From: an uncultured Alphaproteobacteria bacterium
Lineage (GTDB): Bacteria > Pseudomonadota > Alphaproteobacteria > HIMB59 > GCA-002718135
DNA: 64,000 bases
Direction of reading: 5' to 3'
Assembly (NCBI GenBank): GCA_902635455.1
Contig: CACPNW010000001.1
Span: forward strand, 5,214 to 69,213
A program made the translations under genes and the position numbers. Positions 1 through 64,000 of this stretch are shown here, piece by piece; within the stretch, counting starts at the first letter, position 1, and every line of letters begins with the position of its first letter. Under the pieces are notes generated by a model. That model did no database searches and was not told where the DNA came from. It saw only the letters and a list, made by a program, of their open reading frames with translations.

Positions 1-68
1 TAGGTGCTAAAAATATGTACTCTCTTTCAGGAGGAATTAAGGCTTATTTTGAATTTATTGAAAATTAA
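1..68 (+). CDS. 3' end of an upstream gene, rhodanese-like C-terminus (partial)
   Basis: Frame from nt 3 reads GAKNMYSLSGGIKAYFEFIEN then TAA at 66-68. The tail resembles rhodanese-domain C-termini, but only 21 codons are visible. Confidence 0.3.
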   Translation, partial: GAKNMYSLSGGIKAYFEFIEN

Positions 69-352
69 CAACCTTCAATTATTATACAATTACCTTCAGA
101 GTTTTCTTCTCTTATTTTTTTTATTGGCTCATACTCTTTTGAGTTATACCAATTGATAGCTGCTTCATAATTTTGAAATTTTACAATAACAGTTCTTGAA
201 TAATCCCAATTGCCTTGAAAAACTTTATATTTTCCCGCTCTAACAATATATTCACCTTGAAATCTTTTAACTATAGGTGTTACTTGATCTAAATATTTTT
301 TATAATTTTGTTTATTTGTAACATTGATTTGTACTATTACATATGCACTCAT
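65..352 (-). CDS. DUF1330 domain protein
   Basis: 95-aa ORF whose sequence pattern (YVIVQINV..., VRAG, WYNSKEY) is typical of the small DUF1330 family. Its stop overlaps the convergent upstream stop (TTAA at 65-68). Confidence 0.65.
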   Translation of the reverse strand: MSAYVIVQINVTNKQNYKKYLDQVTPIVKRFQGEYIVRAGKYKVFQGNWDYSRTVIVKFQNYEAAINWYNSKEYEPIKKIREENSEGNCIIIEGC

Positions 353-382
353 TTTTTACTCCTATTTATATATAATAAAAAT

Positions 383-1189
383 TTAAAAATTTAATTTTAA
401 ATCATTTTCTGCTGCTAAGTTTATTATAAATTGCCATGCTGTTCTTCCATTTCTATTTCCTCTTTTTAGTGACCATCTAACTGCATTATCTCTGATTTCA
501 TTATTGAAATTTAATTTGTAAAATTCACAATATGTTTTAATTATATTTAAATATTCATTTTGACTAAAATTATGAAAACCAATCCATAATCCAAATCGAT
601 CACTTAGACTTATTTTCTCTTCAACACTTTCATCTGTATGGATTGCTGATGATCTTTCGTTATCTATCATATCTCTAGGCATTAAGTGTCGTCTATTAGA
701 GGTAATATATAATATAATATTTTTTGGTTGATTTTGAATGCTTCCATCCAAAGTTGATTTAACTATTTTATAATCACTATCTATTTTTTCAAAAGATAAA
801 TCATCAATAAATAATATGAATCTAAATTCAGGAAAATTACTTATTATTTTATAGATTTTTTCAATATCAAAGATATCATTTTTATTTATTTGTATTAATC
901 TTAATTTTACAAAATCATTTTTTAATTTATTAAAAATTGATTTAATAAGAGTACTTTTGCCATTTCCTCTTGAGCCCCACAAAAGAGCATTATTTGTGAA
1001 GTTGCCTTTGGCAAAATTTTTAGTATTTTCAAATAATGTATTTTTTTGTTTGTCTATTGCTACTAATAATTTAAGATCAATAGAATTTATCTCTATAATA
1101 GTATCCAAGATGCTATTTTCAGAATTCCATATAAAAGCAGAATTTTTCAAAATTTGTTTTTTTATTAATAAAGACTGCCAAAAACCCAT
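383..1189 (-). CDS. AAA-type ATPase, DUF815-like
   Basis: 268-aa ORF with Walker A GSRGNGKST and Walker B-like FILFIDDLSF. Overall layout matches the DUF815 ATPase family. Confidence 0.65.
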   Translation of the reverse strand: MGFWQSLLIKKQILKNSAFIWNSENSILDTIIEINSIDLKLLVAIDKQKNTLFENTKNFAKGNFTNNALLWGSRGNGKSTLIKSIFNKLKNDFVKLRLIQINKNDIFDIEKIYKIISNFPEFRFILFIDDLSFEKIDSDYKIVKSTLDGSIQNQPKNIILYITSNRRHLMPRDMIDNERSSAIHTDESVEEKISLSDRFGLWIGFHNFSQNEYLNIIKTYCEFYKLNFNNEIRDNAVRWSLKRGNRNGRTAWQFIINLAAENDLKLNF

Positions 1190-1270
1190 AATTTCCCTTT
1201 TTAACTATAATTGCTTTTTTCTTTTACACAGTATAAGTAATCAAACAAATTAAATAATCATAGGAATTTT

Positions 1271-1621
1271 ATGGAATCTTTAGGCGCTTTTCTTCCTCTT
1301 ATATTAATTTTTGGTGTTTTTTATATTTTACTTATTCGACCCCAGCAAAAAAAAGTTAAGCTTCATAGAGAAATGCTTAATAACCTTAAAAGAGGAGATA
1401 AAATAATTACTTCAGGTGGTATAATCGGAAGAATTAATAAAGTATTTGATAATAGAGAAATTTCTTTGGAAATATCTGAAGGAATAGAGATTAAAATAGC
1501 TCCAGGGATGGTAACTGATCTCTACAACGTATCAAATAAAGAAATTAATAAAGCTACCACTAATAATAAAACTGAAAATAAAAGTGGATTGATATCAGGT
1601 TTATTTGGTAAAAAAAAATAA
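1271..1621 (+). CDS. yajC: preprotein translocase subunit YajC
   Basis: One N-terminal TM followed by RPQQKK and GDKIITSGGIIG motifs. It lies immediately upstream of secD-secF. Confidence 0.9.
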   Translation: MESLGAFLPLILIFGVFYILLIRPQQKKVKLHREMLNNLKRGDKIITSGGIIGRINKVFDNREISLEISEGIEIKIAPGMVTDLYNVSNKEINKATTNNKTENKSGLISGLFGKKK

Positions 1622-3178
1622 TTGTATATGAAAAATTATCCTATCTGGAAAACTTTCATTGTATTAACACTAGTTTGCTTAGGCATAATTTTTGCAATTC
1701 CTTCTTTTGTTTATAAAGAGGATTCAAATAATTGGTTTTTTGAAAATAAAGTTAATTTAGGATTGGATCTTCAAGGTGGTTCTCATATTTTACTTGAAGT
1801 CCAATCTGACGTTTTAATTAAGGAAGAAATTGAAAATTTTATTGATAATATCAGATTAATTGCAAGAGATAACCAATCAAAAATCAATGATATAATTGCA
1901 AATGAAAACACTTTGAATATTAAGTTTGATGATGCTAGTAAAATTGAAGATATAAGAACAGATTTTTTGCAAAATTACAATAATATCAATGTTTTAATTA
2001 ATAATAATGTATTAAAAATTAAAATAACAGACAATTATATAAAAGAAATTCAAGATTCTGCTATTAAGCAATCATTAGAAATTGTTAGAAAAAGAATAGA
2101 TGAATCAGGTACTAAAGAGCCATTAATACAGCGCTCAGGCAAAAACAGAATTTTATTACAACTTCCAGGTATTAAAGATCCTGAAAGAATAAAAGAACTA
2201 TTAGGAAAAACAGCAAAATTAACTTTTCATATGGTTGATGATGAAAATATTTCATCTTTAAAAGCAAATTTAGCTCCCTTTGGTAAAATGATAGTATCTG
2301 ATTTTTATGATCCAGATGTTAAATATTTAGTTGAAAAAAAATCAAGTGTTGGAGGTGAAAATTTAGTTGATGCAAAAGCTTCTTTTGACCCAGAAGAAGG
2401 TCATGCTGTATCTTTTAGATTCGACACAACTGGGGCACAAAAATTTGGAAAAGCTACATCAGAAAATATTGGTAAAAGATTCGCAGTTATACTAGATGGA
2501 GTTGTTATCACTGCTCCAGTTATTAGAAGCGCTATTACAGGTGGTAATGGAATTATATCAGGTAATTTTAATTCTCAAGAATCATCTGATTTAGCCGTAT
2601 TATTGAGAGCTGGTGCATTGCCTGCACCTTTATTAATTGTTGAAGAAAGATCAGTTGGTCCAGGTTTGGGAGCCGACTCTATTCAAGCTGGTAAAATTGC
2701 AGCCATAATTGGAATGATAATAGTGAGCATATTTATGATACTAATTTATGGCGTATTTGGAGTGATAGCTAATATTTCTTTAATAGCGAACATATTTATA
2801 ATAATTTCTTTACTGGGAACCATTGGAGCCACTTTAACTCTTCCTGGTATAGCAGGAATTGTCTTAACTATAGGAATGGCTGTAGATGCTAATGTTCTAA
2901 TTTTCGAGAGAATTAAGGAAGAAAACCATAAAAAAAATAAAATATTTGAAATTGTTAAAAAGGGTTTTGATCGTGCTTTTTCTACAATTCTTGATGCTAA
3001 TATTACAACGTTGATTGCGGCGTTATTATTATTTGTTTTTGGTTCAGGTCCTATCAAAGGTTTTTCTATCACATTGTCATTAGGCGTAATAGCATCAATG
3101 TTTACTGCTTTGATGTTAACTAATTTTTTAGTTTATTTATATTTAACTTTAACTTCTAAAAAAGAAATTAATTTATAA
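1622..3178 (+). CDS. secD: protein translocase subunit SecD
   Basis: 518 aa with an N-terminal TM, a large periplasmic domain (LGLDLQGG) and a C-terminal 5-TM block. The ORF starts at TTG 1622; an ATG at 1628 is also possible. Confidence 0.95.
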   Translation: MYMKNYPIWKTFIVLTLVCLGIIFAIPSFVYKEDSNNWFFENKVNLGLDLQGGSHILLEVQSDVLIKEEIENFIDNIRLIARDNQSKINDIIANENTLNIKFDDASKIEDIRTDFLQNYNNINVLINNNVLKIKITDNYIKEIQDSAIKQSLEIVRKRIDESGTKEPLIQRSGKNRILLQLPGIKDPERIKELLGKTAKLTFHMVDDENISSLKANLAPFGKMIVSDFYDPDVKYLVEKKSSVGGENLVDAKASFDPEEGHAVSFRFDTTGAQKFGKATSENIGKRFAVILDGVVITAPVIRSAITGGNGIISGNFNSQESSDLAVLLRAGALPAPLLIVEERSVGPGLGADSIQAGKIAAIIGMIIVSIFMILIYGVFGVIANISLIANIFIIISLLGTIGATLTLPGIAGIVLTIGMAVDANVLIFERIKEENHKKNKIFEIVKKGFDRAFSTILDANITTLIAALLLFVFGSGPIKGFSITLSLGVIASMFTALMLTNFLVYLYLTLTSKKEINL

Positions 3179-4077
3179 TGTTTGGCTTAAATAAAATAAT
3201 TCCAACAAACTCAAATTATAATTTTTTAATTTTGAGAAGAAATTTTTTAATTCTTTCTATAGTTTTTATTATTTTTTCAATTTTTTTAATATTTTTTAAA
3301 GGTTTAAATTTTGGAATTGATTTTAAAGGAGGAACACTTATTGAAATCCATACTCATGATAATGTTTCTATTGGTGAGTTAAGAAATATTTTGTCACCAA
3401 ACTTTAATGATTTATCTTTACAAGAATTTGGAGATAAAAATACGATTATTATAAGATTACAAAATATTAATAATCAAGAAAGTATAGAAACAATTAATAT
3501 TGTTAAAAACTTAATAAATGAAAAGGTAATTGAGTTTAGAAGATCTGAATTTGTAGGGCCTACAATTAGTTCTGAATTACTTTGGAAAGGCTTTCAGGCG
3601 GTTTCTTTTTCATTACTAGCTATCCTAATTTATATATGGCTTAGATTTGAATGGCAGTTTGGTTTTGGTGCAGTAGTAGCTTTGACTCATGATGTTATTT
3701 TTACATTAGGAATATTAGCTATTTTTAATGTTGAATTTTCATTATCTACAATTGCCGCAATTTTAACTATTGCAGGCTACTCTATTAACGATACGGTCGT
3801 TATTTTTGATCGTGTTAGGGAAAATTTAAGAAAATATAAAAAAATGGAACTAGTTGATCTTTTTAATTTTTCTATTAATAATACATTATCAAGAACTATA
3901 ATGACTAGTTTAACGACCTTATTAGCTTTATTTTCTTTATTTATCTTTGGTGGAGAAGTTATAAAGCCTTTTGCATTAACTATGATTGTAGGTGTTTTTA
4001 TTGGAACCTATTCTTCTGTTTTTATTGCGGTCCCAACTTTATTAATTTTTAAGTTTAGACCGCAAGATGATGATTAA
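3178..4077 (+). CDS. secF: protein translocase subunit SecF
   Basis: 299 aa with a GIDFKGGT motif and a C-terminal multi-TM block. Its start overlaps the secD stop (TAATG). Confidence 0.95.
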   Translation: MFGLNKIIPTNSNYNFLILRRNFLILSIVFIIFSIFLIFFKGLNFGIDFKGGTLIEIHTHDNVSIGELRNILSPNFNDLSLQEFGDKNTIIIRLQNINNQESIETINIVKNLINEKVIEFRRSEFVGPTISSELLWKGFQAVSFSLLAILIYIWLRFEWQFGFGAVVALTHDVIFTLGILAIFNVEFSLSTIAAILTIAGYSINDTVVIFDRVRENLRKYKKMELVDLFNFSINNTLSRTIMTSLTTLLALFSLFIFGGEVIKPFALTMIVGVFIGTYSSVFIAVPTLLIFKFRPQDDD

Positions 4078-4670
4078 GAATTATTCAAGTTTTCTGTAAC
4101 TTTTTCCCAGTTTACTAAATTATCTATAAAAGCTTTTAAATAATCTGGTCTTCTATTTCGATAATCAACATAGTATGAATGTTCCCATACATCACAACCA
4201 AGCAAAGGTTTATGTCCATGAACAATTGGATTTTCTGCATTTGGAGTTTTTGTGATTTCTAATTTTCCTTTATTTAAAACAATCCAACACCATCCAGAAC
4301 CAAATTGACCTATTCCTGCATTAATAAAAGCTTCTTTCATATTTTCAACTGATCCTAAGTCTTCATTAATTTTATTTTCTAATTCTGATGGTATTTTTCC
4401 ATTTGGATTATTTTTCATTACATCCCAAAAATGCATATGGTTTAAATGTTGAGAAACATTATTAAAAACTGGTGCATTATTATTATAAGAATTTTTTACA
4501 ATCTCTTCTACAGAATCTTCATTAAAATTATTTTCTTTAATAAATTTATTACCATTAGTTACATATGCCATATGGTGCTTATCATGATGTAATTCTAAAG
4601 TTTCAGCAGACATATAAGGTGCAAGTGCATCTTTACTATATGGTAAATCAGGTAATTCTAAATTTATCAT
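4074..4670 (-). CDS. sodB: Fe/Mn superoxide dismutase
   Basis: LPDLPY N-terminus, HHDKHH metal ligands, FGSGWCW and DVWEHSYY motifs. Confidence 0.93.
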   Translation of the reverse strand: MINLELPDLPYSKDALAPYMSAETLELHHDKHHMAYVTNGNKFIKENNFNEDSVEEIVKNSYNNNAPVFNNVSQHLNHMHFWDVMKNNPNGKIPSELENKINEDLGSVENMKEAFINAGIGQFGSGWCWIVLNKGKLEITKTPNAENPIVHGHKPLLGCDVWEHSYYVDYRNRRPDYLKAFIDNLVNWEKVTENLNNS

Positions 4671-4685
4671 TTCTTAATCCTTTAT

Positions 4686-7490
4686 TTATAAAATATGTTT
4701 TAGAAAACTACCTGTAAAGCTTTTTTTAACATTTGCAATATCTTCAGGCGTACCCTTTCCAATAATTTGACCACCTTTTATGCCACCTAATGGGCCTAAA
4801 TCTATAATATAATCAGCTGTTTTAATTACATCTAAGTTATGCTCGATAACAATAACTGTATTTCCTTCATCAACGAGCGTATGTAAAATTTTTAATAACT
4901 TGTTTACATCATCAAAATGCAAACCAGTTGTAGGTTCATCCAAAATGTATAAAGTTTTTCCAGTTGATCTTTTGGATAATTCTTTTGAAAGCTTTATTCT
5001 TTGAGCTTCCCCACCAGATAGCGTGGTAGCTGATTGTCCAATCTTAATATAATTTAATCCAACTTCCATTAATGTTTTAAGTTTTTGTTTAATTGAAGGT
5101 ATTTTAGAAAAAAAATCATAACCTTCCTCAACAGTCATATCTAAAATATCTGCTATCGATTTGTTATTATATTTAACTTCAAGTGTTTCTCTGTTGTAAC
5201 GTTTGCCCTTACAGATATCACATTCAACATAAACATCTGCGAGAAAATGCATTTCTATTTTCTTAACACCATCTCCTTCACATGACTCGCATCTACCACC
5301 TTTAACATTAAAAGAAAATCTTCCAGGCTTGTATCCACGGGCAGAAGATTCATTAAGTCCTGCATACCAATCCCTAATAGGTGTAAAGCAACCTGTATAT
5401 GTCGCTGGATTGGATCTTGGAGTTCTTCCAATAGGAGATTGGTCAATATCAATTACTTTATCTATATTTTTTATACCTTTAAAATTGAAATAACCTTCTT
5501 CTTTATTTAAAGATTTATTAAAATATTCATCTAATCTTTTATAAAGTGTATCAATAACTAGTGATGACTTTCCACTTCCTGAAACACCAGTTACACAAAT
5601 AAAATTTCCTAATGGAAATTTAACTTCTAAATTATTAAGATTATTAGTTTTAATGTTCTGCAGAGTGAAAATTTTATTTTTATTAAATTTTCTTCTTTCT
5701 TTTGGTATTTCTACTTGTTTATTCTTATTCAAATATTGAACAGTTAAACTTTTATTATTTTTTAATATTTTTTTTAAGTTGCCCTCAGCAATTACTTCTC
5801 CTCCATGAATTCCAGCTCTTACACCTATATCTATAATATGATCAGCTCGTTTAATTGCGTCTTCATCATGTTCTACTACAATAACTGTATTACCTAAATC
5901 TCTCAGTTTAAATAAGGTGTTTATTAGTTGTTGATTATCTTTTTGATGTAATCCTATTGAAGGTTCATCCAGGACATATAAAACACCAGTTAAACCCGAT
6001 CCAATTTGACTAGCTAGTCGAATTCTTTGACTTTCTCCACCTGATAAACTTTTACTAGCTCTTGCTAGTGAGAGATAATCAAGACCAACTCTATTTAGAA
6101 ATTCTAATCTATCTTTTATTTCTTTTATAACTCCTTCTGCAATTTTATTTTCATTTGAAGATAGGTTTTTGTTTAATTTGTTAAACCAATCAAAACAATC
6201 ATCAATAGATTTTTTTGTTATTTCACCAATATGATTCCCTGCAATTTTAACCGCTAAAGCTTTTTTGTTTAATCTAAATCCATTGCAAACTTCACAGTCT
6301 CTTTCTGATAAATACTTTTCTAATTCATATTGTACCCACCATCTTTCTGTTTCTGAATATTTTCTATCAATAAAATTTATTATACCTTCAAAATTGCTTA
6401 TAAAATCGTGCTTATTATTTTCATCACCATGAAGGATTATATTTTGAATATTTTTTGGTATTTTATACCAAGGTGTTTTTACATCTATTTTGTATTCTTT
6501 TAAAATTTTGGAAATTGTTTCAACAAAAAATTTTTTTTGATATCCAAATACTTTAGTTTCCCATGGTTTTATTGCACCTTTTAAAATTGACCTTGAATCA
6601 TCCGGTACAATTTTTTTATCATCAAAATATTTTTCAACACCAATACCATCACATTCATCACATGCCCCCATTGGAGCATTAAAACTGAATAGTCTTGGTT
6701 CAATTTCTTCAATCGAAAATCCAGAAATTGGGCATGCAAACTTAGAAGAATAAGTTGTCAATTTTTCAGTGTCTAAATTTTCTAAATAAACTAAACCATC
6801 TGAAAGCGAAAGTGCAACCTCAACACTTTCTGCTAATCTTTGTTTAATGTTATTTTTAATTACTAACCTATCAATTAATACTTCTATGTTATGTTTAAAG
6901 TTTTTCTTTAATTTAGGTACTTCATTAATTTCATAAACATTTCCATCAATTTTTAATCTTTGGTAACCTTTTTTTTTTAAATCTTCTATTTCTTTTCTAT
7001 ATTCACCTTTTCTATCCCTAACAATTGGTGAAAGTATGTAAGCTTTGTTATTTTTATTTTTATTAACAATATTATCACATATCTCGCTAACTGATTGTGA
7101 TTTAATTGGCAAACCTGTTACTGGAGAATAGGGGGTTCCAACTCTGGCAAACAAAACTCTTAAGTAATCATATATCTCTGTAACAGTACCTACAGTACTT
7201 CTAGGGTTTTTTTGAGTTGTTTTTTGCTCTATTGATATAGCAGGTGATAATCCTTCTATACTATCTACATCAGGTTTATTCATCATTTGTAAAAACTGTC
7301 TTGCGTATGCAGATAAACTCTCAACATATTTTCTTTGGCCTTCAGAGTATATTGTATCAAATGCGAGGGTTGATTTTCCTGAACCACTGACACCAGTTAT
7401 GACTATTAGCTTATTTTTAGGTATTTCTACGTTTATATTTTTTAAATTATGTTCCCTAGCACCTTTTATAACAATTTTATCTTGATTCAT
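4686..7490 (-). CDS. uvrA: excinuclease ABC subunit A
   Basis: 934 aa with two ABC ATPase modules (GVSGSGKST and GVSGSGKSS), LSGGE signatures and zinc-finger Cys clusters. Confidence 0.97.
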   Translation of the reverse strand: MNQDKIVIKGAREHNLKNINVEIPKNKLIVITGVSGSGKSTLAFDTIYSEGQRKYVESLSAYARQFLQMMNKPDVDSIEGLSPAISIEQKTTQKNPRSTVGTVTEIYDYLRVLFARVGTPYSPVTGLPIKSQSVSEICDNIVNKNKNNKAYILSPIVRDRKGEYRKEIEDLKKKGYQRLKIDGNVYEINEVPKLKKNFKHNIEVLIDRLVIKNNIKQRLAESVEVALSLSDGLVYLENLDTEKLTTYSSKFACPISGFSIEEIEPRLFSFNAPMGACDECDGIGVEKYFDDKKIVPDDSRSILKGAIKPWETKVFGYQKKFFVETISKILKEYKIDVKTPWYKIPKNIQNIILHGDENNKHDFISNFEGIINFIDRKYSETERWWVQYELEKYLSERDCEVCNGFRLNKKALAVKIAGNHIGEITKKSIDDCFDWFNKLNKNLSSNENKIAEGVIKEIKDRLEFLNRVGLDYLSLARASKSLSGGESQRIRLASQIGSGLTGVLYVLDEPSIGLHQKDNQQLINTLFKLRDLGNTVIVVEHDEDAIKRADHIIDIGVRAGIHGGEVIAEGNLKKILKNNKSLTVQYLNKNKQVEIPKERRKFNKNKIFTLQNIKTNNLNNLEVKFPLGNFICVTGVSGSGKSSLVIDTLYKRLDEYFNKSLNKEEGYFNFKGIKNIDKVIDIDQSPIGRTPRSNPATYTGCFTPIRDWYAGLNESSARGYKPGRFSFNVKGGRCESCEGDGVKKIEMHFLADVYVECDICKGKRYNRETLEVKYNNKSIADILDMTVEEGYDFFSKIPSIKQKLKTLMEVGLNYIKIGQSATTLSGGEAQRIKLSKELSKRSTGKTLYILDEPTTGLHFDDVNKLLKILHTLVDEGNTVIVIEHNLDVIKTADYIIDLGPLGGIKGGQIIGKGTPEDIANVKKSFTGSFLKHIL

Positions 7491-7547
7491 TGATTTTACT
7501 ATTAGTGAATTATTGTTTTTTGTTATAAAGATATATACACAAAATAT

Positions 7548-8021
7548 ATGGTTGGTAGTGTTAATAAAGTTATTTTGTTGGGCAATCTAGGTCGAGATCC
7601 AGATATTAGAACAATGCAATCTGGAAGTAAGATGGCATCATTTTCAATTGCAACATCAAAAAGATGGAAAGATAAATCTACCCAAGAAACAAAAGAAAAA
7701 ACTTCCTGGCATAATATTGTTATTTTCGGAGAAGGACTTGTAGATATTGTAGAGAAATATGTAAAAAAAGGATCTAAAATATATGTTGAAGGCGAGCTTC
7801 AGACTCGTAAATGGCAAGATCAGGACGGTAATGACAAGTATACAACAGAGGTTGTGTTACAAGGTTATAACTCTAATTTAACCCTTCTAGATTCAAGAAA
7901 TAATACCCAGCAGCAACAAGTAGAAAATCAATCTGATATGGGTAACGATCAGCAAATTGAAAATAATAGTTCATCTCAATCTAGTGATTCTGACGATTCC
8001 GACGAAGATATACCTTTTTAA
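7548..8021 (+). CDS. ssb: single-stranded DNA-binding protein
   Basis: OB-fold N-terminus (NKVILLGNLGRDPD), a Q/N/S-rich linker and the acidic tail DEDIPF. It is divergent from uvrA. Confidence 0.95.
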   Translation: MVGSVNKVILLGNLGRDPDIRTMQSGSKMASFSIATSKRWKDKSTQETKEKTSWHNIVIFGEGLVDIVEKYVKKGSKIYVEGELQTRKWQDQDGNDKYTTEVVLQGYNSNLTLLDSRNNTQQQQVENQSDMGNDQQIENNSSSQSSDSDDSDEDIPF

Positions 8022-8162
8022 TATTTAACTTTAATTTACATCTTTAAATACATGAAATATATAATTTTTAATTTTAAATCACATGTCTATAATCAATTGT
8101 TTGAAAGCTATTACTTTGATATAGATGATATTTATTTTACCCATAAAAACTAGGAATTTTAA

Positions 8163-10832
8163 TTGTCTGACAATACCTCTAAGCCTGAATTAAGTAAAAA
8201 TTTAGATAAAATTTCAAATGTTTCTCTAGTTGAGGAAATGAAGAAATCTTATTTGGATTATGCAATGTCTGTAATAGTTTCAAGAGCTTTGCCAGACTGC
8301 AGAGATGGCTTAAAACCAGTTCATAGACGAATTTTATATGCGATGAATGAGTCTGGCTATAGCTTCAACAAACCTTTTAAAAAATCAGCTAGAATAGTTG
8401 GTGATGTTATGGGTAAATATCATCCTCATGGAGACTCAGCTATTTATCAGTCAATGGTTAGAATGGCTCAAGAATTTTCTATGAGACTTGAATTAATTGA
8501 AGGGCAGGGTAACTTTGGATCACTTGACGGAGATCCACCTGCAGCCATGCGTTATACTGAGGCACGTTTAGCAAAGATTGCAGAAAAACTAGTTTCTGAT
8601 TTAGAAAAAGAAACTATTTTTTTTCAAGCAAATTATGATGATACAACAAAAGAACCTACAGTTTTACCTGCGCAGTTTCCAAATTTACTTGTTAATGGTG
8701 CTTCTGGTATTGCAGTAGGTATGGCTACAAATATAGCGCCACATAATTTGGGTGAAGTTATCGATGCAACACTTTATTGTATTGATAATCCTGATTGTAA
8801 TATTGATGACTTAGAAAAATATATTTTGGGCCCAGATTTTCCAACGGGTGGATTGATAATAGGTAAAAAAGGGCTGAGTGAAGCTTTTAAAACAGGAAAA
8901 GGCGCGTGTGTAATTAGATCCAAAACTTCCATTGAGAATTTTAAAAAGGATCGAGAGGCAATTATTATACATGAAATACCTTATCAAGTTAACAAAGCTA
9001 AACTAATAGAGAAGATTGCTGAATCAGTAAAAAACAATATTATAGAAGGTATATCTGATTTAAGAGATGAATCCGATCGTAAGGGAATAAGAGTAGTAAT
9101 TGAACTTAAAAAAGACGTTGATCATAATATTGTATTGAATCAATTATACAAACATACATTTCTTCAAACTACATTTAATTCTAACATCTTAGCTTTAAAC
9201 AAAGGAAAGCCAGAGCAAATGAATCTAAAAGATATTTTGATATCTTTTATAGATTTTAGAGAAGAAATTATAACAAAAAGAACAATCTATGACCTTAATA
9301 AAGCAAGAGAAAAGGCTCATATTTTGATTGGCTTAGTTGTTTCAAACGATAACATAGATGAAATAATAGAAATAATAAAAAAATCTAAAGACTCAAAAGA
9401 AGCTAAATCAAAACTTGTTAGTAAAAAATGGAAAATTACTGAATTAAATTCAAATTTAATTAAGTTAGTGGATGATCAGGAATCACAACTTAAAAATAAT
9501 ATTTATATTTTTTCAGATATTCAAGCTAAAGCTATTTTAGAATTACGATTACATCGCTTAACTTCTTTAGAAAGAGATGACATAAAAAAAGATCTAGAAA
9601 ATATAATATTAGAAATAACTAAATATTTAGATATTATTAATTCTAGATCTATTTTGTTAAATGAAATTAAAAAAGAGTTGAAAGAAATAAAAAAAGATTA
9701 TTCTACTCCAAGAAAAAGTGAAATTATAGATAAAGAATATGAGCAAATTGATGAACTCAAATATATACAACAAGAAAATATTGTAATTACTATTTCAAAT
9801 AATGGATATATTAAAAGATCTATTCTTGAAAATTATAGAGCACAAAATAGAGGTGGTAAGGGAAAAACGGGCATGTCTACAAGAGAAGAAGATTTTGTTA
9901 AAGAGATCCATTTAGCTGATACTCATACAAAATTATTAGTTTTTTCATCGTTAGGAAAAGTTTATGCCTTACGTGCACATGATATTCCAGAAGCTAGCTT
10001 AAAAGCAAGAGGAAAGCCAATCGTAAATTTGATTCCTTTTAAATCTAATGAGAAGATTGCAACTTTTTTGCCACTACCAATTGATGAAAATAATTGGGAA
10101 GAATATTATGTTATATTTGTCACCAAAAAGGGAATGGTTAAAAAAAATAGATTAATTGATGTAGCAAAAAGTGGAAATAGAGACTTAAGAGAGTCAGGTA
10201 AATTAAGTATAAAATTAGATGCAAAAGATGAATTGGTTAGTATTAAATTAGCAACTAAATCTGATGATGTTTTAATGTCCACCTATGATGGAAAGTGTCT
10301 TAGATTTCCAATAGATAAACTAAGACTTTTTTCAGGATTAAATTCCTCAGGTGTTAAGGGAATTAATCTTGATAAAAATAATTTTGTCATATCTCAAGCA
10401 ATTTTAAAACATTCACTAATCGATATGGCTATTAGGCAAGATTATTTAAAATCATCTGCAAATAACAGAAAAAATTTAAGTGCCCTTAAAGATGAGTTTG
10501 AAGAATTAAACAAAAATGAAGAGTTTTTACTAGCTGTAACTAATAGAGGTTATGGTAAAAGATCTTCAGCATATGAATACAGAATATCTAATAGAGGAGG
10601 TAAAGGTATCACTGGTATTGTAACTTCTGAAAAAAATGGCAATGTAATTGATTGTTTTGTTGTAAAAAATGATGATCAGATAATTTTAGTTACTGATAAA
10701 GGTCAAATAATTAGAGTAAATGTAAATCAGATTAGAATAGCTGGAAGATCAACTAAAGGAGTCAGTATATTTAATATTCCTGAAACAGATAAAATTGTTT
10801 CAGTATCAAGAATACAGGATATAAGCAATTAA
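8163..10832 (+). CDS. gyrA: DNA gyrase subunit A
   Basis: 889 aa with a TTG start, the active-site region [10 protein letters not shown] and C-terminal beta-pinwheel repeats. Confidence 0.97.
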
Positions 10833-10833
10833 T

Positions 10834-11325
10834 ATGATTAAAACAGGAATTTATCCAGGAACGTTTGATCCTTTAACTAATGGACATTTGGATATAGTTA
10901 AAAGATCCTTAAAAATAATTGATAAATTAATTATTGCTGTTGCAGATAATAATAATAAAGTCCCATTACTTTCAATAGATGAAAGAAAGCAAATAATACA
11001 AAATGATTTAGAAGAAAATAATATCCAATCTTCAAATATTGAAATCCAATCTGTTAAAGGATTGTTAACTGAATTTGCAAAATCTTATAACGCTACTTGT
11101 ATCATAAAAGGGTTAAGAGCAGTTTCTGATTTTGAATACGAATTTCAGATGGCTGGAATGAATTATCAATTAAATCCAAATATTGAAACAATTTTTCTTA
11201 TGTCTTCAGATAAAAATTCTTTTATATCATCAAAGCTTGTAAAAGAAGTTCATAAATTAGGAGGTGATATTTCTAGTTTTGTGAGTACTTACACTATTAA
11301 GGTTTTAAATAATAAAATTAGTTAA
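10834..11325 (+). CDS. coaD: phosphopantetheine adenylyltransferase
   Basis: 163 aa with the GTFDPLTNGH nucleotidyltransferase motif. It starts 1 nt after the gyrA stop. Confidence 0.93.
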   Translation: MIKTGIYPGTFDPLTNGHLDIVKRSLKIIDKLIIAVADNNNKVPLLSIDERKQIIQNDLEENNIQSSNIEIQSVKGLLTEFAKSYNATCIIKGLRAVSDFEYEFQMAGMNYQLNPNIETIFLMSSDKNSFISSKLVKEVHKLGGDISSFVSTYTIKVLNNKIS

Positions 11326-11376
11326 AGATAATTACTTGCTTTGATAATATTTGAACTATATATAATTTCAGCGAAT

Positions 11377-11452
<76 letters not shown>

Positions 11453-11461
11453 TTCTTTGAA

Positions 11462-11644
11462 ATGCAGAAAACTATTATTAAAAATATCCAAACAGGAATA
11501 TCAAAAAACTGCGATATTTTAAAAAAAAATGAAAAGATTTTAGAAGTAGTAATTGAAAATACCACTATAAAAATATTACTCAAAAAAAAAACTAATAAAT
11601 ATGTTGGTTATTTTAAGGATATGGAGTTTATTTCAGAAGGTTAG
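11462..11644 (+). CDS. hypothetical small protein (60 aa), uncertain
   Basis: It is the only sizeable ORF in an unusually long (about 175 nt) gap after tRNA-Lys. I recognised no motif, and its end overlaps the convergent neighbour by 17 nt. Confidence 0.25.
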   Translation: MQKTIIKNIQTGISKNCDILKKNEKILEVVIENTTIKILLKKKTNKYVGYFKDMEFISEG

Positions 11645-12092
11645 CATTCTCACTTAAAATTATTTCATCATTTTTTTTATCTTCTTCTAATATTTTTATA
11701 ATTTTTTTAGTTTCAATTATTGGACCTTTATTTATACCAGGACAATTTTTTGAAATTACATTATTCCATGTTTTGGCATTCATATTTTCGTTCCAAAAAG
11801 GCCAAGTTCTGCATTGTGTAGGTCTGGATTTATAAACTGTACATTTATTATTAAGTAAAAACAAACAATTCCCTTTATTTTTTTTTAATTCCTTTAAATG
11901 CAAAAAACCATTACTTATTGAACAATATTTTTTTTTAAAATTTTTTTCGTTCATATTAAAAAAAATTGATAATTTTTTTAAATCTTTATTACTTAAATAT
12001 ACGAAACCAAAAGAACCTCTTGAAACACAACAATTGCCAGATCCTTGGCATTTGAATCTTATACTTTTTTGTTTATAAATTTTATTGTTCAT
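11628..12092 (-). CDS. YkgJ-family cysteine-cluster (zinc/iron-chelating) protein
   Basis: 154 aa with an N-terminal CQGSGNCC cluster and further conserved Cys residues (CTVYKSRPTQCRTWPFW), typical of UPF0153/YkgJ. Confidence 0.65.
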   Translation of the reverse strand: MNNKIYKQKSIRFKCQGSGNCCVSRGSFGFVYLSNKDLKKLSIFFNMNEKNFKKKYCSISNGFLHLKELKKNKGNCLFLLNNKCTVYKSRPTQCRTWPFWNENMNAKTWNNVISKNCPGINKGPIIETKKIIKILEEDKKNDEIILSENANLLK

Positions 12093-14164
12093 CCTGCCAT
12101 AAGTGTTTTAATGGCAGCATCTCTCTCTTGAAGATAAAGTAGAATTTTCAATTGATCCCCATCATTACCTATTAATTTTGGATTTTTAGATATTATTTCA
12201 TTAGCTAAAAATTTAGCATCTTCAAATAAATCAGAATCAAAACTTAGGTCAGCAACATTAAAAGTTGGTAAACCCGACTGTTTTTTTCCAAGAATTTCTC
12301 CAGGTCCCCTTATTTTTAAATCTTCTTCTGCTATTTTAAAGCCATTATTTGTTTCAATCATTATTTTAATTCTTTTTTTAGCTATATCATTAATTTGATT
12401 TTTATGAAAAAGGATACAATAAGAGTCAAAATTGTTTCTCCCAACTCTACCTCTTAATTGATGCATCTGAGCCAAACCAAATCTTTCAGCATGTTCTATT
12501 ATTATAGTAGTTGCTGATTTTATATCTATGCCTACTTCTATTACTGTAGTAGATACTAATATTCTAAAATCTTCATTTTCAAATTTATTCATTATTTTTT
12601 CTTTTTCTTTTTCAGTTAATTGCCCATGAATGAGCAAAACTTTATTTTTGAAAATATTATTTAAAGAATTATATCTTTCAGTAGCAGCTTTTAAATCTAA
12701 TTCTTCTGATTCTTCTATTAATGGACAAACCCAAAAAAACTTTGAATTTGTATTTTTAATCTTTAATTTTATTCTTTCTATCAAATCTTTTTCTTTATTA
12801 AACTTAAGAGCTGTAGTTTTAATTAATCTTCTACCAATAGGTTTTTCAGTAATTCTACTTTCATCCATATCGCCATAAGCAGCTAATGTTAATGTTCTTG
12901 GAATTGGTGTTGCACTCATCACTAATATTGAAGGGTTTTGATTTTTGTAATTAAATGCCATTCTTTGATAAACACCAAATTTATGTTGTTCGTCAATAAC
13001 CGCTATACCAAGTTTATTAAATAAAACACCTTCCTGGATAAGTGCATGCGTACCTATAATAATATCTGCACTTCCATTTTTAATTTTTTCTAATTTTAAT
13101 AATTTTTCTTTACCTTTATCTTTTCCAACTAATATTTCTATATTTATTGGAAATTCTTTTAATAAATTTTTTATATTTTCATAATGTTGATAAGCAAGAA
13201 TACTAGTAGGAACCATTAAAACTGATTGATATTTTTTTTCAACAACTATTATCATTGATATTAAGGCTACAATTGTTTTTCCAGAACCCACATCACCTTG
13301 TAAAAGTCTTATCATTTGATTTGGAGAAAATAAATCATTTTTTATTTCATCTAAAACTTTTAATTGAGAGTTAGTTAGTTTAAATTTTAAACTATTAATA
13401 AATTTTTTTGTTAAATGATTTTTAGTTTTAAAATTAATTGATTTTTTTCTTATATTAATATTACGAATAATGGAGATTGCTAATTGATGTGCTAATAATT
13501 CATCAAAAGCTAGACGTCTTCTGTAATTATTTTGTAAAGTTGTGGTACTTGGGTCATGCAATCCAATAACTGATTTTTTCCATTCATAAAAATCATATTT
13601 CTTTATTATGCTTTTATTAATCCATTCTTTAAATTCAGGTAAATTATTTATAATTTGATTTGTTATCTTTGAAATTGTTTTTTGATTTAAGCCAGCAGTA
13701 AGACCGTATACTGCTTCTTTTTCATTAACTGTTAGATATTCTGATACATCAGCTATATTTGTTGGATGAGTAATTTGGAATTTATTACGAAAAAATTCTA
13801 ATTTTCCAGAAATTAGTTTTGTAGTATTTACTGGTAACATACTCCTTACTACTGGATGACGAGCATTAAAAAAAACAATATCAACTTCACTATTTCCTGA
13901 AATACTGGTAACTTTATATGGTTGTCTTTTAAATTTTGAAGGATAATGTTTTAATATTTTTACCTTAATCGAAACTAAAGTATTCAATGGAGCTAAATTG
14001 ATATCTTCATAAAATTTTCTTTGAATAAAATTATATGGAAAATGCCATATTAAGTGAACATTAAGAAAAATACCCAATCTGTTAATAATTTTTTCTAATT
14101 TTGGACCAACTCCTCTTAAAATGCTTATTGGTGATAATAAACGGTCTAAAATAGATGGTCTCAT
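12089..14164 (-). CDS. recG: ATP-dependent DNA helicase RecG
   Basis: 691 aa with an N-terminal wedge/OB region and SF2 helicase motifs (GDVGSGKT, DEQHKFG, QLRGRVGR). Confidence 0.95.
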   Translation of the reverse strand: MRPSILDRLLSPISILRGVGPKLEKIINRLGIFLNVHLIWHFPYNFIQRKFYEDINLAPLNTLVSIKVKILKHYPSKFKRQPYKVTSISGNSEVDIVFFNARHPVVRSMLPVNTTKLISGKLEFFRNKFQITHPTNIADVSEYLTVNEKEAVYGLTAGLNQKTISKITNQIINNLPEFKEWINKSIIKKYDFYEWKKSVIGLHDPSTTTLQNNYRRRLAFDELLAHQLAISIIRNINIRKKSINFKTKNHLTKKFINSLKFKLTNSQLKVLDEIKNDLFSPNQMIRLLQGDVGSGKTIVALISMIIVVEKKYQSVLMVPTSILAYQHYENIKNLLKEFPINIEILVGKDKGKEKLLKLEKIKNGSADIIIGTHALIQEGVLFNKLGIAVIDEQHKFGVYQRMAFNYKNQNPSILVMSATPIPRTLTLAAYGDMDESRITEKPIGRRLIKTTALKFNKEKDLIERIKLKIKNTNSKFFWVCPLIEESEELDLKAATERYNSLNNIFKNKVLLIHGQLTEKEKEKIMNKFENEDFRILVSTTVIEVGIDIKSATTIIIEHAERFGLAQMHQLRGRVGRNNFDSYCILFHKNQINDIAKKRIKIMIETNNGFKIAEEDLKIRGPGEILGKKQSGLPTFNVADLSFDSDLFEDAKFLANEIISKNPKLIGNDGDQLKILLYLQERDAAIKTLMAG

Positions 14165-14204
14165 ACAAAAAAATTAATTATTACTATATTTTATTAAGAT
14201 TTCT

Positions 14205-14456
14205 ATGAAAATTAATTCTCTAAAAAAAATAATTAAATATAGACTATCCTACAGTGGAATTAAAGAAACAGACTTTTTGTATAACAACTATTTTCTTAAA
14301 AATTTTACTAAATTTAATGAAAATGACCTTAATTTAATAAAATATTTACTTGATAATTATTCTGATAGGGAAATTTATTCATTTATACTTGAAAAAAAAA
14401 TACCAGAAAAAAAATTTAAAAATTTATTCGATAAAATAAAAGTAACAATTAAATGA
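14205..14456 (+). CDS. SdhE/DUF339-like FAD assembly factor
   Basis: 83-aa helical protein (RGIKETD-like segment, DxDLxxW-type region). It sits between recG and mfd, which is the usual alphaproteobacterial position of this gene. Confidence 0.55.
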   Translation: MKINSLKKIIKYRLSYSGIKETDFLYNNYFLKNFTKFNENDLNLIKYLLDNYSDREIYSFILEKKIPEKKFKNLFDKIKVTIK

Positions 14457-17400
14457 AATTTATTGGACCTGTTAATTTTAATGCTGAAGCATTTGTGATT
14501 GCAAGGTATTTTGAAAAGAATAGTAATTCAATTTTATATATTGGAAAAGATGATAGAGAGATAAAAAAAATATTTTATAAATTAAAATGGATTTTTCCAG
14601 AATATAAAATTCTACTATATCGATCGTGGGATCAAATACCTTATGATAAAGTTTCTCCATCTAAAGAAAAAAAAATTATATTAACTACAGTTGCGAGTGT
14701 TATTCAAAAAACATTACCACAAAAATTAATTAATAGTAAATATTTAAGAATAAAAAGATCTGATAAAATTAATTTTGAAGATTTAATTTTAAAATTGAAT
14801 AATCTTGGATATGAAAGAGTAACTGTTGTTAGGGATAGGTCAGAATTTGCAGTAAGAGGATCTATTTTGGATATATTTCTAACAACTTATGATTTACCAA
14901 TAAGATTAGATTTTTTTGATGATGAAATTGAAAATATATATGATTTTGATCCTATTTCTCAAAAGAGATTATCCAAAAATAAAATTAATGATTTTATAAT
15001 TCAATCTACTTGTGAATTGATTTTAGATAAAGAAAACATTGATAAATTTAGAAGAAATTTTAGAAAAATTTTTAGTGATTATAGAAAAAGTAAATTCTAT
15101 GATTTATTTTCTGATTCTATAATACCATCAGGAGGTGAACAATACCTTCCCTTGTTTTATGATGATTTAGGAACTTTGTTTGATTATTTAGATAATTATT
15201 CAATTTTTATAAATAATGATTTTGAAAAAGTTTTGGATAATAGAATCGAAAATATAAATGACTTTTATAATGTAAGAAACAATTCATTAGATGAATTTTG
15301 CTTAAATCCAAATTATCTTTATCTTAATACAGATCAAATAAACCAGATTATAAAAACAAATAATTCATATAAGCTTAGTTTTTTCTTTAGAGATAATTTT
15401 TATAAAAGTTATATCAGTCCTGTTAAAAATTTATCTGTATTAAGTAAAGAAATTGATTTTAAATTCATAGAAAAATATTTTAATTTTAACTTAAAAAATA
15501 AAAAAATAATTATTTGTTGCAGAACATATGGGTCCCTAGAAAGAGTTAAAAATATATTGAATGAAAATACAAGTTTGAGCTTTAATTTAATTGAACATTA
15601 TTATCAAATAAATGAAAATCAGTTAAATATAACAATTTTAGAAATAGAAGAATCATTTCAAATTAAAGATACAATTTATATAAATGAGAAATCTATTTTT
15701 GGTTATTTTTTTAATACAAGAAAAAAGAAAAGTCGAAACAAAGAGTTTCTATTTGAAGAACTAAATAAGCTTTCTCAAGGTAGTATTTTAGTTCATGAAG
15801 ATTATGGTTTATGTAAATTTAATAATATTAAAAAAGTTAATTTAAATGAATCAATTCATGATTGTTTAGAACTTGAATTTGCAGATAATCAAAAATTATT
15901 TTTACCTGTAGAAAACTTAAATTGTATTTCTAAATATGGCAATGATAGTGAAAATATTTTGTTTTTAGATAAGTTAGGCTCCTCAAATTGGAAAAAAAGA
16001 AAAAATAAAGCAAAAAAGAAAATTATTGAGGTAGCAAAAAAACTTATCAAAATTGCTTCATCGAGATTAAAATCAGAATCATATAATATAAATACAAATC
16101 ATATTGATTATGACAAATTTTGTAGCACTTTTCAATATGTTGAAACTGATGACCAAACAAATTCTATTCAAGATATTATTAATGATTTTGACAAAAACAT
16201 TCCTTCTGATAGATTAATTGTAGGTGATGTAGCTTATGGAAAAACTGAAATAATAATTAGAGCAATATTTTTAGCAGCTAAATCTAATATTCAATCTGTA
16301 GTTCTAGTTCCTACTACTTTATTGTCAAAACAGCATTTTGAAAATTTTCAAAAAAGATTTTCATTATTTAATATAAATATTGAACAAATTTCAAGATTAG
16401 TTTCATCAAAAAAAAGAAATGATATATTTAAAAAATGTGAAATTGGAGAAATTGATGTTCTAATTGGAACACACTCTCTATTAAATGATAAGCTTCTATT
16501 TAAAAATTTAGGATTAATAGTTTATGATGAAGAGCAAAAATTAGGAACATTGCAAAAAGAAAAATTGAAACAAATTGCTCCTAAAGCACATGTTATATCC
16601 TTATCAGCGACACCTATCCCTAGGACTCTATCAATGGCTTTATCTGGTATTAGGGATCTAAGTTTAATTTTAACTGCTCCTTTTGAAAGACTTTCAGTTA
16701 GATGCTATGTTTCCCCTTTTGATGAGATCACTATTATTGAAGCAATTAAAAGGGAAATTTATGGAAGAAAAAATGGAGTATATTTTGTAACTCCTAGAAA
16801 AAAAGATATTCCTTTTATAGAAAATTTCTTAAACAAAAATTTACCTGATATAAAATTTATAATTACACATGGTCAACTTCCTCCCAAAATATTAGAAGAC
16901 AGAGTATCTAAATTTTATAATAAAGAAGTTCCTATAATGGTAAGTACTAATATTATAGAAAATGGATTAGATCTACCACATGTAAATACGATAATAGTGT
17001 ATAGAGCCAATTTATTTTCCCTTTCAAGTTTGTATCAATTAAAAGGAAGAGTTGGACGCTCCTCTAATAGAGGTTATGCATATATCACATATAAAGAAAA
17101 TGAATTAACTGATAATGGGAAAAAAAGACTTTCCATAATTAATTCTTCAACAGAATTAGGTTCAGGTTTTAATATTGCTACACAAGATTTAGATATTAGA
17201 GGTGGGGGTTCAATTATTGGAGAGGAACAAAGTGGATTCATAAGAGAAATTGGTACTGAACTATATTACCAATTATTAGAAGAAGAAATAAAATTACAAA
17301 AATATAAAATATTTAAAGATGAAGAATTTAATACTTCATTTAAACCCAATATTAAACTTTCTGAAGAAATTTATATTCCAGAAAATTATATTGATAACAT

Positions 17401-17770
17401 TGATTTAAGATTATCAATTTATAGAAGAATATCAAATATTACTAATACTGAACAAATTAATGATTTGTTGGTAGAAATGAATGATAGATTTGGCAAAATA
17501 CCAAAAGAATTTCTTAATTTATTTAAGTTAATTGAATTAAAAATTATGTGTATTAAAAATAAAATAGACTATTTAGAATTTAGTAAAAAAGGAGTTGTTT
17601 TTGGTTTTCATAAAAACAAACCCCTTAATCCTAAAAAAATTTTAAAAATCACACTAGATAAATCCAGTAATTTTTCACTTAGATCTGATCAGAAAATTTT
17701 TTATAAAATTATTGAACAAAATGAATATGATACTTTTAAATTTACAAAAAAATTAATATCCAACTTTTAA
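14453..17770 (+). CDS. mfd: transcription-repair coupling factor
   Basis: 1105 aa with a UvrB-homology N-terminus, an RNAP-interaction domain (VHEDYGLCKF) and SF2 motifs (GDVAYGKTE, DEEQKLG, QLKGRVGRS). Confidence 0.95.
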   Translation: MKFIGPVNFNAEAFVIARYFEKNSNSILYIGKDDREIKKIFYKLKWIFPEYKILLYRSWDQIPYDKVSPSKEKKIILTTVASVIQKTLPQKLINSKYLRIKRSDKINFEDLILKLNNLGYERVTVVRDRSEFAVRGSILDIFLTTYDLPIRLDFFDDEIENIYDFDPISQKRLSKNKINDFIIQSTCELILDKENIDKFRRNFRKIFSDYRKSKFYDLFSDSIIPSGGEQYLPLFYDDLGTLFDYLDNYSIFINNDFEKVLDNRIENINDFYNVRNNSLDEFCLNPNYLYLNTDQINQIIKTNNSYKLSFFFRDNFYKSYISPVKNLSVLSKEIDFKFIEKYFNFNLKNKKIIICCRTYGSLERVKNILNENTSLSFNLIEHYYQINENQLNITILEIEESFQIKDTIYINEKSIFGYFFNTRKKKSRNKEFLFEELNKLSQGSILVHEDYGLCKFNNIKKVNLNESIHDCLELEFADNQKLFLPVENLNCISKYGNDSENILFLDKLGSSNWKKRKNKAKKKIIEVAKKLIKIASSRLKSESYNINTNHIDYDKFCSTFQYVETDDQTNSIQDIINDFDKNIPSDRLIVGDVAYGKTEIIIRAIFLAAKSNIQSVVLVPTTLLSKQHFENFQKRFSLFNINIEQISRLVSSKKRNDIFKKCEIGEIDVLIGTHSLLNDKLLFKNLGLIVYDEEQKLGTLQKEKLKQIAPKAHVISLSATPIPRTLSMALSGIRDLSLILTAPFERLSVRCYVSPFDEITIIEAIKREIYGRKNGVYFVTPRKKDIPFIENFLNKNLPDIKFIITHGQLPPKILEDRVSKFYNKEVPIMVSTNIIENGLDLPHVNTIIVYRANLFSLSSLYQLKGRVGRSSNRGYAYITYKENELTDNGKKRLSIINSSTELGSGFNIATQDLDIRGGGSIIGEEQSGFIREIGTELYYQLLEEEIKLQKYKIFKDEEFNTSFKPNIKLSEEIYIPENYIDNIDLRLSIYRRISNITNTEQINDLLVEMNDRFGKIPKEFLNLFKLIELKIMCIKNKIDYLEFSKKGVVFGFHKNKPLNPKKILKITLDKSSNFSLRSDQKIFYKIIEQNEYDTFKFTKKLISNF

Positions 17771-17791
17771 AATAATATATATATATGAATT

Positions 17792-18541
17792 TTGTATAAA
17801 ATGATTAAATTATCATTAATAACTGTTTCACTAAACTCACAAAAGATAATCAAAAGAACAATTGATTCTATCAATAACCAGACCTCACAAGAATTTGAAA
17901 CTATATATGTTGATGGTAAATCTAATGATGAAACAATTGATATTATAAAAAAAAATTACCGTGTTAATGATAAATTAATTGTTGAAAGTGACAAAGGATC
18001 ATATGAAGCAATGAATAAGGGTATTAAAGCAGCTAATGGTTACATAATAGGAATTTTAAATTCTGGTGATACTCTTGCTAAAAACAATATCATAGAAAAA
18101 ATTATTACATATTTTGAAAACAATGAAGATGATATAATTTATGGACATTCATTAGTTTTTAAAAAAGATAAAATTGTTAGAAGGAATATTAGTCCAGAAT
18201 TCAATGAACAACTAATGTTTAATGGCTGGTTCCCATCTCATCAGAGTATTTATATTAAAAAAAAAATTTATGAAGAATATAACTTTTACAATACTAGGTT
18301 TAAAATTTCTTCAGATTATGATTTTTTTTTAAAGGTAGTTCTTTCTAAAAAATTTAAAATTAATCTTTTAGATGAATATATAGTGAATTTTTATTTAGGT
18401 GGTAAAAGTAATAAATCGATTAAAAACATATTAATTTCTAATTATGAATGTTATTTGTCATGGAAAATTAATTACAATAAAATTTATTTAAAAACTATTC
18501 CTTTTAAATTAATAAGAAAAGTGTTTCAAAAATTTTCATAA
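17792..18541 (+). CDS. family 2 glycosyltransferase
   Basis: LSLITVSLNSQ, VDGKSNDET and NSGD (DxD-type) motifs. The start is probably ATG 17801. Confidence 0.8.
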   Translation: MYKMIKLSLITVSLNSQKIIKRTIDSINNQTSQEFETIYVDGKSNDETIDIIKKNYRVNDKLIVESDKGSYEAMNKGIKAANGYIIGILNSGDTLAKNNIIEKIITYFENNEDDIIYGHSLVFKKDKIVRRNISPEFNEQLMFNGWFPSHQSIYIKKKIYEEYNFYNTRFKISSDYDFFLKVVLSKKFKINLLDEYIVNFYLGGKSNKSIKNILISNYECYLSWKINYNKIYLKTIPFKLIRKVFQKFS

Positions 18542-18547
18542 TAAATA

Positions 18548-18637
18548 TGGCGGAGAGAGTGAGATTCGAACTCACGAACGAGTTGCCCCGTTGCCGGTTT
18601 TCAAGACCGGTGCTTTCAACCGCTCAGCCATCTCTCC
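18548..18637 (-). tRNA. tRNA-Ser (anticodon UGA)
   Basis: 90-nt class II tRNA on the minus strand: acceptor GGAGAGA/TCTCTCC, anticodon loop CTTGAAA, long variable arm, T-arm GGTTCGAATC-like GAGTTCGAATCTC and an encoded CCA. Confidence 0.9.
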
Positions 18638-18733
18638 GATATTATGAAATTTTATTATAGTTTCATGATATTAAAGTCAAAATAAATAATTCTTTATTTC
18701 ACTATTGATGATAGTTTTGATACTTTATATTTT

Positions 18734-19765
18734 ATGAAAGTTTTAATTATTTTTTTATTTATAATTTCTTTAAAATTGCATGCTAGTGATTGTTTAAAAC
18801 CACAAATGCCTAGCAAAGATGAATGGAATGAATGGATTGAAACAATTAAATTAGAAGCTATAGATAAAGGAATATCTAGGGAAACTGTTTTATCCCAATT
18901 AAAAGATGTTCAACCTCAAAAAAAAATTATTATGAGAGACAGATGTCAACCTGAGTCTACTATTACACTTGATGAATATTTGTATTATAGAGTTGATAAA
19001 GCTAGAATTGTAATTGGCAAAAAAATGCTAAAAGAACACGAAGATGTTTTAAGTGAAATAAGTACTTTTTTTAAAATACAACCGCGTTTTATAATAGCTG
19101 TATTGGGGATGGAAAGTTATTATGGAAAAAACCAGGGAAAGATCAAATCTATAGAAGCTATTACTACACTAGCATTTGATAGAAGAAGAAGCTCTTTTTA
19201 TAAAAAACAATTATTTGGTTTGTTGGAAATTATTGATAAAAAAATGTCACCTAATGATTTAGTTTTAGGGAGTTGGGGTGGAGCAATAGGTATGACACAA
19301 ATGATACCAACTACTTTTTTAGAAAGCGCTTATGATTGGGATGGAAATGGAATAGATATATGGAATAGTTATCCAGATTCATTTGCAAGTATTGCTAATT
19401 ATTTAACTAGTATAAATAAAAATCCATGGAGTACAGATAGTACTTGGGGAAGAGAGGTTATACCTCCTGATAATATTGCAGATTTATTGCAATCATTAAA
19501 ACAAAAAGATCCCAAAGGATGCGGTGCTGTTAAAAGAAGGTCTGTAGCAAAATCCTTACCAGAATGGTCTGCACTTGGATTTAAGGATTTAAATGGCAAT
19601 AATTTACCTAATAGATCTGATTTAGAAGCAAGATTAATTTCACCCGATGGTATAAACGGTAGATTTTTTTTAGTATATCCAAATTATAAAAATATTCTTT
19701 ATTATAATTGTTCATCATATTATGCGTTATCAATTGGATTGTTAAGTGATAAAATTATTAATTAG
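18734..19765 (+). CDS. lytic murein transglycosylase (MltB-like)
   Basis: Signal peptide, a catalytic-region pattern (GMESYYG, Glu in ES, GAIGMTQMIPTTF) and C-terminal YNCSSYYALS. Confidence 0.85.
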   Translation: MKVLIIFLFIISLKLHASDCLKPQMPSKDEWNEWIETIKLEAIDKGISRETVLSQLKDVQPQKKIIMRDRCQPESTITLDEYLYYRVDKARIVIGKKMLKEHEDVLSEISTFFKIQPRFIIAVLGMESYYGKNQGKIKSIEAITTLAFDRRRSSFYKKQLFGLLEIIDKKMSPNDLVLGSWGGAIGMTQMIPTTFLESAYDWDGNGIDIWNSYPDSFASIANYLTSINKNPWSTDSTWGREVIPPDNIADLLQSLKQKDPKGCGAVKRRSVAKSLPEWSALGFKDLNGNNLPNRSDLEARLISPDGINGRFFLVYPNYKNILYYNCSSYYALSIGLLSDKIIN

Positions 19766-20663
19766 TTTTTTATTTTTTATTTATTTGTTTTCTTGCAAAA
19801 CTATAGAAAATCCTAAATTATCAAATATAGTTGAAAAAAGTAAAGAAAAAGTTATCAATACACTATCTTCTAATGAAAAAGAAACTAAAGTTTCTAATAA
19901 TGATCAAAATTTTATCCATTATTTAATTGGAGATAGTTACTTTATAGAAGGAGTAAAATATACTCCCGAAGAAAATTATTTGTACAATAAGACGGGCCTA
20001 GCCACATATTATGGTAAAGAACTTCATAATATTAAAACAGCAAATAACGATCTAAATAAGGTAACTGAATTGCTGGGAAGACATAAAACTTTACCTTTAC
20101 CAAGTATCGTAAAAGTTACTAACTTAGAAAATGGATTATCACTAGTTATTAAAATTGTTGATAGGCATGAAGATAATTCATCTATTTTGGAAGTTTCAAG
20201 AAAAGTAGCTCAACTTTTAAGATTTTATAAAAATAAAATTGCAAGAGTTAGAGTAGAGATTTTAGCTGATCCAAGTAAACAATGGAAAAGTGTAGCAGAA
20301 GCTATGAATCAACCTGAATTTAATAATACTATTGACTCTGCGCCTACAAATATTGTTTCAATTTCTAATATAGATGAAGACAATATATCAAAAGATGATA
20401 ATGCAATTTATGAACAGCCAATAACAATAGGATCTGAGCCAATTGAAGATAAGCAATTATTTTTAAAAATTTATAACTTTAAAACATATGAGGATACCCA
20501 AAAAATACTTAAAGAATTAAATATTTTAGAAAAATCAACAGTTAACAAAGAAGAGTCATATTATAATTTGATTATAGGTCCATTAATGAATGAAGAGGCA
20601 AATAAATTAGTTTCATCATTTATTATGAAAGGATATAAGAAAACTGAGATTATTATTGAATAA
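19746..20663 (+). CDS. rlpA: septal ring lytic transglycosylase RlpA-like lipoprotein with C-terminal SPOR-like domain
   Basis: Lipobox-like LFSC, a double-psi beta-barrel segment (ATYYGKELHNIKTANN...LPLPSIVKVTNLENG) and a C-terminal beta-alpha-beta-beta repeat region. Confidence 0.75.
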   Translation: MIKLLISFLFFIYLFSCKTIENPKLSNIVEKSKEKVINTLSSNEKETKVSNNDQNFIHYLIGDSYFIEGVKYTPEENYLYNKTGLATYYGKELHNIKTANNDLNKVTELLGRHKTLPLPSIVKVTNLENGLSLVIKIVDRHEDNSSILEVSRKVAQLLRFYKNKIARVRVEILADPSKQWKSVAEAMNQPEFNNTIDSAPTNIVSISNIDEDNISKDDNAIYEQPITIGSEPIEDKQLFLKIYNFKTYEDTQKILKELNILEKSTVNKEESYYNLIIGPLMNEEANKLVSSFIMKGYKKTEIIIE

Positions 20664-20699
20664 CCTAAATTTGTCATAATTTGCATTTATATTAACAAA

Positions 20700-21839
20700 A
20701 TGAAATATTTAATTATTATATATCTTTCCTGCTCCCTTTTAATTTCTTTTAAATCATTTTCAATTGACTCCAAGGCATCACAAGCAGTAGTGATAGATTA
20801 CGATACAGAAGAAATATTATTTGAAAAAAATTCAGATCAATTAGTTTATCCAGCTTCAATGACTAAAATAATGACAGTGTATTTAGCTTTTGATAGAATT
20901 CAAAATAGTGATTTAACTATCGCTAGTAGATGTAAAATATCACCAAAGGCATATAATACGGGTGGATCAAGAACTTTTCTTGAAATTGATGATTATGTTA
21001 CAATTGATACTTTGTTAAAAGGTATAATCATACAATCAGGTAATGATGCCTCAGTTGCTTTAGCAGAATGCTTGTCAGGTACCGAAGAGAATTTTGCAAA
21101 ATTAATGAACGAATATTCTATTGATTTAGGTTTAAACAAAACTAATTTTCTTAATTCTTCTGGTTGGCCAAATGAAAATCATTATTCAACAGTAAAGGAT
21201 ATAGCAATTCTATCTAAGAAATTAATCGAAAATTTTCCTCAATTATTTGCATATTTTTCTGAAAAAAATTTTAGCTATAATGGAATAAAACAACCAAATA
21301 GAAATTTATTATTAAATAAACTTGATGGGGTAGATGGTTTAAAAACAGGTTTTACTCGCAAGTCTGGTTGGGGAATAGCAGCTACTGCTAAGAGAAATAA
21401 TAGAAGAATAATAGTTGTTGTTAATGGAACAAATAGCTCTAGAGCTCGAATGAATGAAGCTACTAATTTATTAAATTGGGCTTTTAATCAAACAAATCAA
21501 AAATTATTAATAGATCAAAATCAAATAATTACAAATGTTGATGTATGGTTAGGTAATAAATCAACAGTTAATTTAATTTCAGATAAGAAAATAATTTCAA
21601 CATTATCTTTTGATCAGGAAAAATTATTAACATCACAAATTGAATATACTAAGCCAATATCAGCACCAGTAATTAAAGGAAAAGAATATGGTCAATTATT
21701 TATTAATATTCAGGGAAAACCAACAATTAAAGTGCCTTTAGTAGCAGAAGTAGATATTAATAAAATTAATCCCATATTTAGAATCTTTGCAGCAATAAAA
21801 TATTTAATTTTTGGAAATAGTTTAGATGAGAAGAAATAA
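20700..21839 (+). CDS. dacC: D-alanyl-D-alanine carboxypeptidase (PBP5/6 type, S11)
   Basis: Signal peptide with the SxxK (ASMTK), SxN (SGN) and KTG motifs. Confidence 0.88.
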   Translation: MKYLIIIYLSCSLLISFKSFSIDSKASQAVVIDYDTEEILFEKNSDQLVYPASMTKIMTVYLAFDRIQNSDLTIASRCKISPKAYNTGGSRTFLEIDDYVTIDTLLKGIIIQSGNDASVALAECLSGTEENFAKLMNEYSIDLGLNKTNFLNSSGWPNENHYSTVKDIAILSKKLIENFPQLFAYFSEKNFSYNGIKQPNRNLLLNKLDGVDGLKTGFTRKSGWGIAATAKRNNRRIIVVVNGTNSSRARMNEATNLLNWAFNQTNQKLLIDQNQIITNVDVWLGNKSTVNLISDKKIISTLSFDQEKLLTSQIEYTKPISAPVIKGKEYGQLFINIQGKPTIKVPLVAEVDINKINPIFRIFAAIKYLIFGNSLDEKK

Positions 21840-22437
21840 ACCATTATTTGTTTCTTTTGAAGGACCTGAAGCGTCTGGAAAATCATCACAAATTATATTA
21901 TTAAAAAATTTTTTAATTAAAAATAAAATCCCTTATATAGTAACTCGAGAACCTGGTGGAACCATAATTTCTGAAAAACTTAGAAATATAATACTCCAAA
22001 AGAAAAATAATATCACTAATTTAGAAGAAATTTTATTATTAATGGCAGCTAGATTAAATCATATTAATCAAGTTATTGAACCAAATTTAAAAAAAGGAAA
22101 ATTAGTAATCTCTGATAGGTTTGCAGATTCAACTTTTGTTTATCAAGGCTTTGTTAATGGTTTTGGAATTAAAAAAATTCAAAAATTGCACAAAGATTTA
22201 TTAAATAATTTTCTACCTACCAAAACTTTTTTATTTAAACTTCCTTCTAACGAAATAATTAAAAGACTAAAAAAGCGTAAGATAAAAAATAAGTATGACA
22301 TTAAAGATATTCAATTTCATAATAAAATAGCATTAGGCTATAAACAAATATCTAATAGTAAACGTTTTACTTTAATAAATGGATTAATGAGTAAAGACAA
22401 AATACATAAAAAAATTTTAAAAACTCTAGGTTTATAA
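21826..22437 (+). CDS. tmk: thymidylate kinase
   Basis: P-loop FEGPEASGKS and a DRF motif. It overlaps the dac stop. Confidence 0.9.
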   Translation: MRRNKPLFVSFEGPEASGKSSQIILLKNFLIKNKIPYIVTREPGGTIISEKLRNIILQKKNNITNLEEILLLMAARLNHINQVIEPNLKKGKLVISDRFADSTFVYQGFVNGFGIKKIQKLHKDLLNNFLPTKTFLFKLPSNEIIKRLKKRKIKNKYDIKDIQFHNKIALGYKQISNSKRFTLINGLMSKDKIHKKILKTLGL

Positions 22438-22441
22438 ATTA

Positions 22442-23434
22442 ATGAATAATTTTTATGGATTTAATAATGAGAAAAAATATTTGATTGATAATTTTAAAAA
22501 CTATTCACTTTCAAATTCTATTATTTTGCATGGTGAAAAAGGTATAGGTAAGCAAACTTTTGTATTTAACTTAATAAAAGAATTTATTTCTTTTTCAGTA
22601 AAAGGTAGCAATTTATCTCATCACTTTAATTTAATTAATAATAATTCACATCCTAATATTAGATATTTATGTAGAGATTATGATACGAAAACTAACAAAG
22701 AAAAAAAATTTATCAGTATTGATCAGATTAGAAAATTACATAATTTTTTTTATGAATCTTCATTAGATGGTTTAAATAAATTCATAGTTATTGATAGCGC
22801 TGATGATTTGAATCATAGTTCTGCTAATAGTTTGTTAAAATTGTTGGAGGAACCTAAAAAAAATATATTTATCTTTTTAATATCCCATCAATTTTCATCA
22901 ATTTTATCTACGATTAGATCTAGATGTTTGAAGATTAGATTTCACAAGCATGATTTCGCAACCTTTAGCAAAATAATTACTGAAAAATTAGAGGATATTG
23001 AAGATGATATGATTAAATTTTTATTTGATATTTCAAATGGATCTCCGGGTATTGCTCTGGAATTACAAAATTATGAAATTTTAGAATTTTATAATGAAAT
23101 TTTAATTTTTTTAGTAAATAATAAAAGTATTACTAAAAACCAATTTGAATTTTCAAATAAATTTTCAAAATTTGATAATGATAAATTTAAAATATTTTTA
23201 TCGTTATTAAAATTTGTTCTTATAAATTTATATAAAATTAAACTTGGTATTAATTTAAAAGATCAATATCTTTATGATAATTACTTAAATTTAGTAAAGA
23301 GTTCTGATAATATTTCTCAAAATACTATTTTTAATAGTCTTGAGTACTTGATTATAAATGAAAATGATTTATTCGCTTATAATCTTGATAAAAAATTATT
23401 TCTTTTAAATTTTTTTGCTCAAGTAGATAATTAA
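22442..23434 (+). CDS. holB: DNA polymerase III subunit delta prime
   Basis: AAA+ clamp-loader pattern (GEKGIGKQT, LLKLLEEP, SRC motif IRSRCLK) in the conserved tmk-holB-metG order. Confidence 0.8.
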   Translation: MNNFYGFNNEKKYLIDNFKNYSLSNSIILHGEKGIGKQTFVFNLIKEFISFSVKGSNLSHHFNLINNNSHPNIRYLCRDYDTKTNKEKKFISIDQIRKLHNFFYESSLDGLNKFIVIDSADDLNHSSANSLLKLLEEPKKNIFIFLISHQFSSILSTIRSRCLKIRFHKHDFATFSKIITEKLEDIEDDMIKFLFDISNGSPGIALELQNYEILEFYNEILIFLVNNKSITKNQFEFSNKFSKFDNDKFKIFLSLLKFVLINLYKIKLGINLKDQYLYDNYLNLVKSSDNISQNTIFNSLEYLIINENDLFAYNLDKKLFLLNFFAQVDN

Positions 23435-23435
23435 G

Positions 23436-24956
23436 ATGACAACTTTTTATGTTACTACTCCTATTTATTATGTAAATGATAAACCTCATATAGGTCATGC
23501 ATATACAACCATTGCTTGTGATATTCTTTCTAGATATCATAAGTTAAAAGGTCATGATGTTTATTTTTTAACAGGCACAGACGAACACGGCCAAAAAGTA
23601 GAAAAGGCTGCTAAAGAATCTTCTTTAGATACAAAAGATTTTGTAAATAAAATGTCAGAAAATTTTAAAAATTTAATTTCATTTTTAGGTTGTGACATTG
23701 ATGATTTTATTAGAACAACAGAAATACGACATATAGAAGCAGCACAACACTTGTGGAACAAACTTAATGATAATAAACAAATTTATTTATCAAATTATGA
23801 AGGGTGGTATTCAGTTAGAGATGAAGCTTTTTATTCAGAGTCAGAATTAATTAAAAAAGATAATTCTTTTTTTACTGATAGCGGATCTCCAGTTGAATGG
23901 CTTAAAGAAGAAAGTTATTTTTTTAAATTATCTTTATGGGAAGAAAAATTATTAGATTTTTATGAAAAATATCCAGAATCTATACAACCTAAAACACGTT
24001 ATAATGAAGTTATTAGCTTTATAAAAAGTGGTTTAAAAGATTTATCCATTTCTAGAACTACTTTTAAATGGGGAATTCCTGTTCCAAATAATTCAAATCA
24101 CGTAATGTATGTATGGATTGATGCTTTGTGCAATTACCTGACTTCTATTGGCTATCCTGATGTCTATGATAGTAAATTTGTAAAATATTGGCCTGCAACT
24201 CATATAGTTGGTAAAGATATTCTAAGATTTCATGCAATATATTGGCCTGCTTTTCTTATGGCTGCAGATATTGAGCCTCCTAAAAAAATATTTGCACATG
24301 GCTGGTGGACTAATGAAGGGCAAAAAATTTCTAAATCTATAGGTAATGTAATTGATCCCTATGATATAATTAATAAATACGGACTTGATCAAATTCGCTT
24401 TTTCTTATTCCGTGAAGTTCCTTTTGGAAATGATGGTGATTTTTCAAAAAATGCAATAGCAAATCGTATAAATGCAGACCTTTCTAATAATTATGGTAAT
24501 TTAGTCCAACGTATTTGTTTGTTTGCAGTTAAAAACTGTAATTCTCTAGTTGATGTCTCTAAAAAATATACTGATTCAGATAATGAATTATTAAAATTTT
24601 GTGAATTTAACTTTTCAAATTATTCGAATTATATGGAATCTCAGCAAATTGATAAAGCATTAAAAAGTATATTTGAAATATTATCTAAAACTAATTCATA
24701 TGTTGATGAACAAGCTCCATGGGAATTAAAGAAAACTAATGCCAATAGAATGAATGATGTATTATTTATAACTCTTAACATTATAAAATTTACTTCTTTG
24801 ATGTTACTCCCAATTATTCCAAAGAGTGCAAATAAAGCTTTAGATATACTTAATATTAATTTAAATGAAAGAAATTTTAGTTTTATGAATATTAAAAATC
24901 AAAATAAATTTCAAATTTTAAATCCAAAACCTATATTTCCTCGAATTGATAAGTGA
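23436..24956 (+). CDS. metG: methionine--tRNA ligase
   Basis: HIGH (PHIGHAY) and KMSKS-type (KISKS) class I motifs. 506 aa, the short form. Confidence 0.95.
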   Translation: MTTFYVTTPIYYVNDKPHIGHAYTTIACDILSRYHKLKGHDVYFLTGTDEHGQKVEKAAKESSLDTKDFVNKMSENFKNLISFLGCDIDDFIRTTEIRHIEAAQHLWNKLNDNKQIYLSNYEGWYSVRDEAFYSESELIKKDNSFFTDSGSPVEWLKEESYFFKLSLWEEKLLDFYEKYPESIQPKTRYNEVISFIKSGLKDLSISRTTFKWGIPVPNNSNHVMYVWIDALCNYLTSIGYPDVYDSKFVKYWPATHIVGKDILRFHAIYWPAFLMAADIEPPKKIFAHGWWTNEGQKISKSIGNVIDPYDIINKYGLDQIRFFLFREVPFGNDGDFSKNAIANRINADLSNNYGNLVQRICLFAVKNCNSLVDVSKKYTDSDNELLKFCEFNFSNYSNYMESQQIDKALKSIFEILSKTNSYVDEQAPWELKKTNANRMNDVLFITLNIIKFTSLMLLPIIPKSANKALDILNINLNERNFSFMNIKNQNKFQILNPKPIFPRIDK

Positions 24957-25741
24957 TAGATTCTCATTGTCATTTAAATTTCCCATCGATAAAACAAAAT
25001 ATTAATGAAATAATTATTAATTCTCAAAAAAATAAAATTAATACAATTTTATCAATAAATACTAATCCTGATGAATTTGATGATCATTTAAATTTAATTA
25101 ATAATTATGAATTTGTTTACATATCTTATGGTTTGCATCCAGAAAATGTTAAGGACAAAATTAAATTTGAAGTTGAACAAATACTTTTAAATTGCCAAAA
25201 TAGAAAAGTTATTGGTATTGGTGAAACTGGTCTGGATTTTTATCATTCAACTGAATTTAAAAAAAAACAATATGAAATTTTTGAAAATCATATCGAAGCA
25301 TCAATAACTAGTAAATTGCCCTTAATTATTCACCAAAGAAATTCAGAAAACGAAATCATAGAAGTAATTAAATCATATTTAAATTCATATGATTTATCTA
25401 TAGTTTTTCATTGTTTTACAGGATCAAAAAAGCTTTTTGATTTTTGTATGGATAACAATTTTTATATTTCTTTATCTGGTATTATTACTTTTAAAAATGC
25501 TAATGAATTGAGAAATACTGTAAAAGAACTTAATAAAGATTTTTTATTAATTGAAACTGACAGTCCTTTTTTAGCCCCTGTACCTTTAAGAGGAAAATCA
25601 AACGAACCATCATATATTAAGCACATATATGAATATTTATCTCTTTTTTATGATATTTCTTTAGATGATTTAATTAAAATAACAGATAATAATTTTTACA
25701 AATTGTTTTCCAAAGCAAAAAGATATAGTGACTTTGAATGA
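24953..25741 (+). CDS. tatD: TatD-family metal-dependent hydrolase
   Basis: GTG start, N-terminal DSHCH, GETGLD and a C-terminal ETDSPFL motif. Confidence 0.9.
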   Translation: MIDSHCHLNFPSIKQNINEIIINSQKNKINTILSINTNPDEFDDHLNLINNYEFVYISYGLHPENVKDKIKFEVEQILLNCQNRKVIGIGETGLDFYHSTEFKKKQYEIFENHIEASITSKLPLIIHQRNSENEIIEVIKSYLNSYDLSIVFHCFTGSKKLFDFCMDNNFYISLSGIITFKNANELRNTVKELNKDFLLIETDSPFLAPVPLRGKSNEPSYIKHIYEYLSLFYDISLDDLIKITDNNFYKLFSKAKRYSDFE

Positions 25742-26490
25742 AGATAAGAATGCTAGGATGTGGAGGTTCATTTGGATCACCTTTGGCTTGGAATAGAAAT
25801 GGCAATATTGATATAAATAATAATAATAATTTTAGAACAAGATCTTCAATTCTAATTAATACTGATAATACTAATATACTGATCGATACAAGTCCTGATT
25901 TGAGACAACAACTATATAAAGCACAGTGCACAAGAATAGATGCAGTATTGTTTACTCACATCCACTCTGATCATACTGCTGGTCTCCCTGATATGAGAGC
26001 TATGTCTCTTATTAATGATAAAATAATACCAGCTTATATGCCTGACAATATGAAAAATGATATTTTATCACATTATAAATTTATTTTTAAAGGTGATAAA
26101 GATTATAAGCCGTTTATGAAAATTTGTAGTTTAAATAATTTTTTTTCAATTAATAATATTAAAATAGAAACTTTTAAACATAATCATGGATCTATTGATG
26201 TACAAACCTATAAAATTAATAATTTTGCTTATTCAACAGATTTAAAGAAATTTTATAACAATGATTTAGATAAGCTTAAAAATTTAGATTTATGGATTGT
26301 AGGACTCTTAAGAGATGAACCTCATCCTTCGCATGCTGGATTTGATCAAATTATGGAATATATTAATTACATTAAACCCAAAAAAACTATTTTCACCCAT
26401 ATGACAGCTTTATTAGATGAAAAAAAATTAAGTTCCAAAATACCTAAAAACATAATTGTTGGTTATGATGGATTTGAAATTAACATATGA
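25738..26490 (+). CDS. MBL-fold metallo-hydrolase (PhnP/PqqB-like)
   Basis: THIHSDH metallo-beta-lactamase signature. 250 aa. Confidence 0.75.
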   Translation: MKIRMLGCGGSFGSPLAWNRNGNIDINNNNNFRTRSSILINTDNTNILIDTSPDLRQQLYKAQCTRIDAVLFTHIHSDHTAGLPDMRAMSLINDKIIPAYMPDNMKNDILSHYKFIFKGDKDYKPFMKICSLNNFFSINNIKIETFKHNHGSIDVQTYKINNFAYSTDLKKFYNNDLDKLKNLDLWIVGLLRDEPHPSHAGFDQIMEYINYIKPKKTIFTHMTALLDEKKLSSKIPKNIIVGYDGFEINI

Positions 26491-27434
26491 AAGATAAGAA
26501 TATTGGCTTTATTGGTTTGGGCAATTTAGGCTCAAGAGTAGCCAATAATATTTTAAAAAGTGGTTTTAATTTATTTATTAATGATCTTGATAAAAAAAAA
26601 TCAAATAAATTAATTAAATCAGGGGCTATATGGTGCTCATCTTTACATGAACTTTCTTCTAAGACTACAATTATTATAACGTGTCTGCCTTCACCAGAAT
26701 CTGTTAACAAAGTTTTAAATAATTTACTTCCTCATCTTAATAAAAATCATTTATGGGTAGAAATGAGTACTACCGATGAATCTGAAATGATTAGATTAGC
26801 AAATTTATGTAGTGAAAAAAATATTCAAACTTTAGAGGCACCTCTAACCGGTGGTCAACATAAAGCAGAATCTGGAAATATATCAATTTTAGTTGGAGGG
26901 TTAAGAAAAAATTTTGATAGAGCTTTCCCCATTTTATCTTCTATTGGTCATAAAATTTTATATTGTGGAATCTTGGGAAGTGCATCGACTTTAAAAGTAG
27001 TAACAAATTATTTAGCTTCAATAAATTTATTAGCTCTTGGAGAAGCATTAATGGTTTGTAAAAAATATGGATTAGACTTAGCAACATCATATCATGGTAT
27101 TAAAATAAGTTCAGGCAATAGTTTTGTTCATGAAACTGAGTCTCAAGTTATTTTAAATGGATCATATGATGTTGGTTTTACAATGGATTTAGTTTGCAAA
27201 GATGTGGGTTTATTTGATAAATTAACTGATAAATTTAATATTCCAGCAGATATAAGTAAATTGATGAAAAAAATATTTGATGAAGGTAAACATAAGTATG
27301 GAGATCGTTCTTTAAGTACCAGTATTGTCAAAAGAATTGAAGATTATTGTGAATTATCACTAAGGGCATCCGGTTTTCCACGTACATTATTAGATACTGA
27401 TAAGAAAAAGAAAGGTATTGAAATTAAGTTTTAA
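26487..27434 (+). CDS. NAD(P)-dependent oxidoreductase, 3-hydroxyisobutyrate dehydrogenase family
   Basis: N-terminal Rossmann GFIGLGNLG and a GSASTLKVVTN-type catalytic region. Confidence 0.8.
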   Translation: MKDKNIGFIGLGNLGSRVANNILKSGFNLFINDLDKKKSNKLIKSGAIWCSSLHELSSKTTIIITCLPSPESVNKVLNNLLPHLNKNHLWVEMSTTDESEMIRLANLCSEKNIQTLEAPLTGGQHKAESGNISILVGGLRKNFDRAFPILSSIGHKILYCGILGSASTLKVVTNYLASINLLALGEALMVCKKYGLDLATSYHGIKISSGNSFVHETESQVILNGSYDVGFTMDLVCKDVGLFDKLTDKFNIPADISKLMKKIFDEGKHKYGDRSLSTSIVKRIEDYCELSLRASGFPRTLLDTDKKKKGIEIKF

Positions 27435-27439
27435 TTTAT

Positions 27440-28390
27440 ATGAATATTGATACAATTACCCCAGAGGACGATCCTCGCAATCCTTCTTATAATTACAAAA
27501 ATATTATTATGGATCATGTAGAAAATACAGATTTATTTAATAGTTATATAAAAAGTAATTCATTAAAACAAGATTTTAAAGGTACGATATGGGGTGAAGG
27601 GCCTTGTTATATTCCTCATAAAAAAATGTTAATATGGAGCGATATTCCAAATAATAGGATGTTAAAATTAATTGATGGCAATGTATCAGAATTTTTAAAT
27701 CCTTCAAATTTTTCTAATGGAAACACATTAGACAATAATAGTAATTTAATTTCTTGTTCTCATGGTGGTAGGTGCGTTCATAAAATTGATGATGATTTAA
27801 ATATAGTCACTTTAGTAAGTGAATATAGTGGTAAAAAATTAAATTCTCCAAATGATGTATGCGTAAAATCTGATAATACCATTTGGTTTACAGACCCACC
27901 ATATGGAATACTATCAGATTATGAAGGTTATCCTGGTAAACAAGAATATGGAGGAAATTACGTTTTTAAGTATGATCCGGATAATAATAATTTAGAAATA
28001 GTAACTAAAGAATTAAATAGACCAAATGGCATAACTTTTTCAAGTAATGAAAAAAAACTATATGTTTCTGATACTGGAGAAGGGATAAAACATTTATATG
28101 TTTTTGATATTGATGAGAAAAATAATATTTATAACAAAAAATTAGTTTACGATTTTAAACCTTATTTTTCAGATGGTTTTAGATCTGACATAGATGGTAA
28201 TATTTGGACAAGTGCAGGCAAGGCTATAAAATGCTTTAACAAGGACAATGAATTAATTGGGCAAATTTTAGTACCTGAATTAGTTTCTAATTTAGAATTT
28301 GGAGGAGTAGAAGGTAATATATTGTATATTACTGCTACTAGCTCACTTTATTCTCTAGAATTAAATCAAATTGGGGCAAAGTATAAATGA
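27440..28390 (+). CDS. SMP-30/gluconolactonase/LRE-family protein
   Basis: Six-blade propeller pattern (EGPCY, NDV..D..G.IWFTDP, PNGI.FS, LYV.DT). Confidence 0.8.
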   Translation: MNIDTITPEDDPRNPSYNYKNIIMDHVENTDLFNSYIKSNSLKQDFKGTIWGEGPCYIPHKKMLIWSDIPNNRMLKLIDGNVSEFLNPSNFSNGNTLDNNSNLISCSHGGRCVHKIDDDLNIVTLVSEYSGKKLNSPNDVCVKSDNTIWFTDPPYGILSDYEGYPGKQEYGGNYVFKYDPDNNNLEIVTKELNRPNGITFSSNEKKLYVSDTGEGIKHLYVFDIDEKNNIYNKKLVYDFKPYFSDGFRSDIDGNIWTSAGKAIKCFNKDNELIGQILVPELVSNLEFGGVEGNILYITATSSLYSLELNQIGAKYK

Positions 28391-28731
28391 GTGAAAAATT
28401 AGATTCTAAAAAATGTGAACCTTGTACAGGTAATACACCTAAACTTAATCAAGTTGAAATAACTAAATATTTATCTGAACTAGATGATTGGACTGTAAAC
28501 AATGAACAAGAAATGATTTTTAAAAAATATAAATTTAAATCTTTTAAACAAGCCTTAAATTTTACTAATATAATTGGTGAATTAGCAGAATCAGAAGGTC
28601 ATCATCCTGATATTTCTTTAGGTTGGGGATATGTCTTAGTAATGCTTCATACACACGCTATAAAAGGTTTATCATTAAACGATTTTGTTTTAGCTTCTAA
28701 AATTGATATTTTGAATAATTCTAAAAATTAA
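28387..28731 (+). CDS. 4a-hydroxytetrahydrobiopterin dehydratase-like protein
   Basis: 114 aa with the EGHHPD active-site motif. Confidence 0.85.
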   Translation: MSEKLDSKKCEPCTGNTPKLNQVEITKYLSELDDWTVNNEQEMIFKKYKFKSFKQALNFTNIIGELAESEGHHPDISLGWGYVLVMLHTHAIKGLSLNDFVLASKIDILNNSKN

Positions 28732-30158
28732 GTTCCACAAAATGTTTCATGAACAATTTCATTTGTTTTTGGCATTTTTTTAAATTTTTCTGGTATTTCT
28801 TTACTGTAAGGTTTTTTTATAATTTCTAAAAAATAATTTAAATTTTTATAATTTTTATTTTCTGCTTCATTTAGTAATTTTTCAATAATATGATTTCTTG
28901 GAATAATTTCCGGATTATTTTGATTTATTAAATCTGATAAGAATTCTTTACTTGATTTTTCTAGTAATTTTCTTTCTTTGTATTTTTTGATCCAATTATC
29001 CAAACATTCATGCTTGTTTAAAGTGTCGTATTTAAATTTTAAAAAAGTGTTTGTATAATCTAATTTAAAAACATGCATTATATTTAATAATTCTTTAATT
29101 AAGTCTAAATCTTTAGTATTTTCATCAAATAATCCTATTTTAGATTTCATCATTTTAAGCCATTTTTTTTGATAAATAATTTGAAATTTAGCTAAAATAT
29201 TTTCTGCTTTTTTTATTGCTAATTTTTGATCCTTATTAATTAAAAAAAGAACTGTTTCAGCTAAACGAGCAATGTTCCATAGTAAAATTCTTGGTTGGTT
29301 TTCATAACTATATCTACCATTATGATCAATGGAACTAAAAACAGTTTTTGGATTATAATTGTCCATAAAAGCACATGGGCCATAATCAATAGTTTCTCCA
29401 ACTATTGATGAATTATCAGTGTTTAATACTCCGTGTATGAAACCAATTCTCATCCAATTAATTACCAATTCAATTTGTTTATCCATCACTTTTATTAAAA
29501 AATTTTCAATTTTATTCTGGTTGTCTTTTATTTCAGGAAAATGCCTGTTTATTGTATATTCAGTTAAATCCTTAATATAATCAGTGTTTTCATATAAATT
29601 TGCAAATTGAAAAGTTCCGATTCTAATATGACTTTCAGCAACTCTTGTTAATATTGCTCCATGCAATGATTTGTCCCTATAAATTTTCTCTCCAGTTAAG
29701 ACCACTGATAAAGATCGTGTAGTAGGAACATCTAAATAATGCATTGATTCACTTATTAAATATTCGCGTAGCATTGGTCCTAAAGCTGCTTTTCCGTCAC
29801 CATTTCGTGAATATGGAGTTTTACCAGAACCTTTTAGCTGGATATCGTATCTTTTATTTTCATTATTTATGTGCTCACCAAGTAACAGAGCTCTACCATC
29901 TCCTAAAATTGTAAAATGACCAAATTGATGACCAGCATAAGCTTGAGAAAAAAAATTATAATTTGAATCTTTTTGTCCTGATAAAATAAGTGCTAATTGA
30001 TCATTGCTTAAATTTCTGACATCAAGGTTTAATTTTTTTCCTAGTGTTTCATTGTATAATAATAATTGTGGATTATCATATTTTTCAGCATTTACTAAAC
30101 TATAAAAGATATTAGGTAATTTCAAATATGAATTATCAAAGTTCCAATTTAATAGCAT
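28728..30158 (-). CDS. selO: protein adenylyltransferase SelO (YdiU/UPF0061)
   Basis: 476 aa with AGHQFG, LKGSGKTPYSR and HGVLNTDN motifs characteristic of SelO pseudokinases. Confidence 0.9.
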   Translation of the reverse strand: MLLNWNFDNSYLKLPNIFYSLVNAEKYDNPQLLLYNETLGKKLNLDVRNLSNDQLALILSGQKDSNYNFFSQAYAGHQFGHFTILGDGRALLLGEHINNENKRYDIQLKGSGKTPYSRNGDGKAALGPMLREYLISESMHYLDVPTTRSLSVVLTGEKIYRDKSLHGAILTRVAESHIRIGTFQFANLYENTDYIKDLTEYTINRHFPEIKDNQNKIENFLIKVMDKQIELVINWMRIGFIHGVLNTDNSSIVGETIDYGPCAFMDNYNPKTVFSSIDHNGRYSYENQPRILLWNIARLAETVLFLINKDQKLAIKKAENILAKFQIIYQKKWLKMMKSKIGLFDENTKDLDLIKELLNIMHVFKLDYTNTFLKFKYDTLNKHECLDNWIKKYKERKLLEKSSKEFLSDLINQNNPEIIPRNHIIEKLLNEAENKNYKNLNYFLEIIKKPYSKEIPEKFKKMPKTNEIVHETFCGT

Positions 30159-30224
30159 ATGTTTATTATATTAAAAAAACTATATTTATAATATAGTTAA
30201 TTATAACAATTAAAGGTAAAGAAA

Positions 30225-31007
30225 TTGTCAAAAAATATTGAAATTATTGTTAATTATAAAAAACATCCACTTAGTGATTACAAATATCAGTTAAAATGTG
30301 AAAATATTTTAAAAAATAAATCTGTTTTAATTTTAAAAAACTTTTTAAATCGAGACGCATTAATTCAAATTCAAAATGAAGCCTTATCTCTTCAGAATAA
30401 AGCTTTTTATTGTAAACAAAATCACACAATTTTATTAAATAAAAAAGATAAAAAAAAAGATATTAATGACCCTTTGAATATTGAAGTTATTAGTGATAAA
30501 GGATGTGTGCCTCATGATTTAATTTTACAAAATTCTTATTTAAATACACTATATAAATCCATAGATTTTAAGAAATTTCTAATTAAAGTTTTAAACGTAA
30601 AAAATATCTATCCTTATAAAGATAAATTATCTTCAATAAATTATAATTATTATCAATTTAAACAACAATTAGGTTGGCATTTTGATAACGCTTCATTTGC
30701 TATAACCTTATTAATACAATCTCCTGAAAAGGGAGGCATATTTGAATATATTAATGAAGGAAGAGATTATAAAAATAACTATATAAATAAACGATTTATT
30801 AAAGATGTTTTAAAAAATAAAGTTAAAACTAAAAATATTAAAGCTAATGAAGGTACTTTAATTCTTTTCTTTGGTAGGAATTATTTACATAGAGTTACAA
30901 AAGTTGAATCTTTAAAACCAAGAATTCTTGTTACGCTAAATTATAATGAAGAAAAAAACATTGAATTATCTGAAAATGCTAGACTAACTTTTTTTGGTAG
31001 GAAATAA
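30225..31007 (+). CDS. 2OG-Fe(II) oxygenase-superfamily protein
   Basis: TTG start. Facial triad candidates are WHFDN (HxD), a distal His in YLHRV and an Arg in PRILVTLNY. Confidence 0.55.
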   Translation: MSKNIEIIVNYKKHPLSDYKYQLKCENILKNKSVLILKNFLNRDALIQIQNEALSLQNKAFYCKQNHTILLNKKDKKKDINDPLNIEVISDKGCVPHDLILQNSYLNTLYKSIDFKKFLIKVLNVKNIYPYKDKLSSINYNYYQFKQQLGWHFDNASFAITLLIQSPEKGGIFEYINEGRDYKNNYINKRFIKDVLKNKVKTKNIKANEGTLILFFGRNYLHRVTKVESLKPRILVTLNYNEEKNIELSENARLTFFGRK

Positions 31008-31015
31008 ATTTTAAT

Positions 31016-31816
31016 TTAATTATCATAATTGTAAAAAAATAATTGAGTTTCATTTTTTTTAAAATTATTTACAATATTTTCTGCTTCTTCACTAATAATC
31101 CATTGTATATATTTTTTAGCATTTTCAACATTTAGTTTATTATTAATTTCAGGATTGACTAATATAATTGAATATTGATTAAATAAAGGAGGCTGATTTT
31201 GACAAATGATTTTTAAATTTTTTTTATTTTCAAATGATATCCAAGTACTTCTATCAGAGATAGTATAGGCATTTTTTTCATTGGTAAATAATAGTGTTTT
31301 TCCCATACCTTGACCTATCTTAACATACCAGTTATCAAAACTATTAGTTTCTAGTTCCATTGATTTCCAAATTTCTATCTCTTTTTTATTTGTCCCACTA
31401 TCATCATCTCTAGAAATAAATAATTTTTTATTATCGTAAATAAATTGCATTTTTTTATTTATATTTGTGCATTTATAATTGTCATTTTTAGGTCCAATTA
31501 AAATATAATCGTTATACATTATTTCATATCTCTCAATTCCATAACCTTTATTCATAAACTCAATTTCTGAATCCTTATGATGTACTAATAATAATTCTAC
31601 ATTCCCATCTTTTGCAGTTCTAATAGCTTGTCCTGTCCCTAATGATAGAACATGTACATCAATATTAAATTTTTCTATAAATTTTTTATTTAATTCATTT
31701 AATAGACCAGTATCGTTAGTAGAAGTTGTACTTGCAATTAATATTCTATTTTCTTTTGCAAAAATTTTAATTGGTATAACAAATAATAAAATAATTATAA
31801 AAAATTTTATTTTCAT
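31016..31816 (-). CDS. periplasmic oxyanion-binding protein, TupA (tungstate-binding)-like
   Basis: Signal peptide, then IASTTSTNDTGLL, LGTGQA and MYNDYILIGP segments resembling tungstate/molybdate-type PBPs. No permease or ATPase is adjacent. Confidence 0.65.
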   Translation of the reverse strand: MKIKFFIIILLFVIPIKIFAKENRILIASTTSTNDTGLLNELNKKFIEKFNIDVHVLSLGTGQAIRTAKDGNVELLLVHHKDSEIEFMNKGYGIERYEIMYNDYILIGPKNDNYKCTNINKKMQFIYDNKKLFISRDDDSGTNKKEIEIWKSMELETNSFDNWYVKIGQGMGKTLLFTNEKNAYTISDRSTWISFENKKNLKIICQNQPPLFNQYSIILVNPEINNKLNVENAKKYIQWIISEEAENIVNNFKKNETQLFFYNYDN

Positions 31817-31828
31817 AAAATAAATAAA

Positions 31829-32179
31829 TTAAAATGAAATTCCATATTTTTTAAGTATATTTACAAATATATAGTAACCAATAGAAGTGCAAATTACAGA
31901 GACTAATAAAGAAACTGTAAAATTAATTTTTAATTTTAACATAATTGGTAATGTAATAAAAAATATAAAGGAGGGAATGACCATAATTATAGTATTAAAT
32001 GAAAGATCTATAATTTTTTGAATATTTTTTGTGTCCCAGTATATCCATATAAATGCTAAGATTGAAGTCAAAGGTAATGAAATGAGCAATGCAGCTAATA
32101 ACGAAGATTTTTTGGCAATTTCTGTAACTGTAATAATTACAACTACAGTTAATAATGTTTTTATAAACAAATAAGTCAT
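31829..32179 (-). CDS. small 4-TM membrane protein (DUF3147-like)
   Basis: 116 aa with four hydrophobic segments. The family assignment is from memory of similar small proteins. Confidence 0.45.
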   Translation of the reverse strand: MTYLFIKTLLTVVVIITVTEIAKKSSLLAALLISLPLTSILAFIWIYWDTKNIQKIIDLSFNTIIMVIPSFIFFITLPIMLKLKINFTVSLLVSVICTSIGYYIFVNILKKYGISF

Positions 32180-32316
32180 TAATTAATTTAAAAACATGTT
32201 TTATTGCTTTTTACAATTCTTCTAATTATTCATTAAAAAAATAATTAATAGAATCTATCATATGTATATAGAGTAATATCTTAAATTTAAAAATTTAATA
32301 TTTTAAACTTAACAAA

Positions 32317-33288
32317 ATGAAATATGATTACCTTGATAGAAACTTAGCTTTAGAAGCAGTTAGAGTTACAGAATTAGCAGCTTTATCAAGTTCAATGCAT
32401 ATGGGTAGAGGAAATGAAAAATCTGCTGATCAAGCTGCAGTAAATGCAATGAGGCAATTTTTAAATAATTTGTCAATTTCAGGCACAGTAGTTATAGGAG
32501 AGGGTGAAAGGGATGAGGCTCCAATGCTTTATATAGGTGAAAAAGTTGGTAAGGGAGGGCCAAAAATTGATATTGCACTTGATCCACTTGAAGGCACAAC
32601 CATAACAGCAGAAGGAGGTGAAAATGCTTTATCTGTATTAGCTATGGGTGAAGAGGGGAGTTTCTTACATTGTCCTGATATATACATGCAAAAAATTGCT
32701 TATGGAAAAAATTATGAAGATTTATCAATTGATCCAAATGAACCTTCAGCAGATATTGTTAGAAAATTTTCTAAATATTCAAATATCAGTATAGAAAATG
32801 TTGTTGTATGCATTTTAGATAGACCTAGACATAGAGAATTAATTAAAAATGTTAGATCAACAGGTGCTAGAATTAAACTTATCCCAGATGGAGATGTAAG
32901 CGCTGTGATAGCCACTTCTATTGAAGATAGTGGAATAGATATTTATATGGGTACTGGAGGTTCACCAGAAGGTGTTTTAGGAGCGGCTGCCTTAAGATGT
33001 TTGGGAGGCAAAATTTATACTAAATTAGTTTTTGATAATGATGAATCATTAGAGAGATCTAAAGATATGGGAATTAAAGATAAAGATTTTATATATCAAA
33101 CAAACGATTTGGCAAAAGGGGATGTCATGTTTTCGGCAACTGGTGTTACTGATGGAACAATGCTTAAAGGTGTTTATTTTAAAAGAAATTTTGCAACTAC
33201 TCATTCAGTAGTTATGCGTTCAAAAACCAGTACTGTAAGATATATAAAAGCAAATCATAATTTAAGTAAAAAATCAATTATCCAGTGA
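32317..33288 (+). CDS. glpX: class II fructose-1,6-bisphosphatase
   Basis: 323 aa with AVNAM, DPLEGT and the GlpX-typical C-terminal region. Confidence 0.93.
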   Translation: MKYDYLDRNLALEAVRVTELAALSSSMHMGRGNEKSADQAAVNAMRQFLNNLSISGTVVIGEGERDEAPMLYIGEKVGKGGPKIDIALDPLEGTTITAEGGENALSVLAMGEEGSFLHCPDIYMQKIAYGKNYEDLSIDPNEPSADIVRKFSKYSNISIENVVVCILDRPRHRELIKNVRSTGARIKLIPDGDVSAVIATSIEDSGIDIYMGTGGSPEGVLGAAALRCLGGKIYTKLVFDNDESLERSKDMGIKDKDFIYQTNDLAKGDVMFSATGVTDGTMLKGVYFKRNFATTHSVVMRSKTSTVRYIKANHNLSKKSIIQ

Positions 33289-34393
33289 ATTTATATATTT
33301 TTCCCCCACTAATAGATTTTTTCACTCCTGTGCTAGATGGAGAACTTATTATTAATTTTTTTAATGATCTAACAGCTAAATATGCGAACATCTGTGATTC
33401 TATTAAATCACCGTTAAAGTTATAGTAATCTATATTATTAACTTTAGTAATAGAAAATTCTTTTTTTAATAACTTTTCTAAGTATTTATTTTTTCTACCA
33501 CCACCGGTAAGTATAATTTCATTAAAATTAATATTATTTTTTTTTAAATTTAATATAGATATTAAAACAAAATATATAGCAGTTGAAAGAGCATCATTTT
33601 TATTTATTTTTTTTAATAATTTGTAATAAAAAGTAAAATAATTTCTATCTAAAGAAAATGGATATTTTTTTTTAAAAATTTTGTCTGATTTGAATTTTTT
33701 TATAATATCGAAATTAGGTTTTCCCTTATGCGCATTTATTCCATTATAATCATATTTTTTTTTAAAAAAATAGTATGATATATCATCACTTAATGTATTA
33801 GCAGGACCTATATCTGATGATAATATTTTATTTTTAAATATTTTACTAAAATTACAAATCCCACCTAAGTTTATAATTATAGCATTTGGATTAATTTTTT
33901 TTAGTAAATACTTATGATAAAAAGATCCAATTGGAGCTCCCTGTCCTCCATTTTTTATATCATTATTTCGAAAATCACTAATTACATTAATTTTAAAATA
34001 CTCGCTAATTTGTTTTCCTGAGCCAAGTTGAATTGATAATTTTTTTTCAGGATTATGAAACATTGTTTGGCCACTTAAGCCAATCATATCTATATTTTTT
34101 ATTTTTAAATTAAAATTATCAATAAATTTTCTTATATAAAATATATAAATATTTGTAATTTCGTTTTGAAATTTATCAAAATATTGCTGTGATTTTTGTA
34201 AACTTTTAGGCTTATTTTTAATTATTTGTTTTAATTTATTTTGTAAATTAACTTTATAAGAATATTTTTTTTCATTTATTAATTTAAAATATTCTTTACC
34301 ATCAGTTCTTACAAAACTTAAATCTATGCCATCCATAGATGTGCCTGTCATCACTCCAATAACATTGTATTTTTTTGTTTGTTTCATGATCAA
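33278..34393 (-). CDS. anmK: anhydro-N-acetylmuramic acid kinase
   Basis: N-terminal GVMTGTSMDGID, NLGGI and TGGG motifs. 371 aa. Confidence 0.88.
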   Translation of the reverse strand: MIMKQTKKYNVIGVMTGTSMDGIDLSFVRTDGKEYFKLINEKKYSYKVNLQNKLKQIIKNKPKSLQKSQQYFDKFQNEITNIYIFYIRKFIDNFNLKIKNIDMIGLSGQTMFHNPEKKLSIQLGSGKQISEYFKINVISDFRNNDIKNGGQGAPIGSFYHKYLLKKINPNAIIINLGGICNFSKIFKNKILSSDIGPANTLSDDISYYFFKKKYDYNGINAHKGKPNFDIIKKFKSDKIFKKKYPFSLDRNYFTFYYKLLKKINKNDALSTAIYFVLISILNLKKNNINFNEIILTGGGRKNKYLEKLLKKEFSITKVNNIDYYNFNGDLIESQMFAYLAVRSLKKLIISSPSSTGVKKSISGGKIYKFTG

Positions 34394-34428
34394 TTATTAT
34401 CTAATAAGTATATATCAAATAAAATTAC

Positions 34429-35379
34429 ATGACAGAAAACAATCAAAATATTAAAGCAATAATTTTAGTTCTTTTGGGTATGACTGTTTTTGCATTGCAA
34501 GATACTTTAATTAAAATTATTTCTGAAACAACGAGTATTTATTTAATTTATTTTATTCGCTGTATTATAGGTTTTTTTGTTATACTTATTTATTTAAAAT
34601 ATAAAAAAAGAAAAATAATAATTAAAACATACTATCCAATTCTAACTATTTTGAGATCTTTTGCATTTTTTTTTGGTTTTAGTCTCTACTATTTTTCTCT
34701 TTCTAAATTATCTTTACCTGTTGCAGTAACATTATTTTTTGTAAGTCCTTTTTTTACCTCAATATTCTCTATGTTTATAATGAAGGAAAAAATTGGTTTA
34801 CGAAGATGGATTGCTATTATTGTAGGTTTTGTTGGAGTTTTTTTAGTTATGGATCCAGATTTTTCAAATTTCAATATTTATTCTGCTTTTCCTGTTATTT
34901 GTGCTTTTTGTTATTCTTTTACTATAATTATTCAAAAAAAAACTGCTGATAAAGATAATGTTTTTTCACAAATTATCCATATTTATATTTCAGCATTTAT
35001 TTTTGCTATTATTATAAAGGTTTTCATTCACTATAATACTTTTAGTCCTGAAATTATGATGGAATATAAATCTTTACTTGCTGAATGGAAAATAGAAAAT
35101 TTGAATGTATTTCTTATGTTAATAGGTGTTGGTTTTACAGGTGTAATTGGTTTTCTATGTTTATTTTCAGCATACAATATGGGTTCACCACCTTCTATAG
35201 CTCCCTTTGAATATATAATTATTATATGGGCTTTAATAATTGGATGGCTCTTATGGGGAGACACTTTAAATTTAAAAGGCTCAATAGGTTTAGTGTTAAT
35301 AGTGTCAGCAGGTATTTATACTTTTGTAAGAGAATCAAAATTAAATAAACAAATTAGTATAGACAAGCCATTAAGATAA
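34429..35379 (+). CDS. DMT-superfamily (EamA) transporter
   Basis: 316 aa with about 10 TM segments in two EamA-like halves. Confidence 0.85.
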   Translation: MTENNQNIKAIILVLLGMTVFALQDTLIKIISETTSIYLIYFIRCIIGFFVILIYLKYKKRKIIIKTYYPILTILRSFAFFFGFSLYYFSLSKLSLPVAVTLFFVSPFFTSIFSMFIMKEKIGLRRWIAIIVGFVGVFLVMDPDFSNFNIYSAFPVICAFCYSFTIIIQKKTADKDNVFSQIIHIYISAFIFAIIIKVFIHYNTFSPEIMMEYKSLLAEWKIENLNVFLMLIGVGFTGVIGFLCLFSAYNMGSPPSIAPFEYIIIIWALIIGWLLWGDTLNLKGSIGLVLIVSAGIYTFVRESKLNKQISIDKPLR

Positions 35380-35439
35380 TTTTTTGCACAAGTTATTAAC
35401 ATAATATTAAGATAAAAATTTTAAATAGATAAATAAATT

Positions 35440-35538
35440 ATGATTATTGTTTGTTTTTTAAGATTTATAATATTATATTATTTTTACTTATTGCACGCAA
35501 AGGCAATAAGTAAATTGATTAAAGGAAACTTTAATTAG
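35440..35538 (+). CDS. candidate 32-codon hydrophobic mini-ORF (leader peptide or small membrane peptide)
   Basis: ATG 35440 to TAG 35536-35538 encodes MIIVCFLRFIILYYFYLLHAKAISKLIKGNFN. It overlaps hairpins 1 and 2 of the structured region and has no clear SD. Confidence 0.25.
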   Translation: MIIVCFLRFIILYYFYLLHAKAISKLIKGNFN

Positions 35539-35600
35539 TTTATATCGGGAGGAAATGCACGATATAGAAGAAAGACCTAGCTTGCTGGGTCTTTTTTTTT
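35483..35600 (+). promoter_or_regulatory. structured RNA element: three stem-loops plus an intrinsic terminator, class unknown
   Basis: Hairpin 1 is 35483-35494/35503-35514 (12 perfect bp, loop ACGCAAAG). Hairpin 2 is 35518-35535 (7 bp, GAAA loop). Hairpin 3 is 35541-35566 (7 bp, loop GGAGGAAATGCA). The terminator then ends 16 nt before the deaminase ATG. Confidence 0.5.
35571..35600 (+). terminator. rho-independent terminator
   Basis: Stem AAAGACCTAG/CTGGGTCTTT with one G-T wobble and loop CTTG, followed by a T run ending at 35600. Confidence 0.7.
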
Positions 35601-36198
35601 GTATAAGTACTATTTAATGAACTATAACTTCAAAATAATTTTAGATAAAATATTAAATGAGTTAATACCATTAACAGATATTGGTGTTTCAAAAGGAAAT
35701 AAAATATTTGGCGCTTTGATATTAAAAAAAAATGATTACTCTACTGTTGTGGTAGATACAAACAATGAAACTGCTAATCCTCTATTTCATGGTGAAATTT
35801 CAACCATAAATTCTTTCTTTAAATATAAAGAAACAATAAATCCCAAAGATTGCTTATTTATTAGTTCTCACGAACCTTGTTCTCTGTGTCTTTCTGCTAT
35901 TACCTGGTCAGGTTTTGATAATTTTTTTTATTTATATCCATATGAGGACACAGAAAATGTATTTAATATTCCACATGATCTTAAAATTTTAGAAGAGGTT
36001 TTTTGTATTAAAAATGGAAATTATAACAAACAAAATAATTACTGGAAAAGTTATGAAATTCTCAAAGAAATCACAAAACTAGACAATCAAGAATATCAAC
36101 TATTAAAAGCCATAATTACTAAAATTAAAGCAAAATATGATAGATTATCTTCAATTTATCAAAAAAATAAAAATAATAATAGAATTCCACTAAACTAA
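35599..36198 (+). CDS. cytidine/deoxycytidylate-type (CDA-fold) nucleoside/nucleobase deaminase
   Basis: Zinc motifs HGE and PCSLC (H[AG]E...PCxxC). The likely true start is ATG 35617 (MNYNFK...), because the TTG at 35599 lies inside the terminator T run. Confidence 0.8.
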   Translation: MYKYYLMNYNFKIILDKILNELIPLTDIGVSKGNKIFGALILKKNDYSTVVVDTNNETANPLFHGEISTINSFFKYKETINPKDCLFISSHEPCSLCLSAITWSGFDNFFYLYPYEDTENVFNIPHDLKILEEVFCIKNGNYNKQNNYWKSYEILKEITKLDNQEYQLLKAIITKIKAKYDRLSSIYQKNKNNNRIPLN

Positions 36199-36232
36199 TC
36201 TACAAATTTGTAATATAAAGATATTTATTATT

Positions 36233-36369
36233 ACGGGAGATACTGCTTTAATGCAGAGCCGAAGGAGCAACGACCCGGAATCTCTCAGGCAAAAGGACCG
36301 TTAAATAGACTCTGGAAAAGAGTTAGGGCTCTACCGAAGGAGTAAAAACTCTCAGGTAAATAGACAGAG
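36233..36369 (+). promoter_or_regulatory. tandem glycine riboswitch
   Basis: Two aptamers each carry the conserved cores: GGGAGA...GCCGAAGGAGCAA...CTCTCAGGCAAAAGGACCG and CTCTGGAAAAGAG...CTACCGAAGGAGTAA...CTCTCAGGTAAATAGACAGAG. They sit directly upstream of gcvT. Confidence 0.9.
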
Positions 36370-36374
36370 GGGTA

Positions 36375-37499
36375 GTGAAGGAGCATGGTTTGACACTATT
36401 ACCTCAGGATATTCCTCTAAGAGATTTTCATATTTCATATGGTGCAAAAATGATCCCTTTTGCAGGTTTTAATATGCCTATTAATTATAAGTTAGGCATC
36501 ATTAATGAAAATAAGAATGTAAGAAATTCATCAGGTATTTTTGATGTAAGTCACATGGGGCAAATATTAATAAAAAATACAGATGAAAATATTAAAATAT
36601 TAGAAAAATATATTCCTCTAAATTTAAATAAAATTATTAAAAATAGAAATTATTATTCATTTTTATTAAATTCAGATGCTGGGATTATAGATGATATTAT
36701 GATTTCAAAAATAATTTTTAACAATGAGTTATATTTTTTTATTGTTTATAATGCATCTAGAAAAATAGAAGATGAAAAAATATTTTTAAATACATCAGAG
36801 AGTATACTTCTTAATAATAATTGTTTATTTGCTATACAAGGCCCTGATTCACATAAAATTCTCAATAAAAAAATAAATATTTCTGAAAACATGAATTTTT
36901 TAGATATAATTATTACAAATTATAAGTCAGAAAATATTTTAATAAGTAGATCTGGTTACACGGGTGAAGATGGGTTTGAAATTTCAATTCCAGTAAAATT
37001 TGCAGAAAACTTTTTAAAAGATCTAATTAATGATAACAAAACTATATTATGCGGTTTAGGCTCTAGGGACTCATTGAGATTAGAAGCTGGATTAAGTCTT
37101 TATGGAAATGAGTTAAATGAAAATATAACACCTATTGAGGCTGGGTTGACTTGGGCATTAGATAAAAATAGATTAAATAAAAGTTTAAATGGTTTTAAAA
37201 AATTACTCTATCAGTTAGATAATATTCCTAAGAAAAAAAAAATTGGAATAATTTCAACAAATAAATCAATGATTAGAAATGGTATGAATATTGTCAATAA
37301 AAACAAACAAATCTTAGGTTTAGTAACTAGTGCATGTTTTTCTCCAAATTTAAATAAATCAATTGCAATGGGCTATATAGACAAAGAAATTAATAATAGT
37401 ATTGATCTGTATTGTGTTATTAGAGATAAGTTAGAAATAATGGAGCAAACAAAACTTCCATTCATTAAAAAAAGTTATAAAAAAGGAGGACTAAAATGA
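36375..37499 (+). CDS. gcvT: glycine cleavage system aminomethyltransferase T
   Basis: GAKMIPFAGFNMP, DVSHMG and SRSGYTGEDGFEIS motifs. The real start is probably TTG 36390, 6 nt after SD GAAGGAG (36377-36383). Confidence 0.95.
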   Translation: MKEHGLTLLPQDIPLRDFHISYGAKMIPFAGFNMPINYKLGIINENKNVRNSSGIFDVSHMGQILIKNTDENIKILEKYIPLNLNKIIKNRNYYSFLLNSDAGIIDDIMISKIIFNNELYFFIVYNASRKIEDEKIFLNTSESILLNNNCLFAIQGPDSHKILNKKINISENMNFLDIIITNYKSENILISRSGYTGEDGFEISIPVKFAENFLKDLINDNKTILCGLGSRDSLRLEAGLSLYGNELNENITPIEAGLTWALDKNRLNKSLNGFKKLLYQLDNIPKKKKIGIISTNKSMIRNGMNIVNKNKQILGLVTSACFSPNLNKSIAMGYIDKEINNSIDLYCVIRDKLEIMEQTKLPFIKKSYKKGGLK

Positions 37500-37867
37500 T
37501 TGAAAAAAAATTTACTGAAGATCATGAATGGGTATCTATAGATGGAAATATTGCAACTGTAGGTATTTCAAATCATGCACAAGAAAGTTTAGGAGATATC
37601 GTTTTCATAGAACTTCCTGTAATTGGCAAAACTGTTAAGGCAAAAGAAGAAATTTGTGTAATCGAATCTGTTAAAGCAGCATCTGATATTTATTCTCCTT
37701 TAGATGGTGAAATTATAGAAGTTAATAATTCACTAGAAAATGAACCATCTATAATAAATCAAGAAGCAGAAAATAATGGTTGGATATTTAAGATTAAATT
37801 GGCTGAACAATCTCAATATGAAGAATTGATGAATCATGAAGATTATCAAAAATTCTTAAAGAAATAA
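37496..37867 (+). CDS. gcvH: glycine cleavage system protein H
   Basis: 123 aa with the lipoyl-lysine motif ESVKAAS. Confidence 0.95.
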   Translation: MIEKKFTEDHEWVSIDGNIATVGISNHAQESLGDIVFIELPVIGKTVKAKEEICVIESVKAASDIYSPLDGEIIEVNNSLENEPSIINQEAENNGWIFKIKLAEQSQYEELMNHEDYQKFLKK

Positions 37868-40720
37868 ATGATTAATATTAATACATTTGCAAGTAGGCAT
37901 ATAGGTCCAAGAAATGATGATATTAAAAAAATGCTTGAAGTTATTAATTGTGAATCTCTTGATGATTTAATAAAAAAAACTGTACCCAAACATATTTTAT
38001 TTAAAGATAAATTAAATTTAAAGCCCGGAATGTCAGAAGATTTTAATAAAATAAATATGCAGCTTTTATCTCTTAAAAATGACTTTAAAAAAACATATAT
38101 TGGAATGGGTTATCATAATACAATTTGTCCTAGTGTTATCTTAAGAAATATACTTGAAAATCCTGGATGGTATACTGCGTATACTCCATACCAACCCGAA
38201 GTTTCTCAAGGAAGATTAGAAATGCTAATTAATTTTCAGCAAATGATAATAGATTTAACTGGTATGGATATAGCCAATGCATCTTTACTAGATGAAAGTA
38301 CAGCAGCTGCAGAAGCAATGATGATGGCTTTTAAAATTAAAAAAAATAGTAAATTTACTTTTTGTGTACAAAATTCTTGTCATCCTCAAACTCTTTCTGT
38401 GTTAAAAACTAGGGCAGAGCCCTTAGGTATAAAAATCATATTTGATAGTCCAAATGAAGATACGTTTGGCTGTTTAATTCAAAATCCAGATACATATGGT
38501 GAAATTGCTGATTTAAAAAATTTAATTAAATCAAATAAAGAAAGAGAATTAATTAGCATAGTAGCTGCCGATATAATGAGTTTGGTTATAATGAAATCTC
38601 CTGGTAAATTTGATGCTGATATTGTTATAGGCACTACTCAAAGATTTGGTGTTCCTATGGGTTTAGGCGGTCCGCATGCAGCTTTTTTTGCTACAAAAGA
38701 CCAATATAAAAGAATGATGCCTGGAAGATTAATAGGGGTATCAATTGACCGCACAAATAAAAGAGCCTATAGAATGGCACTTCAAACTCGAGAACAACAT
38801 ATTAGACGCGAAAAAGCAACAAGTAACATATGTACTGCTCAAGCGCTTTTAGCAATTATTTCTGCTGCTTATGCAATATATCATGGACCACATAGATTAT
38901 TAAATATTGCAAATAATATACATTACCACACAAGATACTTAAAAAAATCATTAGAATTCATTGGATTTAAAGTAACTTCTAAAAAGTTTTTTGACACAAT
39001 TTTAGTAAAAAATGAACAAGCTAAATATTGGGTTGAAAAATCTATTAAAGAGGGAATTAATTTTAGATTTGTAAATGATAGGCATTTTTCTATATCTCTA
39101 GATGAAACAACAACATTACAAGATGTTGATAAAATAATTGAGCTTTTTAATGAAAAAAATATAAATATTTATGAGGATGAGATAGAAAATAATATTGAAA
39201 ATTCTTTTTTTGAAGTTGATTTAAAAAGAGAAAATGAAATTCTTACACACCCAGTATTTAACATTTATCATTCAGAAACAGAAATGATGAGATATTTAAA
39301 AAAACTAGAAAATAAAGATATTGCATTGAATAGATCTATGATTCCACTAGGTTCATGTACTATGAAATTAAATTCTGCTTCTGAAATGCTATCTATTACT
39401 TTACCTGGTTTTTCAAATGCTCATCCTTTTTTAGAATCCCATCAAAGACAGGGATACAACCAAATGATGAAAGAATTAATATCTATGTTAAAAGATATAA
39501 CTGGTTTTGATGCTATTTCACTACAACCCAATGCTGGTGCCCAAGGAGAGTTTGCTGGTTTGTTAGCAATTAAAAAATATCATGAGTCAAATTCAGATTT
39601 TGATAGAAATATTTGTATTATACCAAGTAGTGCGCATGGAACAAATCCAGCGAGTGCAAATATGTGTGGAATGGAAATTTCAATAGTAAATTGTGATACT
39701 AATGGGAATATAGACGTCGAACAATTAGACTTAAAAATTAAACAAGCAGGTGACAAGCTAGCAGCTCTTATGATTACTTATCCCTCAACTCATGGAGTTT
39801 TTGAAGAGTCGATAGTTGAAATTTGTTCTAAAATCCATGATGCTGGTGGTCAAGTTTACATGGATGGAGCTAATTTAAATGCAATGGTTGGAATAGCAAA
39901 ACCAGGAGAATTTGGCCCTGATGTATCTCATATAAATTTACATAAAACTTTTTGTATACCTCATGGAGGTGGAGGTCCTGGTATGGGGCCAATAGGAGTA
40001 AAAAAACATTTAGAAAAATTCTTACCTGGACATCCTATATTTAAAAATGAAATTGGCTTATCAAATCAAGAAGCTGTATCAGCAGCTCCTTGGGGTAGTG
40101 CTTCAATTTTACCAATATCATATTCTTATATATCAATGATGGGCGATGAGGGTTTAAAATTAGCTACTCAAGTTGCTATTTTAAATGCCAATTATATTAA
40201 ACAAAGATTAAATGATTATTATCCTATATTATATAAAGGAAAAAATAATATGGTTGCTCATGAATGTATTATTGATATACGTCCTTTCAAAAAAGAATCC
40301 AATATTTCTGAAGAAGATATAGCAAAAAGATTAATTGATTATGGTTTTCATGCTCCAACTATGTCCTTTCCTGTTCCAGGAACCTTAATGATAGAGCCAA
40401 CTGAAAGTGAATCGAAAGAAGAATTAGATCGTTTTTGTGAAGCAATGATTTCTATTTATGAAGAAATTAATAAAATCAAAACTGGAGAATTTGATTCACA
40501 TGACAATCCTCTTAAAAATGCACCTCATACAATGCATGAAATTTCTTCGGAAAACTGGAGTCACAAATACACAAGACAAGAAGCCGTTTTTCCTCATCCT
40601 TTTTTATTAAATAACAAATACTGGAGCCCTGTTAGCAGAATTGATAATGCTTATGGAGATAGAAATTTATTTTGTGTTTGCCCTCCTGTTAGCGAATATG
40701 ATGAAGCTTCATCTTTATAA
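37868..40720 (+). CDS. gcvP: glycine dehydrogenase (decarboxylating), single-chain P protein
   Basis: 950 aa with TAYTPYQPE, LQTREQHIRREKATSNICT and the PLP region NLHKTFCIPHGGGGPG. Confidence 0.97.
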   Translation: MININTFASRHIGPRNDDIKKMLEVINCESLDDLIKKTVPKHILFKDKLNLKPGMSEDFNKINMQLLSLKNDFKKTYIGMGYHNTICPSVILRNILENPGWYTAYTPYQPEVSQGRLEMLINFQQMIIDLTGMDIANASLLDESTAAAEAMMMAFKIKKNSKFTFCVQNSCHPQTLSVLKTRAEPLGIKIIFDSPNEDTFGCLIQNPDTYGEIADLKNLIKSNKERELISIVAADIMSLVIMKSPGKFDADIVIGTTQRFGVPMGLGGPHAAFFATKDQYKRMMPGRLIGVSIDRTNKRAYRMALQTREQHIRREKATSNICTAQALLAIISAAYAIYHGPHRLLNIANNIHYHTRYLKKSLEFIGFKVTSKKFFDTILVKNEQAKYWVEKSIKEGINFRFVNDRHFSISLDETTTLQDVDKIIELFNEKNINIYEDEIENNIENSFFEVDLKRENEILTHPVFNIYHSETEMMRYLKKLENKDIALNRSMIPLGSCTMKLNSASEMLSITLPGFSNAHPFLESHQRQGYNQMMKELISMLKDITGFDAISLQPNAGAQGEFAGLLAIKKYHESNSDFDRNICIIPSSAHGTNPASANMCGMEISIVNCDTNGNIDVEQLDLKIKQAGDKLAALMITYPSTHGVFEESIVEICSKIHDAGGQVYMDGANLNAMVGIAKPGEFGPDVSHINLHKTFCIPHGGGGPGMGPIGVKKHLEKFLPGHPIFKNEIGLSNQEAVSAAPWGSASILPISYSYISMMGDEGLKLATQVAILNANYIKQRLNDYYPILYKGKNNMVAHECIIDIRPFKKESNISEEDIAKRLIDYGFHAPTMSFPVPGTLMIEPTESESKEELDRFCEAMISIYEEINKIKTGEFDSHDNPLKNAPHTMHEISSENWSHKYTRQEAVFPHPFLLNNKYWSPVSRIDNAYGDRNLFCVCPPVSEYDEASSL

Positions 40721-40733
40721 ATATTAAAATTCA

Positions 40734-41762
40734 ATGATTTATATAAATCTTCTAATTATTTTTCTTATAATTGTATTTATACATGAGTTAGGGCATTATT
40801 TGGTTGCAAGATTTTTTAATGCTCATGTTACAGATTTTTCTATAGGATTTGGAAAACCATTCTATCAATTCAAGGATAGAAATAATACAGTATGGAAAAT
40901 AGCTCCAATACCATTAGGCGGATATGTTAAAATTAAAGGTCTCGACTCTATATTTTCTAAAAATTCAATTTCAGAAAGTGGATCATTTCAAACGCTATCA
41001 CTTTTTAAAAAAATATGTGTATTATTAGCGGGCAGTGTATTTAACATTATTAGTGCCTGGTTTGTTCTTTTTATTATTTTCTTTTTTTTTGGTATTACTA
41101 CTTTTTTACCAATTATTGGATCCGTTATGGAGAACTCTGCAGCTTCAATTAATGACTTGCAAAAGGGTGATAAGATTATTGAAATTAATCAAATAAAAAT
41201 ATCTGATTTTCAAGATATTCCTATGGCAATTGGAAGTAGTAGTTCAATCAATATTATAGTTGAAAGAAATAATAAGTTTATAAACAAAAATTTTGACTTA
41301 ATTTTTAACAAAGATCTTAACAAATATATAATTGGAATATCATCTTCAGAAGATTTTATTATAAAAAAGTATAACATTTATGAGTCTTTAAAAAATTCTT
41401 TATTGTTTATTCCTAATTATTATATTTCATCAATAAATTTTTTAAAAAAATCATATAATGAAAATACTCTCAGCAATCAATTAGCAGGACCTATTGGTAT
41501 TGTAAAAATGGCAGATCAAATGAAATTAAATAAAATAAAAGGAGTATTACTTCTTTTCATAGTAATTTCTTTGTTTGTAGGGTTATTTAATCTACTTCCC
41601 ATACCTTTACTTGATGGTGGACATATTATGTATTTTATAATTAGTAGGATATTTTCAAATTCTCTGCCGGAATTTGTAACAAGAATGTATCTTGTAGTTG
41701 GTATTGCTATTATTTCTTTTCTTTTTATAGTTGTGACATTTAATGATATTTTTTATAAATAA
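40734..41762 (+). CDS. rseP: RIP metalloprotease RseP (site-2 protease, M50)
   Basis: HELGH in the first TM, a central PDZ-like segment and a C-terminal NLLPIPLLDGG motif. Confidence 0.85.
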   Translation: MIYINLLIIFLIIVFIHELGHYLVARFFNAHVTDFSIGFGKPFYQFKDRNNTVWKIAPIPLGGYVKIKGLDSIFSKNSISESGSFQTLSLFKKICVLLAGSVFNIISAWFVLFIIFFFFGITTFLPIIGSVMENSAASINDLQKGDKIIEINQIKISDFQDIPMAIGSSSSINIIVERNNKFINKNFDLIFNKDLNKYIIGISSSEDFIIKKYNIYESLKNSLLFIPNYYISSINFLKKSYNENTLSNQLAGPIGIVKMADQMKLNKIKGVLLLFIVISLFVGLFNLLPIPLLDGGHIMYFIISRIFSNSLPEFVTRMYLVVGIAIISFLFIVVTFNDIFYK

Positions 41763-41788
41763 TTATTAATTTATGAGGGTTAGTTGAT

Positions 41789-42157
41789 ATGAGTAATTTT
41801 GAAAAAGTTAAAACATTTATGAAAACTTATGGTCAGGAAATTAAAGAGAAATGTGAATTACCTAATGAAAAAATAATAAAATTAAGAGTTGATTTAATTG
41901 AAGAAGAATTAAAAGAACTAAGAGAAGCTATTAGTAATAAAGATTTAGTTGAAATAGCAGATGCATTAACAGACATATTATATGTAACTTATGGTGCTGG
42001 CCATTCCTTTGGTATAAATTTAGATAAATGTTTTGCAGAGGTTCAAAGATCTAACATGAGTAAATTAGATAAAAATGGTAAGCCAATATTTAATGAAAAT
42101 GGTAAAGTTATGAAAGGTCCAAATTATTCTGAACCAAATTTAAAACAATATCTTTAA
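41789..42157 (+). CDS. MazG-like all-alpha nucleotide pyrophosphohydrolase
   Basis: 122 aa with EExxE (IEEELKELRE) and DALTDILYV motifs of the MazG/HisE-like fold. Confidence 0.65.
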   Translation: MSNFEKVKTFMKTYGQEIKEKCELPNEKIIKLRVDLIEEELKELREAISNKDLVEIADALTDILYVTYGAGHSFGINLDKCFAEVQRSNMSKLDKNGKPIFNENGKVMKGPNYSEPNLKQYL

Positions 42158-43164
42158 AGCCAGTTAGGATAAGGTATATTTTTTTCATCAAGGAGCTTTT
42201 TATTAAACATTTTACTTTTATATCTATCAGATAAATCACATAAAATTGTTACTATTGTTTTTCCTGGACCTATTTCTTTTCCCATTTTAATCGCTCCAGC
42301 AATATTAATTCCTGAACTTGTACCTAAATTTAAACCTTCGTTTTTAATTAATTTGTAAATAATTGGAAAAGCTTCTTTATCATCTATTGAATAAGCATCA
42401 TCTATTGGGGCTTCTGCAAAATTAGCAGTTATTCTAGAAGAACCAATGCCTTCTGTTATTGAATTTCCTTCGCTAATTAGTTCCTTTGTTTTAATGTAAT
42501 TATATAAAGCTGAACCTTTAGGATCTGCTAAATAAATTTTAATATTCTTGTTCACTTCTTTTAAGGCTTTTCCAACACCAGCTATAGTTCCGCCAGTTCC
42601 TGAAGAGCAAATAAATGCATCAATTTTGCCATCAGTTTGTTCTAAAATTTCTTTTCCTGTAGAATTATAATGGCCCAATAAATTTGCAGTATTATCAAAT
42701 TGGTTAGCCCATATCGCATTTCCATTTGTTTTTTTTATCATTTCTTCTGCAATAACTTTTGAAAATTTAACATAGTTGCCGGGATCCTTATATGGTTTTG
42801 CTGGTACTAATCTTAAATCTGCACCCATAGATTTTAATAAATCTATTTTCTCTTTTGTTTGTGTTTCTGGCATTACTATAATTGAATTATAACCTTTGGC
42901 ATTAGCAATTAAAGTTAATCCAATTCCTGTATTTCCAGCAGTACCCTCTATTATATAACCATCTTTTTTTATTTTTTTATTATCCTCAGCATTTTTAATT
43001 ATTGAAAGAGCAGCTCTATCTTTAATTGATCCTCCTGGGTTTAAAAATTCTGCTTTTCCATAAATTTCACACCCAGTAATCTTTGAAGGATAATTTAATT
43101 TAATCAAAGGTGTGTTGCCTATTAAATCTATTATATTATTTTTTTTCATAATCCCTAACGCCAT
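42154..43164 (-). CDS. cysK: cysteine synthase-family PLP enzyme
   Basis: PLP lysine motif NPGGSIKDR, GTAGNTG and SSGTGGT. ATG 43149 is an alternative start. It overlaps the cysE end. Confidence 0.82.
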   Translation of the reverse strand: MALGIMKKNNIIDLIGNTPLIKLNYPSKITGCEIYGKAEFLNPGGSIKDRAALSIIKNAEDNKKIKKDGYIIEGTAGNTGIGLTLIANAKGYNSIIVMPETQTKEKIDLLKSMGADLRLVPAKPYKDPGNYVKFSKVIAEEMIKKTNGNAIWANQFDNTANLLGHYNSTGKEILEQTDGKIDAFICSSGTGGTIAGVGKALKEVNKNIKIYLADPKGSALYNYIKTKELISEGNSITEGIGSSRITANFAEAPIDDAYSIDDKEAFPIIYKLIKNEGLNLGTSSGINIAGAIKMGKEIGPGKTIVTILCDLSDRYKSKMFNKKLLDEKNIPYPNWL

Positions 43165-43708
43165 AAGGTTTAAAGGACTTATCAGAATTTATACTTATAT
43201 TTTTTGCAGGATTGCCGACCATTGTAGCATTTTCAGGAACATCTTTTAATATTACAGTATTGGCACCAATTCTTGCAAAATTTCCAATTATAATTGGTCC
43301 TAAAATTTGAGCTCCAGAACCGACTATGACATTATCCTTAAGTGTTGGATGTCTTTTAACATTTCTTTGTTTTTCAGAATTCTCAGAAGGAGAAATACCC
43401 CCAAGTGTTACACCGTGATATAAGGTAACATTATTACCGATTTCCGAACTTTCACCTATTACAACACCCATTCCATGATCTATAAATAAATTTTTTCCAA
43501 TTTTAGCAGCTGGATGTATTTCAATACCAGTTAAAAATCTACTGAATTGAGAGGTCATTCGTGCAAATAAATAAAATTTAAAATTCCATAATTTATTAGC
43601 TAAAAAATGAAAAAAAATAGCTTTGACCCCTGGATAGGTAAGTATTATTCCCAATTTATTTCTTGCAGCAGGATCTCTTCTTATAATAGATTCTAGATAT
43701 TCATTCAT
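43136..43708 (-). CDS. cysE: serine O-acetyltransferase
   Basis: N-terminal RDPA motif and hexapeptide repeats (IDHGMGVVIGESSEIGNNVTLYHGVTLGG). Confidence 0.88.
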   Translation of the reverse strand: MNEYLESIIRRDPAARNKLGIILTYPGVKAIFFHFLANKLWNFKFYLFARMTSQFSRFLTGIEIHPAAKIGKNLFIDHGMGVVIGESSEIGNNVTLYHGVTLGGISPSENSEKQRNVKRHPTLKDNVIVGSGAQILGPIIIGNFARIGANTVILKDVPENATMVGNPAKNISINSDKSFKPYGVRDYEKK

Positions 43709-43781
43709 AAATATTTTTATAAATAACTATTAAAATGTTTTTTTCAATCAGTTATATATAGTAATTTAAATGGCTTAAATT

Positions 43782-44162
43782 ATGGAAAAAATTAAAGTTT
43801 ATTATGAAGATACAGATGCTAGTGGAAGAGTTTTTTATGCAAATTATTTAAAATACTTAGAAAGAGGAAGGACAGAATTTTTATATAAATTAAATTTAAA
43901 TCATAAGTATATAAAAGATAATTTTGATATTATTTTTGTTGTTAAAAAATGTGATATTGATTTTGTAAAACCAGGATTTTTTGAAGATATAATTAATGTT
44001 GAAACTAAAATATTAAGTTTTTCAAAAGTAAAAATTATTTTTAAACAAAATTTATTAATAAATAAAGAAATTATAGTTAAGGCTAAAATTACCATTGTTT
44101 CAATAAATAGCTCTGGTAAAATCAAATCAATGCCAAATAAATTGTTGAATTATTTTAATTAA
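43782..44162 (+). CDS. YbgC/4HBT-family acyl-CoA thioesterase
   Basis: 126-aa hotdog fold with YYEDTDASGRVFYANYLKY (catalytic Asp motif). Confidence 0.8.
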   Translation: MEKIKVYYEDTDASGRVFYANYLKYLERGRTEFLYKLNLNHKYIKDNFDIIFVVKKCDIDFVKPGFFEDIINVETKILSFSKVKIIFKQNLLINKEIIVKAKITIVSINSSGKIKSMPNKLLNYFN

Positions 44163-44220
44163 AATACTCGATTTTGAATTTTAACTTTTTTATTTTTAAA
44201 AATAATGATAAATATCTATC

Positions 44221-45054
44221 ATGGGAATAATTACAGATATAATCCTACCATTAGCTTTAGCTTTTATAATGTTTTCATTAGGATTAGGTTTAACACAAAA
44301 TGATTTTTTAAGAATAGTTAAAAAGCCAAAAGAATTTTTATTAGGCTTATTATCACAAGTAATTATCCTTCCCATAGTTGGTTTGATTTTAGTCTTGCTA
44401 ATTCCTATGCCTATGGAAATTGCTATTGGAGTAATGATAATTGCTGCTGCACCTGGAGGAGTAACTTCAAATGTTTTAACATCTTTTGCAAAGGGTGATG
44501 TGGCTTTGTCTATTTCTTTAACTGCAGTAATAAGCATTTTATCTGTTGTATCAATTCCAATAGTTTTGTCCTTATCATTATCACTTCTCGATAAAGGCAA
44601 TATTTCAGATATTTCTCTTTTTGATATAGCGTTAAAAATGTTTTTGATAGTTACTATACCTGTAGTTGTTGGAGTTATATTCAATAATCTTTTAAAATCA
44701 TTTCAAAAAATTGCAAAAAATATTTCAACAATATTATTTTTCTTAGTTCTACTGGGAGCTATTTTAGCTGAAAGAGAAAATATAGTATCATATTTTGCCC
44801 AAGCCGGATTGGTAACTTTAATTTTAAATATTATTATGATGGTTATCGCTTATTATTTAAGTAAATTTTTTATATCAAATATTAGTCAACAAAGAGCAAT
44901 TACAATAGAATGTGGACTTCAAAATGGAACTTTAGCCATAGTTGTTGCGAATGTATTTTTTGATGGAGGTATTTATTTAATTCCTGCAGCTACCTATAGT
45001 TTGATTATGTATTTAACTGCTTTGCCATATATATATTTCTTAAGAAGAAATTAA
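44221..45054 (+). CDS. bile acid:sodium symporter (BASS)-family transporter
   Basis: 277-aa polytopic protein with AAAPGG and ECGLQN motifs typical of BASS/SBF. Confidence 0.78.
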   Translation: MGIITDIILPLALAFIMFSLGLGLTQNDFLRIVKKPKEFLLGLLSQVIILPIVGLILVLLIPMPMEIAIGVMIIAAAPGGVTSNVLTSFAKGDVALSISLTAVISILSVVSIPIVLSLSLSLLDKGNISDISLFDIALKMFLIVTIPVVVGVIFNNLLKSFQKIAKNISTILFFLVLLGAILAERENIVSYFAQAGLVTLILNIIMMVIAYYLSKFFISNISQQRAITIECGLQNGTLAIVVANVFFDGGIYLIPAATYSLIMYLTALPYIYFLRRN

Positions 45055-45834
45055 TAAAGGAAAAGTATCAGAATCTAGAATATCACCATTTTTTAATTTT
45101 AGCTCAGGAAAAGGAGGGGACATTTCACCCTTTCTTTTAATATAAGTAGCATCGTCACCAGTAAACCTTACTGAAAATGCCCTTCTTCTGTTTTTAGATA
45201 TATTTTCAGGAGCTCCATGTATAGTAGAAAATTTAAAAGCTACCGCATCTCCTAAATTAAATTTCCATGAGAGAATTTTATATTTATCTTTATTATCTTC
45301 AATATTAGGTATGCTTTGAAATTCTTCATCTTTATGCTCATATTTATTACCAAAAAATTTTGTGGGTAAAAATTGTTTATTCCAATTATGCGAGCCTTCA
45401 ATAAATTCTGGTGAAACATTCTTTAAAACTGGATCCAATGGAATCCAGATACTGCAATTATCTTTGCCATTAACACAATAATATGATTGATCTTGATGCC
45501 ATGGAGTTTTTTTTTGAGATTCTGCTTCCTTTATCAAAACATGTTCATGGAACAAGTTAACCTTTTTTGATTGCATTAATTCTTTTGCAATTCTCGCAAT
45601 ACCTGAATTAAAAATAAAATTTTGATACTCTCTAATATTTTGCCAATTGCAGTAGTCATCATAAAATATTTCTTTGTTATTTTTTTTTTCATAAACACAT
45701 TTGTATTTACTTGGATTTTTAAAATTTAATTCTACACCCTTTTGAAGTTCTTTTATCCACTTTTTATCAATTATGTTTTTTAAAAATACTACTCCGTAGT
45801 TTGAGAATTCTTTAATGTTTTTATTACTAAGCAT
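45040..45834 (-). CDS. phytanoyl-CoA dioxygenase (PhyH)-family Fe(II)/2OG oxygenase
   Basis: WHQDQSY (HxD), a distal His in STIHGAP and an Arg in RRAFSVRF. Confidence 0.75.
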   Translation of the reverse strand: MLSNKNIKEFSNYGVVFLKNIIDKKWIKELQKGVELNFKNPSKYKCVYEKKNNKEIFYDDYCNWQNIREYQNFIFNSGIARIAKELMQSKKVNLFHEHVLIKEAESQKKTPWHQDQSYYCVNGKDNCSIWIPLDPVLKNVSPEFIEGSHNWNKQFLPTKFFGNKYEHKDEEFQSIPNIEDNKDKYKILSWKFNLGDAVAFKFSTIHGAPENISKNRRRAFSVRFTGDDATYIKRKGEMSPPFPELKLKNGDILDSDTFPLLISS

Positions 45835-46596
45835 TTAATTTTTTATTTTATATCCTTTAGAAAAACTATAAATAATTATAGCTAAACAAGAAAATAAAAA
45901 GAAAAATATTGTTATCAAGCTTGTAAAAATACTAACATCAGCTATTTCATAAAAACTCCACCTAAAGCCACTTACTAGATACAAGACAGGATTAAGCAAT
46001 GAAACTTTTTGCCAAAACTCTGGTAACATATCAATACTATAAAAAGAGCCTCCTAAAAAAACTAAAGGAGTGATTATAAGAATTGGTATTAACTGTAACT
46101 TTTCAAAATTATCAGCCCAAATTCCAATCATAAAACCAAAAAGCGCAAAAGTTACTGAAGTCAAAACTAAAAAAAATATCATTATAAAAGGGTGTTCTAT
46201 ATTTAAATCAACAAATATACCTGCTGTAGCTATAATTATGCATCCAATAATTAATGATTTTGTTGCTGCTGCTCCTACAAAACCAATAATTATTTCAAAA
46301 CTTGAAAGTGGTGCTGCTAATAATTCATATACAGTATTAGTAAATTTAGGAAAAAAAATACCAAATGATGCATTACTTATACTTTGAGTTAAAATTGTAA
46401 GCATAATCATTCCAGGAACTATAAATGAACCGTAACTAACACCATTTATTTCTGTTATTCTAGAGCCTATAGCTGATCCAAAAACAACAAAATATAATGA
46501 AGTGGAAATTATTGGAGATATCAAACTTTGAAACAAAGTTCGTCTCATACGATCCATTTCATGATAATAAATTGCCTTAAGGCCGTACCAATTCAT
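45835..46596 (-). CDS. ABC-2 type transporter permease
   Basis: 253 aa with 6 TM segments in an ABC-2 layout. It overlaps the upstream ATPase gene by 20 nt. Confidence 0.85.
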   Translation of the reverse strand: MNWYGLKAIYYHEMDRMRRTLFQSLISPIISTSLYFVVFGSAIGSRITEINGVSYGSFIVPGMIMLTILTQSISNASFGIFFPKFTNTVYELLAAPLSSFEIIIGFVGAAATKSLIIGCIIIATAGIFVDLNIEHPFIMIFFLVLTSVTFALFGFMIGIWADNFEKLQLIPILIITPLVFLGGSFYSIDMLPEFWQKVSLLNPVLYLVSGFRWSFYEIADVSIFTSLITIFFFLFSCLAIIIYSFSKGYKIKN

Positions 46597-47521
46597 TTTT
46601 TGACTCCTTTAATAAATTTAAAAATATTGACTCTAAAGAACTTTGTTCAGTAGTGATATCTTTTAGTTGAATTCCATTATTTTTTAATTCAGAAAGCAAA
46701 GCAGTAATACCAGTTCGCTCAGATTTAGTATCATAAAAATAAATTATAGTTTTTCCCTTATTACTAATTTGTAAGTTATAAATTTCTAAACTTTTAGGAA
46801 TTCTATCAATTTTTGAATTTATTTCTATTTTAAGTATTTTTTGACCTAATTTTTTAATTAAACGACTTTTTTCATCTACAATAATTATTTTACCATTATT
46901 TATAATTCCAACTCTATCAGCTATTTCTTCAGCCTCTTCTATATAGTGTGTTGTTAAAATAATAGTAACTCCTTTTTGTTTTAATCTTTTAACAACTTTC
47001 CACATGTCCTTTCTTAATTCAACATCTACACTGGCAGTAGGTTCGTCTAAAAATAAGACTTTGGGCTCATGCGATAAAGCTTTTGCTATCAAGACTCTTC
47101 TTTTCATGCCACCAGATAATTCTCTTAATTTGCTATCTTTTTTATCCCAGAGTGAAAGTTCTTTTAGTAAGGATTTTATATATTTGTGATTAGGAGATTT
47201 TCCATATAACCCTCTTGAATAATTTACATTATTCCAAACAGTTTCAAAAGCTTCTAAATTTAACTCTTGCGGAACAATTCCAATTAAAGATCTCGTTTGT
47301 CTATAATTTTTAATAATATCCAAATCATTCACTTTAATTGTACCAGAGTCAAAATTCAAAATTCCACAAATAGTATTAATTAAAGTTGATTTACCAGCAC
47401 CATTAGGGCCTAAAAGAGCAAATATTTCTCCTTCATCAATATTCAGATTTAATTCATCTAACGCTTTTAATTTTCTATTATAAAATTTTGAAACATTATC
47501 TATTTTAATTATTTGATTCAT
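46577..47521 (-). CDS. ABC transporter ATP-binding protein
   Basis: Walker A GPNGAGKST, signature LSGGMKRR and Walker B VLFLDEPT. Confidence 0.92.
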   Translation of the reverse strand: MNQIIKIDNVSKFYNRKLKALDELNLNIDEGEIFALLGPNGAGKSTLINTICGILNFDSGTIKVNDLDIIKNYRQTRSLIGIVPQELNLEAFETVWNNVNYSRGLYGKSPNHKYIKSLLKELSLWDKKDSKLRELSGGMKRRVLIAKALSHEPKVLFLDEPTASVDVELRKDMWKVVKRLKQKGVTIILTTHYIEEAEEIADRVGIINNGKIIIVDEKSRLIKKLGQKILKIEINSKIDRIPKSLEIYNLQISNKGKTIIYFYDTKSERTGITALLSELKNNGIQLKDITTEQSSLESIFLNLLKESKNELVRP

Positions 47522-47529
47522 ATTTTTAA

Positions 47530-48327
47530 TTAATTATAATCTAGCTCTATAGAGCCTAATGATCCAAAATCAGCTTTTATCTTAGTGCCTTTTGTTAACA
47601 TAAGAGCTTTAGTGCAAGATCCAGTTGAAATGTATTGACCTTTTAACATTGGCTCCCCTTTTAAAGCTAAAGTATTTATTAACCAAATTACTGCATTTAA
47701 TGGGTTTTTTAGAACGTTATTAGTATTACCTACTTCACAAATATTAGAATCAACAAAAATTTTAATCTCATGGTTGTTTAAATCAATTTTATTTAATGAA
47801 TATAAATTTTCATTTCGTACCCAATAATCAGAAGCGCCATTAGTAGCTATTAAGTTAAATGCACCAATTTTGTTTATTGGTTTTAAAAATCTAAAATCTA
47901 CAATTTCTACTGCACATAGCATCCCGTCTATTAAAGTTTCAATATCTTCAAGACTAAATGGGGCAAGGGTAATATTTATATCTTCTTTTATTCTAAATCC
48001 TATTTCTGGCTCCAAATATGGTTTATGAAAATTTTTTGATTTTAATGATTTTTTATTAATTTCAGAAAATCTAGTAAAAAGATTACCATAAAAAGGTTGA
48101 TTTATTCCCACTTGTTTAGCTGCTTCTTTATTAGTAACTCCAATTTTTTTCCCAAGAACATCATTATTATGTAGTTTTAAATATAAAATTTTCAATTCAT
48201 CCTGAATTTTATAAGCTTCATCTAAATTTAATGGCTTATATTCTGTATCTAAACTTTCTAAACCAGTTTTATTTAATTTGTGTTCAAATAAAATTTTTGC
48301 AGCTTCTGAATATTTATCTAAACTCAT
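47530..48327 (-). CDS. FAH-superfamily hydratase/decarboxylase (2-keto-4-pentenoate hydratase-like)
   Basis: 265 aa with an AYKIQDEL N-terminal motif and EPEIGF (metal-binding ExE). Overall it resembles MhpD/XylJ. Confidence 0.65.
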   Translation of the reverse strand: MSLDKYSEAAKILFEHKLNKTGLESLDTEYKPLNLDEAYKIQDELKILYLKLHNNDVLGKKIGVTNKEAAKQVGINQPFYGNLFTRFSEINKKSLKSKNFHKPYLEPEIGFRIKEDINITLAPFSLEDIETLIDGMLCAVEIVDFRFLKPINKIGAFNLIATNGASDYWVRNENLYSLNKIDLNNHEIKIFVDSNICEVGNTNNVLKNPLNAVIWLINTLALKGEPMLKGQYISTGSCTKALMLTKGTKIKADFGSLGSIELDYN

Positions 48328-48329
48328 TA

Positions 48330-49043
48330 TTAAAGTGAATATTTATTCATGTTATTATAAATTTTTAAACTTTCTTTATATATATTTTGATATTTTGAAG
48401 GTACAACTGTATTTGAATCATTGTATTTGGTAAAAGTATTAGACTTGTTTACTTGTTCATACCAAATAACACTCCAAATACCATCGCTATTTCTAGGCCC
48501 TTTAGGCCAATTTAACATTTTATTTGAAAATTTTATATTAAGTCTTTCACATAATTTCCTAATAATTTCTTTTGGATTTTTTAAAATATAATCTGAATTT
48601 ATAACTATCGGATTAAAATCATATTTTGATTTAACAATTTTAAAAATTTCAAATTGTTTCTTAAAACCAATATCCCTAATATCTAAAATTTCATTTTTTT
48701 TTATATAAGAATTTATAACTTTGCCAGGATGTCTTATCAAAAAGCAGTTTTTTCCATTTTTTAGCCAATCAAGATTATTTACATCTATAAGATGATGAGT
48801 CATATGTTTTTGATAATAAATTTTTTTATTTTTAGGTAATTTTGTTATTTTATTTAAAATTTCCTTAATATCATTAGGATAAGCATCAATAATTTTATTA
48901 TACATAGGGTGTTTTAGTCCAGTATTTTTTAAATAGAATGAATAAAAAGGTTCATCTAAAACTTCAGTGTCACTTCTATTTTCAAAAGAACGCATTAAAG
49001 CGGTGCTTAAATTTCGAGGACCTGACCACATATAAATAATCAT
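48330..49043 (-). CDS. sulfotransferase-fold (P-loop-like) protein, function unknown
   Basis: N-terminal SGPRNLST resembles the 5'-PSB loop of sulfotransferases. It is translationally coupled to the aminotransferase upstream. Confidence 0.4.
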   Translation of the reverse strand: MIIYMWSGPRNLSTALMRSFENRSDTEVLDEPFYSFYLKNTGLKHPMYNKIIDAYPNDIKEILNKITKLPKNKKIYYQKHMTHHLIDVNNLDWLKNGKNCFLIRHPGKVINSYIKKNEILDIRDIGFKKQFEIFKIVKSKYDFNPIVINSDYILKNPKEIIRKLCERLNIKFSNKMLNWPKGPRNSDGIWSVIWYEQVNKSNTFTKYNDSNTVVPSKYQNIYKESLKIYNNMNKYSL

Positions 49044-49939
49044 TATTTATTTATTAATTGATTATATAAATTAAGAATTTTAAAAGTTAAATTATCTTTT
49101 TTAATAGAAAATCTTTTATTATTAATTTTATTAATTGGAACTACACCGCCAAATGTTCCTGTTGCAAAAGCTTCATCAGCCCTCATAACATCTTTTAATT
49201 TAAAGTTTTTTTCTTTAACTTTGATTTTATTAAGCTTACAAATTTCTATAACTTTTTTTCTAGTAATACCATTTACACAAAATTTTCCTTTGGATGTAAA
49301 AACTGTCTTATTTTTAACGTAAAAAAAATGTGTACTATTATTTGTTGCTATATTATTTTTTATATCAAGCATTAATGCTTCATCTGCACCTTTCTTTGAT
49401 GCTTCTATACAAGCTAAAATACAATTTAATTTACTAAGAGAGTTTATTTGAGGGTCTTGTACATTTTTGGGTCCTCTAATTATACTAACAGTTACTAGTT
49501 TTAATCCTCTTTTGTATATTTTATTATCAGGTTTTTTATATTCAGGAATTATTATTATTGTAGGTTTAGAAATTGTTACTTTAGGTGATTGATATGGTGT
49601 TGATTTAATTCCTCTAGATACTATTAATCTTAAATGAGCATCAGTTTTCATTTTATTTATTCTAATTGTTTTTAATAGTAAATTTTTCAAAGATTTTTGT
49701 GAAAGATGAATTTTTAAATTAATTTTTTTGGCATCTTCATAAAGTCGTTTAATGTGATCATTTAAAAATAAAAATTTATTATTATGGTATCTTAATCCAT
49801 CCCATACACCGTCACCTAATAACACAGATGAATCAAAAACAGATATATTAGCATTTTTTCGATTATAAAATTTTCCATTAACATATATTTTAATGTTATT
49901 ATTTCTTTTATCTTTTAAAAATTCGTGACTAGAAGGCAT
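49043..49939 (-). CDS. class IV (BCAT/D-amino-acid type) aminotransferase
   Basis: 298 aa of fold-type IV pattern (VFDSSVLLGDGVWDGLR, ATGTFGGVVPI). Confidence 0.85.
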   Translation of the reverse strand: MPSSHEFLKDKRNNNIKIYVNGKFYNRKNANISVFDSSVLLGDGVWDGLRYHNNKFLFLNDHIKRLYEDAKKINLKIHLSQKSLKNLLLKTIRINKMKTDAHLRLIVSRGIKSTPYQSPKVTISKPTIIIIPEYKKPDNKIYKRGLKLVTVSIIRGPKNVQDPQINSLSKLNCILACIEASKKGADEALMLDIKNNIATNNSTHFFYVKNKTVFTSKGKFCVNGITRKKVIEICKLNKIKVKEKNFKLKDVMRADEAFATGTFGGVVPINKINNKRFSIKKDNLTFKILNLYNQLINK

Positions 49940-49953
49940 AATTATCTATAAAT

Positions 49954-49985
49954 CAAATAAAGGGTAGGGGTCTACCCTTTATTTG
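49954..49985. terminator. 14-bp perfect hairpin, probable bidirectional/intrinsic terminator
   Basis: CAAATAAAGGGTAG GGGT CTACCCTTTATTTG has a GC core flanked by T/A-rich tracts on both strands. It lies 14 nt upstream of the aminotransferase ATG on the minus strand. Confidence 0.55.
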
Positions 49986-49986
49986 C

Positions 49987-50046
49987 AAGAATGTAGACAT
50001 AATTGTATTGAGTGGAACAGAGAAAAAATTATTATGCTACATTCTT
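49987..50046 (-). other. long imperfect hairpin immediately downstream of metY
   Basis: AAGAATGTAG (49987-49996) pairs with CTACATTCTT (50037-50046). An inner CATAAT/ATTATG stem follows after a 1-nt bulge, with an apical loop of about 27 nt. Confidence 0.45.
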
Positions 50047-50060
50047 AATCATTTAAGTTT

Positions 50061-51353
50061 TTATAATGCTTGTTCTATATCTTCTAAAATATCGTCAATA
50101 TGTTCAATACCAACAGATAATCTAATATATCCAGGAGTTACACCGGTTTTTAGTTGATCTTCTTTACTTAATTGTGAGTGTGTAGTTGATGCAGGATGTA
50201 TGGCTAAAGTTCTTGCATCACCAATATTAGCAACGTGATAGATTAATTTTAAATTATCAATAAATTTTTTGCCAGATTCAAAACCATCTTTAAGTTCAAA
50301 TCCTACTAATGGTCCTTTTCCATACTCTAAATATTTATCACTCCTTTCTTTATATACACCTATTTGAAAACCAGGATAAATAACTTTTGAAATTTTATTA
50401 TTTTTTAAAAGATAATCTGCAACTTTGTATGCATTCTTTTGATGTTGTTTGAATCTTAATGGCAATGTTTCTAGTCCTTGAATAAAATTAAAAGCATTTG
50501 TTGGTGATAAACAAGAACCCATATCTCTAAGTAATACAAATCTTGCCCTAACTGCAAAAGTTATATTTGCGCCTAACACTTCTGGAACTACTTTTCCTAA
50601 TATCCATCCCCAGTAATTAGGATCAGGTTTATTATATAAAGGTTGTTTATCAGGAAATTTTGTCCAATCAAATTTACCGGAATCTACTATTATTCCTCCT
50701 ATAGAAGTACCATGACCTCCTATCCATTTAGTTAATGAATGCACAACTATAGAAGCGCCATGTTTAATCGGTTTGCATGTTATAGGTGCTGCTGTATTGT
50801 CTACAATAAGAGGAATTCCTTTTTGTTTTCCAATTTTCGCAACTTCTTCTATTGGAAAAACATTTAATTTAGGGTTTGGTAAAGTCTCAGCATAATATCC
50901 TCGTGTTTTTTCATCTGTTAATTTTGCGAAATTCATAGGATCCTCTGGATCTGCAAATCTTACCTCTATACCCAATTGATTAAAAGTATTTGCAAATTGA
51001 TTCCAAGTACCTCCGTATAAATCGGTAGAAGAAACGATATTATCACCTGCTTGACATAAATTTTGTATTGCAAAAGCTGTTGCTGACTGACCTGAAGATA
51101 CAGCTACAGCAGCTAATCCTCCTTCTAATTGAGCAATTCTTTCTTCAAGGACAGCAGTCGTAGGATTCATTATACGAGTATAAATATTTCCTAATTCTTT
51201 TAATGAAAATAAATTACTAGCATGTTCTTGATTATTAAATTGATAACTAGTTGTTTGATAAATTGGCACAGCAACTGAATTAGTCGAAGCATCATTTCTA
51301 AATGAACCACCATGAACGGCTATTGTTTCTGGGTGATAAGATGTTGTAGTCAT
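50061..51353 (-). CDS. metY: O-acetylhomoserine aminocarboxypropyltransferase (sulfhydrylase)
   Basis: 430-aa Cys/Met-metabolism PLP enzyme with the PLP lysine in HSLTKWIGGHG and the YTRIMNPT motif. Confidence 0.9.
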   Translation of the reverse strand: MTTTSYHPETIAVHGGSFRNDASTNSVAVPIYQTTSYQFNNQEHASNLFSLKELGNIYTRIMNPTTAVLEERIAQLEGGLAAVAVSSGQSATAFAIQNLCQAGDNIVSSTDLYGGTWNQFANTFNQLGIEVRFADPEDPMNFAKLTDEKTRGYYAETLPNPKLNVFPIEEVAKIGKQKGIPLIVDNTAAPITCKPIKHGASIVVHSLTKWIGGHGTSIGGIIVDSGKFDWTKFPDKQPLYNKPDPNYWGWILGKVVPEVLGANITFAVRARFVLLRDMGSCLSPTNAFNFIQGLETLPLRFKQHQKNAYKVADYLLKNNKISKVIYPGFQIGVYKERSDKYLEYGKGPLVGFELKDGFESGKKFIDNLKLIYHVANIGDARTLAIHPASTTHSQLSKEDQLKTGVTPGYIRLSVGIEHIDDILEDIEQAL

Positions 51354-51356
51354 TTT

Positions 51357-51416
51357 ATACCTCTTTCTTTAGTATTTTTCGTTTTCTGGTGTACAAACTG
51401 AAAGATCAAATACCAT
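51357..51416 (-). promoter_or_regulatory. candidate H-type pseudoknot leader (SAM-II/SAM-V-like riboswitch) sequestering the metY SD
   Basis: In the minus-strand leader GGUAUUUGAUCUUUCAG...GAAAAAUACUAAAGAAAGAGGUAUAAAAUG, GUAUUU pairs with AAAUAC (P1). The loop UCUUUC pairs with the 3' GAAAGA that overlaps the SD AGAGG. Confidence 0.4.
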
Positions 51417-51527
51417 ATAAATAAAATATAATTCTTTTTTATCAGTGTATATAGAAAATATTTATAAAATATTCTAAATTATAGTATTAAAATAGAATAA
51501 AATTCTATATATTTAAGTAAATATAAA

Positions 51528-51989
51528 ATGGATGATATAGATAAAAAAATTCTTTCTCACTTACAAGATAATGTAAACATACCATTATCTGAATTGTCTA
51601 AAAAAATTGGTATATCAACTACACCATGTTGGACTAGAATAAAAAAATTAGAAAAAGAAAAAGTAATAATTTCTAAAACAATAGAAATAGATAACAAAAA
51701 AATAAATTTACCAATAACTGTATTTTTGATGATTTCGATTCAAAATCATACTGAAAAATGGCTTAAAAATTTTGTTAAAATTGTGAATCAATATGATGAA
51801 ATTATAGAAGTTCATAGACTTACTGGATCAAAAGTGGATTATCAGTTAAAAATTTTGACGAGTTCAATATATGATTATGATAAATTTCAACAAAAACTTA
51901 TTAAAGAAATAGAATGCACGAATATGACAACAAGTGTTTCATTACAAACAATTAAAAAATTTAAAAAATTTCCATTAAGTAAAATATAG
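51528..51989 (+). CDS. Lrp/AsnC-family transcriptional regulator
   Basis: 153 aa with an N-terminal HTH (DDIDKKILSHLQDN...SELSKKIGIS) and a C-terminal RAM domain. It is divergent from metY. Confidence 0.9.
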   Translation: MDDIDKKILSHLQDNVNIPLSELSKKIGISTTPCWTRIKKLEKEKVIISKTIEIDNKKINLPITVFLMISIQNHTEKWLKNFVKIVNQYDEIIEVHRLTGSKVDYQLKILTSSIYDYDKFQQKLIKEIECTNMTTSVSLQTIKKFKKFPLSKI

Positions 51990-52025
51990 GTTTGTATAAT
52001 TTCTTTTAATATATATTGAAAGAGT

Positions 52026-53195
52026 GTGTTTAATAAGAATTTTTTAATACTAACTATTTCTCAAGTATTTTCATCGACACCACCAGTAGTAACTATTTTA
52101 CTTAGCGGTATAATTGGATCAACATTAATAAATATTAAGCATTTAGCAACTTTACCTACAGGAGTTATGGTAGGCGGAGTTGCTATTAGTTCTTTAATTG
52201 CATCTAAAATAATGTCTATCAAAGGAAGAAGTTTTGGATTTTCTTTAGGAGCATTTGTAAGTACTTTAGCATCTTTATTGTGTGCTTATTCAATCTATAT
52301 ACAAAGTTTTAATATTTATTGCTTTGCAAACTTTTTTATTGGTTTTGCAATGGCATTCACTCATCAATATAGATTTGCAGTTGCAGAAATTGTAGAAAAA
52401 AAATTAATCCCAAGAGCTATTTCAATTGTTTTACTTTTATCAATTGTTGGTGCTCTATTAGGATCAAATATGGTTAATCTCACAAAGAATATTATTTCAA
52501 ATCATCTATACGTTGGTTCTTATTTATTTTTAGCATTTCTGACTATTATACCCTCAATTTTATTTATTTTTTATAAAGATAAAAATATTTTAGTAGAAAA
52601 AAAATATGTATCTAAAAAAAATATATTGGATTTACTTAAAAACCATCATATTAGACTGGCTATTACTAGTGCAGGAATAGGTTATGTAATAATGTCATTC
52701 ATAATGACTGCCACACCTATTAGTATGCATGTTTTAGATAATATAAGCTTATACAAAACAAGTATAGTTATCCAGTTGCATGTTGTAGGTATGTTTTTGC
52801 CTTCTTTATTTACTGGAGAACTTATTAAAAAATTCGGACACACTAAAATTATATATTCTGGTGTAATTATTTTTATTTTATGTATTTTTATTAACTTTAT
52901 TCATCAAAGTTATTACAATTATGCTTTTGGATTAATCCTGCTTGGAGTTGCATGGAATTTTACATTTGTTACAGGTACTAGTTTACTAGTTATTTCTTAT
53001 GACGATAATGACAGGTTTAAGGCTCAAGGCCTAAATGATTTTATTGTGTTTACCTCTCAAACAATGGGGTCTCTTTCTGCTGGATATCTTCTATATTTGA
53101 CCAATTGGCAAAATATAAATCTTTTTTGTTTGCCATTACTTTTATTAATCATTTATACTAGCTATTCAGCAAATAAAAAAAAATTATATGATTAA
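52026..53195 (+). CDS. MFS transporter
   Basis: 389 aa with about 12 TM segments. GTG start. Confidence 0.78.
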   Translation: MFNKNFLILTISQVFSSTPPVVTILLSGIIGSTLINIKHLATLPTGVMVGGVAISSLIASKIMSIKGRSFGFSLGAFVSTLASLLCAYSIYIQSFNIYCFANFFIGFAMAFTHQYRFAVAEIVEKKLIPRAISIVLLLSIVGALLGSNMVNLTKNIISNHLYVGSYLFLAFLTIIPSILFIFYKDKNILVEKKYVSKKNILDLLKNHHIRLAITSAGIGYVIMSFIMTATPISMHVLDNISLYKTSIVIQLHVVGMFLPSLFTGELIKKFGHTKIIYSGVIIFILCIFINFIHQSYYNYAFGLILLGVAWNFTFVTGTSLLVISYDDNDRFKAQGLNDFIVFTSQTMGSLSAGYLLYLTNWQNINLFCLPLLLLIIYTSYSANKKKLYD

Positions 53196-54039
53196 AAAAG
53201 TTGCATTTATTGGAGTTGGTTATATGGGCTATGGTGTAGCAAAAAATTTAATTTTAAAGAATTTTAACCTTAAAGTCATAGCCCATAAAAATAAAAAACC
53301 TATAGATAAATTAAAAAAAATTGGAGCTATTGAAGTCGATAATTATGATGATCTTTTAAAAGATATTGATTGTTTATTCTTGTGTGTAACCAACACCCCT
53401 ATAGCAATAAGTATTGCAAAAGAAATAAAAGCAAAAACTAAAGAAGGACTTTTAGTTATTGATATAACTACACACAACAAAGACGGATCATTAAAAATGA
53501 AAGAAATATTTGGAAATCAGATTAAATATTTGGAATCACCAGTTATGGGCGGTCCTGTCCAAGCAGAAGAGGGGGTTTTAGGGGGAATCATAGGTTCATC
53601 TAAGGCTGATTATGAAGATGCTAAAATATATCTCGATGCATTTTGTAAAAATCATTTTTATTTTGGACCTGTGGGTATGGGTGCAAAAACAAAATTAATT
53701 TGTAATTTTCTATCTTTAGGCACTACAACTTTTGTTATAGAAACAATAAAAGCTGTTGAGAATTTAAATATTGATTTGGAAAAATTTTACTCAGTAGCAA
53801 AATTAGGTTCTGGTAATTCAGGTGCTTTATCTAGAGTTGCTGAAAATGCTATAAAGGGTGATTATAAAGGTTATATATTTTCTGTTAATAATGTAGTCAA
53901 AGATTTAAACTATATACACGAATTAATATCAGATATGCCAAATGCCGAAAAACTAACATCATTAAGTAAATCTTTTTATGAAAATGCAAAATTAAATGGT
54001 TATGGTGATTTGTTAGTAAGTGAGCTAGTTAAGAAATAA
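53188..54039 (+). CDS. NAD(P)-dependent oxidoreductase, 3-hydroxyisobutyrate dehydrogenase family
   Basis: Rossmann VAFIGVGYMG and a catalytic-region pattern GMGAKTKLICN. It is a paralog type of 26487-27434. Confidence 0.8.
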   Translation: MIKKVAFIGVGYMGYGVAKNLILKNFNLKVIAHKNKKPIDKLKKIGAIEVDNYDDLLKDIDCLFLCVTNTPIAISIAKEIKAKTKEGLLVIDITTHNKDGSLKMKEIFGNQIKYLESPVMGGPVQAEEGVLGGIIGSSKADYEDAKIYLDAFCKNHFYFGPVGMGAKTKLICNFLSLGTTTFVIETIKAVENLNIDLEKFYSVAKLGSGNSGALSRVAENAIKGDYKGYIFSVNNVVKDLNYIHELISDMPNAEKLTSLSKSFYENAKLNGYGDLLVSELVKK

Positions 54040-54044
54040 TTTTA

Positions 54045-54224
54045 ATGGATACATTCGTTCCAATTATTTATTTATTAGGTGTTTTTTTATTAATTTTACC
54101 CTCCTTTTTATCTTCTAATAATAAATTAAAAATTTTAATTACAAATTTTTCTATTTGGGTAGCAATAATATTGGTCTTACTAACACTCTATTACATATAC
54201 AATTATTTTTTTAATAATTTTTAA
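54045..54224 (+). CDS. unlisted 59-aa two-TM membrane protein
   Basis: ATG 54045 to TAA 54222-54224 encodes MDTFVPIIYLLGVFLLILPSFLSSNNKLKILITNFSIWVAIILVLLTLYYIYNYFFNNF. Its stop overlaps the ATG of the next gene (TAATG), and it fills an otherwise anomalous 184-nt gap. Confidence 0.45.
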   Translation: MDTFVPIIYLLGVFLLILPSFLSSNNKLKILITNFSIWVAIILVLLTLYYIYNYFFNNF

Positions 54225-55111
54225 TGAATAAAAAAATATTAGCTATACTGCTTGTTATAATTGCAACATTTTTTGGAACACTTATGGGAGTTTTTTTAAA
54301 AATTGCCCAAGCAGAAATTAACGTATTTACTGCCGGATTTTTAAGATTCTTTTTAGGCTTATTATTTATTCTTCCTTTTATTTTATATACAAAATTTAAA
54401 GTTTATAAAACTGCTCATCTTAAATTACATCTTCTACGTGGAATAATAAATTTACCAATGATGTATCTAGGCTTTGGGTCTTTAGTGTATATTTCATTAG
54501 AGCAATTTAATGCTATACATTTTATTGTGCCCTTAATAGTTACTCTACTTGCAGTAATTATTTTAAAAGAAAGAATATATTTTATTCGGATATCTGCCTT
54601 AATTATTGGATTTTTAGGAATGTTAATTATGTTACGACCTGGTATTATTGAAATGAATATAGGTGTCTATATGATTCTTGCATCATGTTTGATGTGGTCT
54701 TTAATTATTATTATTTCAAAATCATTATCAAAAGATGAGAGCCCAATAACAATTTTGACATATCAGTATTCTTTTATGTCACTATTTACATTTTTTGTTG
54801 CTTTATTTTATTGGGAAACACCTTCATATATGATTTGGAGTTATATGTTTTTATCTGCTATCTGCGGTACTGTTTTTCATATAGCATTGAATTATTCTTA
54901 TAAATTAGTAGACTTATCAGCAACTCAGCCTATTACTTTTTTTGGATTAATTTGGGGATCTTTATTAGGCTACTATGTTTTTAATGATAGGCCAGATTTT
55001 TTTACTTGGATAGGTGGTATATTTATTTTTTCGGGAGTTTTGATAATCACATATAGAGAATCTTATCTTAAAAAAAATATTGCAAAGCAATCTCTTCCAG
55101 TTAAATCATAA
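54224..55111 (+). CDS. DMT-superfamily (EamA) transporter
   Basis: 295 aa with 10 TM segments. Confidence 0.85.
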   Translation: MNKKILAILLVIIATFFGTLMGVFLKIAQAEINVFTAGFLRFFLGLLFILPFILYTKFKVYKTAHLKLHLLRGIINLPMMYLGFGSLVYISLEQFNAIHFIVPLIVTLLAVIILKERIYFIRISALIIGFLGMLIMLRPGIIEMNIGVYMILASCLMWSLIIIISKSLSKDESPITILTYQYSFMSLFTFFVALFYWETPSYMIWSYMFLSAICGTVFHIALNYSYKLVDLSATQPITFFGLIWGSLLGYYVFNDRPDFFTWIGGIFIFSGVLIITYRESYLKKNIAKQSLPVKS

Positions 55112-55113
55112 AT

Positions 55114-55599
55114 TTATTCAACTATATCCACAATACTTCCTTTTGATAACTCAACTAGTTTATTAAATTCTATTCCAAAAACTACATGTGGATGACCTGC
55201 AGCAGCATAAACTGTTTTATATCTCTCTAATTGTTTATCTATGAAAATTCCTTTTGGTTTATTAATATGTGCAAATGGACTTACTCCCCCAATAGAAAAT
55301 CCTGTATTAAATTTAACTTCATCAGCATTAGCCTTATTTATAACGTCATTTATTAAATATGAAAACTTCTCAAGAGATAAATATTGATCTCCAGAAACTA
55401 GACATAAGTAAAAATTGTTTTTAGAATCTTTAAAAGAAAGACTTTTAACAATAGCCCCAACTTGTTGATTCAATGATTTGGCAGCATCTTCAGCCGATCT
55501 TGCAGTATCTTCTAATTCAATTAATTCTATATCTGGTAAATTATTATTAAGAAATTCTTTTACCCTAATAACACTTTTTTTTTGTAATAAATTATTCAT
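55114..55599 (-). CDS. YbaK/EbsC-type aminoacyl-tRNA deacylase domain protein
   Basis: 161 aa with KSL-F, GGVSPF and a conserved Lys region typical of YbaK/ProX editing domains. Confidence 0.75.
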   Translation of the reverse strand: MNNLLQKKSVIRVKEFLNNNLPDIELIELEDTARSAEDAAKSLNQQVGAIVKSLSFKDSKNNFYLCLVSGDQYLSLEKFSYLINDVINKANADEVKFNTGFSIGGVSPFAHINKPKGIFIDKQLERYKTVYAAAGHPHVVFGIEFNKLVELSKGSIVDIVE

Positions 55600-55675
55600 T
55601 TAATTTTAATAATGAATAATATATTAATTTAAATATATAAATTCTATTATAAAATAGAAAAGGGAGTATAATTTT

Positions 55676-56086
55676 ATGGCAGATTTTGGAAATACTTTTT
55701 ATTTAATTATTTTTATAATTAATTTACTTGGTTTAATTTATTACGCTTACTTAACTTATTTAAATCCAAAACAATTAATTAATGATTATGAAGCAGGAGA
55801 TGATTCTATTGTATTTATAAGAGTAATAGGTTCATTTGTTTTATCTTATGTTGTAATAGGAATTATTTTACTATTTACTTCAATCAATGGAGCTTGGATC
55901 TATTTTGTATCTGGACTTATGATATCCGCTTTTCAATTAATATATGATCTTGGTTCTAGAATGAAAATAATTGATAGTAATTATAAAGTTATTAATAAAA
56001 ATTCTGATACAATTATAGCTATTTTATTTATTGTTATAAATGTAATTTTAATTTCTGGACTTTCAGATAAGATTTATTATCATTAA
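55676..56086 (+). CDS. 4-TM membrane protein, unknown family (paralog A)
   Basis: 136 aa. It shares the QLIYDL and GLS-x-KIY motifs and its topology with the next gene. Confidence 0.5.
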   Translation: MADFGNTFYLIIFIINLLGLIYYAYLTYLNPKQLINDYEAGDDSIVFIRVIGSFVLSYVVIGIILLFTSINGAWIYFVSGLMISAFQLIYDLGSRMKIIDSNYKVINKNSDTIIAILFIVINVILISGLSDKIYYH

Positions 56087-56109
56087 TAAAATTAATTTTA
56101 AAAAAAAAG

Positions 56110-56134
56110 AGCTGGGTGTTAACTCAGCTTTTTT
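56110..56134. terminator. rho-independent terminator (A-run/T-run flanked)
   Basis: Stem AGCTGGG/CTCAGCT (one G-T wobble) with loop TGTTAA, preceded by A8 and followed by a T run. Confidence 0.65.
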
Positions 56135-56176
56135 AATATTTAATTCATTTTTTTGTTTAATTTAACAAAATTATAA

Positions 56177-56629
56177 TTGGAATTAATTAAGGTAGGTATA
56201 TATAGTATTTATATGATAGAAAATTTTAACAATATTTACTTATTAATTTTACATATTTTAATTCAAATTTTACTTGGTTTTTATCTTATTAGAATAATTT
56301 TTTCTCCAGAAGGAATGGTTAAAGAATTTAATGTAGATAAAAGTGGCATACTTCCAATGAGATATGTTGGAACATTTGCATTTGGTTTAGTTTTTATGGG
56401 AATATATATATTATTTAGACCAAATGGCCCTGAAGGAACTTGGGTATATTATAATTTATTTTTTATCATAACTGGATCTCAATTAATTTATGATTTGTTA
56501 TTCTATTTTAAATTAATAGATAAAGATATAGGTGCTAAAAATAGTCTAGTTGACATTTTTGTTTCAATGTTTGCAACTATTGTATCAATAATATTGATTT
56601 TTGGTCTTTCAAATAAAATTTATATTTAA
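56177..56629 (+). CDS. 4-TM membrane protein, unknown family (paralog B)
   Basis: The ORF track starts at 56177; ATG 56213 (MIENFNN...) is more likely. It carries the same QLIYDL and GLSNKIY motifs as paralog A. Confidence 0.5.
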   Translation: MELIKVGIYSIYMIENFNNIYLLILHILIQILLGFYLIRIIFSPEGMVKEFNVDKSGILPMRYVGTFAFGLVFMGIYILFRPNGPEGTWVYYNLFFIITGSQLIYDLLFYFKLIDKDIGAKNSLVDIFVSMFATIVSIILIFGLSNKIYI

Positions 56630-56640
56630 TTAAAAATTAA

Positions 56641-57063
56641 ATGATAATCATAATTGTTAAATTCATACATTATCTAGCAATTGTTTTTTCTGGCGGTGTT
56701 TTAGTTGGTAGTGGGGTAATTCAATCTGTTTATACTAGAGCAAATCAAATTCCAGATACTCATGTTTCTAGAATATTAAAATTGTTAGGATACTTTGGGT
56801 TAATATCTTTGATTATTTTATGGATAACTGGAATATTATTATCAAATATTATTTATGGAGGTTTTTCTATAAACAGTGCATTTACCATTAAAATGATTGC
56901 AGCAGGTTTACTACTAGGTTTATCTATTTTTGTAAATTTATATGTTTTCAATGTTTCTAACAAAAAAATTCCACCAAATAAAACAATTATGAAAATTGCA
57001 ACAATGAGTGGAAGGGGTTTATTAGTTATAGTTTTAATTGCAGCAGCAACTGCATTTTATTAA
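56641..57063 (+). CDS. 4-TM membrane protein, unknown function
   Basis: 140 aa with four hydrophobic segments and no motif I recognised. Confidence 0.45.
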   Translation: MIIIIVKFIHYLAIVFSGGVLVGSGVIQSVYTRANQIPDTHVSRILKLLGYFGLISLIILWITGILLSNIIYGGFSINSAFTIKMIAAGLLLGLSIFVNLYVFNVSNKKIPPNKTIMKIATMSGRGLLVIVLIAAATAFY

Positions 57064-57073
57064 ATTTTAAAAG

Positions 57074-58141
57074 CTATATTTTTTTTGCTATACTTATTTC
57101 TTTAATATCAGTAATTTTTGTATATCTATCAATCATTTGAGTAGTTTTATGGCCACTCATTTTCATTATTTCATGCGTAGGTACACCATTCATCCTTGCT
57201 TGAGTTATTGATCCAATTCTTAAGCTATGACCTGAAATTTTATTACAATCATTTAAGCCTGCTGCTTCAGCTCTTTTCTTTAAAATTAAAACAAAACTTG
57301 TATCAGTTAAACTTATTTTCTCATTGTTTTCGTTAAGTTCATATTTTCTAATAGAGTTAGCTTTATCAATTCGATAGAAAAGGGGGCCAGTGTTAATCAT
57401 TGATATTTCTAACCAATCATTCAATGCTCTAACTGGACAGTATAATGCCTCTGTATCATCTTTTTTTTGCAAAAATATAACCCTACCTTCACCTTTTTGA
57501 TCTGTTTTAGAAAATGGAATCATAATTTGAATACCTTCGCTATCAAAAGTTAAATGATCATATCTCATGCCAAGTAATTCAGACCTTCTGCAAAAACTAA
57601 AATAACCTACTAATATTAGTGCTTTATCTCTAATATTTTTATAATCATCTTTATTTTCAGGGATTGAGTCTATAATCTGCTCAATATCTTTTCTTAAAAG
57701 CTCTTTTGCTTGTCCAATTTTATTGTTCTTTTCATCTCTAACAATAGCACTAATGGTTTCTGATATGCTTGGATTTTTTCTATCAAACTGAAAACCTCCT
57801 AATCGATATTTGTATGTTATTGATGCTAGTATTCTTTGTATTGTTGAAGCTTTATATGCTGAGGAAGAGTAGGGGTTATTATTTATTTTCTCTCTTCCTG
57901 GAATATTGCTTGAACCCTTAAGTATTTTAGCCTCAGGATCTTCATGTAACCAGTGCATATAGTTTGCTGTCAACGAATAGGCGCTATCTAAGTCATCTAC
58001 CTCTAAAGGTTCACAGTTGTACTTGTTTTTACAATAATCAATAAATTTAAGCCAATCCCCATGATATTTATCTTTTGTATTTTTAGCCTTAGATTTTTCT
58101 CTAAGTTTGCTAACTTTGTCATTTAATGATATTTTAACCAT
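57074..58141 (-). CDS. tyrosine-type site-specific recombinase, Cre-like
   Basis: Catalytic-type residues lie in CRRSEL (Arg), GHSLRIG (HxxR), SGHKT (His) and IDRYT (Tyr). The N-terminal core-binding domain and overall spacing resemble Cre-type recombinases. Confidence 0.88.
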   Translation of the reverse strand: MVKISLNDKVSKLREKSKAKNTKDKYHGDWLKFIDYCKNKYNCEPLEVDDLDSAYSLTANYMHWLHEDPEAKILKGSSNIPGREKINNNPYSSSAYKASTIQRILASITYKYRLGGFQFDRKNPSISETISAIVRDEKNNKIGQAKELLRKDIEQIIDSIPENKDDYKNIRDKALILVGYFSFCRRSELLGMRYDHLTFDSEGIQIMIPFSKTDQKGEGRVIFLQKKDDTEALYCPVRALNDWLEISMINTGPLFYRIDKANSIRKYELNENNEKISLTDTSFVLILKKRAEAAGLNDCNKISGHSLRIGSITQARMNGVPTHEIMKMSGHKTTQMIDRYTKITDIKEISIAKKI

Positions 58142-58150
58142 ATCTATATA

Positions 58151-58174
58151 TTACGATAATTACAGTTATCGTAA
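58151..58174. repeat. 9-6-9 perfect inverted repeat (candidate recombinase core site or operator)
   Basis: TTACGATAA ttacag TTATCGTAA begins 10 nt upstream of the recombinase ATG. The spacer is asymmetric. Confidence 0.5.
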
Positions 58175-58295
58175 ATAATAGTCAAGTTAATATTATTATT
58201 ATATATATTTCAGTAACTTATGATTATTATCTAATTAATATTATCAGACTATAACCTAGATATAGATTTTCACGTGTAATAAAATACTGTATATA

Positions 58296-59030
58296 GTGTG
58301 TAAAATGATAGAATTACCTAAGATTTCTGCGAATTCCCATATCTTTGTATTAACTGGTGCAGGTATAAGTAAAGAGTCTGGTATTGAAACATTTAGAGAT
58401 AATGATAGTCTTTGGAGTAATCATAGAATTCAAGATGTTGCTAGTACTGAGGGATTTGATAGTAACCCTACTCTTGTCTATGATTTTTATAATAAACGTA
58501 GAAAAGAACTAAATTCAGGAATTGAGCCAAATAGGGCTCATATTTTACTTGCTGAATTACAAAAATTATTAAATATCAATATAATAACACAAAATATTGA
58601 TAATTTACATGAGAAAGCAGGAAGTTCATCCATTATTCATATGCATGGAGAGTTAAATAAAGCTAGATGCATTATGAATGATAGTCATGTCTTTAATTGG
58701 TTTGAGGATCTAAATGAGACCCATAGATGCCCTGAATGTAACTATCAAATGCGTCCTCACATTGTGTGGTTTGGTGAGATACCTCTTCAAATGGAAGATA
58801 TTCATGATTTAGCAGAGCAATCTGCCCTCTTCGTCTCAATTGGTACATCCGGTGAAGTTTATCCTGCTGCAGCAGGCTACGTTACTATGTTCAAAGATAT
58901 GCGTAAGCCAACTGTTGAACTAAATTTAGAGCCATCTTGTAATCAAGATCAATTTGATTTTGCAATTCATAAACCTGCAACAGTTGCTATTGAAGAATTT
59001 AAAGATTTATTAATTAAAAATATTAAATAA
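58296..59030 (+). CDS. cobB: NAD-dependent protein deacylase, canonical sirtuin (CobB-like)
   Basis: GAGISKESGIETFR, TQNIDNLH, catalytic His in IHMHGEL, zinc-ribbon remnant RC...CPEC and VWFGE. The likely start is ATG 58305. Confidence 0.85.
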   Translation: MCKMIELPKISANSHIFVLTGAGISKESGIETFRDNDSLWSNHRIQDVASTEGFDSNPTLVYDFYNKRRKELNSGIEPNRAHILLAELQKLLNINIITQNIDNLHEKAGSSSIIHMHGELNKARCIMNDSHVFNWFEDLNETHRCPECNYQMRPHIVWFGEIPLQMEDIHDLAEQSALFVSIGTSGEVYPAAAGYVTMFKDMRKPTVELNLEPSCNQDQFDFAIHKPATVAIEEFKDLLIKNIK

Positions 59031-59095
59031 TTTTTATTAAGGTTATTAAATTTTTTTAAACGATAAAATTTTTTACTAAAATAATGGAATTTGTT

Positions 59096-59500
59096 TTAAT
59101 CTTCTGGTCTGATATCTTTTATTATTAACTCAATATCTAAATCAAAATATCTAATAACTTCTTTGATTTTTCTTATGTGTTTTTCAGAATTACCTTTTCT
59201 GATTAATAATAAAATACCTGGTTTTTTATCTGTTTGAGAGGCATAATATAATGATTGTCCTATTGCCTCATAAACTTTCATACCGTCTGCCCAGTCAACT
59301 TCAAATACATGAGTTTCCGTAAGACAATCTACTCTTGATTTATCTTCTAAAGCATAATCAGCATGACCTGACATTTCTTCACAAAATTTTTCACTATAAT
59401 AAGTTTCTTTCTGAATTGCATAAGATGAAAATGATAGAACGCAAAAAAATAATAATAGAAATATTTTTTTTATGAATTTTATCAAAATTACTTTATTCAA
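59096..59500 (-). CDS. secreted hypothetical protein, possible PD-(D/E)xK-like fold
   Basis: The tracked ORF (to 59599) overlaps the upstream gene. TTG 59500, 1 nt after that gene's TAA, gives a 134-aa protein with signal peptide NKVILIKFIKKIFLLLFFCVLSFSSYA. The mature part contains RVDCLT...FEVDWADGMKVYEAIGQSLYY. Confidence 0.5.
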   Translation of the reverse strand: MNKVILIKFIKKIFLLLFFCVLSFSSYAIQKETYYSEKFCEEMSGHADYALEDKSRVDCLTETHVFEVDWADGMKVYEAIGQSLYYASQTDKKPGILLLIRKGNSEKHIRKIKEVIRYFDLDIELIIKDIRPED

Positions 59501-59501
59501 A

Positions 59502-60125
59502 TTAGTTTCTAAAATTGCAATAAGATTTAGCTTTATCAAAGTCAGTTTTTTTGACTGCCCTGGTATTAATTGGTGCCGGATAAGGTTTAGATTTACCATT
59601 TTTATTCATTAATCTTACCCAAACACTATCTTTATTTATAAAGTAACAAAATTGCTGGTATGGATAATCTATTTTATCTGGTTTAAATTTATAACCGGTA
59701 TAAATATTTGCAATAAAACCATTGGATAAAGTCAATTTTCTATCTTGAAAGACAATAAATTCTTCATTTACTTGATTTGGATTCATTTTATTTTGTTCAT
59801 TAAACTTTTTTTGATCTTTAATTATTTTCTCTAACTTATTAATATCCTCTCTTAAATTATAATTTGTAGTATTATATGTTTGGTCTCCATCAACCTTTAT
59901 AATCTGACTTGGTTTTTCAGTATAGAACCAATAGGCTAAACTTAGTAAAAAAACTAAGAGCCCGAGACTAATTAAAAATAAGGTTATATATATTAAATTT
60001 CTCTTTAAGATTTGAGAAGATCTATAACGACGAATTTGTTTTACACGTCTTTGTTCTTCAATAACAAAATTATTTACAGCACTAAAGTCGCTATCTACAC
60101 TTTCAGGTATGTTTGTTTCATTCAT
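59502..60125 (-). CDS. bitopic membrane protein, unknown function
   Basis: 207 aa with a basic N-terminus (RRVKQIRRYRSSQILKR), a single TM (LIYITLFLISLGLLVFLLSLAYWFY) and a C-terminal domain of about 135 aa. ATGA overlap with the upstream gene. Confidence 0.55.
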   Translation of the reverse strand: MNETNIPESVDSDFSAVNNFVIEEQRRVKQIRRYRSSQILKRNLIYITLFLISLGLLVFLLSLAYWFYTEKPSQIIKVDGDQTYNTTNYNLREDINKLEKIIKDQKKFNEQNKMNPNQVNEEFIVFQDRKLTLSNGFIANIYTGYKFKPDKIDYPYQQFCYFINKDSVWVRLMNKNGKSKPYPAPINTRAVKKTDFDKAKSYCNFRN

Positions 60126-62137
60126 TTACTTTTATCTTTTTTATCTTTTTTGTCGTTATTGCTAATATTTAATAAAGCAGGATCATTTGTATAAACAGGT
60201 ATATGAACAGGTTTTAAAATTGTTTTTTCTTTTATTACTTCGGTTGGAACAATTTTATCGACTGGAACTTCTTTGATAACTTCTTTTACAATAGTATCTA
60301 TTTGTTTTACTGTTTTAGTTTCAACTATTTTTTTGATTCTTGGACGTCTAACAAATCTAAGTACTCTAATTAAGTTTGTGCCTAACATAGAATGTCTTTT
60401 TTCTGGATGAACTGTTCTAAGAACTTCAGAGCCAAAAGCTACAGCTGTTCCTGTCATAGCAACAACTAAAGCCATTGCTCCAAACCAAATAGTTTCTGTG
60501 AAATCCAAACAGTCAGATGATATATCAGCTGCAGATTGAGCAGGAATCAGATTATTATCTTCATCTAGCATTCCACACGATGAATACATCCAAAGAGGGA
60601 TTTTTAGGGCAAAATTATGTATTATAGAACTAGTAGATAGAATATTATATTCATCTTTTAAATCTATGTTGTCAGTTTTTATCTTATTTTTTTGATTTTG
60701 AAGTTCTTCAACTTTCACATTCTGTGTTTCTAAACTTTTGATTTTAGAGTCTCTCTCTTCTTCAATTATATTTTTATTTTTATTAAACTCTTCATTAATA
60801 GTATCGTTTTCCTCATCTATTTTTGAAATTAATTGATCAAATTGAGCACCTGTATTGCTTCTTTCAGAGTTTATAATTTCGATATCATTATCAAATTGCA
60901 CATTTATTTTTTTTATTTCTGTCTCTAAATTAGCTAATTCTTCTCTTACTGACTCCGTGTCCTGTGATATTCTTTTTTCAAGTTCAAGATTTAGATTATC
61001 AATTTCTAAATTTATTGACTTTTCTAAATCAATAAACTCTTTATCAATTTGTTTGAGCTCATTGTTGAATTGACTCTCCGCAATTGAGAGATCCTTTGTT
61101 AAATTGCTTGCAATGATAGAAATATCATTCCTTAATTCAGTAATTTGAATAGAAATTTTATCTTGTCTTTCATTAGACTCAGTTTCTCTTTTTTTAATTC
61201 TACCGCGATAACCCCATTTTTTTTCATCTAGTTCTTTATTAATATAGTTTTGCAGATCTCTTTTTTCATTTTCTAATTGTTTTGTTACATTATTTAAGTT
61301 TTCTTTTTTTGTTGCTTCCTCGTTAGATGCATTAAGTCTTTTATTTGCTATTTTTTGCTCATAATTAAATCTTACCTCATCTTTAGCTTTAGATTTGTTA
61401 GAATTAAGAGAGTTTGTTTGTCCAATTTTATTATTAAGTTTATCTCTCAATAATTGCTGAGCTTCAGAATTAGTTTTTTCTCTTAATTCATCTCTTTTTT
61501 CAATATAAGGTTTTAAAATATCATCTCTTCTATTATTTGCTTCTTTTATTTTATTAACATTTTCATCAAGCCTAGTTGACCTTTTGTCTTCATAGGCATC
61601 TATTCTTTCATTTACTTCATTTAAAGCTAGATCTCTTTGATTCTGAAAAAATAAAAGCTTACTCTGAAAATTTTCATTAATTGAATCTTCATTTAAAAGA
61701 CTAATTTCTTCAATTTTAGTATCAATATTATTTATTTTTGCATAATTTTTTTCTAGTTGATTAAGAAGAACATTTTGTTTTTGAGTCATAAAAGTAGAAT
61801 TTATCTCAAAACCAACTAGCATGGACTCAAATGTAACAAACATTACTATTATTAAAAAAGCTGAACCAACAACTTTCCACCAAATTTTAACAGAACGATA
61901 TATTGATATTACCAAAGGAATTCTACTAAGCTCAATTACACCTATTAAGAAGAATAATAAACCAGAGATGTAACCACCCTTTTTAATGGTCTCTTCCGTT
62001 GATAAACCTGTATCACCAAAAACTAAAAAATAACCAATTGAAAAACTAACCAATGCAGCAATAATTTCAATAGCCCAAGCAATTTTTAGTATCTTGTTTG
62101 CAGTTGAGTGATTAAGGTCTATTGTTGGCCTGCTCAT
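60122..62137 (-). CDS. large polytopic membrane protein with ~400-aa coiled-coil region, unknown function
   Basis: 671 aa. Three N-terminal TM segments are followed by about 400 aa of heptad-like K/E/N/D/L-rich sequence. One or two C-terminal TM segments flank a Cys pair, and the protein ends in a basic, K-rich tail. Confidence 0.6.
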   Translation of the reverse strand: MSRPTIDLNHSTANKILKIAWAIEIIAALVSFSIGYFLVFGDTGLSTEETIKKGGYISGLLFFLIGVIELSRIPLVISIYRSVKIWWKVVGSAFLIIVMFVTFESMLVGFEINSTFMTQKQNVLLNQLEKNYAKINNIDTKIEEISLLNEDSINENFQSKLLFFQNQRDLALNEVNERIDAYEDKRSTRLDENVNKIKEANNRRDDILKPYIEKRDELREKTNSEAQQLLRDKLNNKIGQTNSLNSNKSKAKDEVRFNYEQKIANKRLNASNEEATKKENLNNVTKQLENEKRDLQNYINKELDEKKWGYRGRIKKRETESNERQDKISIQITELRNDISIIASNLTKDLSIAESQFNNELKQIDKEFIDLEKSINLEIDNLNLELEKRISQDTESVREELANLETEIKKINVQFDNDIEIINSERSNTGAQFDQLISKIDEENDTINEEFNKNKNIIEEERDSKIKSLETQNVKVEELQNQKNKIKTDNIDLKDEYNILSTSSIIHNFALKIPLWMYSSCGMLDEDNNLIPAQSAADISSDCLDFTETIWFGAMALVVAMTGTAVAFGSEVLRTVHPEKRHSMLGTNLIRVLRFVRRPRIKKIVETKTVKQIDTIVKEVIKEVPVDKIVPTEVIKEKTILKPVHIPVYTNDPALLNISNNDKKDKKDKSK

Positions 62138-62183
62138 ATTTAGAGCAAAAAACTATCACAACTATAATAATAATAAATAATTA

Positions 62184-62402
62184 TTAATTACAAAATTCAT
62201 CCTTTTGTTGATAGACACATAAGAAAGTTTTTTGCTTTTCTTTTTCAAGCAGTATTAAGTTATTTATTATTCTTTCTTCCTTCATTTTCTCATTATATCC
62301 TTCAAGAAATCCCTGACTAAAACTCATAGCTTCAGTACTACATCCTGACAAATATAATGAAAATATTGAAATTATTAGAAAATATAGAATTTTTTTCTGC
62401 AT
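62184..62402 (-). CDS. small lipoprotein, unknown function
   Basis: 72 aa with a signal peptide carrying the lipobox LSGC. It is the first gene of the minus-strand cluster. Confidence 0.5.
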   Translation of the reverse strand: MQKKILYFLIISIFSLYLSGCSTEAMSFSQGFLEGYNEKMKEERIINNLILLEKEKQKTFLCVYQQKDEFCN

Positions 62403-62593
62403 ATTGTAATCAAATTTATTAATAGTATTAATTTGTCAATATTATGAATGAGTATTGTTTATATCTATTGATAACGTTATCTAATTATTTATGGCATTTT
62501 TAATTCATTAGTTAAGAGGGGTATTTTTATTTTAACATAATATTACCATATTGAATCCATGATTAGGCCCCATTCTTTTTTTATAAATAAAAT

Positions 62594-63445
62594 GTGGGTA
62601 TATACTTGGCTAAAAAGATTATTCTTTTTATTTTATCTCTAATCTTCGTCATTCTTTTACTTAGTGTTGCTAATGCTTCTGCAAAAGAACAGTCTAGTGC
62701 GGAGAAATTACTGGATTCAGTAATTGGATATTATACCCACAACCAAAACCACACTATGCATGCCACAAACTTGGGCTGGGACTTTTATACCAATATCAAA
62801 TACCGCAACTTTGAAATTGCTTACAATTTTACAAGGATTGCCGCAGAAGATAAACATCCCTATGCCATCAATAATTTAGGTGTCATGCATGAAGAAGGCT
62901 ACGCGGTTGATAAGGATGTAAACAAAGCCTTTGACCTATACCTAGAGGCATCTCAACTTCCTGGTGTTCCGTGGTTTGCTTATAGTAATCTTGGCAGATA
63001 TTTTCTGTTGGGAATTGGCAATGTTGACGCCTCCTACGATATGGCTAAGGAACACTTCACTAAAGCAAAAGAGTTAGGTGGAGAAAGAGCTACGACTGCC
63101 AGGATATATTTGCAGTGGCTCGAGGAGAAAGAGAGGTTACCAAATGATTACATGGAACTTGCTCTCTGGATGGAAGAACAAGCAAGTAAATCTAATGATG
63201 TCTTTATTATTCTTGGATGGTTGCTTGATGATTATAATTACGAGAATGCATATGAATGGTTTTATCTTGCCTCTCTGTTTGGAACTACTTTTGACCAGCC
63301 TCGGGCTACTGAAATTACATCAATGTTGGAACAGGAATTTTTAGAACAGGAAACTTTTATGAAAGCAAGACACAAAGCTCTTCGCTGGTTGGCAAATAAC
63401 ATGAATGATGAAGATTTTAAACCATCGGCAGCTTGTCAATCTTAA
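62594..63445 (+). CDS. secreted Sel1-like (TPR-family) repeat protein
   Basis: GTG start and signal peptide ...SVANASA. It has a Sel1-type repeat (YAINNLGVMHEEGYAVDKDVNKAFDLYLEASQ) and further degenerate repeats. G+C is visibly higher than in the backbone. Confidence 0.75.
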   Translation: MGIYLAKKIILFILSLIFVILLLSVANASAKEQSSAEKLLDSVIGYYTHNQNHTMHATNLGWDFYTNIKYRNFEIAYNFTRIAAEDKHPYAINNLGVMHEEGYAVDKDVNKAFDLYLEASQLPGVPWFAYSNLGRYFLLGIGNVDASYDMAKEHFTKAKELGGERATTARIYLQWLEEKERLPNDYMELALWMEEQASKSNDVFIILGWLLDDYNYENAYEWFYLASLFGTTFDQPRATEITSMLEQEFLEQETFMKARHKALRWLANNMNDEDFKPSAACQS

Positions 63446-63453
63446 GTGAATCT

Positions 63454-64000
63454 GTGTTGTCTTTTACTCGAAACAGATATCATTCTTTTTGTATTGCTAT
63501 AGTTCTTTTACTATCGCTCTTTTCTTTACCAATTAAAGCCCATCCTCACCCTCATGAAGATCCTTACCCTGATTGGCACAATCTCTCTAATGACTTTTAT
63601 TGTTCTATCTACAGTTCCTATATTAAACAAAACAAATTAATTTCCTCTATTCAATTTAACTATTGGAAAAAACCCAGTAATAATCCTATACAACTTCAAG
63701 TTTATTTTCCTGACATTATTGATTATCAAAAACCATCTGAACTTAAAATCTTTCTAAACAACGGTAAGTCTGTAAAACATCCCATGTTTACCATAGACCG
63801 TTTTGAGCGAAGTATTTGGCTCCTTAATAATAATGAAGAAGAAATACTCACTACTTTAATGAAGGCTAGACTAATTACAGTTTCAGCTATTGGAAGAAGT
63901 GGGAAAGAATATTTATTGAAGTTTGGCGTGTATCCTAAAAAGTTTATGAAAGAAAAAGAATGGCTATATAATTGCATGGAGAGAGATAAAAATCAATTAA
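63454..64000 (+). CDS. secreted hypothetical protein, 5' part (runs off the window); not in the supplied ORF track
   Basis: The frame is open from GTG 63454 / TTG 63457 to the window end. It encodes signal peptide SFTRNRYHSFCIAIVLLLSLFSLPIKA, then HPHPHEDPYPDWHN... The listed antisense ORF 63726-63977 is probably spurious. Confidence 0.5.
   Translation, partial: MLSFTRNRYHSFCIAIVLLLSLFSLPIKAHPHPHEDPYPDWHNLSNDFYCSIYSSYIKQNKLISSIQFNYWKKPSNNPIQLQVYFPDIIDYQKPSELKIFLNNGKSVKHPMFTIDRFERSIWLLNNNEEEILTTLMKARLITVSAIGRSGKEYLLKFGVYPKKFMKEKEWLYNCMERDKNQL

What the first reader, a model, noticed from the sequence alone, without database searches (positions are those of the whole stretch)
58151..58174. lox/dif-style 9-6-9 inverted repeat abutting the recombinase gene
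TTACGATAA-ttacag-TTATCGTAA is a perfect 9-bp inverted repeat around an asymmetric 6-bp spacer. That is the geometry of tyrosine-recombinase core sites (two arm-binding half-sites flanking a 6-8 bp crossover region). It starts 10 nt upstream of the recombinase ATG. It could therefore be the recombination core (attL/attP-type), an autoregulatory operator, or both. Flanking bases extend the symmetry only partially (12 of 15).
Basis: seen in the sequence. Interest (0 to 1): 0.55.

Follow-up and report, generated by a model that had tools for sequence, protein, structure and literature searches.

The report
Lox-like site at SAR11 recombinase promoter
The palindrome is almost certainly the lox-type docking site of the neighbouring Cre-like recombinase, kept unchanged in SAR11 marine bacteria and lying on that gene's own promoter; it may be the chromosome-untangling (dif-like) site these bacteria were thought to lack, but that role is not shown.

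Summary
The repeat TTACGATAA-ttacag-TTATCGTAA is at 58151-58174, 10 nt before the ATG of a minus-strand tyrosine recombinase (57074-58141). Taken alone it is not above chance: the 26% GC window has 22 such 9-bp palindromes, shuffles give 18±4. Comparison makes it real. In 10 orthologous Pelagibacteraceae (SAR11) loci, 22 of 24 columns are invariant inside a variable spacer. A clade with about 49% identical protein keeps both arms and changes only the spacer. The same arms abut the 5' end of distant (about 30% identical) recombinase genes in unrelated contigs of 31-63% GC. The recombinase is Cre-like by sequence (5e-10) and by fold (top 31 PDB hits), with the catalytic residues conserved. Read as 13-8-13, the site shows features reported for Cre-type targets. 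It overlaps the gene's promoter (TTGACT-18-AATTAT), so autorepression is inferred. Only one copy is seen per locus, always between the recombinase and a Sir2 gene, so it is not an island border. My best reading is a chromosomal Cre/lox-type module that recombines sister copies (XerS/XerH-like dimer resolution). A terminus position and absence of XerCD could not be tested, and two sister clades lack the site. Podophages related to pelagiphages carry the same site without a recombinase.

The parts
58151..58174 (.). Perfect 9-6-9 inverted repeat: the conserved core of the recombinase binding/crossover site
   Evidence: Read directly. Unique in the window. 22 of 24 columns are invariant in 10 orthologous loci. 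The arms are identical in the P0292 clade with a different spacer. The same arms abut other recombinase genes.
58146..58179 (.). Full 34-bp lox-type site read as 13-8-13: ATATATTACGATA / ATTACAGT / TATCGTAAATAAT. The outer arm positions are symmetric at only 10 of 13.
   Evidence: Direct reading. Arms extend to 13-14 bp in related modules (L053, L061, L094, L095, L085). GATA next to the spacer and T at arm position 7 are the features reported for active Cre-type targets (PMC10250229).
58180..58185 (-). -35 hexamer TTGACT of the recombinase promoter
   Evidence: Consensus scan. Invariant or TTGACA in all relatives, including clades without the repeat.
58156..58164 (-). Extended -10 element TGT-AATTAT, lying inside the spacer and the promoter-proximal arm of the repeat
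   Evidence: TTGACT, 18 nt, AATTAT, with TG before the second hexamer. In the P0292 clade the -35-to-repeat distance is 1 nt shorter, giving a 17-nt spacer to the same AATTAT.
57074..58141 (-). Cre-like tyrosine recombinase, 355 aa: the protein inferred to bind the site
   Evidence: Pfam Phage_integrase 1e-14. No NCBIfam cut-off is met. The best PDB sequence match is Cre, 2e-5 alone and 5e-10 as a family profile. An AF2 model with pLDDT 83 gives Cre as Foldseek hits 1-31. The catalytic residues are invariant or nearly so in 37 sequences.

Best explanation
The repeat is the lox-type target of the adjacent Cre-like tyrosine recombinase. One monomer would bind each arm (core TTACGATAA, about 13 bp in all), and the asymmetric central bases would be the crossover region. 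The site lies across the spacer, extended -10 and start region of the recombinase's own sigma-70 promoter. A bound dimer should therefore shut off transcription, making the module self-limiting (inferred). The gene is a vertically inherited, strongly conserved chromosomal gene of Pelagibacteraceae (SAR11), and only one site per locus was seen. The only partner normally available is therefore the sister copy after replication. I therefore propose that it works like the single-recombinase dimer-resolution modules XerS/difSL and XerH/difH, but is built from a Cre-family enzyme. Shown: the sequence, its conservation, its linkage to recombinase genes, the Cre-like nature of the enzyme, the promoter overlap and the single copy per locus. 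Inferred: binding, repression, strand exchange and the dimer-resolution role. My sub-probabilities are about 0.9 for a recombinase binding site, about 0.7 for a true crossover site, about 0.6 for an additional operator role, and about 0.45 for chromosome dimer resolution as the physiological role.
For: (1) Conservation. The core ACGATAA-CTGTAA-TTATCGT is invariant upstream of orthologues down to 65% protein identity. 22 of 24 columns are invariant, against 15% in the adjacent spacer DNA.
(2) A clade whose protein is about 49% identical (L030-L032) keeps both arms exactly and changes only the spacer, CTGTAA to GTATAA. This is the pattern expected for a site bound by a dimer.
(3) An exact-arm scan of metagenomes, with the host spacer excluded, gave 66 contigs of 25-63% GC. 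At least 9 have a tyrosine-recombinase ORF whose 5' end lies 1-52 nt from the site, and 4 more have one within 300-800 nt. Arms often extend to 13-14 bp.
(4) Five of the six plasmid-borne relatives inspected have a lox-like repeat of the form ..CGATAA / ..GGATAA / ..CGACAA-N6-8 upstream of the gene.
(5) The enzyme is Cre-like and its catalytic residues are conserved.
(6) Read as 14-6-14, the arms resemble loxP: the phage version ATAACTTACGATAA matches ATAACTTCGTATAA at 11 of 14 positions by direct comparison. The site also carries the GATA-next-to-spacer and T7 features reported for Cre-type targets (PMC10250229).
(7) Promoter overlap.
(8) There is one copy per locus, always between the recombinase and Sir2. 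The family was not found in IMG/VR.
(9) The recombinase is more conserved than MetG between the same genomes: 83% against 71% for AG-422-E02.
(10) P. ubique was reported to have no dif/Xer system (PMC2731167).
Against: As a bare palindrome the repeat is not above chance in this AT-rich window. No terminus position could be shown. GC skew in the window is explained by coding strand alone. The only hint is a change in strand-independent AT3 skew across the site in related loci, from few and non-independent genes. Two sister clades of the same recombinase (L025-L028 and L029) have the gene and the Sir2 neighbour but no recognisable lox-like repeat within the short contigs. The whole promoter block, and also the Sir2-side block, is conserved, so part of the spacer conservation could reflect promoter function. 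P. ubique HTCC1062 does carry a gene annotated xerD (PMC3090418), and I could not establish its relation to this family. Whether this genome has XerC/XerD or FtsK could not be checked. No binding or recombination data exist.
Confidence: 0.6

Rival explanations
1. Operator only. The recombinase, or a catalytically irrelevant use of it, binds the palindrome to repress its own promoter. Its real recombination sites lie elsewhere or are supplied by incoming DNA.
For: The repeat covers the promoter spacer, the extended -10 and the start region. The -35 element persists in clades that have lost the repeat. The gene-adjacent position in many relatives is also what an autoregulatory site would show.
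Against: The arms and geometry are those of Cre-type crossover sites. Catalytic residues are strictly conserved, so some crossover site must exist, and none other was seen. In plasmid relatives the repeat lies 60-230 nt upstream of the ATG, not necessarily on a promoter. An operator role and a crossover role are not exclusive.
Confidence: 0.2
2. Docking site (attB-like) for lox-bearing mobile DNA. The chromosomal site and recombinase serve, or are exploited by, phages or plasmids that carry the same site but no recombinase, in the manner of IMEX elements. This could be for integration or for phage genome cyclisation and multimer resolution.
For: A group of podophages has TerL about 49% identical to HTVC010P-type pelagiphages. 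They carry the identical arms with a 6-bp spacer between terS and terL. No recombinase is present in the DNA held.
Against: The phage spacers (CTTTAA, CTTTTA, GTTTTA, CATTTA, GGATTA, GGATAA) never equal the host spacers (CTGTAA, GTATAA). No contig shows phage genes next to the host recombinase or Sir2, and none shows two sites flanking an insert. The same arms occur in many unrelated bacteria, so the phage-host match is not specific. The hosts of these phages are unknown, and parts of their genomes were not available.
Confidence: 0.12
3. No dedicated site. The palindrome is a by-product of a conserved promoter, or it forms an RNA or DNA hairpin (for example a 5' leader structure).
For: Palindromes of this size are as common as chance predicts in the window. 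The neighbouring Sir2-side promoter block is equally conserved. The 45-nt stretch can fold at -10.6 kcal/mol, z = -3.1.
Against: The identical arms lie beside distantly related recombinase genes in genomes of up to 63% GC, where such AT-rich palindromes are very unlikely. The arms never show compensatory changes, and only the spacer varies. The predicted transcript would start downstream of most of the repeat. There is no Rfam match.
Confidence: 0.05

Closest known systems
Cre/loxP of phage P1 and other Cre-type recombinase/target pairs (Dre/rox, Vika/vox, and the pairs of Jelicic et al. 2023, PMC10250229)
   Same: The enzyme's best sequence and structural matches are Cre. The target is an inverted repeat close to the gene. 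The 13-8-13 reading, GATA beside the spacer, T at arm position 7 and an asymmetric spacer all fit (and direct reading).
   Different: The module is chromosomal, vertically inherited and syntenic in a free-living streamlined bacterium, not on a phage or plasmid. Only 9 bp of each arm are strictly symmetric here. The site sits on the gene's own promoter. The protein is only 16-18% identical to Cre in the structural alignments and has an N-terminal region that matches only the closest clades.
Single-recombinase chromosome dimer resolution modules XerS/difSL (streptococci, lactococci) and XerH/difH (Helicobacter, Campylobacter)
   Same: There is one recombinase of about 355 aa, genetically linked to a single palindromic AT-rich site with a 6-bp centre, forming a self-contained module in a chromosome (PMC2731167). 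The inner ATAA-N6-TTAT is shared with dif sites (from my own knowledge of E. coli dif).
   Different: It is not homologous at family level. The XerD model scores 47 bits against a cut-off of 329.6, and there is no XerS hit. XerH structures rank below all Cre entries. A terminus position and FtsK control are untested.
Plasmid multimer-resolution tyrosine recombinases with an adjacent site (for example F-plasmid ResD/rfsF and Salmonella RsdB/rfsF)
   Same: Relatives of this protein occur on 1854 PLSDB plasmids, usually one per plasmid, with a lox-like repeat upstream in five of six inspected. One metagenomic module sits beside a KfrA plasmid gene. From memory (Lane et al. 1986, not verified here), the F D protein is both a repressor and a resolvase at its site, which would be a precedent for the dual role.
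   Different: F ResD itself is only marginally similar (BLASTP E = 0.001 over 49 aa). The SAR11 module is on the chromosome.
Canonical XerC/XerD-dif
   Same: It is a tyrosine recombinase acting, as proposed, on a single chromosomal palindrome with a 6-bp central region.
   Different: There is one protein rather than two. It falls far below the XerC/XerD family thresholds. The arms differ from the dif consensus outside ATAA/TTAT.

Membership tests
Cre-type tyrosine recombinase with lox-type target | Catalytic R-K-H-R-(H/W)-Y set present | tested here: met
   R186, K212, H305, R308 and Y340 are invariant and H331 is nearly invariant in 37 family members. They align with Cre R173, K201, H289, R292, W315 and Y324.
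Cre-type tyrosine recombinase with lox-type target | Closest characterised relative by sequence and fold is Cre | tested here: met
   phmmer gives 2e-5 and the family profile gives 5e-10 to Cre, against 2e-5 to XerD/XerA. Foldseek ranks 1-31 are all Cre or Tre.
Cre-type tyrosine recombinase with lox-type target | Palindromic target of two ~13-bp arms around an 8-bp spacer within 1 kb of the gene | tested here: met
   58146-58179 reads as 13-8-13 with 10 of 13 arm symmetry (9 perfect), 5 nt from the ATG. Related modules have 13-14 bp arms.
Cre-type tyrosine recombinase with lox-type target | Recombination between two copies of the site | not testable with these tools
   This needs a two-site plasmid assay or an in vitro reaction.
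Single-recombinase Xer-like dimer resolution module (XerS/difSL, XerH/difH type) | One recombinase gene genetically linked to one site | tested here: met
   There is one site per locus in 26 loci, next to the gene in the main clade and the P0292 clade. It is NOT seen in clades P0300 and P0298.
Single-recombinase Xer-like dimer resolution module (XerS/difSL, XerH/difH type) | Site at the replication terminus | tested here: inconclusive
   GC skew is explained by gene strand. The AT3 offset changes sign across the site in related loci, but from few non-independent genes. The contig beyond the window could not be fetched.
Single-recombinase Xer-like dimer resolution module (XerS/difSL, XerH/difH type) | No XerC/XerD-dif in the same genome | not testable with these tools
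   There was no whole-genome access. The literature is mixed: Carnoy and Roten report no dif/Xer in P. ubique, while a gene annotated xerD exists in HTCC1062.
Single-recombinase Xer-like dimer resolution module (XerS/difSL, XerH/difH type) | Sequence membership in XerS or XerH families | tested here: not met
   There is no XerS hit, and XerD/XerC/XerA models score 36-47 bits against cut-offs of 220-335. XerH ranks 35 or lower in the fold search.
Phage/ICE integrase with attL/attR | Gene at the edge of an inserted element flanked by two copies of the core, often in a tRNA gene | tested here: not met
   There is no second copy in the window or in ±6-10 kb of the relatives. Both flanks are syntenic. 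The tRNA genes lie 40-47 kb away. The family is absent from IMG/VR.
Canonical XerC/XerD | Score above the NCBIfam equivalog thresholds | tested here: not met
   XerD scores 47 bits against 329.6, and XerC scores 36 against 335.

The most novel reading that the evidence does not exclude
SAR11, the most abundant bacterial lineage in the ocean and reported to lack Xer/dif, resolves chromosome dimers with a domesticated Cre-family recombinase. This enzyme would act on a lox-like site embedded in its own promoter. A group of pelagiphage-like podoviruses would carry the same site next to their packaging genes, so as to borrow the host enzyme for genome cyclisation or multimer resolution. That is the P1 Cre/loxP logic with the recombinase outsourced to the host.
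Probability: 0.25. Interest if true: 0.8.

Novelty: new variant of a known kind. Interest (0 to 1): 0.58.

Why it matters
Chromosome dimer resolution is nearly universal in bacteria with circular chromosomes. P. ubique was listed among the few free-living exceptions (PMC2731167). A conserved Cre-family recombinase with its own lox-like site in SAR11 would fill that gap. It would also add a third, independently recruited single-recombinase solution beside XerS and XerH. The site gives a precise and testable marker: a 34-mer with variants. It could be used to locate the terminus in uncultured SAR11 genomes and to look for elements that exploit it. The enzyme/target pair, and the wider family sharing the TTACGATAA arms, are also candidate new Cre-type tools with a 6-bp crossover core.

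Tried and rejected
(1) Statistical significance of the palindrome alone was rejected: 22 observed against 18±4 expected.
(2) Second copy or half-site clusters in the window: none.
(3) tRNA-linked island border: the tRNA genes are 40-47 kb away and the flanks are syntenic.
(4) Replication terminus by skew. A regression of gene-level GC, GC3, AT and AT3 skew on strand and side gave no GC signal and only a weak AT3 hint.
(5) Extending the window along its 118-kb source contig failed, because the proteins are not indexed.
(6) Recombinase relatives in viral contigs: none for three queries.
(7) An equivalent repeat upstream of TerL in the isolated pelagiphages HTVC010P and HTVC024P: not seen.
(8) A literature search for the arm sequence returned only primers. 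Searches for SAR11 with chromosome dimer, tyrosine recombinase or XerD found no description of this system.
(9) Known RNA family or terminator at the site: none.
(10) F-plasmid ResD as a close relative: only marginal similarity.
(11) Inferring a terminus position from HTCC1062, where gcvT lies at 49.7% of the genome, was set aside. The window and relative L020 differ by a 27-kb block that contains gcvTHP, and I could not verify that the origin is at coordinate 1.
(12) Supplementary target tables of Jelicic et al. are not held.

Full report
**Observation.**
The window reads TTACGATAA (58151-58159), ttacag (58160-58165), TTATCGTAA (58166-58174). The only long ORF abutting it is a 355-aa minus-strand gene, 57074-58141, whose ATG is 10 nt from the repeat. 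On the other side, transcribed divergently, is a Sir2-family deacetylase gene (58296/58306-59030). The 24-mer is unique in the window with up to three mismatches, with or without a free spacer.

The window is 20-35% G+C per kb, so palindromes are cheap. I counted 22 places with a perfect inverted repeat of at least 9 bp and a spacer of at most 12, against 18.0±4.0 in dinucleotide shuffles. For arms with at least two G/C the figures are 4 observed against 4.9 expected.

**Organism and gene.**
The window carries core genes: uvrA, gyrA, recG, mfd, metG, gcvP and secD. It also has a glycine riboswitch before gcvT. Its MetG relatives that carry an organism name are labelled Pelagibacteraceae, so this is a SAR11 genome fragment, part of a 118-kb NCBI contig.

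The 355-aa protein is a tyrosine recombinase (Pfam Phage_integrase). It reaches no curated NCBIfam threshold: XerD scores 47 bits against 329.6. Its best solved relative by sequence is Cre, at 2e-5 alone and 5e-10 as a 37-sequence family profile, against 2e-5 for XerD and XerA. An AlphaFold model (pLDDT 83) has Cre or Tre as its first 31 Foldseek hits, followed by XerA, IntI and XerH. R186, K212, H305, R308 and Y340 are invariant and H331 is nearly invariant across the family, so the enzyme should be catalytically active.

At the 50% identity cluster level, only three other clusters match over the full length. After those come thousands of roughly 320-aa integrases that match residues ~93-350 at 33-42% identity.

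**Comparative evidence for the site.**
- Five single-cell genomes and several metagenomic contigs encode orthologues of 65-91% identity.
- In all of those that extend far enough, the gene faces a Sir2 gene across a spacer of about 155 bp.
- In that spacer the middle is highly variable, but two blocks are fixed. One is C-TTGACT-(5-6 nt)-[T/G]TACGATAA-CTGTAA-TTATCGTA[A/T]. The other lies next to Sir2.
- Over ten loci, 22 of the 24 repeat columns are invariant (mean conservation 0.98). In the variable middle, 15% of columns are invariant (mean 0.74).
- A more distant clade (P0292, about 49% identical to the window protein) has TTGACA-TTAT-TTACGATAA-GTATAA-TTATCGTAA. Both arms are identical and the spacer differs.
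- Two further clades (P0300 and P0298, 40-55% identical) keep the Sir2 neighbour and, in P0300, the -35 hexamer. They show no lox-like repeat in their short contigs.

**The same arms elsewhere.**
I scanned the JGI metagenome collection for TTACGATAA-NNHDNN-TTATCGTAA. This pattern excludes the abundant host spacer on both strands. It returned 66 contigs with G+C from 0.25 to 0.63.

I then ran an HMM built from the recombinase family against all ORFs of these contigs and of the 14 viral-contig hits.
- Recombinase ORFs have their 5' end 1-52 nt from the site in L038, L051, L053, L061, L069, L085, L094, L095 and L100.
- They lie 300-800 nt away in L039, L048, L049 and L052.
- In these modules the symmetry extends to 13-14 bp. 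Examples are ATTACTTACGATAA-N6-TTATCGTAAGTAAT about 15 nt before the ATG in L053, L061 and L095, and TTTACTTACGATAA in the 58% G+C contig L094.
- The proteins are only about 30-37% identical to the window protein.

An AT-rich palindrome with identical arms, beside distantly related recombinase genes in GC-rich DNA, cannot be chance. It ties the repeat to the recombinase rather than to some other factor.

Relatives of the protein occur on 1854 plasmids of PLSDB. Of six inspected, five have a lox-like repeat 60-230 nt upstream of the gene:
- TAATGTCCGACAA-ATTTAC-TTGTCGGACATTA
- TAACTTCCGATAA-N8-TTATCGGAAGTTA
- AACTTGCGAGAA-N6-TTATCGCAAGTT
- TAACGTTCGATAA-N7-TTATCGAACGTTA
- TTTACCCCGGATAA-N7-TTATCCGAGGTAAA

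One metagenomic module sits beside a KfrA plasmid gene. Another sits among housekeeping peptidase genes on a 336-kb contig.

**Relation to lox.**
Read as 13-8-13, the window site is ATATATTACGATA / ATTACAGT / TATCGTAAATAAT (58146-58179). Read as 14-6-14, loxP is ATAACTTCGTATAA-TGTATG-C.... The phage and metagenome arms ATAA[C/G]TTACGATAA match the loxP arm at 11 of 14 positions, and the window arms match fewer (direct comparison; the loxP sequence is from my own knowledge and PMC10250229). Jelicic et al. report that targets of active Cre-type enzymes share a G(T)-A-T(G)-A motif next to the spacer and a T at arm position 7. Both features are present here. The dif resemblance is limited to the inner ATAA-N6-TTAT and the 6-bp centre.

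**Promoter overlap.**
A consensus scan finds TTGACT, 18 nt, AATTAT preceded by TG on the minus strand (58185-58156). The upstream arm lies in the promoter spacer. The central CTGTAA supplies the TG and the start of the -10. The downstream arm covers the rest of the -10 and the start region.

In the P0292 clade the distance from the -35 to the repeat is one base shorter, giving a 17-nt spacer to the same AATTAT. A protein dimer on the repeat would occlude RNA polymerase, so autorepression is a reasonable inference. It is untested.

Because the transcript should begin near the end of the repeat, an RNA hairpin role is unlikely. The 45-mer could fold at -10.6 kcal/mol. However, no compensatory changes are seen in the arms and no Rfam family matches.

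**What the module does.**
It is not an element border.
- Both flanks are syntenic.
- There is a single copy per locus.
- No copy occurs elsewhere in the window.
- The recombinase family was not found in IMG/VR.

The recombinase is better conserved than housekeeping neighbours. It is 83% identical against 71% for MetG in the same pair of genomes, and usually more conserved than Sir2.

An active Cre-like enzyme with one chromosomal site can recombine only with the sister copy or with incoming DNA that carries the site. The first option is chromosome dimer resolution. This is the known logic of XerS/difSL and XerH/difH, where the site is linked to the gene (PMC2731167). The same paper lists P. 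ubique as lacking dif/Xer.

Three things temper this reading.
- HTCC1062 has a gene annotated xerD that is light-induced together with recA (PMC3090418). I could not relate it to this family.
- I could not show a terminus position. GC skew in the window follows coding strand only. The strand-independent AT3 offset changes from +0.032±0.010 on the recombinase side to -0.015±0.012 on the Sir2 side in related loci, but this rests on few and phylogenetically non-independent genes.
- Two sister clades lack the linked site.

I therefore give the dimer-resolution role about 0.45. I give the identification of the repeat as the recombinase's lox-type site about 0.9.

**Phages.**
The exact arms with a 6-bp spacer also occur in a group of AT-rich podovirus contigs: L007, L008, L009, L013, L014 and L018, plus L037, L059, L077, L080, L089, L091 and L092.
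- The site lies in the gap between an Sf6-type small terminase gene and a small ORF followed by the large terminase.
- Their TerL is about 49% identical to HTVC010P-type pelagiphages.
- No recombinase is present in the DNA held.
- Their spacers (CTTTAA, CTTTTA, GTTTTA, CATTTA, GGATTA, GGATAA) differ from the host spacers. Like the host spacers, they read S-N-N-T-W-A in one orientation.

A lox-like site beside the packaging genes recalls loxP near pac in P1, where it promotes cyclisation of terminally redundant DNA (my own knowledge). Here the enzyme would have to come from the host. This is speculative. The hosts are unknown, the genomes are incomplete, and the arms are shared by many bacteria.

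**Verdict.**
The interpretation as a recombinase core site that may double as an operator is supported. The attL/attP reading is not. The kind is known: a Cre-type recombinase with an adjacent lox-type target, and single-recombinase chromosomal modules. What is unusual is a domesticated, strongly conserved chromosomal version in SAR11, placed on its own promoter, with matching sites in pelagiphage-like phages.

Noticed in passing
L018:2102-2125, L007:531-554, L008:9451-9474, L009:2986-3009, L092:2057-2080 and relatives: A group of podophage contigs (TerL about 49% identical to HTVC010P-type pelagiphages) carries the identical TTACGATAA-N6-TTATCGTAA site, with arms symmetric to 12-13 of 14. It lies between an Sf6-type small terminase gene and the large terminase operon. 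No recombinase is present in the DNA held. The spacers differ among the phages and from the host.
   Followed up: partly
window 58262-58305: A second invariant block sits in the same spacer (CTAGATATAGATTTTCACGTGTAATAAAATACTGTATATAGTGT). It contains a CACGTG palindrome and a predicted Sir2 promoter (TTCACG-17-TATAGT). A CAC[G/A]TGAAA core persists in distant clades at about 100-145 nt from the recombinase start, while its distance to Sir2 varies from about 27 to about 400 nt. It may therefore be more than the Sir2 promoter.
   Followed up: partly
L036, L048, L068, L084, L101, L075, L041, L038 (metagenome contigs, G+C 0.51-0.63): GC-rich contigs carry [C/G]TATTACGATAA-N6-TTATCGTAAT. Several share a GTTTAG/GTTTAC motif about 15-20 nt outside one arm, as if they were homologous elements. 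L038 has a 574-aa recombinase-like ORF starting 13 nt from the site.
   Followed up: no
window 26487-53188: A block of about 27 kb (selO, gcvTHP, metY and others) lies between the lactamase_B-fold gene and the 3-hydroxyisobutyrate-dehydrogenase-like gene. In relative L020 those two genes are adjacent. Gene order near the recombinase is therefore not fixed among SAR11 clades.
   Followed up: no
window 59096-62402: Beyond Sir2 lie minus-strand genes with no Pfam or PHROG match: 167 aa, 207 aa, a 671-aa coiled-coil membrane protein and a 72-aa lipoprotein-like ORF. They are mostly absent from close relatives (only L005 has the 167-aa gene). This looks like the edge of a variable region.
   Followed up: partly
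window 35487-35566 and 36224-36310: An IMES-4 RNA motif (100 bits) and a glycine riboswitch aptamer (66 bits) lie upstream of gcvT, as in P. ubique HTCC1062.
   Followed up: no
window 57074-58141 compared with 23436-24956: The recombinase is more conserved between SAR11 genomes than methionyl-tRNA synthetase. For AG-422-E02 the figures are 83% against 71%. The best non-self hits are about 90% against 76%.
   Followed up: partly
L102-L107 (plasmids of Rickettsiales Ac37b, Skermanella, Roseomonas, Protochlamydia, Hymenobacter): Plasmid-borne relatives of the recombinase (1854 PLSDB records) usually have their own perfect or near-perfect 12-14 bp inverted repeat, with a 6-8 bp centre, upstream of the gene. 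Several sit next to toxin-antitoxin genes. They look like unannotated multimer-resolution modules.
   Followed up: partly

What the first reader, a model, noticed from the sequence alone, without database searches (positions are those of the whole stretch)
60122..62137. 671-aa membrane protein with an exceptionally long coiled coil clamped between TM segments
Three hydrophobic helices occupy roughly residues 16-110. About 400 residues of uninterrupted heptad-like charged sequence follow. Next come a moderately hydrophobic stretch (IIHNFALKIPLWMY), a loop with two Cys (SSCGML...SSDCLDF), a clear TM (TIWFGAMALVVAMTGTAVAFG) and a basic tail (RFVRRPRIKK...KKDKKDKSK). Depending on whether there are 4 or 5 TM segments, the coil is periplasmic or cytoplasmic, and I cannot resolve this by eye. 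The layout (N-terminal TMs, coiled coil, C-terminal TM) recalls DUF4407-type proteins and, more loosely, long-tailed MotA-like proteins such as ZorA. However, no MotA/ExbB motif is visible. It is an unusually large investment for a streamlined genome.
Basis: partly seen in the sequence, partly recalled or inferred. Interest (0 to 1): 0.55.

Follow-up and report, generated by a model that had tools for sequence, protein, structure and literature searches.

The report
Unannotated envelope-spanning coiled-coil membrane protein family
The 671-aa ORF is a real gene for a four-pass inner-membrane protein that is predicted to push a ~29-nm coiled-coil hairpin into the periplasm; it is the large subunit of a widespread, unnamed two-gene membrane module carried on flexible genomic islands of SAR11-like marine bacteria, and its function is unknown.

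Summary
The ORF at 60122-62137(-) is real. Full-length homologues at 44-77% identity keep the frame, and conservation is high in the membrane parts and lower in the coil. An exhaustive profile search finds 828 representative clusters (284 at E<=1e-30). None hits Pfam, NCBIfam, PADLOC, PHROGs or any PDB sequence except through coiled-coil noise, so it is not a DUF4407, MotA/ExbB/ZorA, SMC, MCP or Wzz member. Family-wide charge statistics and a confident AlphaFold model (pLDDT 86.7) give four TMs, N-in and C-in. The 390-residue coil is an antiparallel hairpin on the periplasmic side. Its aromatic-Gly-basic tip sits at the geometric midpoint in members of every coil length. The most conserved residues are membrane-embedded: E24, E69, K/R72, P74, E104, G563 and A567. 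A cytoplasmic tail motif, [HY]VPxYTxD, is also conserved. A translationally coupled bitopic partner with a periplasmic Cys-pair domain follows the gene in SAR11, Porticoccaceae and Rhizobiales. In this window a small lipoprotein and a secreted protein complete a four-gene operon beside an integrase; a homologue sits beside an integrase and tmRNA. The best reading, which is inferred, is an ion-coupled envelope-spanning sensor or transducer carried as island cargo. The structural claims are solid and the function is speculative.

The parts
60122..62137 (-). Subunit A: the 671-aa four-TM protein with an inter-TM coiled-coil hairpin (the finding)
   Evidence: ORF; homologues; AlphaFold model with pLDDT 86.7
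62018..62089 (-). TM1 (residues ~17-40) with the invariant motif A20-W21-x-x-E24
   Evidence: Hydropathy; A20 and E24 invariant in 145/145, W21 in 140/145
61895..61975 (-). TM2 (residues ~55-81), kinked, with E69 (145/145), K/R72 (145/145), I73 and P74 (143/145)
61808..61885 (-). TM3 (residues ~85-110) with T102-F103-E104 (E in 144/145), G109 and E111; the helix runs straight into coil arm A
61223..61807 (-). Hairpin arm A (residues 111-305), outgoing helix with breaks at 146-149 and 222-224
   Evidence: AlphaFold pLDDT ~90
61202..61222 (-). Hairpin tip K306-W-G-Y-R-G-R312 (aromatic + Gly + basic)
   Evidence: Turn at 306-309 in both models. G/P and aromatic densities both spike to 0.091 in the central bin of the coil across 145 members, against about 0.02-0.04 in most other bins; aromatic density is also 0.089 in the first bin, next to TM3
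60635..61201 (-). Hairpin arm B (residues 313-501), returning helix
60494..60634 (-). Membrane-proximal periplasmic element (residues 502-548): short amphipathic helix 505-512 (Y/H507 conserved) and an acidic loop with a beta-hairpin and the C521/C543 pair
   Evidence: Cys occur mostly as a pair: 17 members have 2, 6 have 1 and 122 have 0. The pair is invariant in the near subfamily
60428..60493 (-). TM4 (residues ~549-570) with W551-F552-G553, A556, G563 and A567 (small-residue packing face)
60122..60427 (-). Cytoplasmic basic tail (residues 571-671 plus stop), modelled as disordered, Lys-rich at its end
   Evidence: Net charge +9.0 after TM4 family-wide; low pLDDT
60173..60229 (-). Conserved tail motif E637...V-H-I-P647-V-Y-T650-N-D652-P-A-L-L (family consensus [HY]VPxYTxD)
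   Evidence: P647 in 144/145, E637 in 134, T650 in 114, D652 in 123
59502..60125 (-). Subunit B: 207-aa bitopic partner. Its start overlaps A's stop by 4 nt. It has a cytoplasmic DSDFSAVNNF motif, one TM, a linker and a C-terminal domain with an invariant Cys pair (C160, C203)
   Evidence: ORF. Partner present downstream of A in L001, L002-L008, L029, L036-L041 and most Pelagibacteraceae loci. Alignment A6
62184..62402 (-). 72-aa lipoprotein (lipobox LSGC, then STEA; C-terminal Cys pair) directly upstream of A
   Evidence: ORF. Conserved in L001 (LNAC/STEA) and, as a 72-aa ORF, on the P0003 contig
59096..59500 (-). Gene 4: small secreted protein (signal peptide ...SFSSYA). The likely TTG start lies 1 nt after B's stop
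   Evidence: Homologue in L001 (132 aa) and a 125-aa ORF on the P0003 contig. No Pfam or PDB match
57074..58141 (-). Tyrosine recombinase (phage-integrase family); island context, not part of the module
   Evidence: PF00589 E=1.1e-14; phrog_1 integrase
62594..63445 (+). Secreted Sel1-repeat protein, divergent neighbour and possible accessory
   Evidence: PF08238 E=1.2e-10. A protein that looks Sel1-like by eye (c30) follows B in L018, L019 and L021; its similarity to the window Sel1 protein is not significant (E=0.76) and c30 was not scanned against Pfam

Best explanation
The ORF encodes the large subunit (A) of a previously unannotated two-gene inner-membrane module (A plus a bitopic partner B). 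The module is accessory cargo of flexible genomic islands in SAR11 and other, mostly marine, Proteobacteria.

Shown or strongly supported:
- A has four TM helices with both termini in the cytoplasm.
- TM3 continues directly into a ~195-residue helix that reverses at an aromatic-Gly-basic tip and returns as a second ~190-residue helix to TM4. This is an antiparallel hairpin of about 29 nm on the periplasmic side.
- The TM bundle carries the family's invariant residues: three glutamates, a Lys/Arg and a Pro.
- The cytoplasmic tail is polycationic and has a conserved [HY]VPxYTxD motif.
- B is N-in and C-out, with a disulfide-type periplasmic domain.

Inferred mechanism:
- A and B form an envelope-spanning complex whose hairpin tip reaches the peptidoglycan or outer membrane. 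In this subfamily it may contact the co-encoded lipoprotein.
- Because the hairpin is rigidly continuous with TM3 (E104), events at its distal end would be coupled to the intramembrane Glu/Lys network, and so to proton or cation binding or flow across the inner membrane.
- The coupling could run in either direction. The complex could be energised by ion flow, as in Tol/Ton/stator units, or it could be a gated ion leak, as in membrane abortive-infection effectors.
- The island location and the variable periplasmic accessories (TerB, SNase, lipoproteins, Sel1 or PAN domains) suggest a role in envelope surveillance, defence or competition rather than housekeeping.
For: Real gene and family:
-.
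- 828 representative clusters, 284 at E<=1e-30, with matches covering both ends of the protein.

Topology:
- Hydropathy.
- Family-wide charge bias: loop 2 +2.1 and post-TM4 +9.0, against loop 1 -1.6 and pre-TM4 -1.5.
- The pre-TM4 segment is polar family-wide.
- Cys residues in the pre-TM4 loop come mostly in pairs.

Hairpin:
- Two AlphaFold models with the turn at 306-309 and coil pLDDT ~90.
- Foldseek hits only to antiparallel hairpins such as Rad50, SMC and MCP.
- An alignment-independent midpoint spike of G/P and aromatics across coil lengths from 225 to 443 aa.

Invariant membrane residues: E24, E69 and A20 in 145/145, E104 in 144/145, K/R72 in 145/145, P74 in 143/145.

Partner:
- 4-nt overlap with A.
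- Present downstream of A in SAR11, Porticoccaceae, Rhizobiales and unbinned metagenome contigs.
- The partners form one family with an invariant Cys pair.

Island context:
- Integrase in the window; integrase plus tmRNA in L001.
- tRNAs within about 3 kb in L009, L016, L029, L032 and L038.
- Gene neighbourhoods vary among Pelagibacteraceae.
- SAR11 flexible islands are reported to lie at tRNA/tmRNA hotspots (PMC11796062).
- CBASS lies about 2 kb from the Mesorhizobium copy, separated by two hypothetical genes.
Against: - No experiment or homology links the family to any function.
- The topology rests on the positive-inside rule and Cys-pair logic, not on data.
- The monomer model says nothing about oligomeric state.
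- The conserved Glu/Lys residues could be structural (inter-helix salt bridges) rather than ion-conducting.
- B's TM has no conserved acidic residue, unlike MotB, ExbD, TolR and ZorB.
- PADLOC finds no defence-family match.
- No copy was found on phage records or viral contigs.
- Some clades lack a typical B: group B loci sit next to phoR-pstS, and group C has only an 80-aa TM partner.
- The defence association is anecdotal, resting on one CBASS neighbour plus island context.
- The width of the SAR11 periplasm was not retrieved.
Confidence: 0.4

Rival explanations
1. It is a divergent member of DUF4407 (PF14362), the family recalled by the first reader for its layout of N-terminal TMs, a coiled coil and a C-terminal TM.
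For: One of 72 diverse family members gives a DUF4407 hit at E=1.7e-4.
Against: The window protein shows no DUF4407 hit even at E<=1. None of six distant members does either, and 71 of 72 show none at E<=0.01. The single hit lies in the same E-value range as obvious coil noise (DUF3584, KIF21A, UPF0242). PGAP labels the two plasmid homologues 'hypothetical protein', not 'DUF4407 domain-containing'. DUF4407 itself has no known function (three incidental mentions), so membership would explain little.
Confidence: 0.1
2. It is a MotA/ExbB/TolQ/ZorA-type stator A subunit with a long tail, and the downstream bitopic protein is the MotB/ExbD/ZorB-type B subunit (a 5:2 ion-driven motor).
For: The gene order is A then B with translational coupling. 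B is N-in, single-TM, with a periplasmic domain. A carries invariant intramembrane charged residues. A long helical extension is present. ZorA models give weak hits.
Against: No PF01618 match in any of the 72 members scanned. The ZorA hits lie only in the coil (query 165-487 against ZorA3 model positions 479-803, and profile 138-422 against residues 251-588 of the solved ZorA chain) at E=0.04 to 5e-4, among apolipoproteins and myosins. B's TM lacks the defining conserved Asp. The coil lies between TM3 and TM4 and is predicted periplasmic, whereas the ZorA tail is described in the literature (recalled, not checked here) as C-terminal and cytoplasmic. The fold search finds no ExbB- or MotA-like match.
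Confidence: 0.15
3. The coil is cytoplasmic (five TMs, or inverted topology), and the protein is a membrane-anchored SMC/MCP-like scaffold or signalling hairpin that binds cytoplasmic partners such as TerB at its tip.
For: The closest folds are the cytoplasmic hairpins of Rad50, SMC and chemoreceptors. TerB, a cytoplasmic domain, is translationally coupled to A in about 15 Pelagibacteraceae loci.
Against: The charge bias is strong and consistent over 145 members. The candidate fifth TM is polar family-wide and is modelled as an 8-residue helix. The Cys pair contiguous with arm B is invariant in the near subfamily. TerB can equally well bind the conserved cytoplasmic tail. No P-loop, HAMP or MCP-signal domain is present.
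Confidence: 0.1
4. It is a passive structural or tethering element: a spanin-like or Lpp/TolA-like ruler connecting inner and outer membranes, or a lysis or membrane-fusion device together with the small lipoprotein.
For: The hairpin is predicted to be of periplasm-spanning length. In this subfamily a small lipoprotein is encoded directly upstream, and this pairing resembles an i-spanin/o-spanin pair.
Against: No holin, endolysin or phage context, and no phage or viral-contig hits. The protein has four TMs with an invariant charged network, which a passive tether does not need. The lipoprotein is not conserved across the family. The gene is accessory and therefore not an essential envelope ruler.
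Confidence: 0.1
5. The ORF is a chance open frame in AT-rich, low-complexity sequence.
For: GC is ~27% and the composition of the coil is N/E/K/I-rich.
Against: Full-length collinear homologues exist down to 20% identity in hundreds of clusters. Conservation is patterned. The operon partners are conserved. The structure model is confident.
Confidence: 0.01

Closest known systems
DUF4407 (Pfam PF14362), an uncharacterised bacterial membrane/coiled-coil family
   Same: General layout as recalled: TM helices at the N-terminus, a long helical region and a TM near the C-terminus. No known function.
   Different: No HMM match for the window protein or for 71 of 72 relatives. The signature motifs of this family (AWxxE, ELTKIP, TFE, WFG...G...A, [HY]VPxYTxD) define a separate, larger family that Pfam does not cover.
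MotAB / ExbBD / TolQR(-TolA) / ZorAB ion-driven 5:2 complexes
   Same: A polytopic A gene is followed by a translationally coupled bitopic N-in B gene with a periplasmic domain. Conserved charged residues lie inside the membrane. A long helical extension could transmit force or signal across a compartment. Like TolA and TonB, it is predicted to span the periplasm.
   Different: No PF01618 domain. The acidic residues are in A (E24, E69, E104), not in B's TM. The helical extension is an inter-TM hairpin predicted to lie in the periplasm, whereas the ZorA tail is described as C-terminal and cytoplasmic (recalled, not checked here). The stoichiometry is unknown.
Antiparallel coiled-coil hairpins of Rad50/SMC/MukB arms and chemoreceptor (MCP) signalling domains
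   Same: They are the only structural matches: a long intramolecular antiparallel two-helix coil with a conserved tip and local breaks ('elbows').
   Different: TM-scores are <=0.23. The protein has no ATPase head, no HAMP or MCP-signal domain and no hook or zinc motif. The hairpin is anchored at both ends in the membrane and is predicted to be periplasmic.
Periplasmic alpha-hairpin proteins: MFP adaptors (AcrA/MacA/HlyD) and PCP/Wzz co-polymerases
   Same: An inner-membrane anchor with a helical hairpin projecting toward the outer membrane. In MFPs a conserved hairpin tip contacts an outer-membrane partner (background knowledge).
   Different: No HlyD, Biotin_lipoyl or Wzz Pfam hits. This hairpin is two to five times longer. 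The four-TM bundle with a Glu triad is absent from those families, and no ABC/RND transporter or polysaccharide genes sit in the operon.
Ter stress-response components (TerB with the membrane protein TerC)
   Same: In about 15 Pelagibacteraceae loci a stand-alone TerB-domain gene overlaps the start of A. This echoes TerB working with a membrane protein rich in intramembrane acidic residues (background knowledge).
   Different: The window and its close relatives have no TerB anywhere in the 64 kb. A has no similarity to TerC. No terZ/A/D/E genes are present.

Membership tests
DUF4407 (PF14362) | Significant match to the PF14362 profile | tested here: not met
   hmmscan: no hit at E<=1 for the window protein or for six distant members. 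One of 72 members hits at E=1.7e-4, within coil-noise range.
DUF4407 (PF14362) | Profile-profile similarity of the TM domains (remote homology) | not testable with these tools
MotA/ExbB/TolQ/ZorA stator A subunits | MotA_ExbB domain (PF01618) in the TM region | tested here: not met
   No Pfam hit in 72 members. PADLOC ZorA and PDB ZorA matches are confined to the coil. Foldseek finds no ExbB/MotA match.
MotA/ExbB/TolQ/ZorA stator systems | B subunit with a single TM carrying a conserved, essential Asp | tested here: not met
   In partner alignment A6 the only invariant TM residue is G55, and there is no conserved D/E.
MotA/ExbB/TolQ/ZorA stator systems | Adjacent A-then-B genes, with B N-in and carrying a periplasmic domain | tested here: met
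   4-nt overlap. The N-terminal flank of B is strongly basic, and the C-terminal domain has an invariant Cys pair.
ZorA specifically | Long C-terminal cytoplasmic tail after the last TM | tested here: not met
   The coil lies between TM3 and TM4 and is predicted to be periplasmic. The post-TM4 tail is ~100 residues and disordered.
SMC/Rad50/MukB | ABC-type ATPase head split by the coiled coil | tested here: not met
   No SMC_N, AAA or P-loop Pfam hits. The ends of the hairpin are TM helices. Structural hits cover the coil only, with TM <=0.2.
Methyl-accepting chemotaxis proteins | HAMP plus MCPsignal domains, with a cytoplasmic hairpin | tested here: not met
   No Pfam hits. MCP matches in PDB searches are coil-only at E~2e-3. 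The hairpin is predicted to be periplasmic.
PCP/Wzz and MFP/HlyD periplasmic hairpin proteins | Wzz/GNVR or HlyD/lipoyl/beta-barrel domains | tested here: not met
   No such Pfam or NCBIfam hits.
Phage spanins (i-spanin/o-spanin) | Located in a phage lysis cassette; the i-spanin has a single N-terminal TM and is roughly 100-200 aa | tested here: not met
   No PHROG hit, and no phage or viral-contig homologues. The protein has four TMs and 671 aa. A small lipoprotein is adjacent, and this is the only shared trait.
Known anti-phage defence systems (PADLOC-DB v2) | Match to any defence-protein model | tested here: not met
   Only coil-level noise (ZorA3 E=0.041; LmuB and JetC on coil fragments) for A, and none for B, the lipoprotein or gene 4.

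The most novel reading that the evidence does not exclude
A+B is a new class of ion-coupled, envelope-spanning machine that is not homologous to MotAB, TolQR, ExbBD or ZorAB. Its ~16-36 nm periplasmic hairpin probes the outer membrane or peptidoglycan and gates, or is powered by, a Glu-lined ion path in the inner membrane. It would serve as an island-borne anti-phage or envelope-surveillance system in SAR11, the ocean's most abundant bacteria, in which recognisable defence systems are scarce.
Probability: 0.15. Interest if true: 0.8.

Novelty: new variant of a known kind. Interest (0 to 1): 0.55.

Why it matters
The gene belongs to a large protein family (at least 828 clusters at 50% identity) that has no name, no domain model and no solved or characterised relative. 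Even so, it has a clear and unusual design:
- a four-helix membrane bundle with three invariant buried glutamates;
- a periplasm-length hairpin with a conserved aromatic tip;
- an obligate bitopic partner.

It is concentrated in the flexible genomic islands of SAR11 and other oligotrophic marine bacteria, and the contents of those islands are thought to shape phage-host and niche interactions. Defining the family gives an immediate Pfam-type model. The point mutants (E24, E69, E104), the A-B co-expression and the topology reporters are all directly testable. If the ion-coupling idea holds, the module would add a new architecture to the short list of machines that connect inner-membrane ion gradients to the outer envelope. 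If it does not hold, the result is still a well-delimited family of unknown function rather than an artefact.

Tried and rejected
The full-length family alignment A3 was used instead, and it worked without being swamped by coil noise.
- Pfam scan of all 145 members: over the size limit, so it was repeated on 72 members.
- Foldseek against PDB with both models and against BFVD: only generic coiled coils, TM <=0.23.
- PDB sequence search: the coil-less profile found nothing, and the full profile found only coil noise.
- Phage GenBank tblastn and IMG/VR scan: no hits. The IMG/VR scan used a single peptide pattern, so its sensitivity is limited.
- Search for an A-B fusion in the long (800-875 aa) members: none. 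The extra length is hydrophobic segments after TM4 plus (KKPAA)n-type basic repeats.
- att-site search by direct repeats in 54-64 kb: only AT-rich chance matches.
- Promoter and terminator scan: counts at the chance level.
- Search of the window for TerB, SNase, c3 and c6 homologues: none.
- Identity of gene 4: the D..EVD..K..QxxxY pattern recalls PD-(D/E)xK nucleases, but there is no Pfam, PHROG or PDB support, so this stays a hunch.
- Literature: nothing on DUF4407 function, nothing linking TerB, coiled coil and anti-phage, and no SAR11 periplasm width in the paper read.
- One look-up of encoding contigs (P0064) failed on the server side.
- The B-partner profile search was dominated by PAN-domain columns from the two rhizobial rows and added little.


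Full report
**1. Observation**

The window is AT-rich (GC 20-32%). It carries an IMES-4 RNA and a glycine riboswitch, and the closest genomic relatives of the target are Pelagibacteraceae single-cell genomes, so the source is a SAR11-type marine alphaproteobacterium. The ORF at 60122-62137 on the minus strand is exactly as described: ATG start, 671 aa. Kyte-Doolittle analysis finds four strong hydrophobic segments (22-40, 61-79, 89-107, 550-568). The two Cys residues (521, 543), the acidic loop and the basic tail are all present. The coil is N/E/K/I-rich and helical, but it has register shifts and modelled breaks, so 'uninterrupted' overstates it.

**2. Real gene, large unnamed family**

A word-indexed search found only five close relatives at 44-77% identity, all collinear and full length apart from one fragment. 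Against the ~45%-identical homologues, identity is ~70% in TM1-3, ~33% in the coil arms, 51-57% in the C-terminal membrane region and 61-69% in the tail. This is the signature of a protein under selection, not of a chance frame.

A coil-deleted profile then reached a second tier of ~535-aa proteins that share short signature motifs. The one exhaustive profile search (alignment A3) found 828 representative clusters at E<=1e-3 and 284 at E<=1e-30. Their lengths run from about 520 to 860 aa, and the matches span both ends of the protein.

None of these proteins is covered by a curated model:
- The window protein has no Pfam, NCBIfam, PADLOC or PHROG hit.
- Six distant members give only coil noise.
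- Among 72 diverse members no Pfam family is hit by more than two, and all hits are coiled-coil families.
- Sources call the proteins 'hypothetical protein' or nothing.
- PDB sequence searches give nothing with the coil-less profile, and apolipoproteins, myosins and similar with the full profile.

**3. Architecture**

With a 145-sequence alignment, AlphaFold gives mean pLDDT 86.7, with the TM region above 90. The model contains:
- TM1 (6-40);
- TM2 (55-81), kinked at 71;
- TM3 (85-117), running without a break into the coil;
- helices to residue 305, a four-residue turn at 306-309 (K-W-G-Y), and helices back to 501;
- a short helix (505-512), a small beta-hairpin in the Cys loop (522-532), TM4 (541-574) and a juxtamembrane helix (585-597);
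- a disordered tail.

The shallow-alignment model had the same turn. Foldseek finds only intramolecular antiparallel coiled coils (Rad50, SMC/MukB arms, chemoreceptors, phage SMC-like proteins) at TM-scores <=0.23.

An alignment-independent test supports the hairpin. Across 145 members with coils of 210-491 residues, both G/P density and aromatic density rise to 0.091 in the central one-twenty-first of the coil, against roughly 0.02-0.04 in most other bins; aromatic density is also high (0.089) in the first bin, next to TM3. In addition, 116 of 145 members have a G/P within 12 residues of the midpoint, against 69-90 for control windows. The tip motif is an aromatic residue plus Gly/Ser plus a basic residue. 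Taking 0.1485 nm per residue, the window's arms give about 29 nm, the family median is about 23 nm and the range is 16-36 nm.

**4. Topology**

Over 145 members the mean net charges are N-terminus +1.4, loop 1 -1.6, loop 2 +2.1 (K+R 2.17, D+E 0.07), the pre-TM4 segment -1.5 and the 30-46 residues after TM4 +9.0. By the positive-inside rule (established knowledge) this gives N-in, four TMs, hairpin outside and tail inside.

Two further observations agree:
- The candidate fifth TM is polar family-wide (consensus NQIYRxA).
- Cys residues in the pre-TM4 loop come mostly in pairs: 17 members have two, 6 have one and 122 have none. The pair is invariant in the near subfamily, as expected for a periplasmic disulfide.

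This is inference, not measurement.

**5. What is conserved**

The invariant or near-invariant positions are almost all within the membrane:
- TM1: A20, W21, E24.
- TM2: F62, E69, K/R72, I73, P74, followed by Y80.
- TM3: L95, T102, F103, E104, G109 (E111 in 120/145).
- TM4: W551, F552, G553, A556, G563, A567.

By position, E24 and E69/K72 lie in the cytoplasmic half of the bilayer and E104 lies in the periplasmic half. The only conserved soluble motif is in the cytoplasmic tail: E637 ... [HY]-V-P647-x-[YP]-T-x-D652. The extreme C-terminus is Lys-rich, and long Rhodobiaceae members carry (KKPAA)n repeats there.

**6. Operon and partners**

In the window, a 72-aa lipoprotein (lipobox LSGC|STEA) precedes A. 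A 207-aa ORF overlaps A's stop by 4 nt. A small secreted protein starts, probably at a TTG, one base after that ORF's stop.

The same four genes occur next to the 46%-identical homologue (L001), and ORFs of matching sizes flank the 69%-identical one.

The 207-aa protein (B) has a basic cytoplasmic N-terminus with a DSDFSAVNNF motif, one TM, a linker and a C-terminal domain of ~85 residues. Proteins of the same design directly follow A in many settings:
- most Pelagibacteraceae loci, at 117-295 aa;
- a Porticoccaceae MAG;
- 758- and 802-aa members on metagenome contigs;
- two rhizobial megaplasmids, where PAN/Apple domains are appended.

Aligned together, they share an invariant Gly in the TM and an invariant Cys pair (...WCY...C...) in the C-terminal domain. 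B's TM has no conserved acidic residue.

Accessory genes vary:
- a stand-alone TerB-domain gene overlapping A's start, often with an ~88-aa lipoprotein, in about 15 Pelagibacteraceae loci;
- a secreted SNase-type nuclease in at least seven loci;
- Sel1-like secreted proteins.

The window has no TerB or SNase homologue. Two clades differ. In IMCC14465-like genomes an ~810-aa A sits beside phoR-pstS with no B. In Rhodobiaceae an 800-875-aa A is followed by an 80-aa TM protein.

**7. Genomic setting**

A tyrosine recombinase lies ~1 kb from the module in the window. In L001 a different integrase and a tmRNA gene directly follow it. tRNA genes lie within about 3 kb in L009, L016, L029, L032 and L038, and an excisionase-type HTH_17 gene occurs in the L038 island. 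Neighbourhoods differ widely among Pelagibacteraceae genomes, and nearly all metagenomic contigs carrying the gene are short. Both are typical of hypervariable regions. SAR11 flexible islands at tRNA/tmRNA hotspots, with few integrases, are described in PMC11796062.

No copy was found in phage genomes or IMG/VR. The Mesorhizobium copy is about 2 kb from a CBASS operon, separated by two hypothetical genes. I could not define att sites.

**8. Mechanism**

Shown: the family, the domain layout, the conserved residues, the partner and the island context.

Inferred: the periplasmic location, and the idea that A and B form a complex.

Proposed:
- The rigid TM3-hairpin continuity couples the distal tip, which would contact the cell wall, the outer membrane or the lipoprotein, to the Glu/Lys network in the bilayer.
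- The complex would therefore either draw on, or gate, ion flow across the inner membrane.
- In function this resembles Tol/Ton/stator systems, or membrane-depolarising defence effectors.
- The conserved tail motif and B's N-terminal motif would provide cytoplasmic docking sites, for TerB where it is present.

I give the structural description about 0.85 and the ion-coupled envelope sensor/transducer reading about 0.4. A defence role specifically gets about 0.15-0.2.

**9. Comparison with known systems**

Membership was tested and not met for DUF4407, MotA/ExbB/ZorA, SMC/Rad50, MCP, Wzz/HlyD, spanins and all PADLOC models (see the membership table). A remote relationship to DUF4407 cannot be excluded, because no profile-profile search against Pfam was possible. 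That family is itself uncharacterised.

**10. Verdict**

The finding is a real and correctly described gene. The suggested family assignments are not supported. What is there is the large subunit of a widespread, unnamed, island-borne two-gene envelope module. Interest is moderate (0.55): a clear, testable and unusual architecture in an ecologically dominant group, but with no functional evidence yet.

Noticed in passing
window 59096-59500 (-): Gene 4 of the operon is a small secreted protein whose sequence (…RVDCLTETHVFEVDWADGMKVYEAIGQSLYY…) shows a D…E-x-D…K…QxxxY pattern that recalls PD-(D/E)xK/RecB-type nuclease motifs. Other loci of the family carry a secreted SNase nuclease instead. No Pfam, PHROG or PDB support was found.
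   Followed up: partly
window 57074-58141 (-) and 58296-59030 (+): A tyrosine recombinase (PF00589) and a 244-aa Sir2-family protein (PF02146, E=6e-44) lie immediately beside the module. Whether the Sir2 is housekeeping CobB or island cargo was not resolved, and no att repeats were found.
   Followed up: partly
window 35487-35566 (+) and 36224-36310 (+): An IMES-4 RNA motif (100 bits) and a glycine riboswitch aptamer (66 bits) lie ~650 nt apart.
   Followed up: no
window 55676-57063 (+): Three consecutive small multi-TM ORFs (136, 150 and 140 aa). The first two share a '(S)QLIYDL' motif and look like tandem paralogues.
   Followed up: no
window 62594-63445 (+); L018, L019, L021 downstream of B: A secreted Sel1-repeat protein neighbours the module in the window, and a protein that looks Sel1-like by eye (cluster c30) follows B in three Pelagibacteraceae loci. 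This may be a recurrent accessory, but the pairwise similarity is not significant (E=0.76) and c30 was not scanned against Pfam.
   Followed up: partly
L013, L027, L028 (Rhodobiaceae members, C-terminal ~150 residues): Long family members end in (KKPAA/KKPVA)n repeats that resemble histone-H1-like polycationic tails. Together with the Lys-rich ends elsewhere, this suggests that the cytoplasmic C-terminus binds a polyanion such as DNA, RNA, polyphosphate or acidic lipids.
   Followed up: no
L012, L015, L018, L021, L023, L024, L026: A protein of the pentameric ligand-gated ion-channel type (cluster c4; Neur_chan_memb E=1e-5, with an FPFDxQ motif) lies within one or a few genes of the module in seven Pelagibacteraceae loci.
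   Followed up: no
P0011 and P0013 (metagenome proteins): Two odd architectures turned up: a DegT aminotransferase N-terminus joined to the family's C-terminal region, and the family's N-terminal TM block plus coil joined to a rhodanese domain. Both sit on contigs shorter than 1.5 kb and are probably assembly or gene-calling chimeras.
   Followed up: no
L036 (Mesorhizobium ciceri plasmid NZ_CP088148.1): The family gene is annotated there as two overlapping CDSs (173 + 394 aa), so it is probably frameshifted or mis-called. It lies about 2 kb from a CBASS operon (separated by two hypothetical genes) and near an ImmA/IrrE-HTH pair.
   Followed up: no
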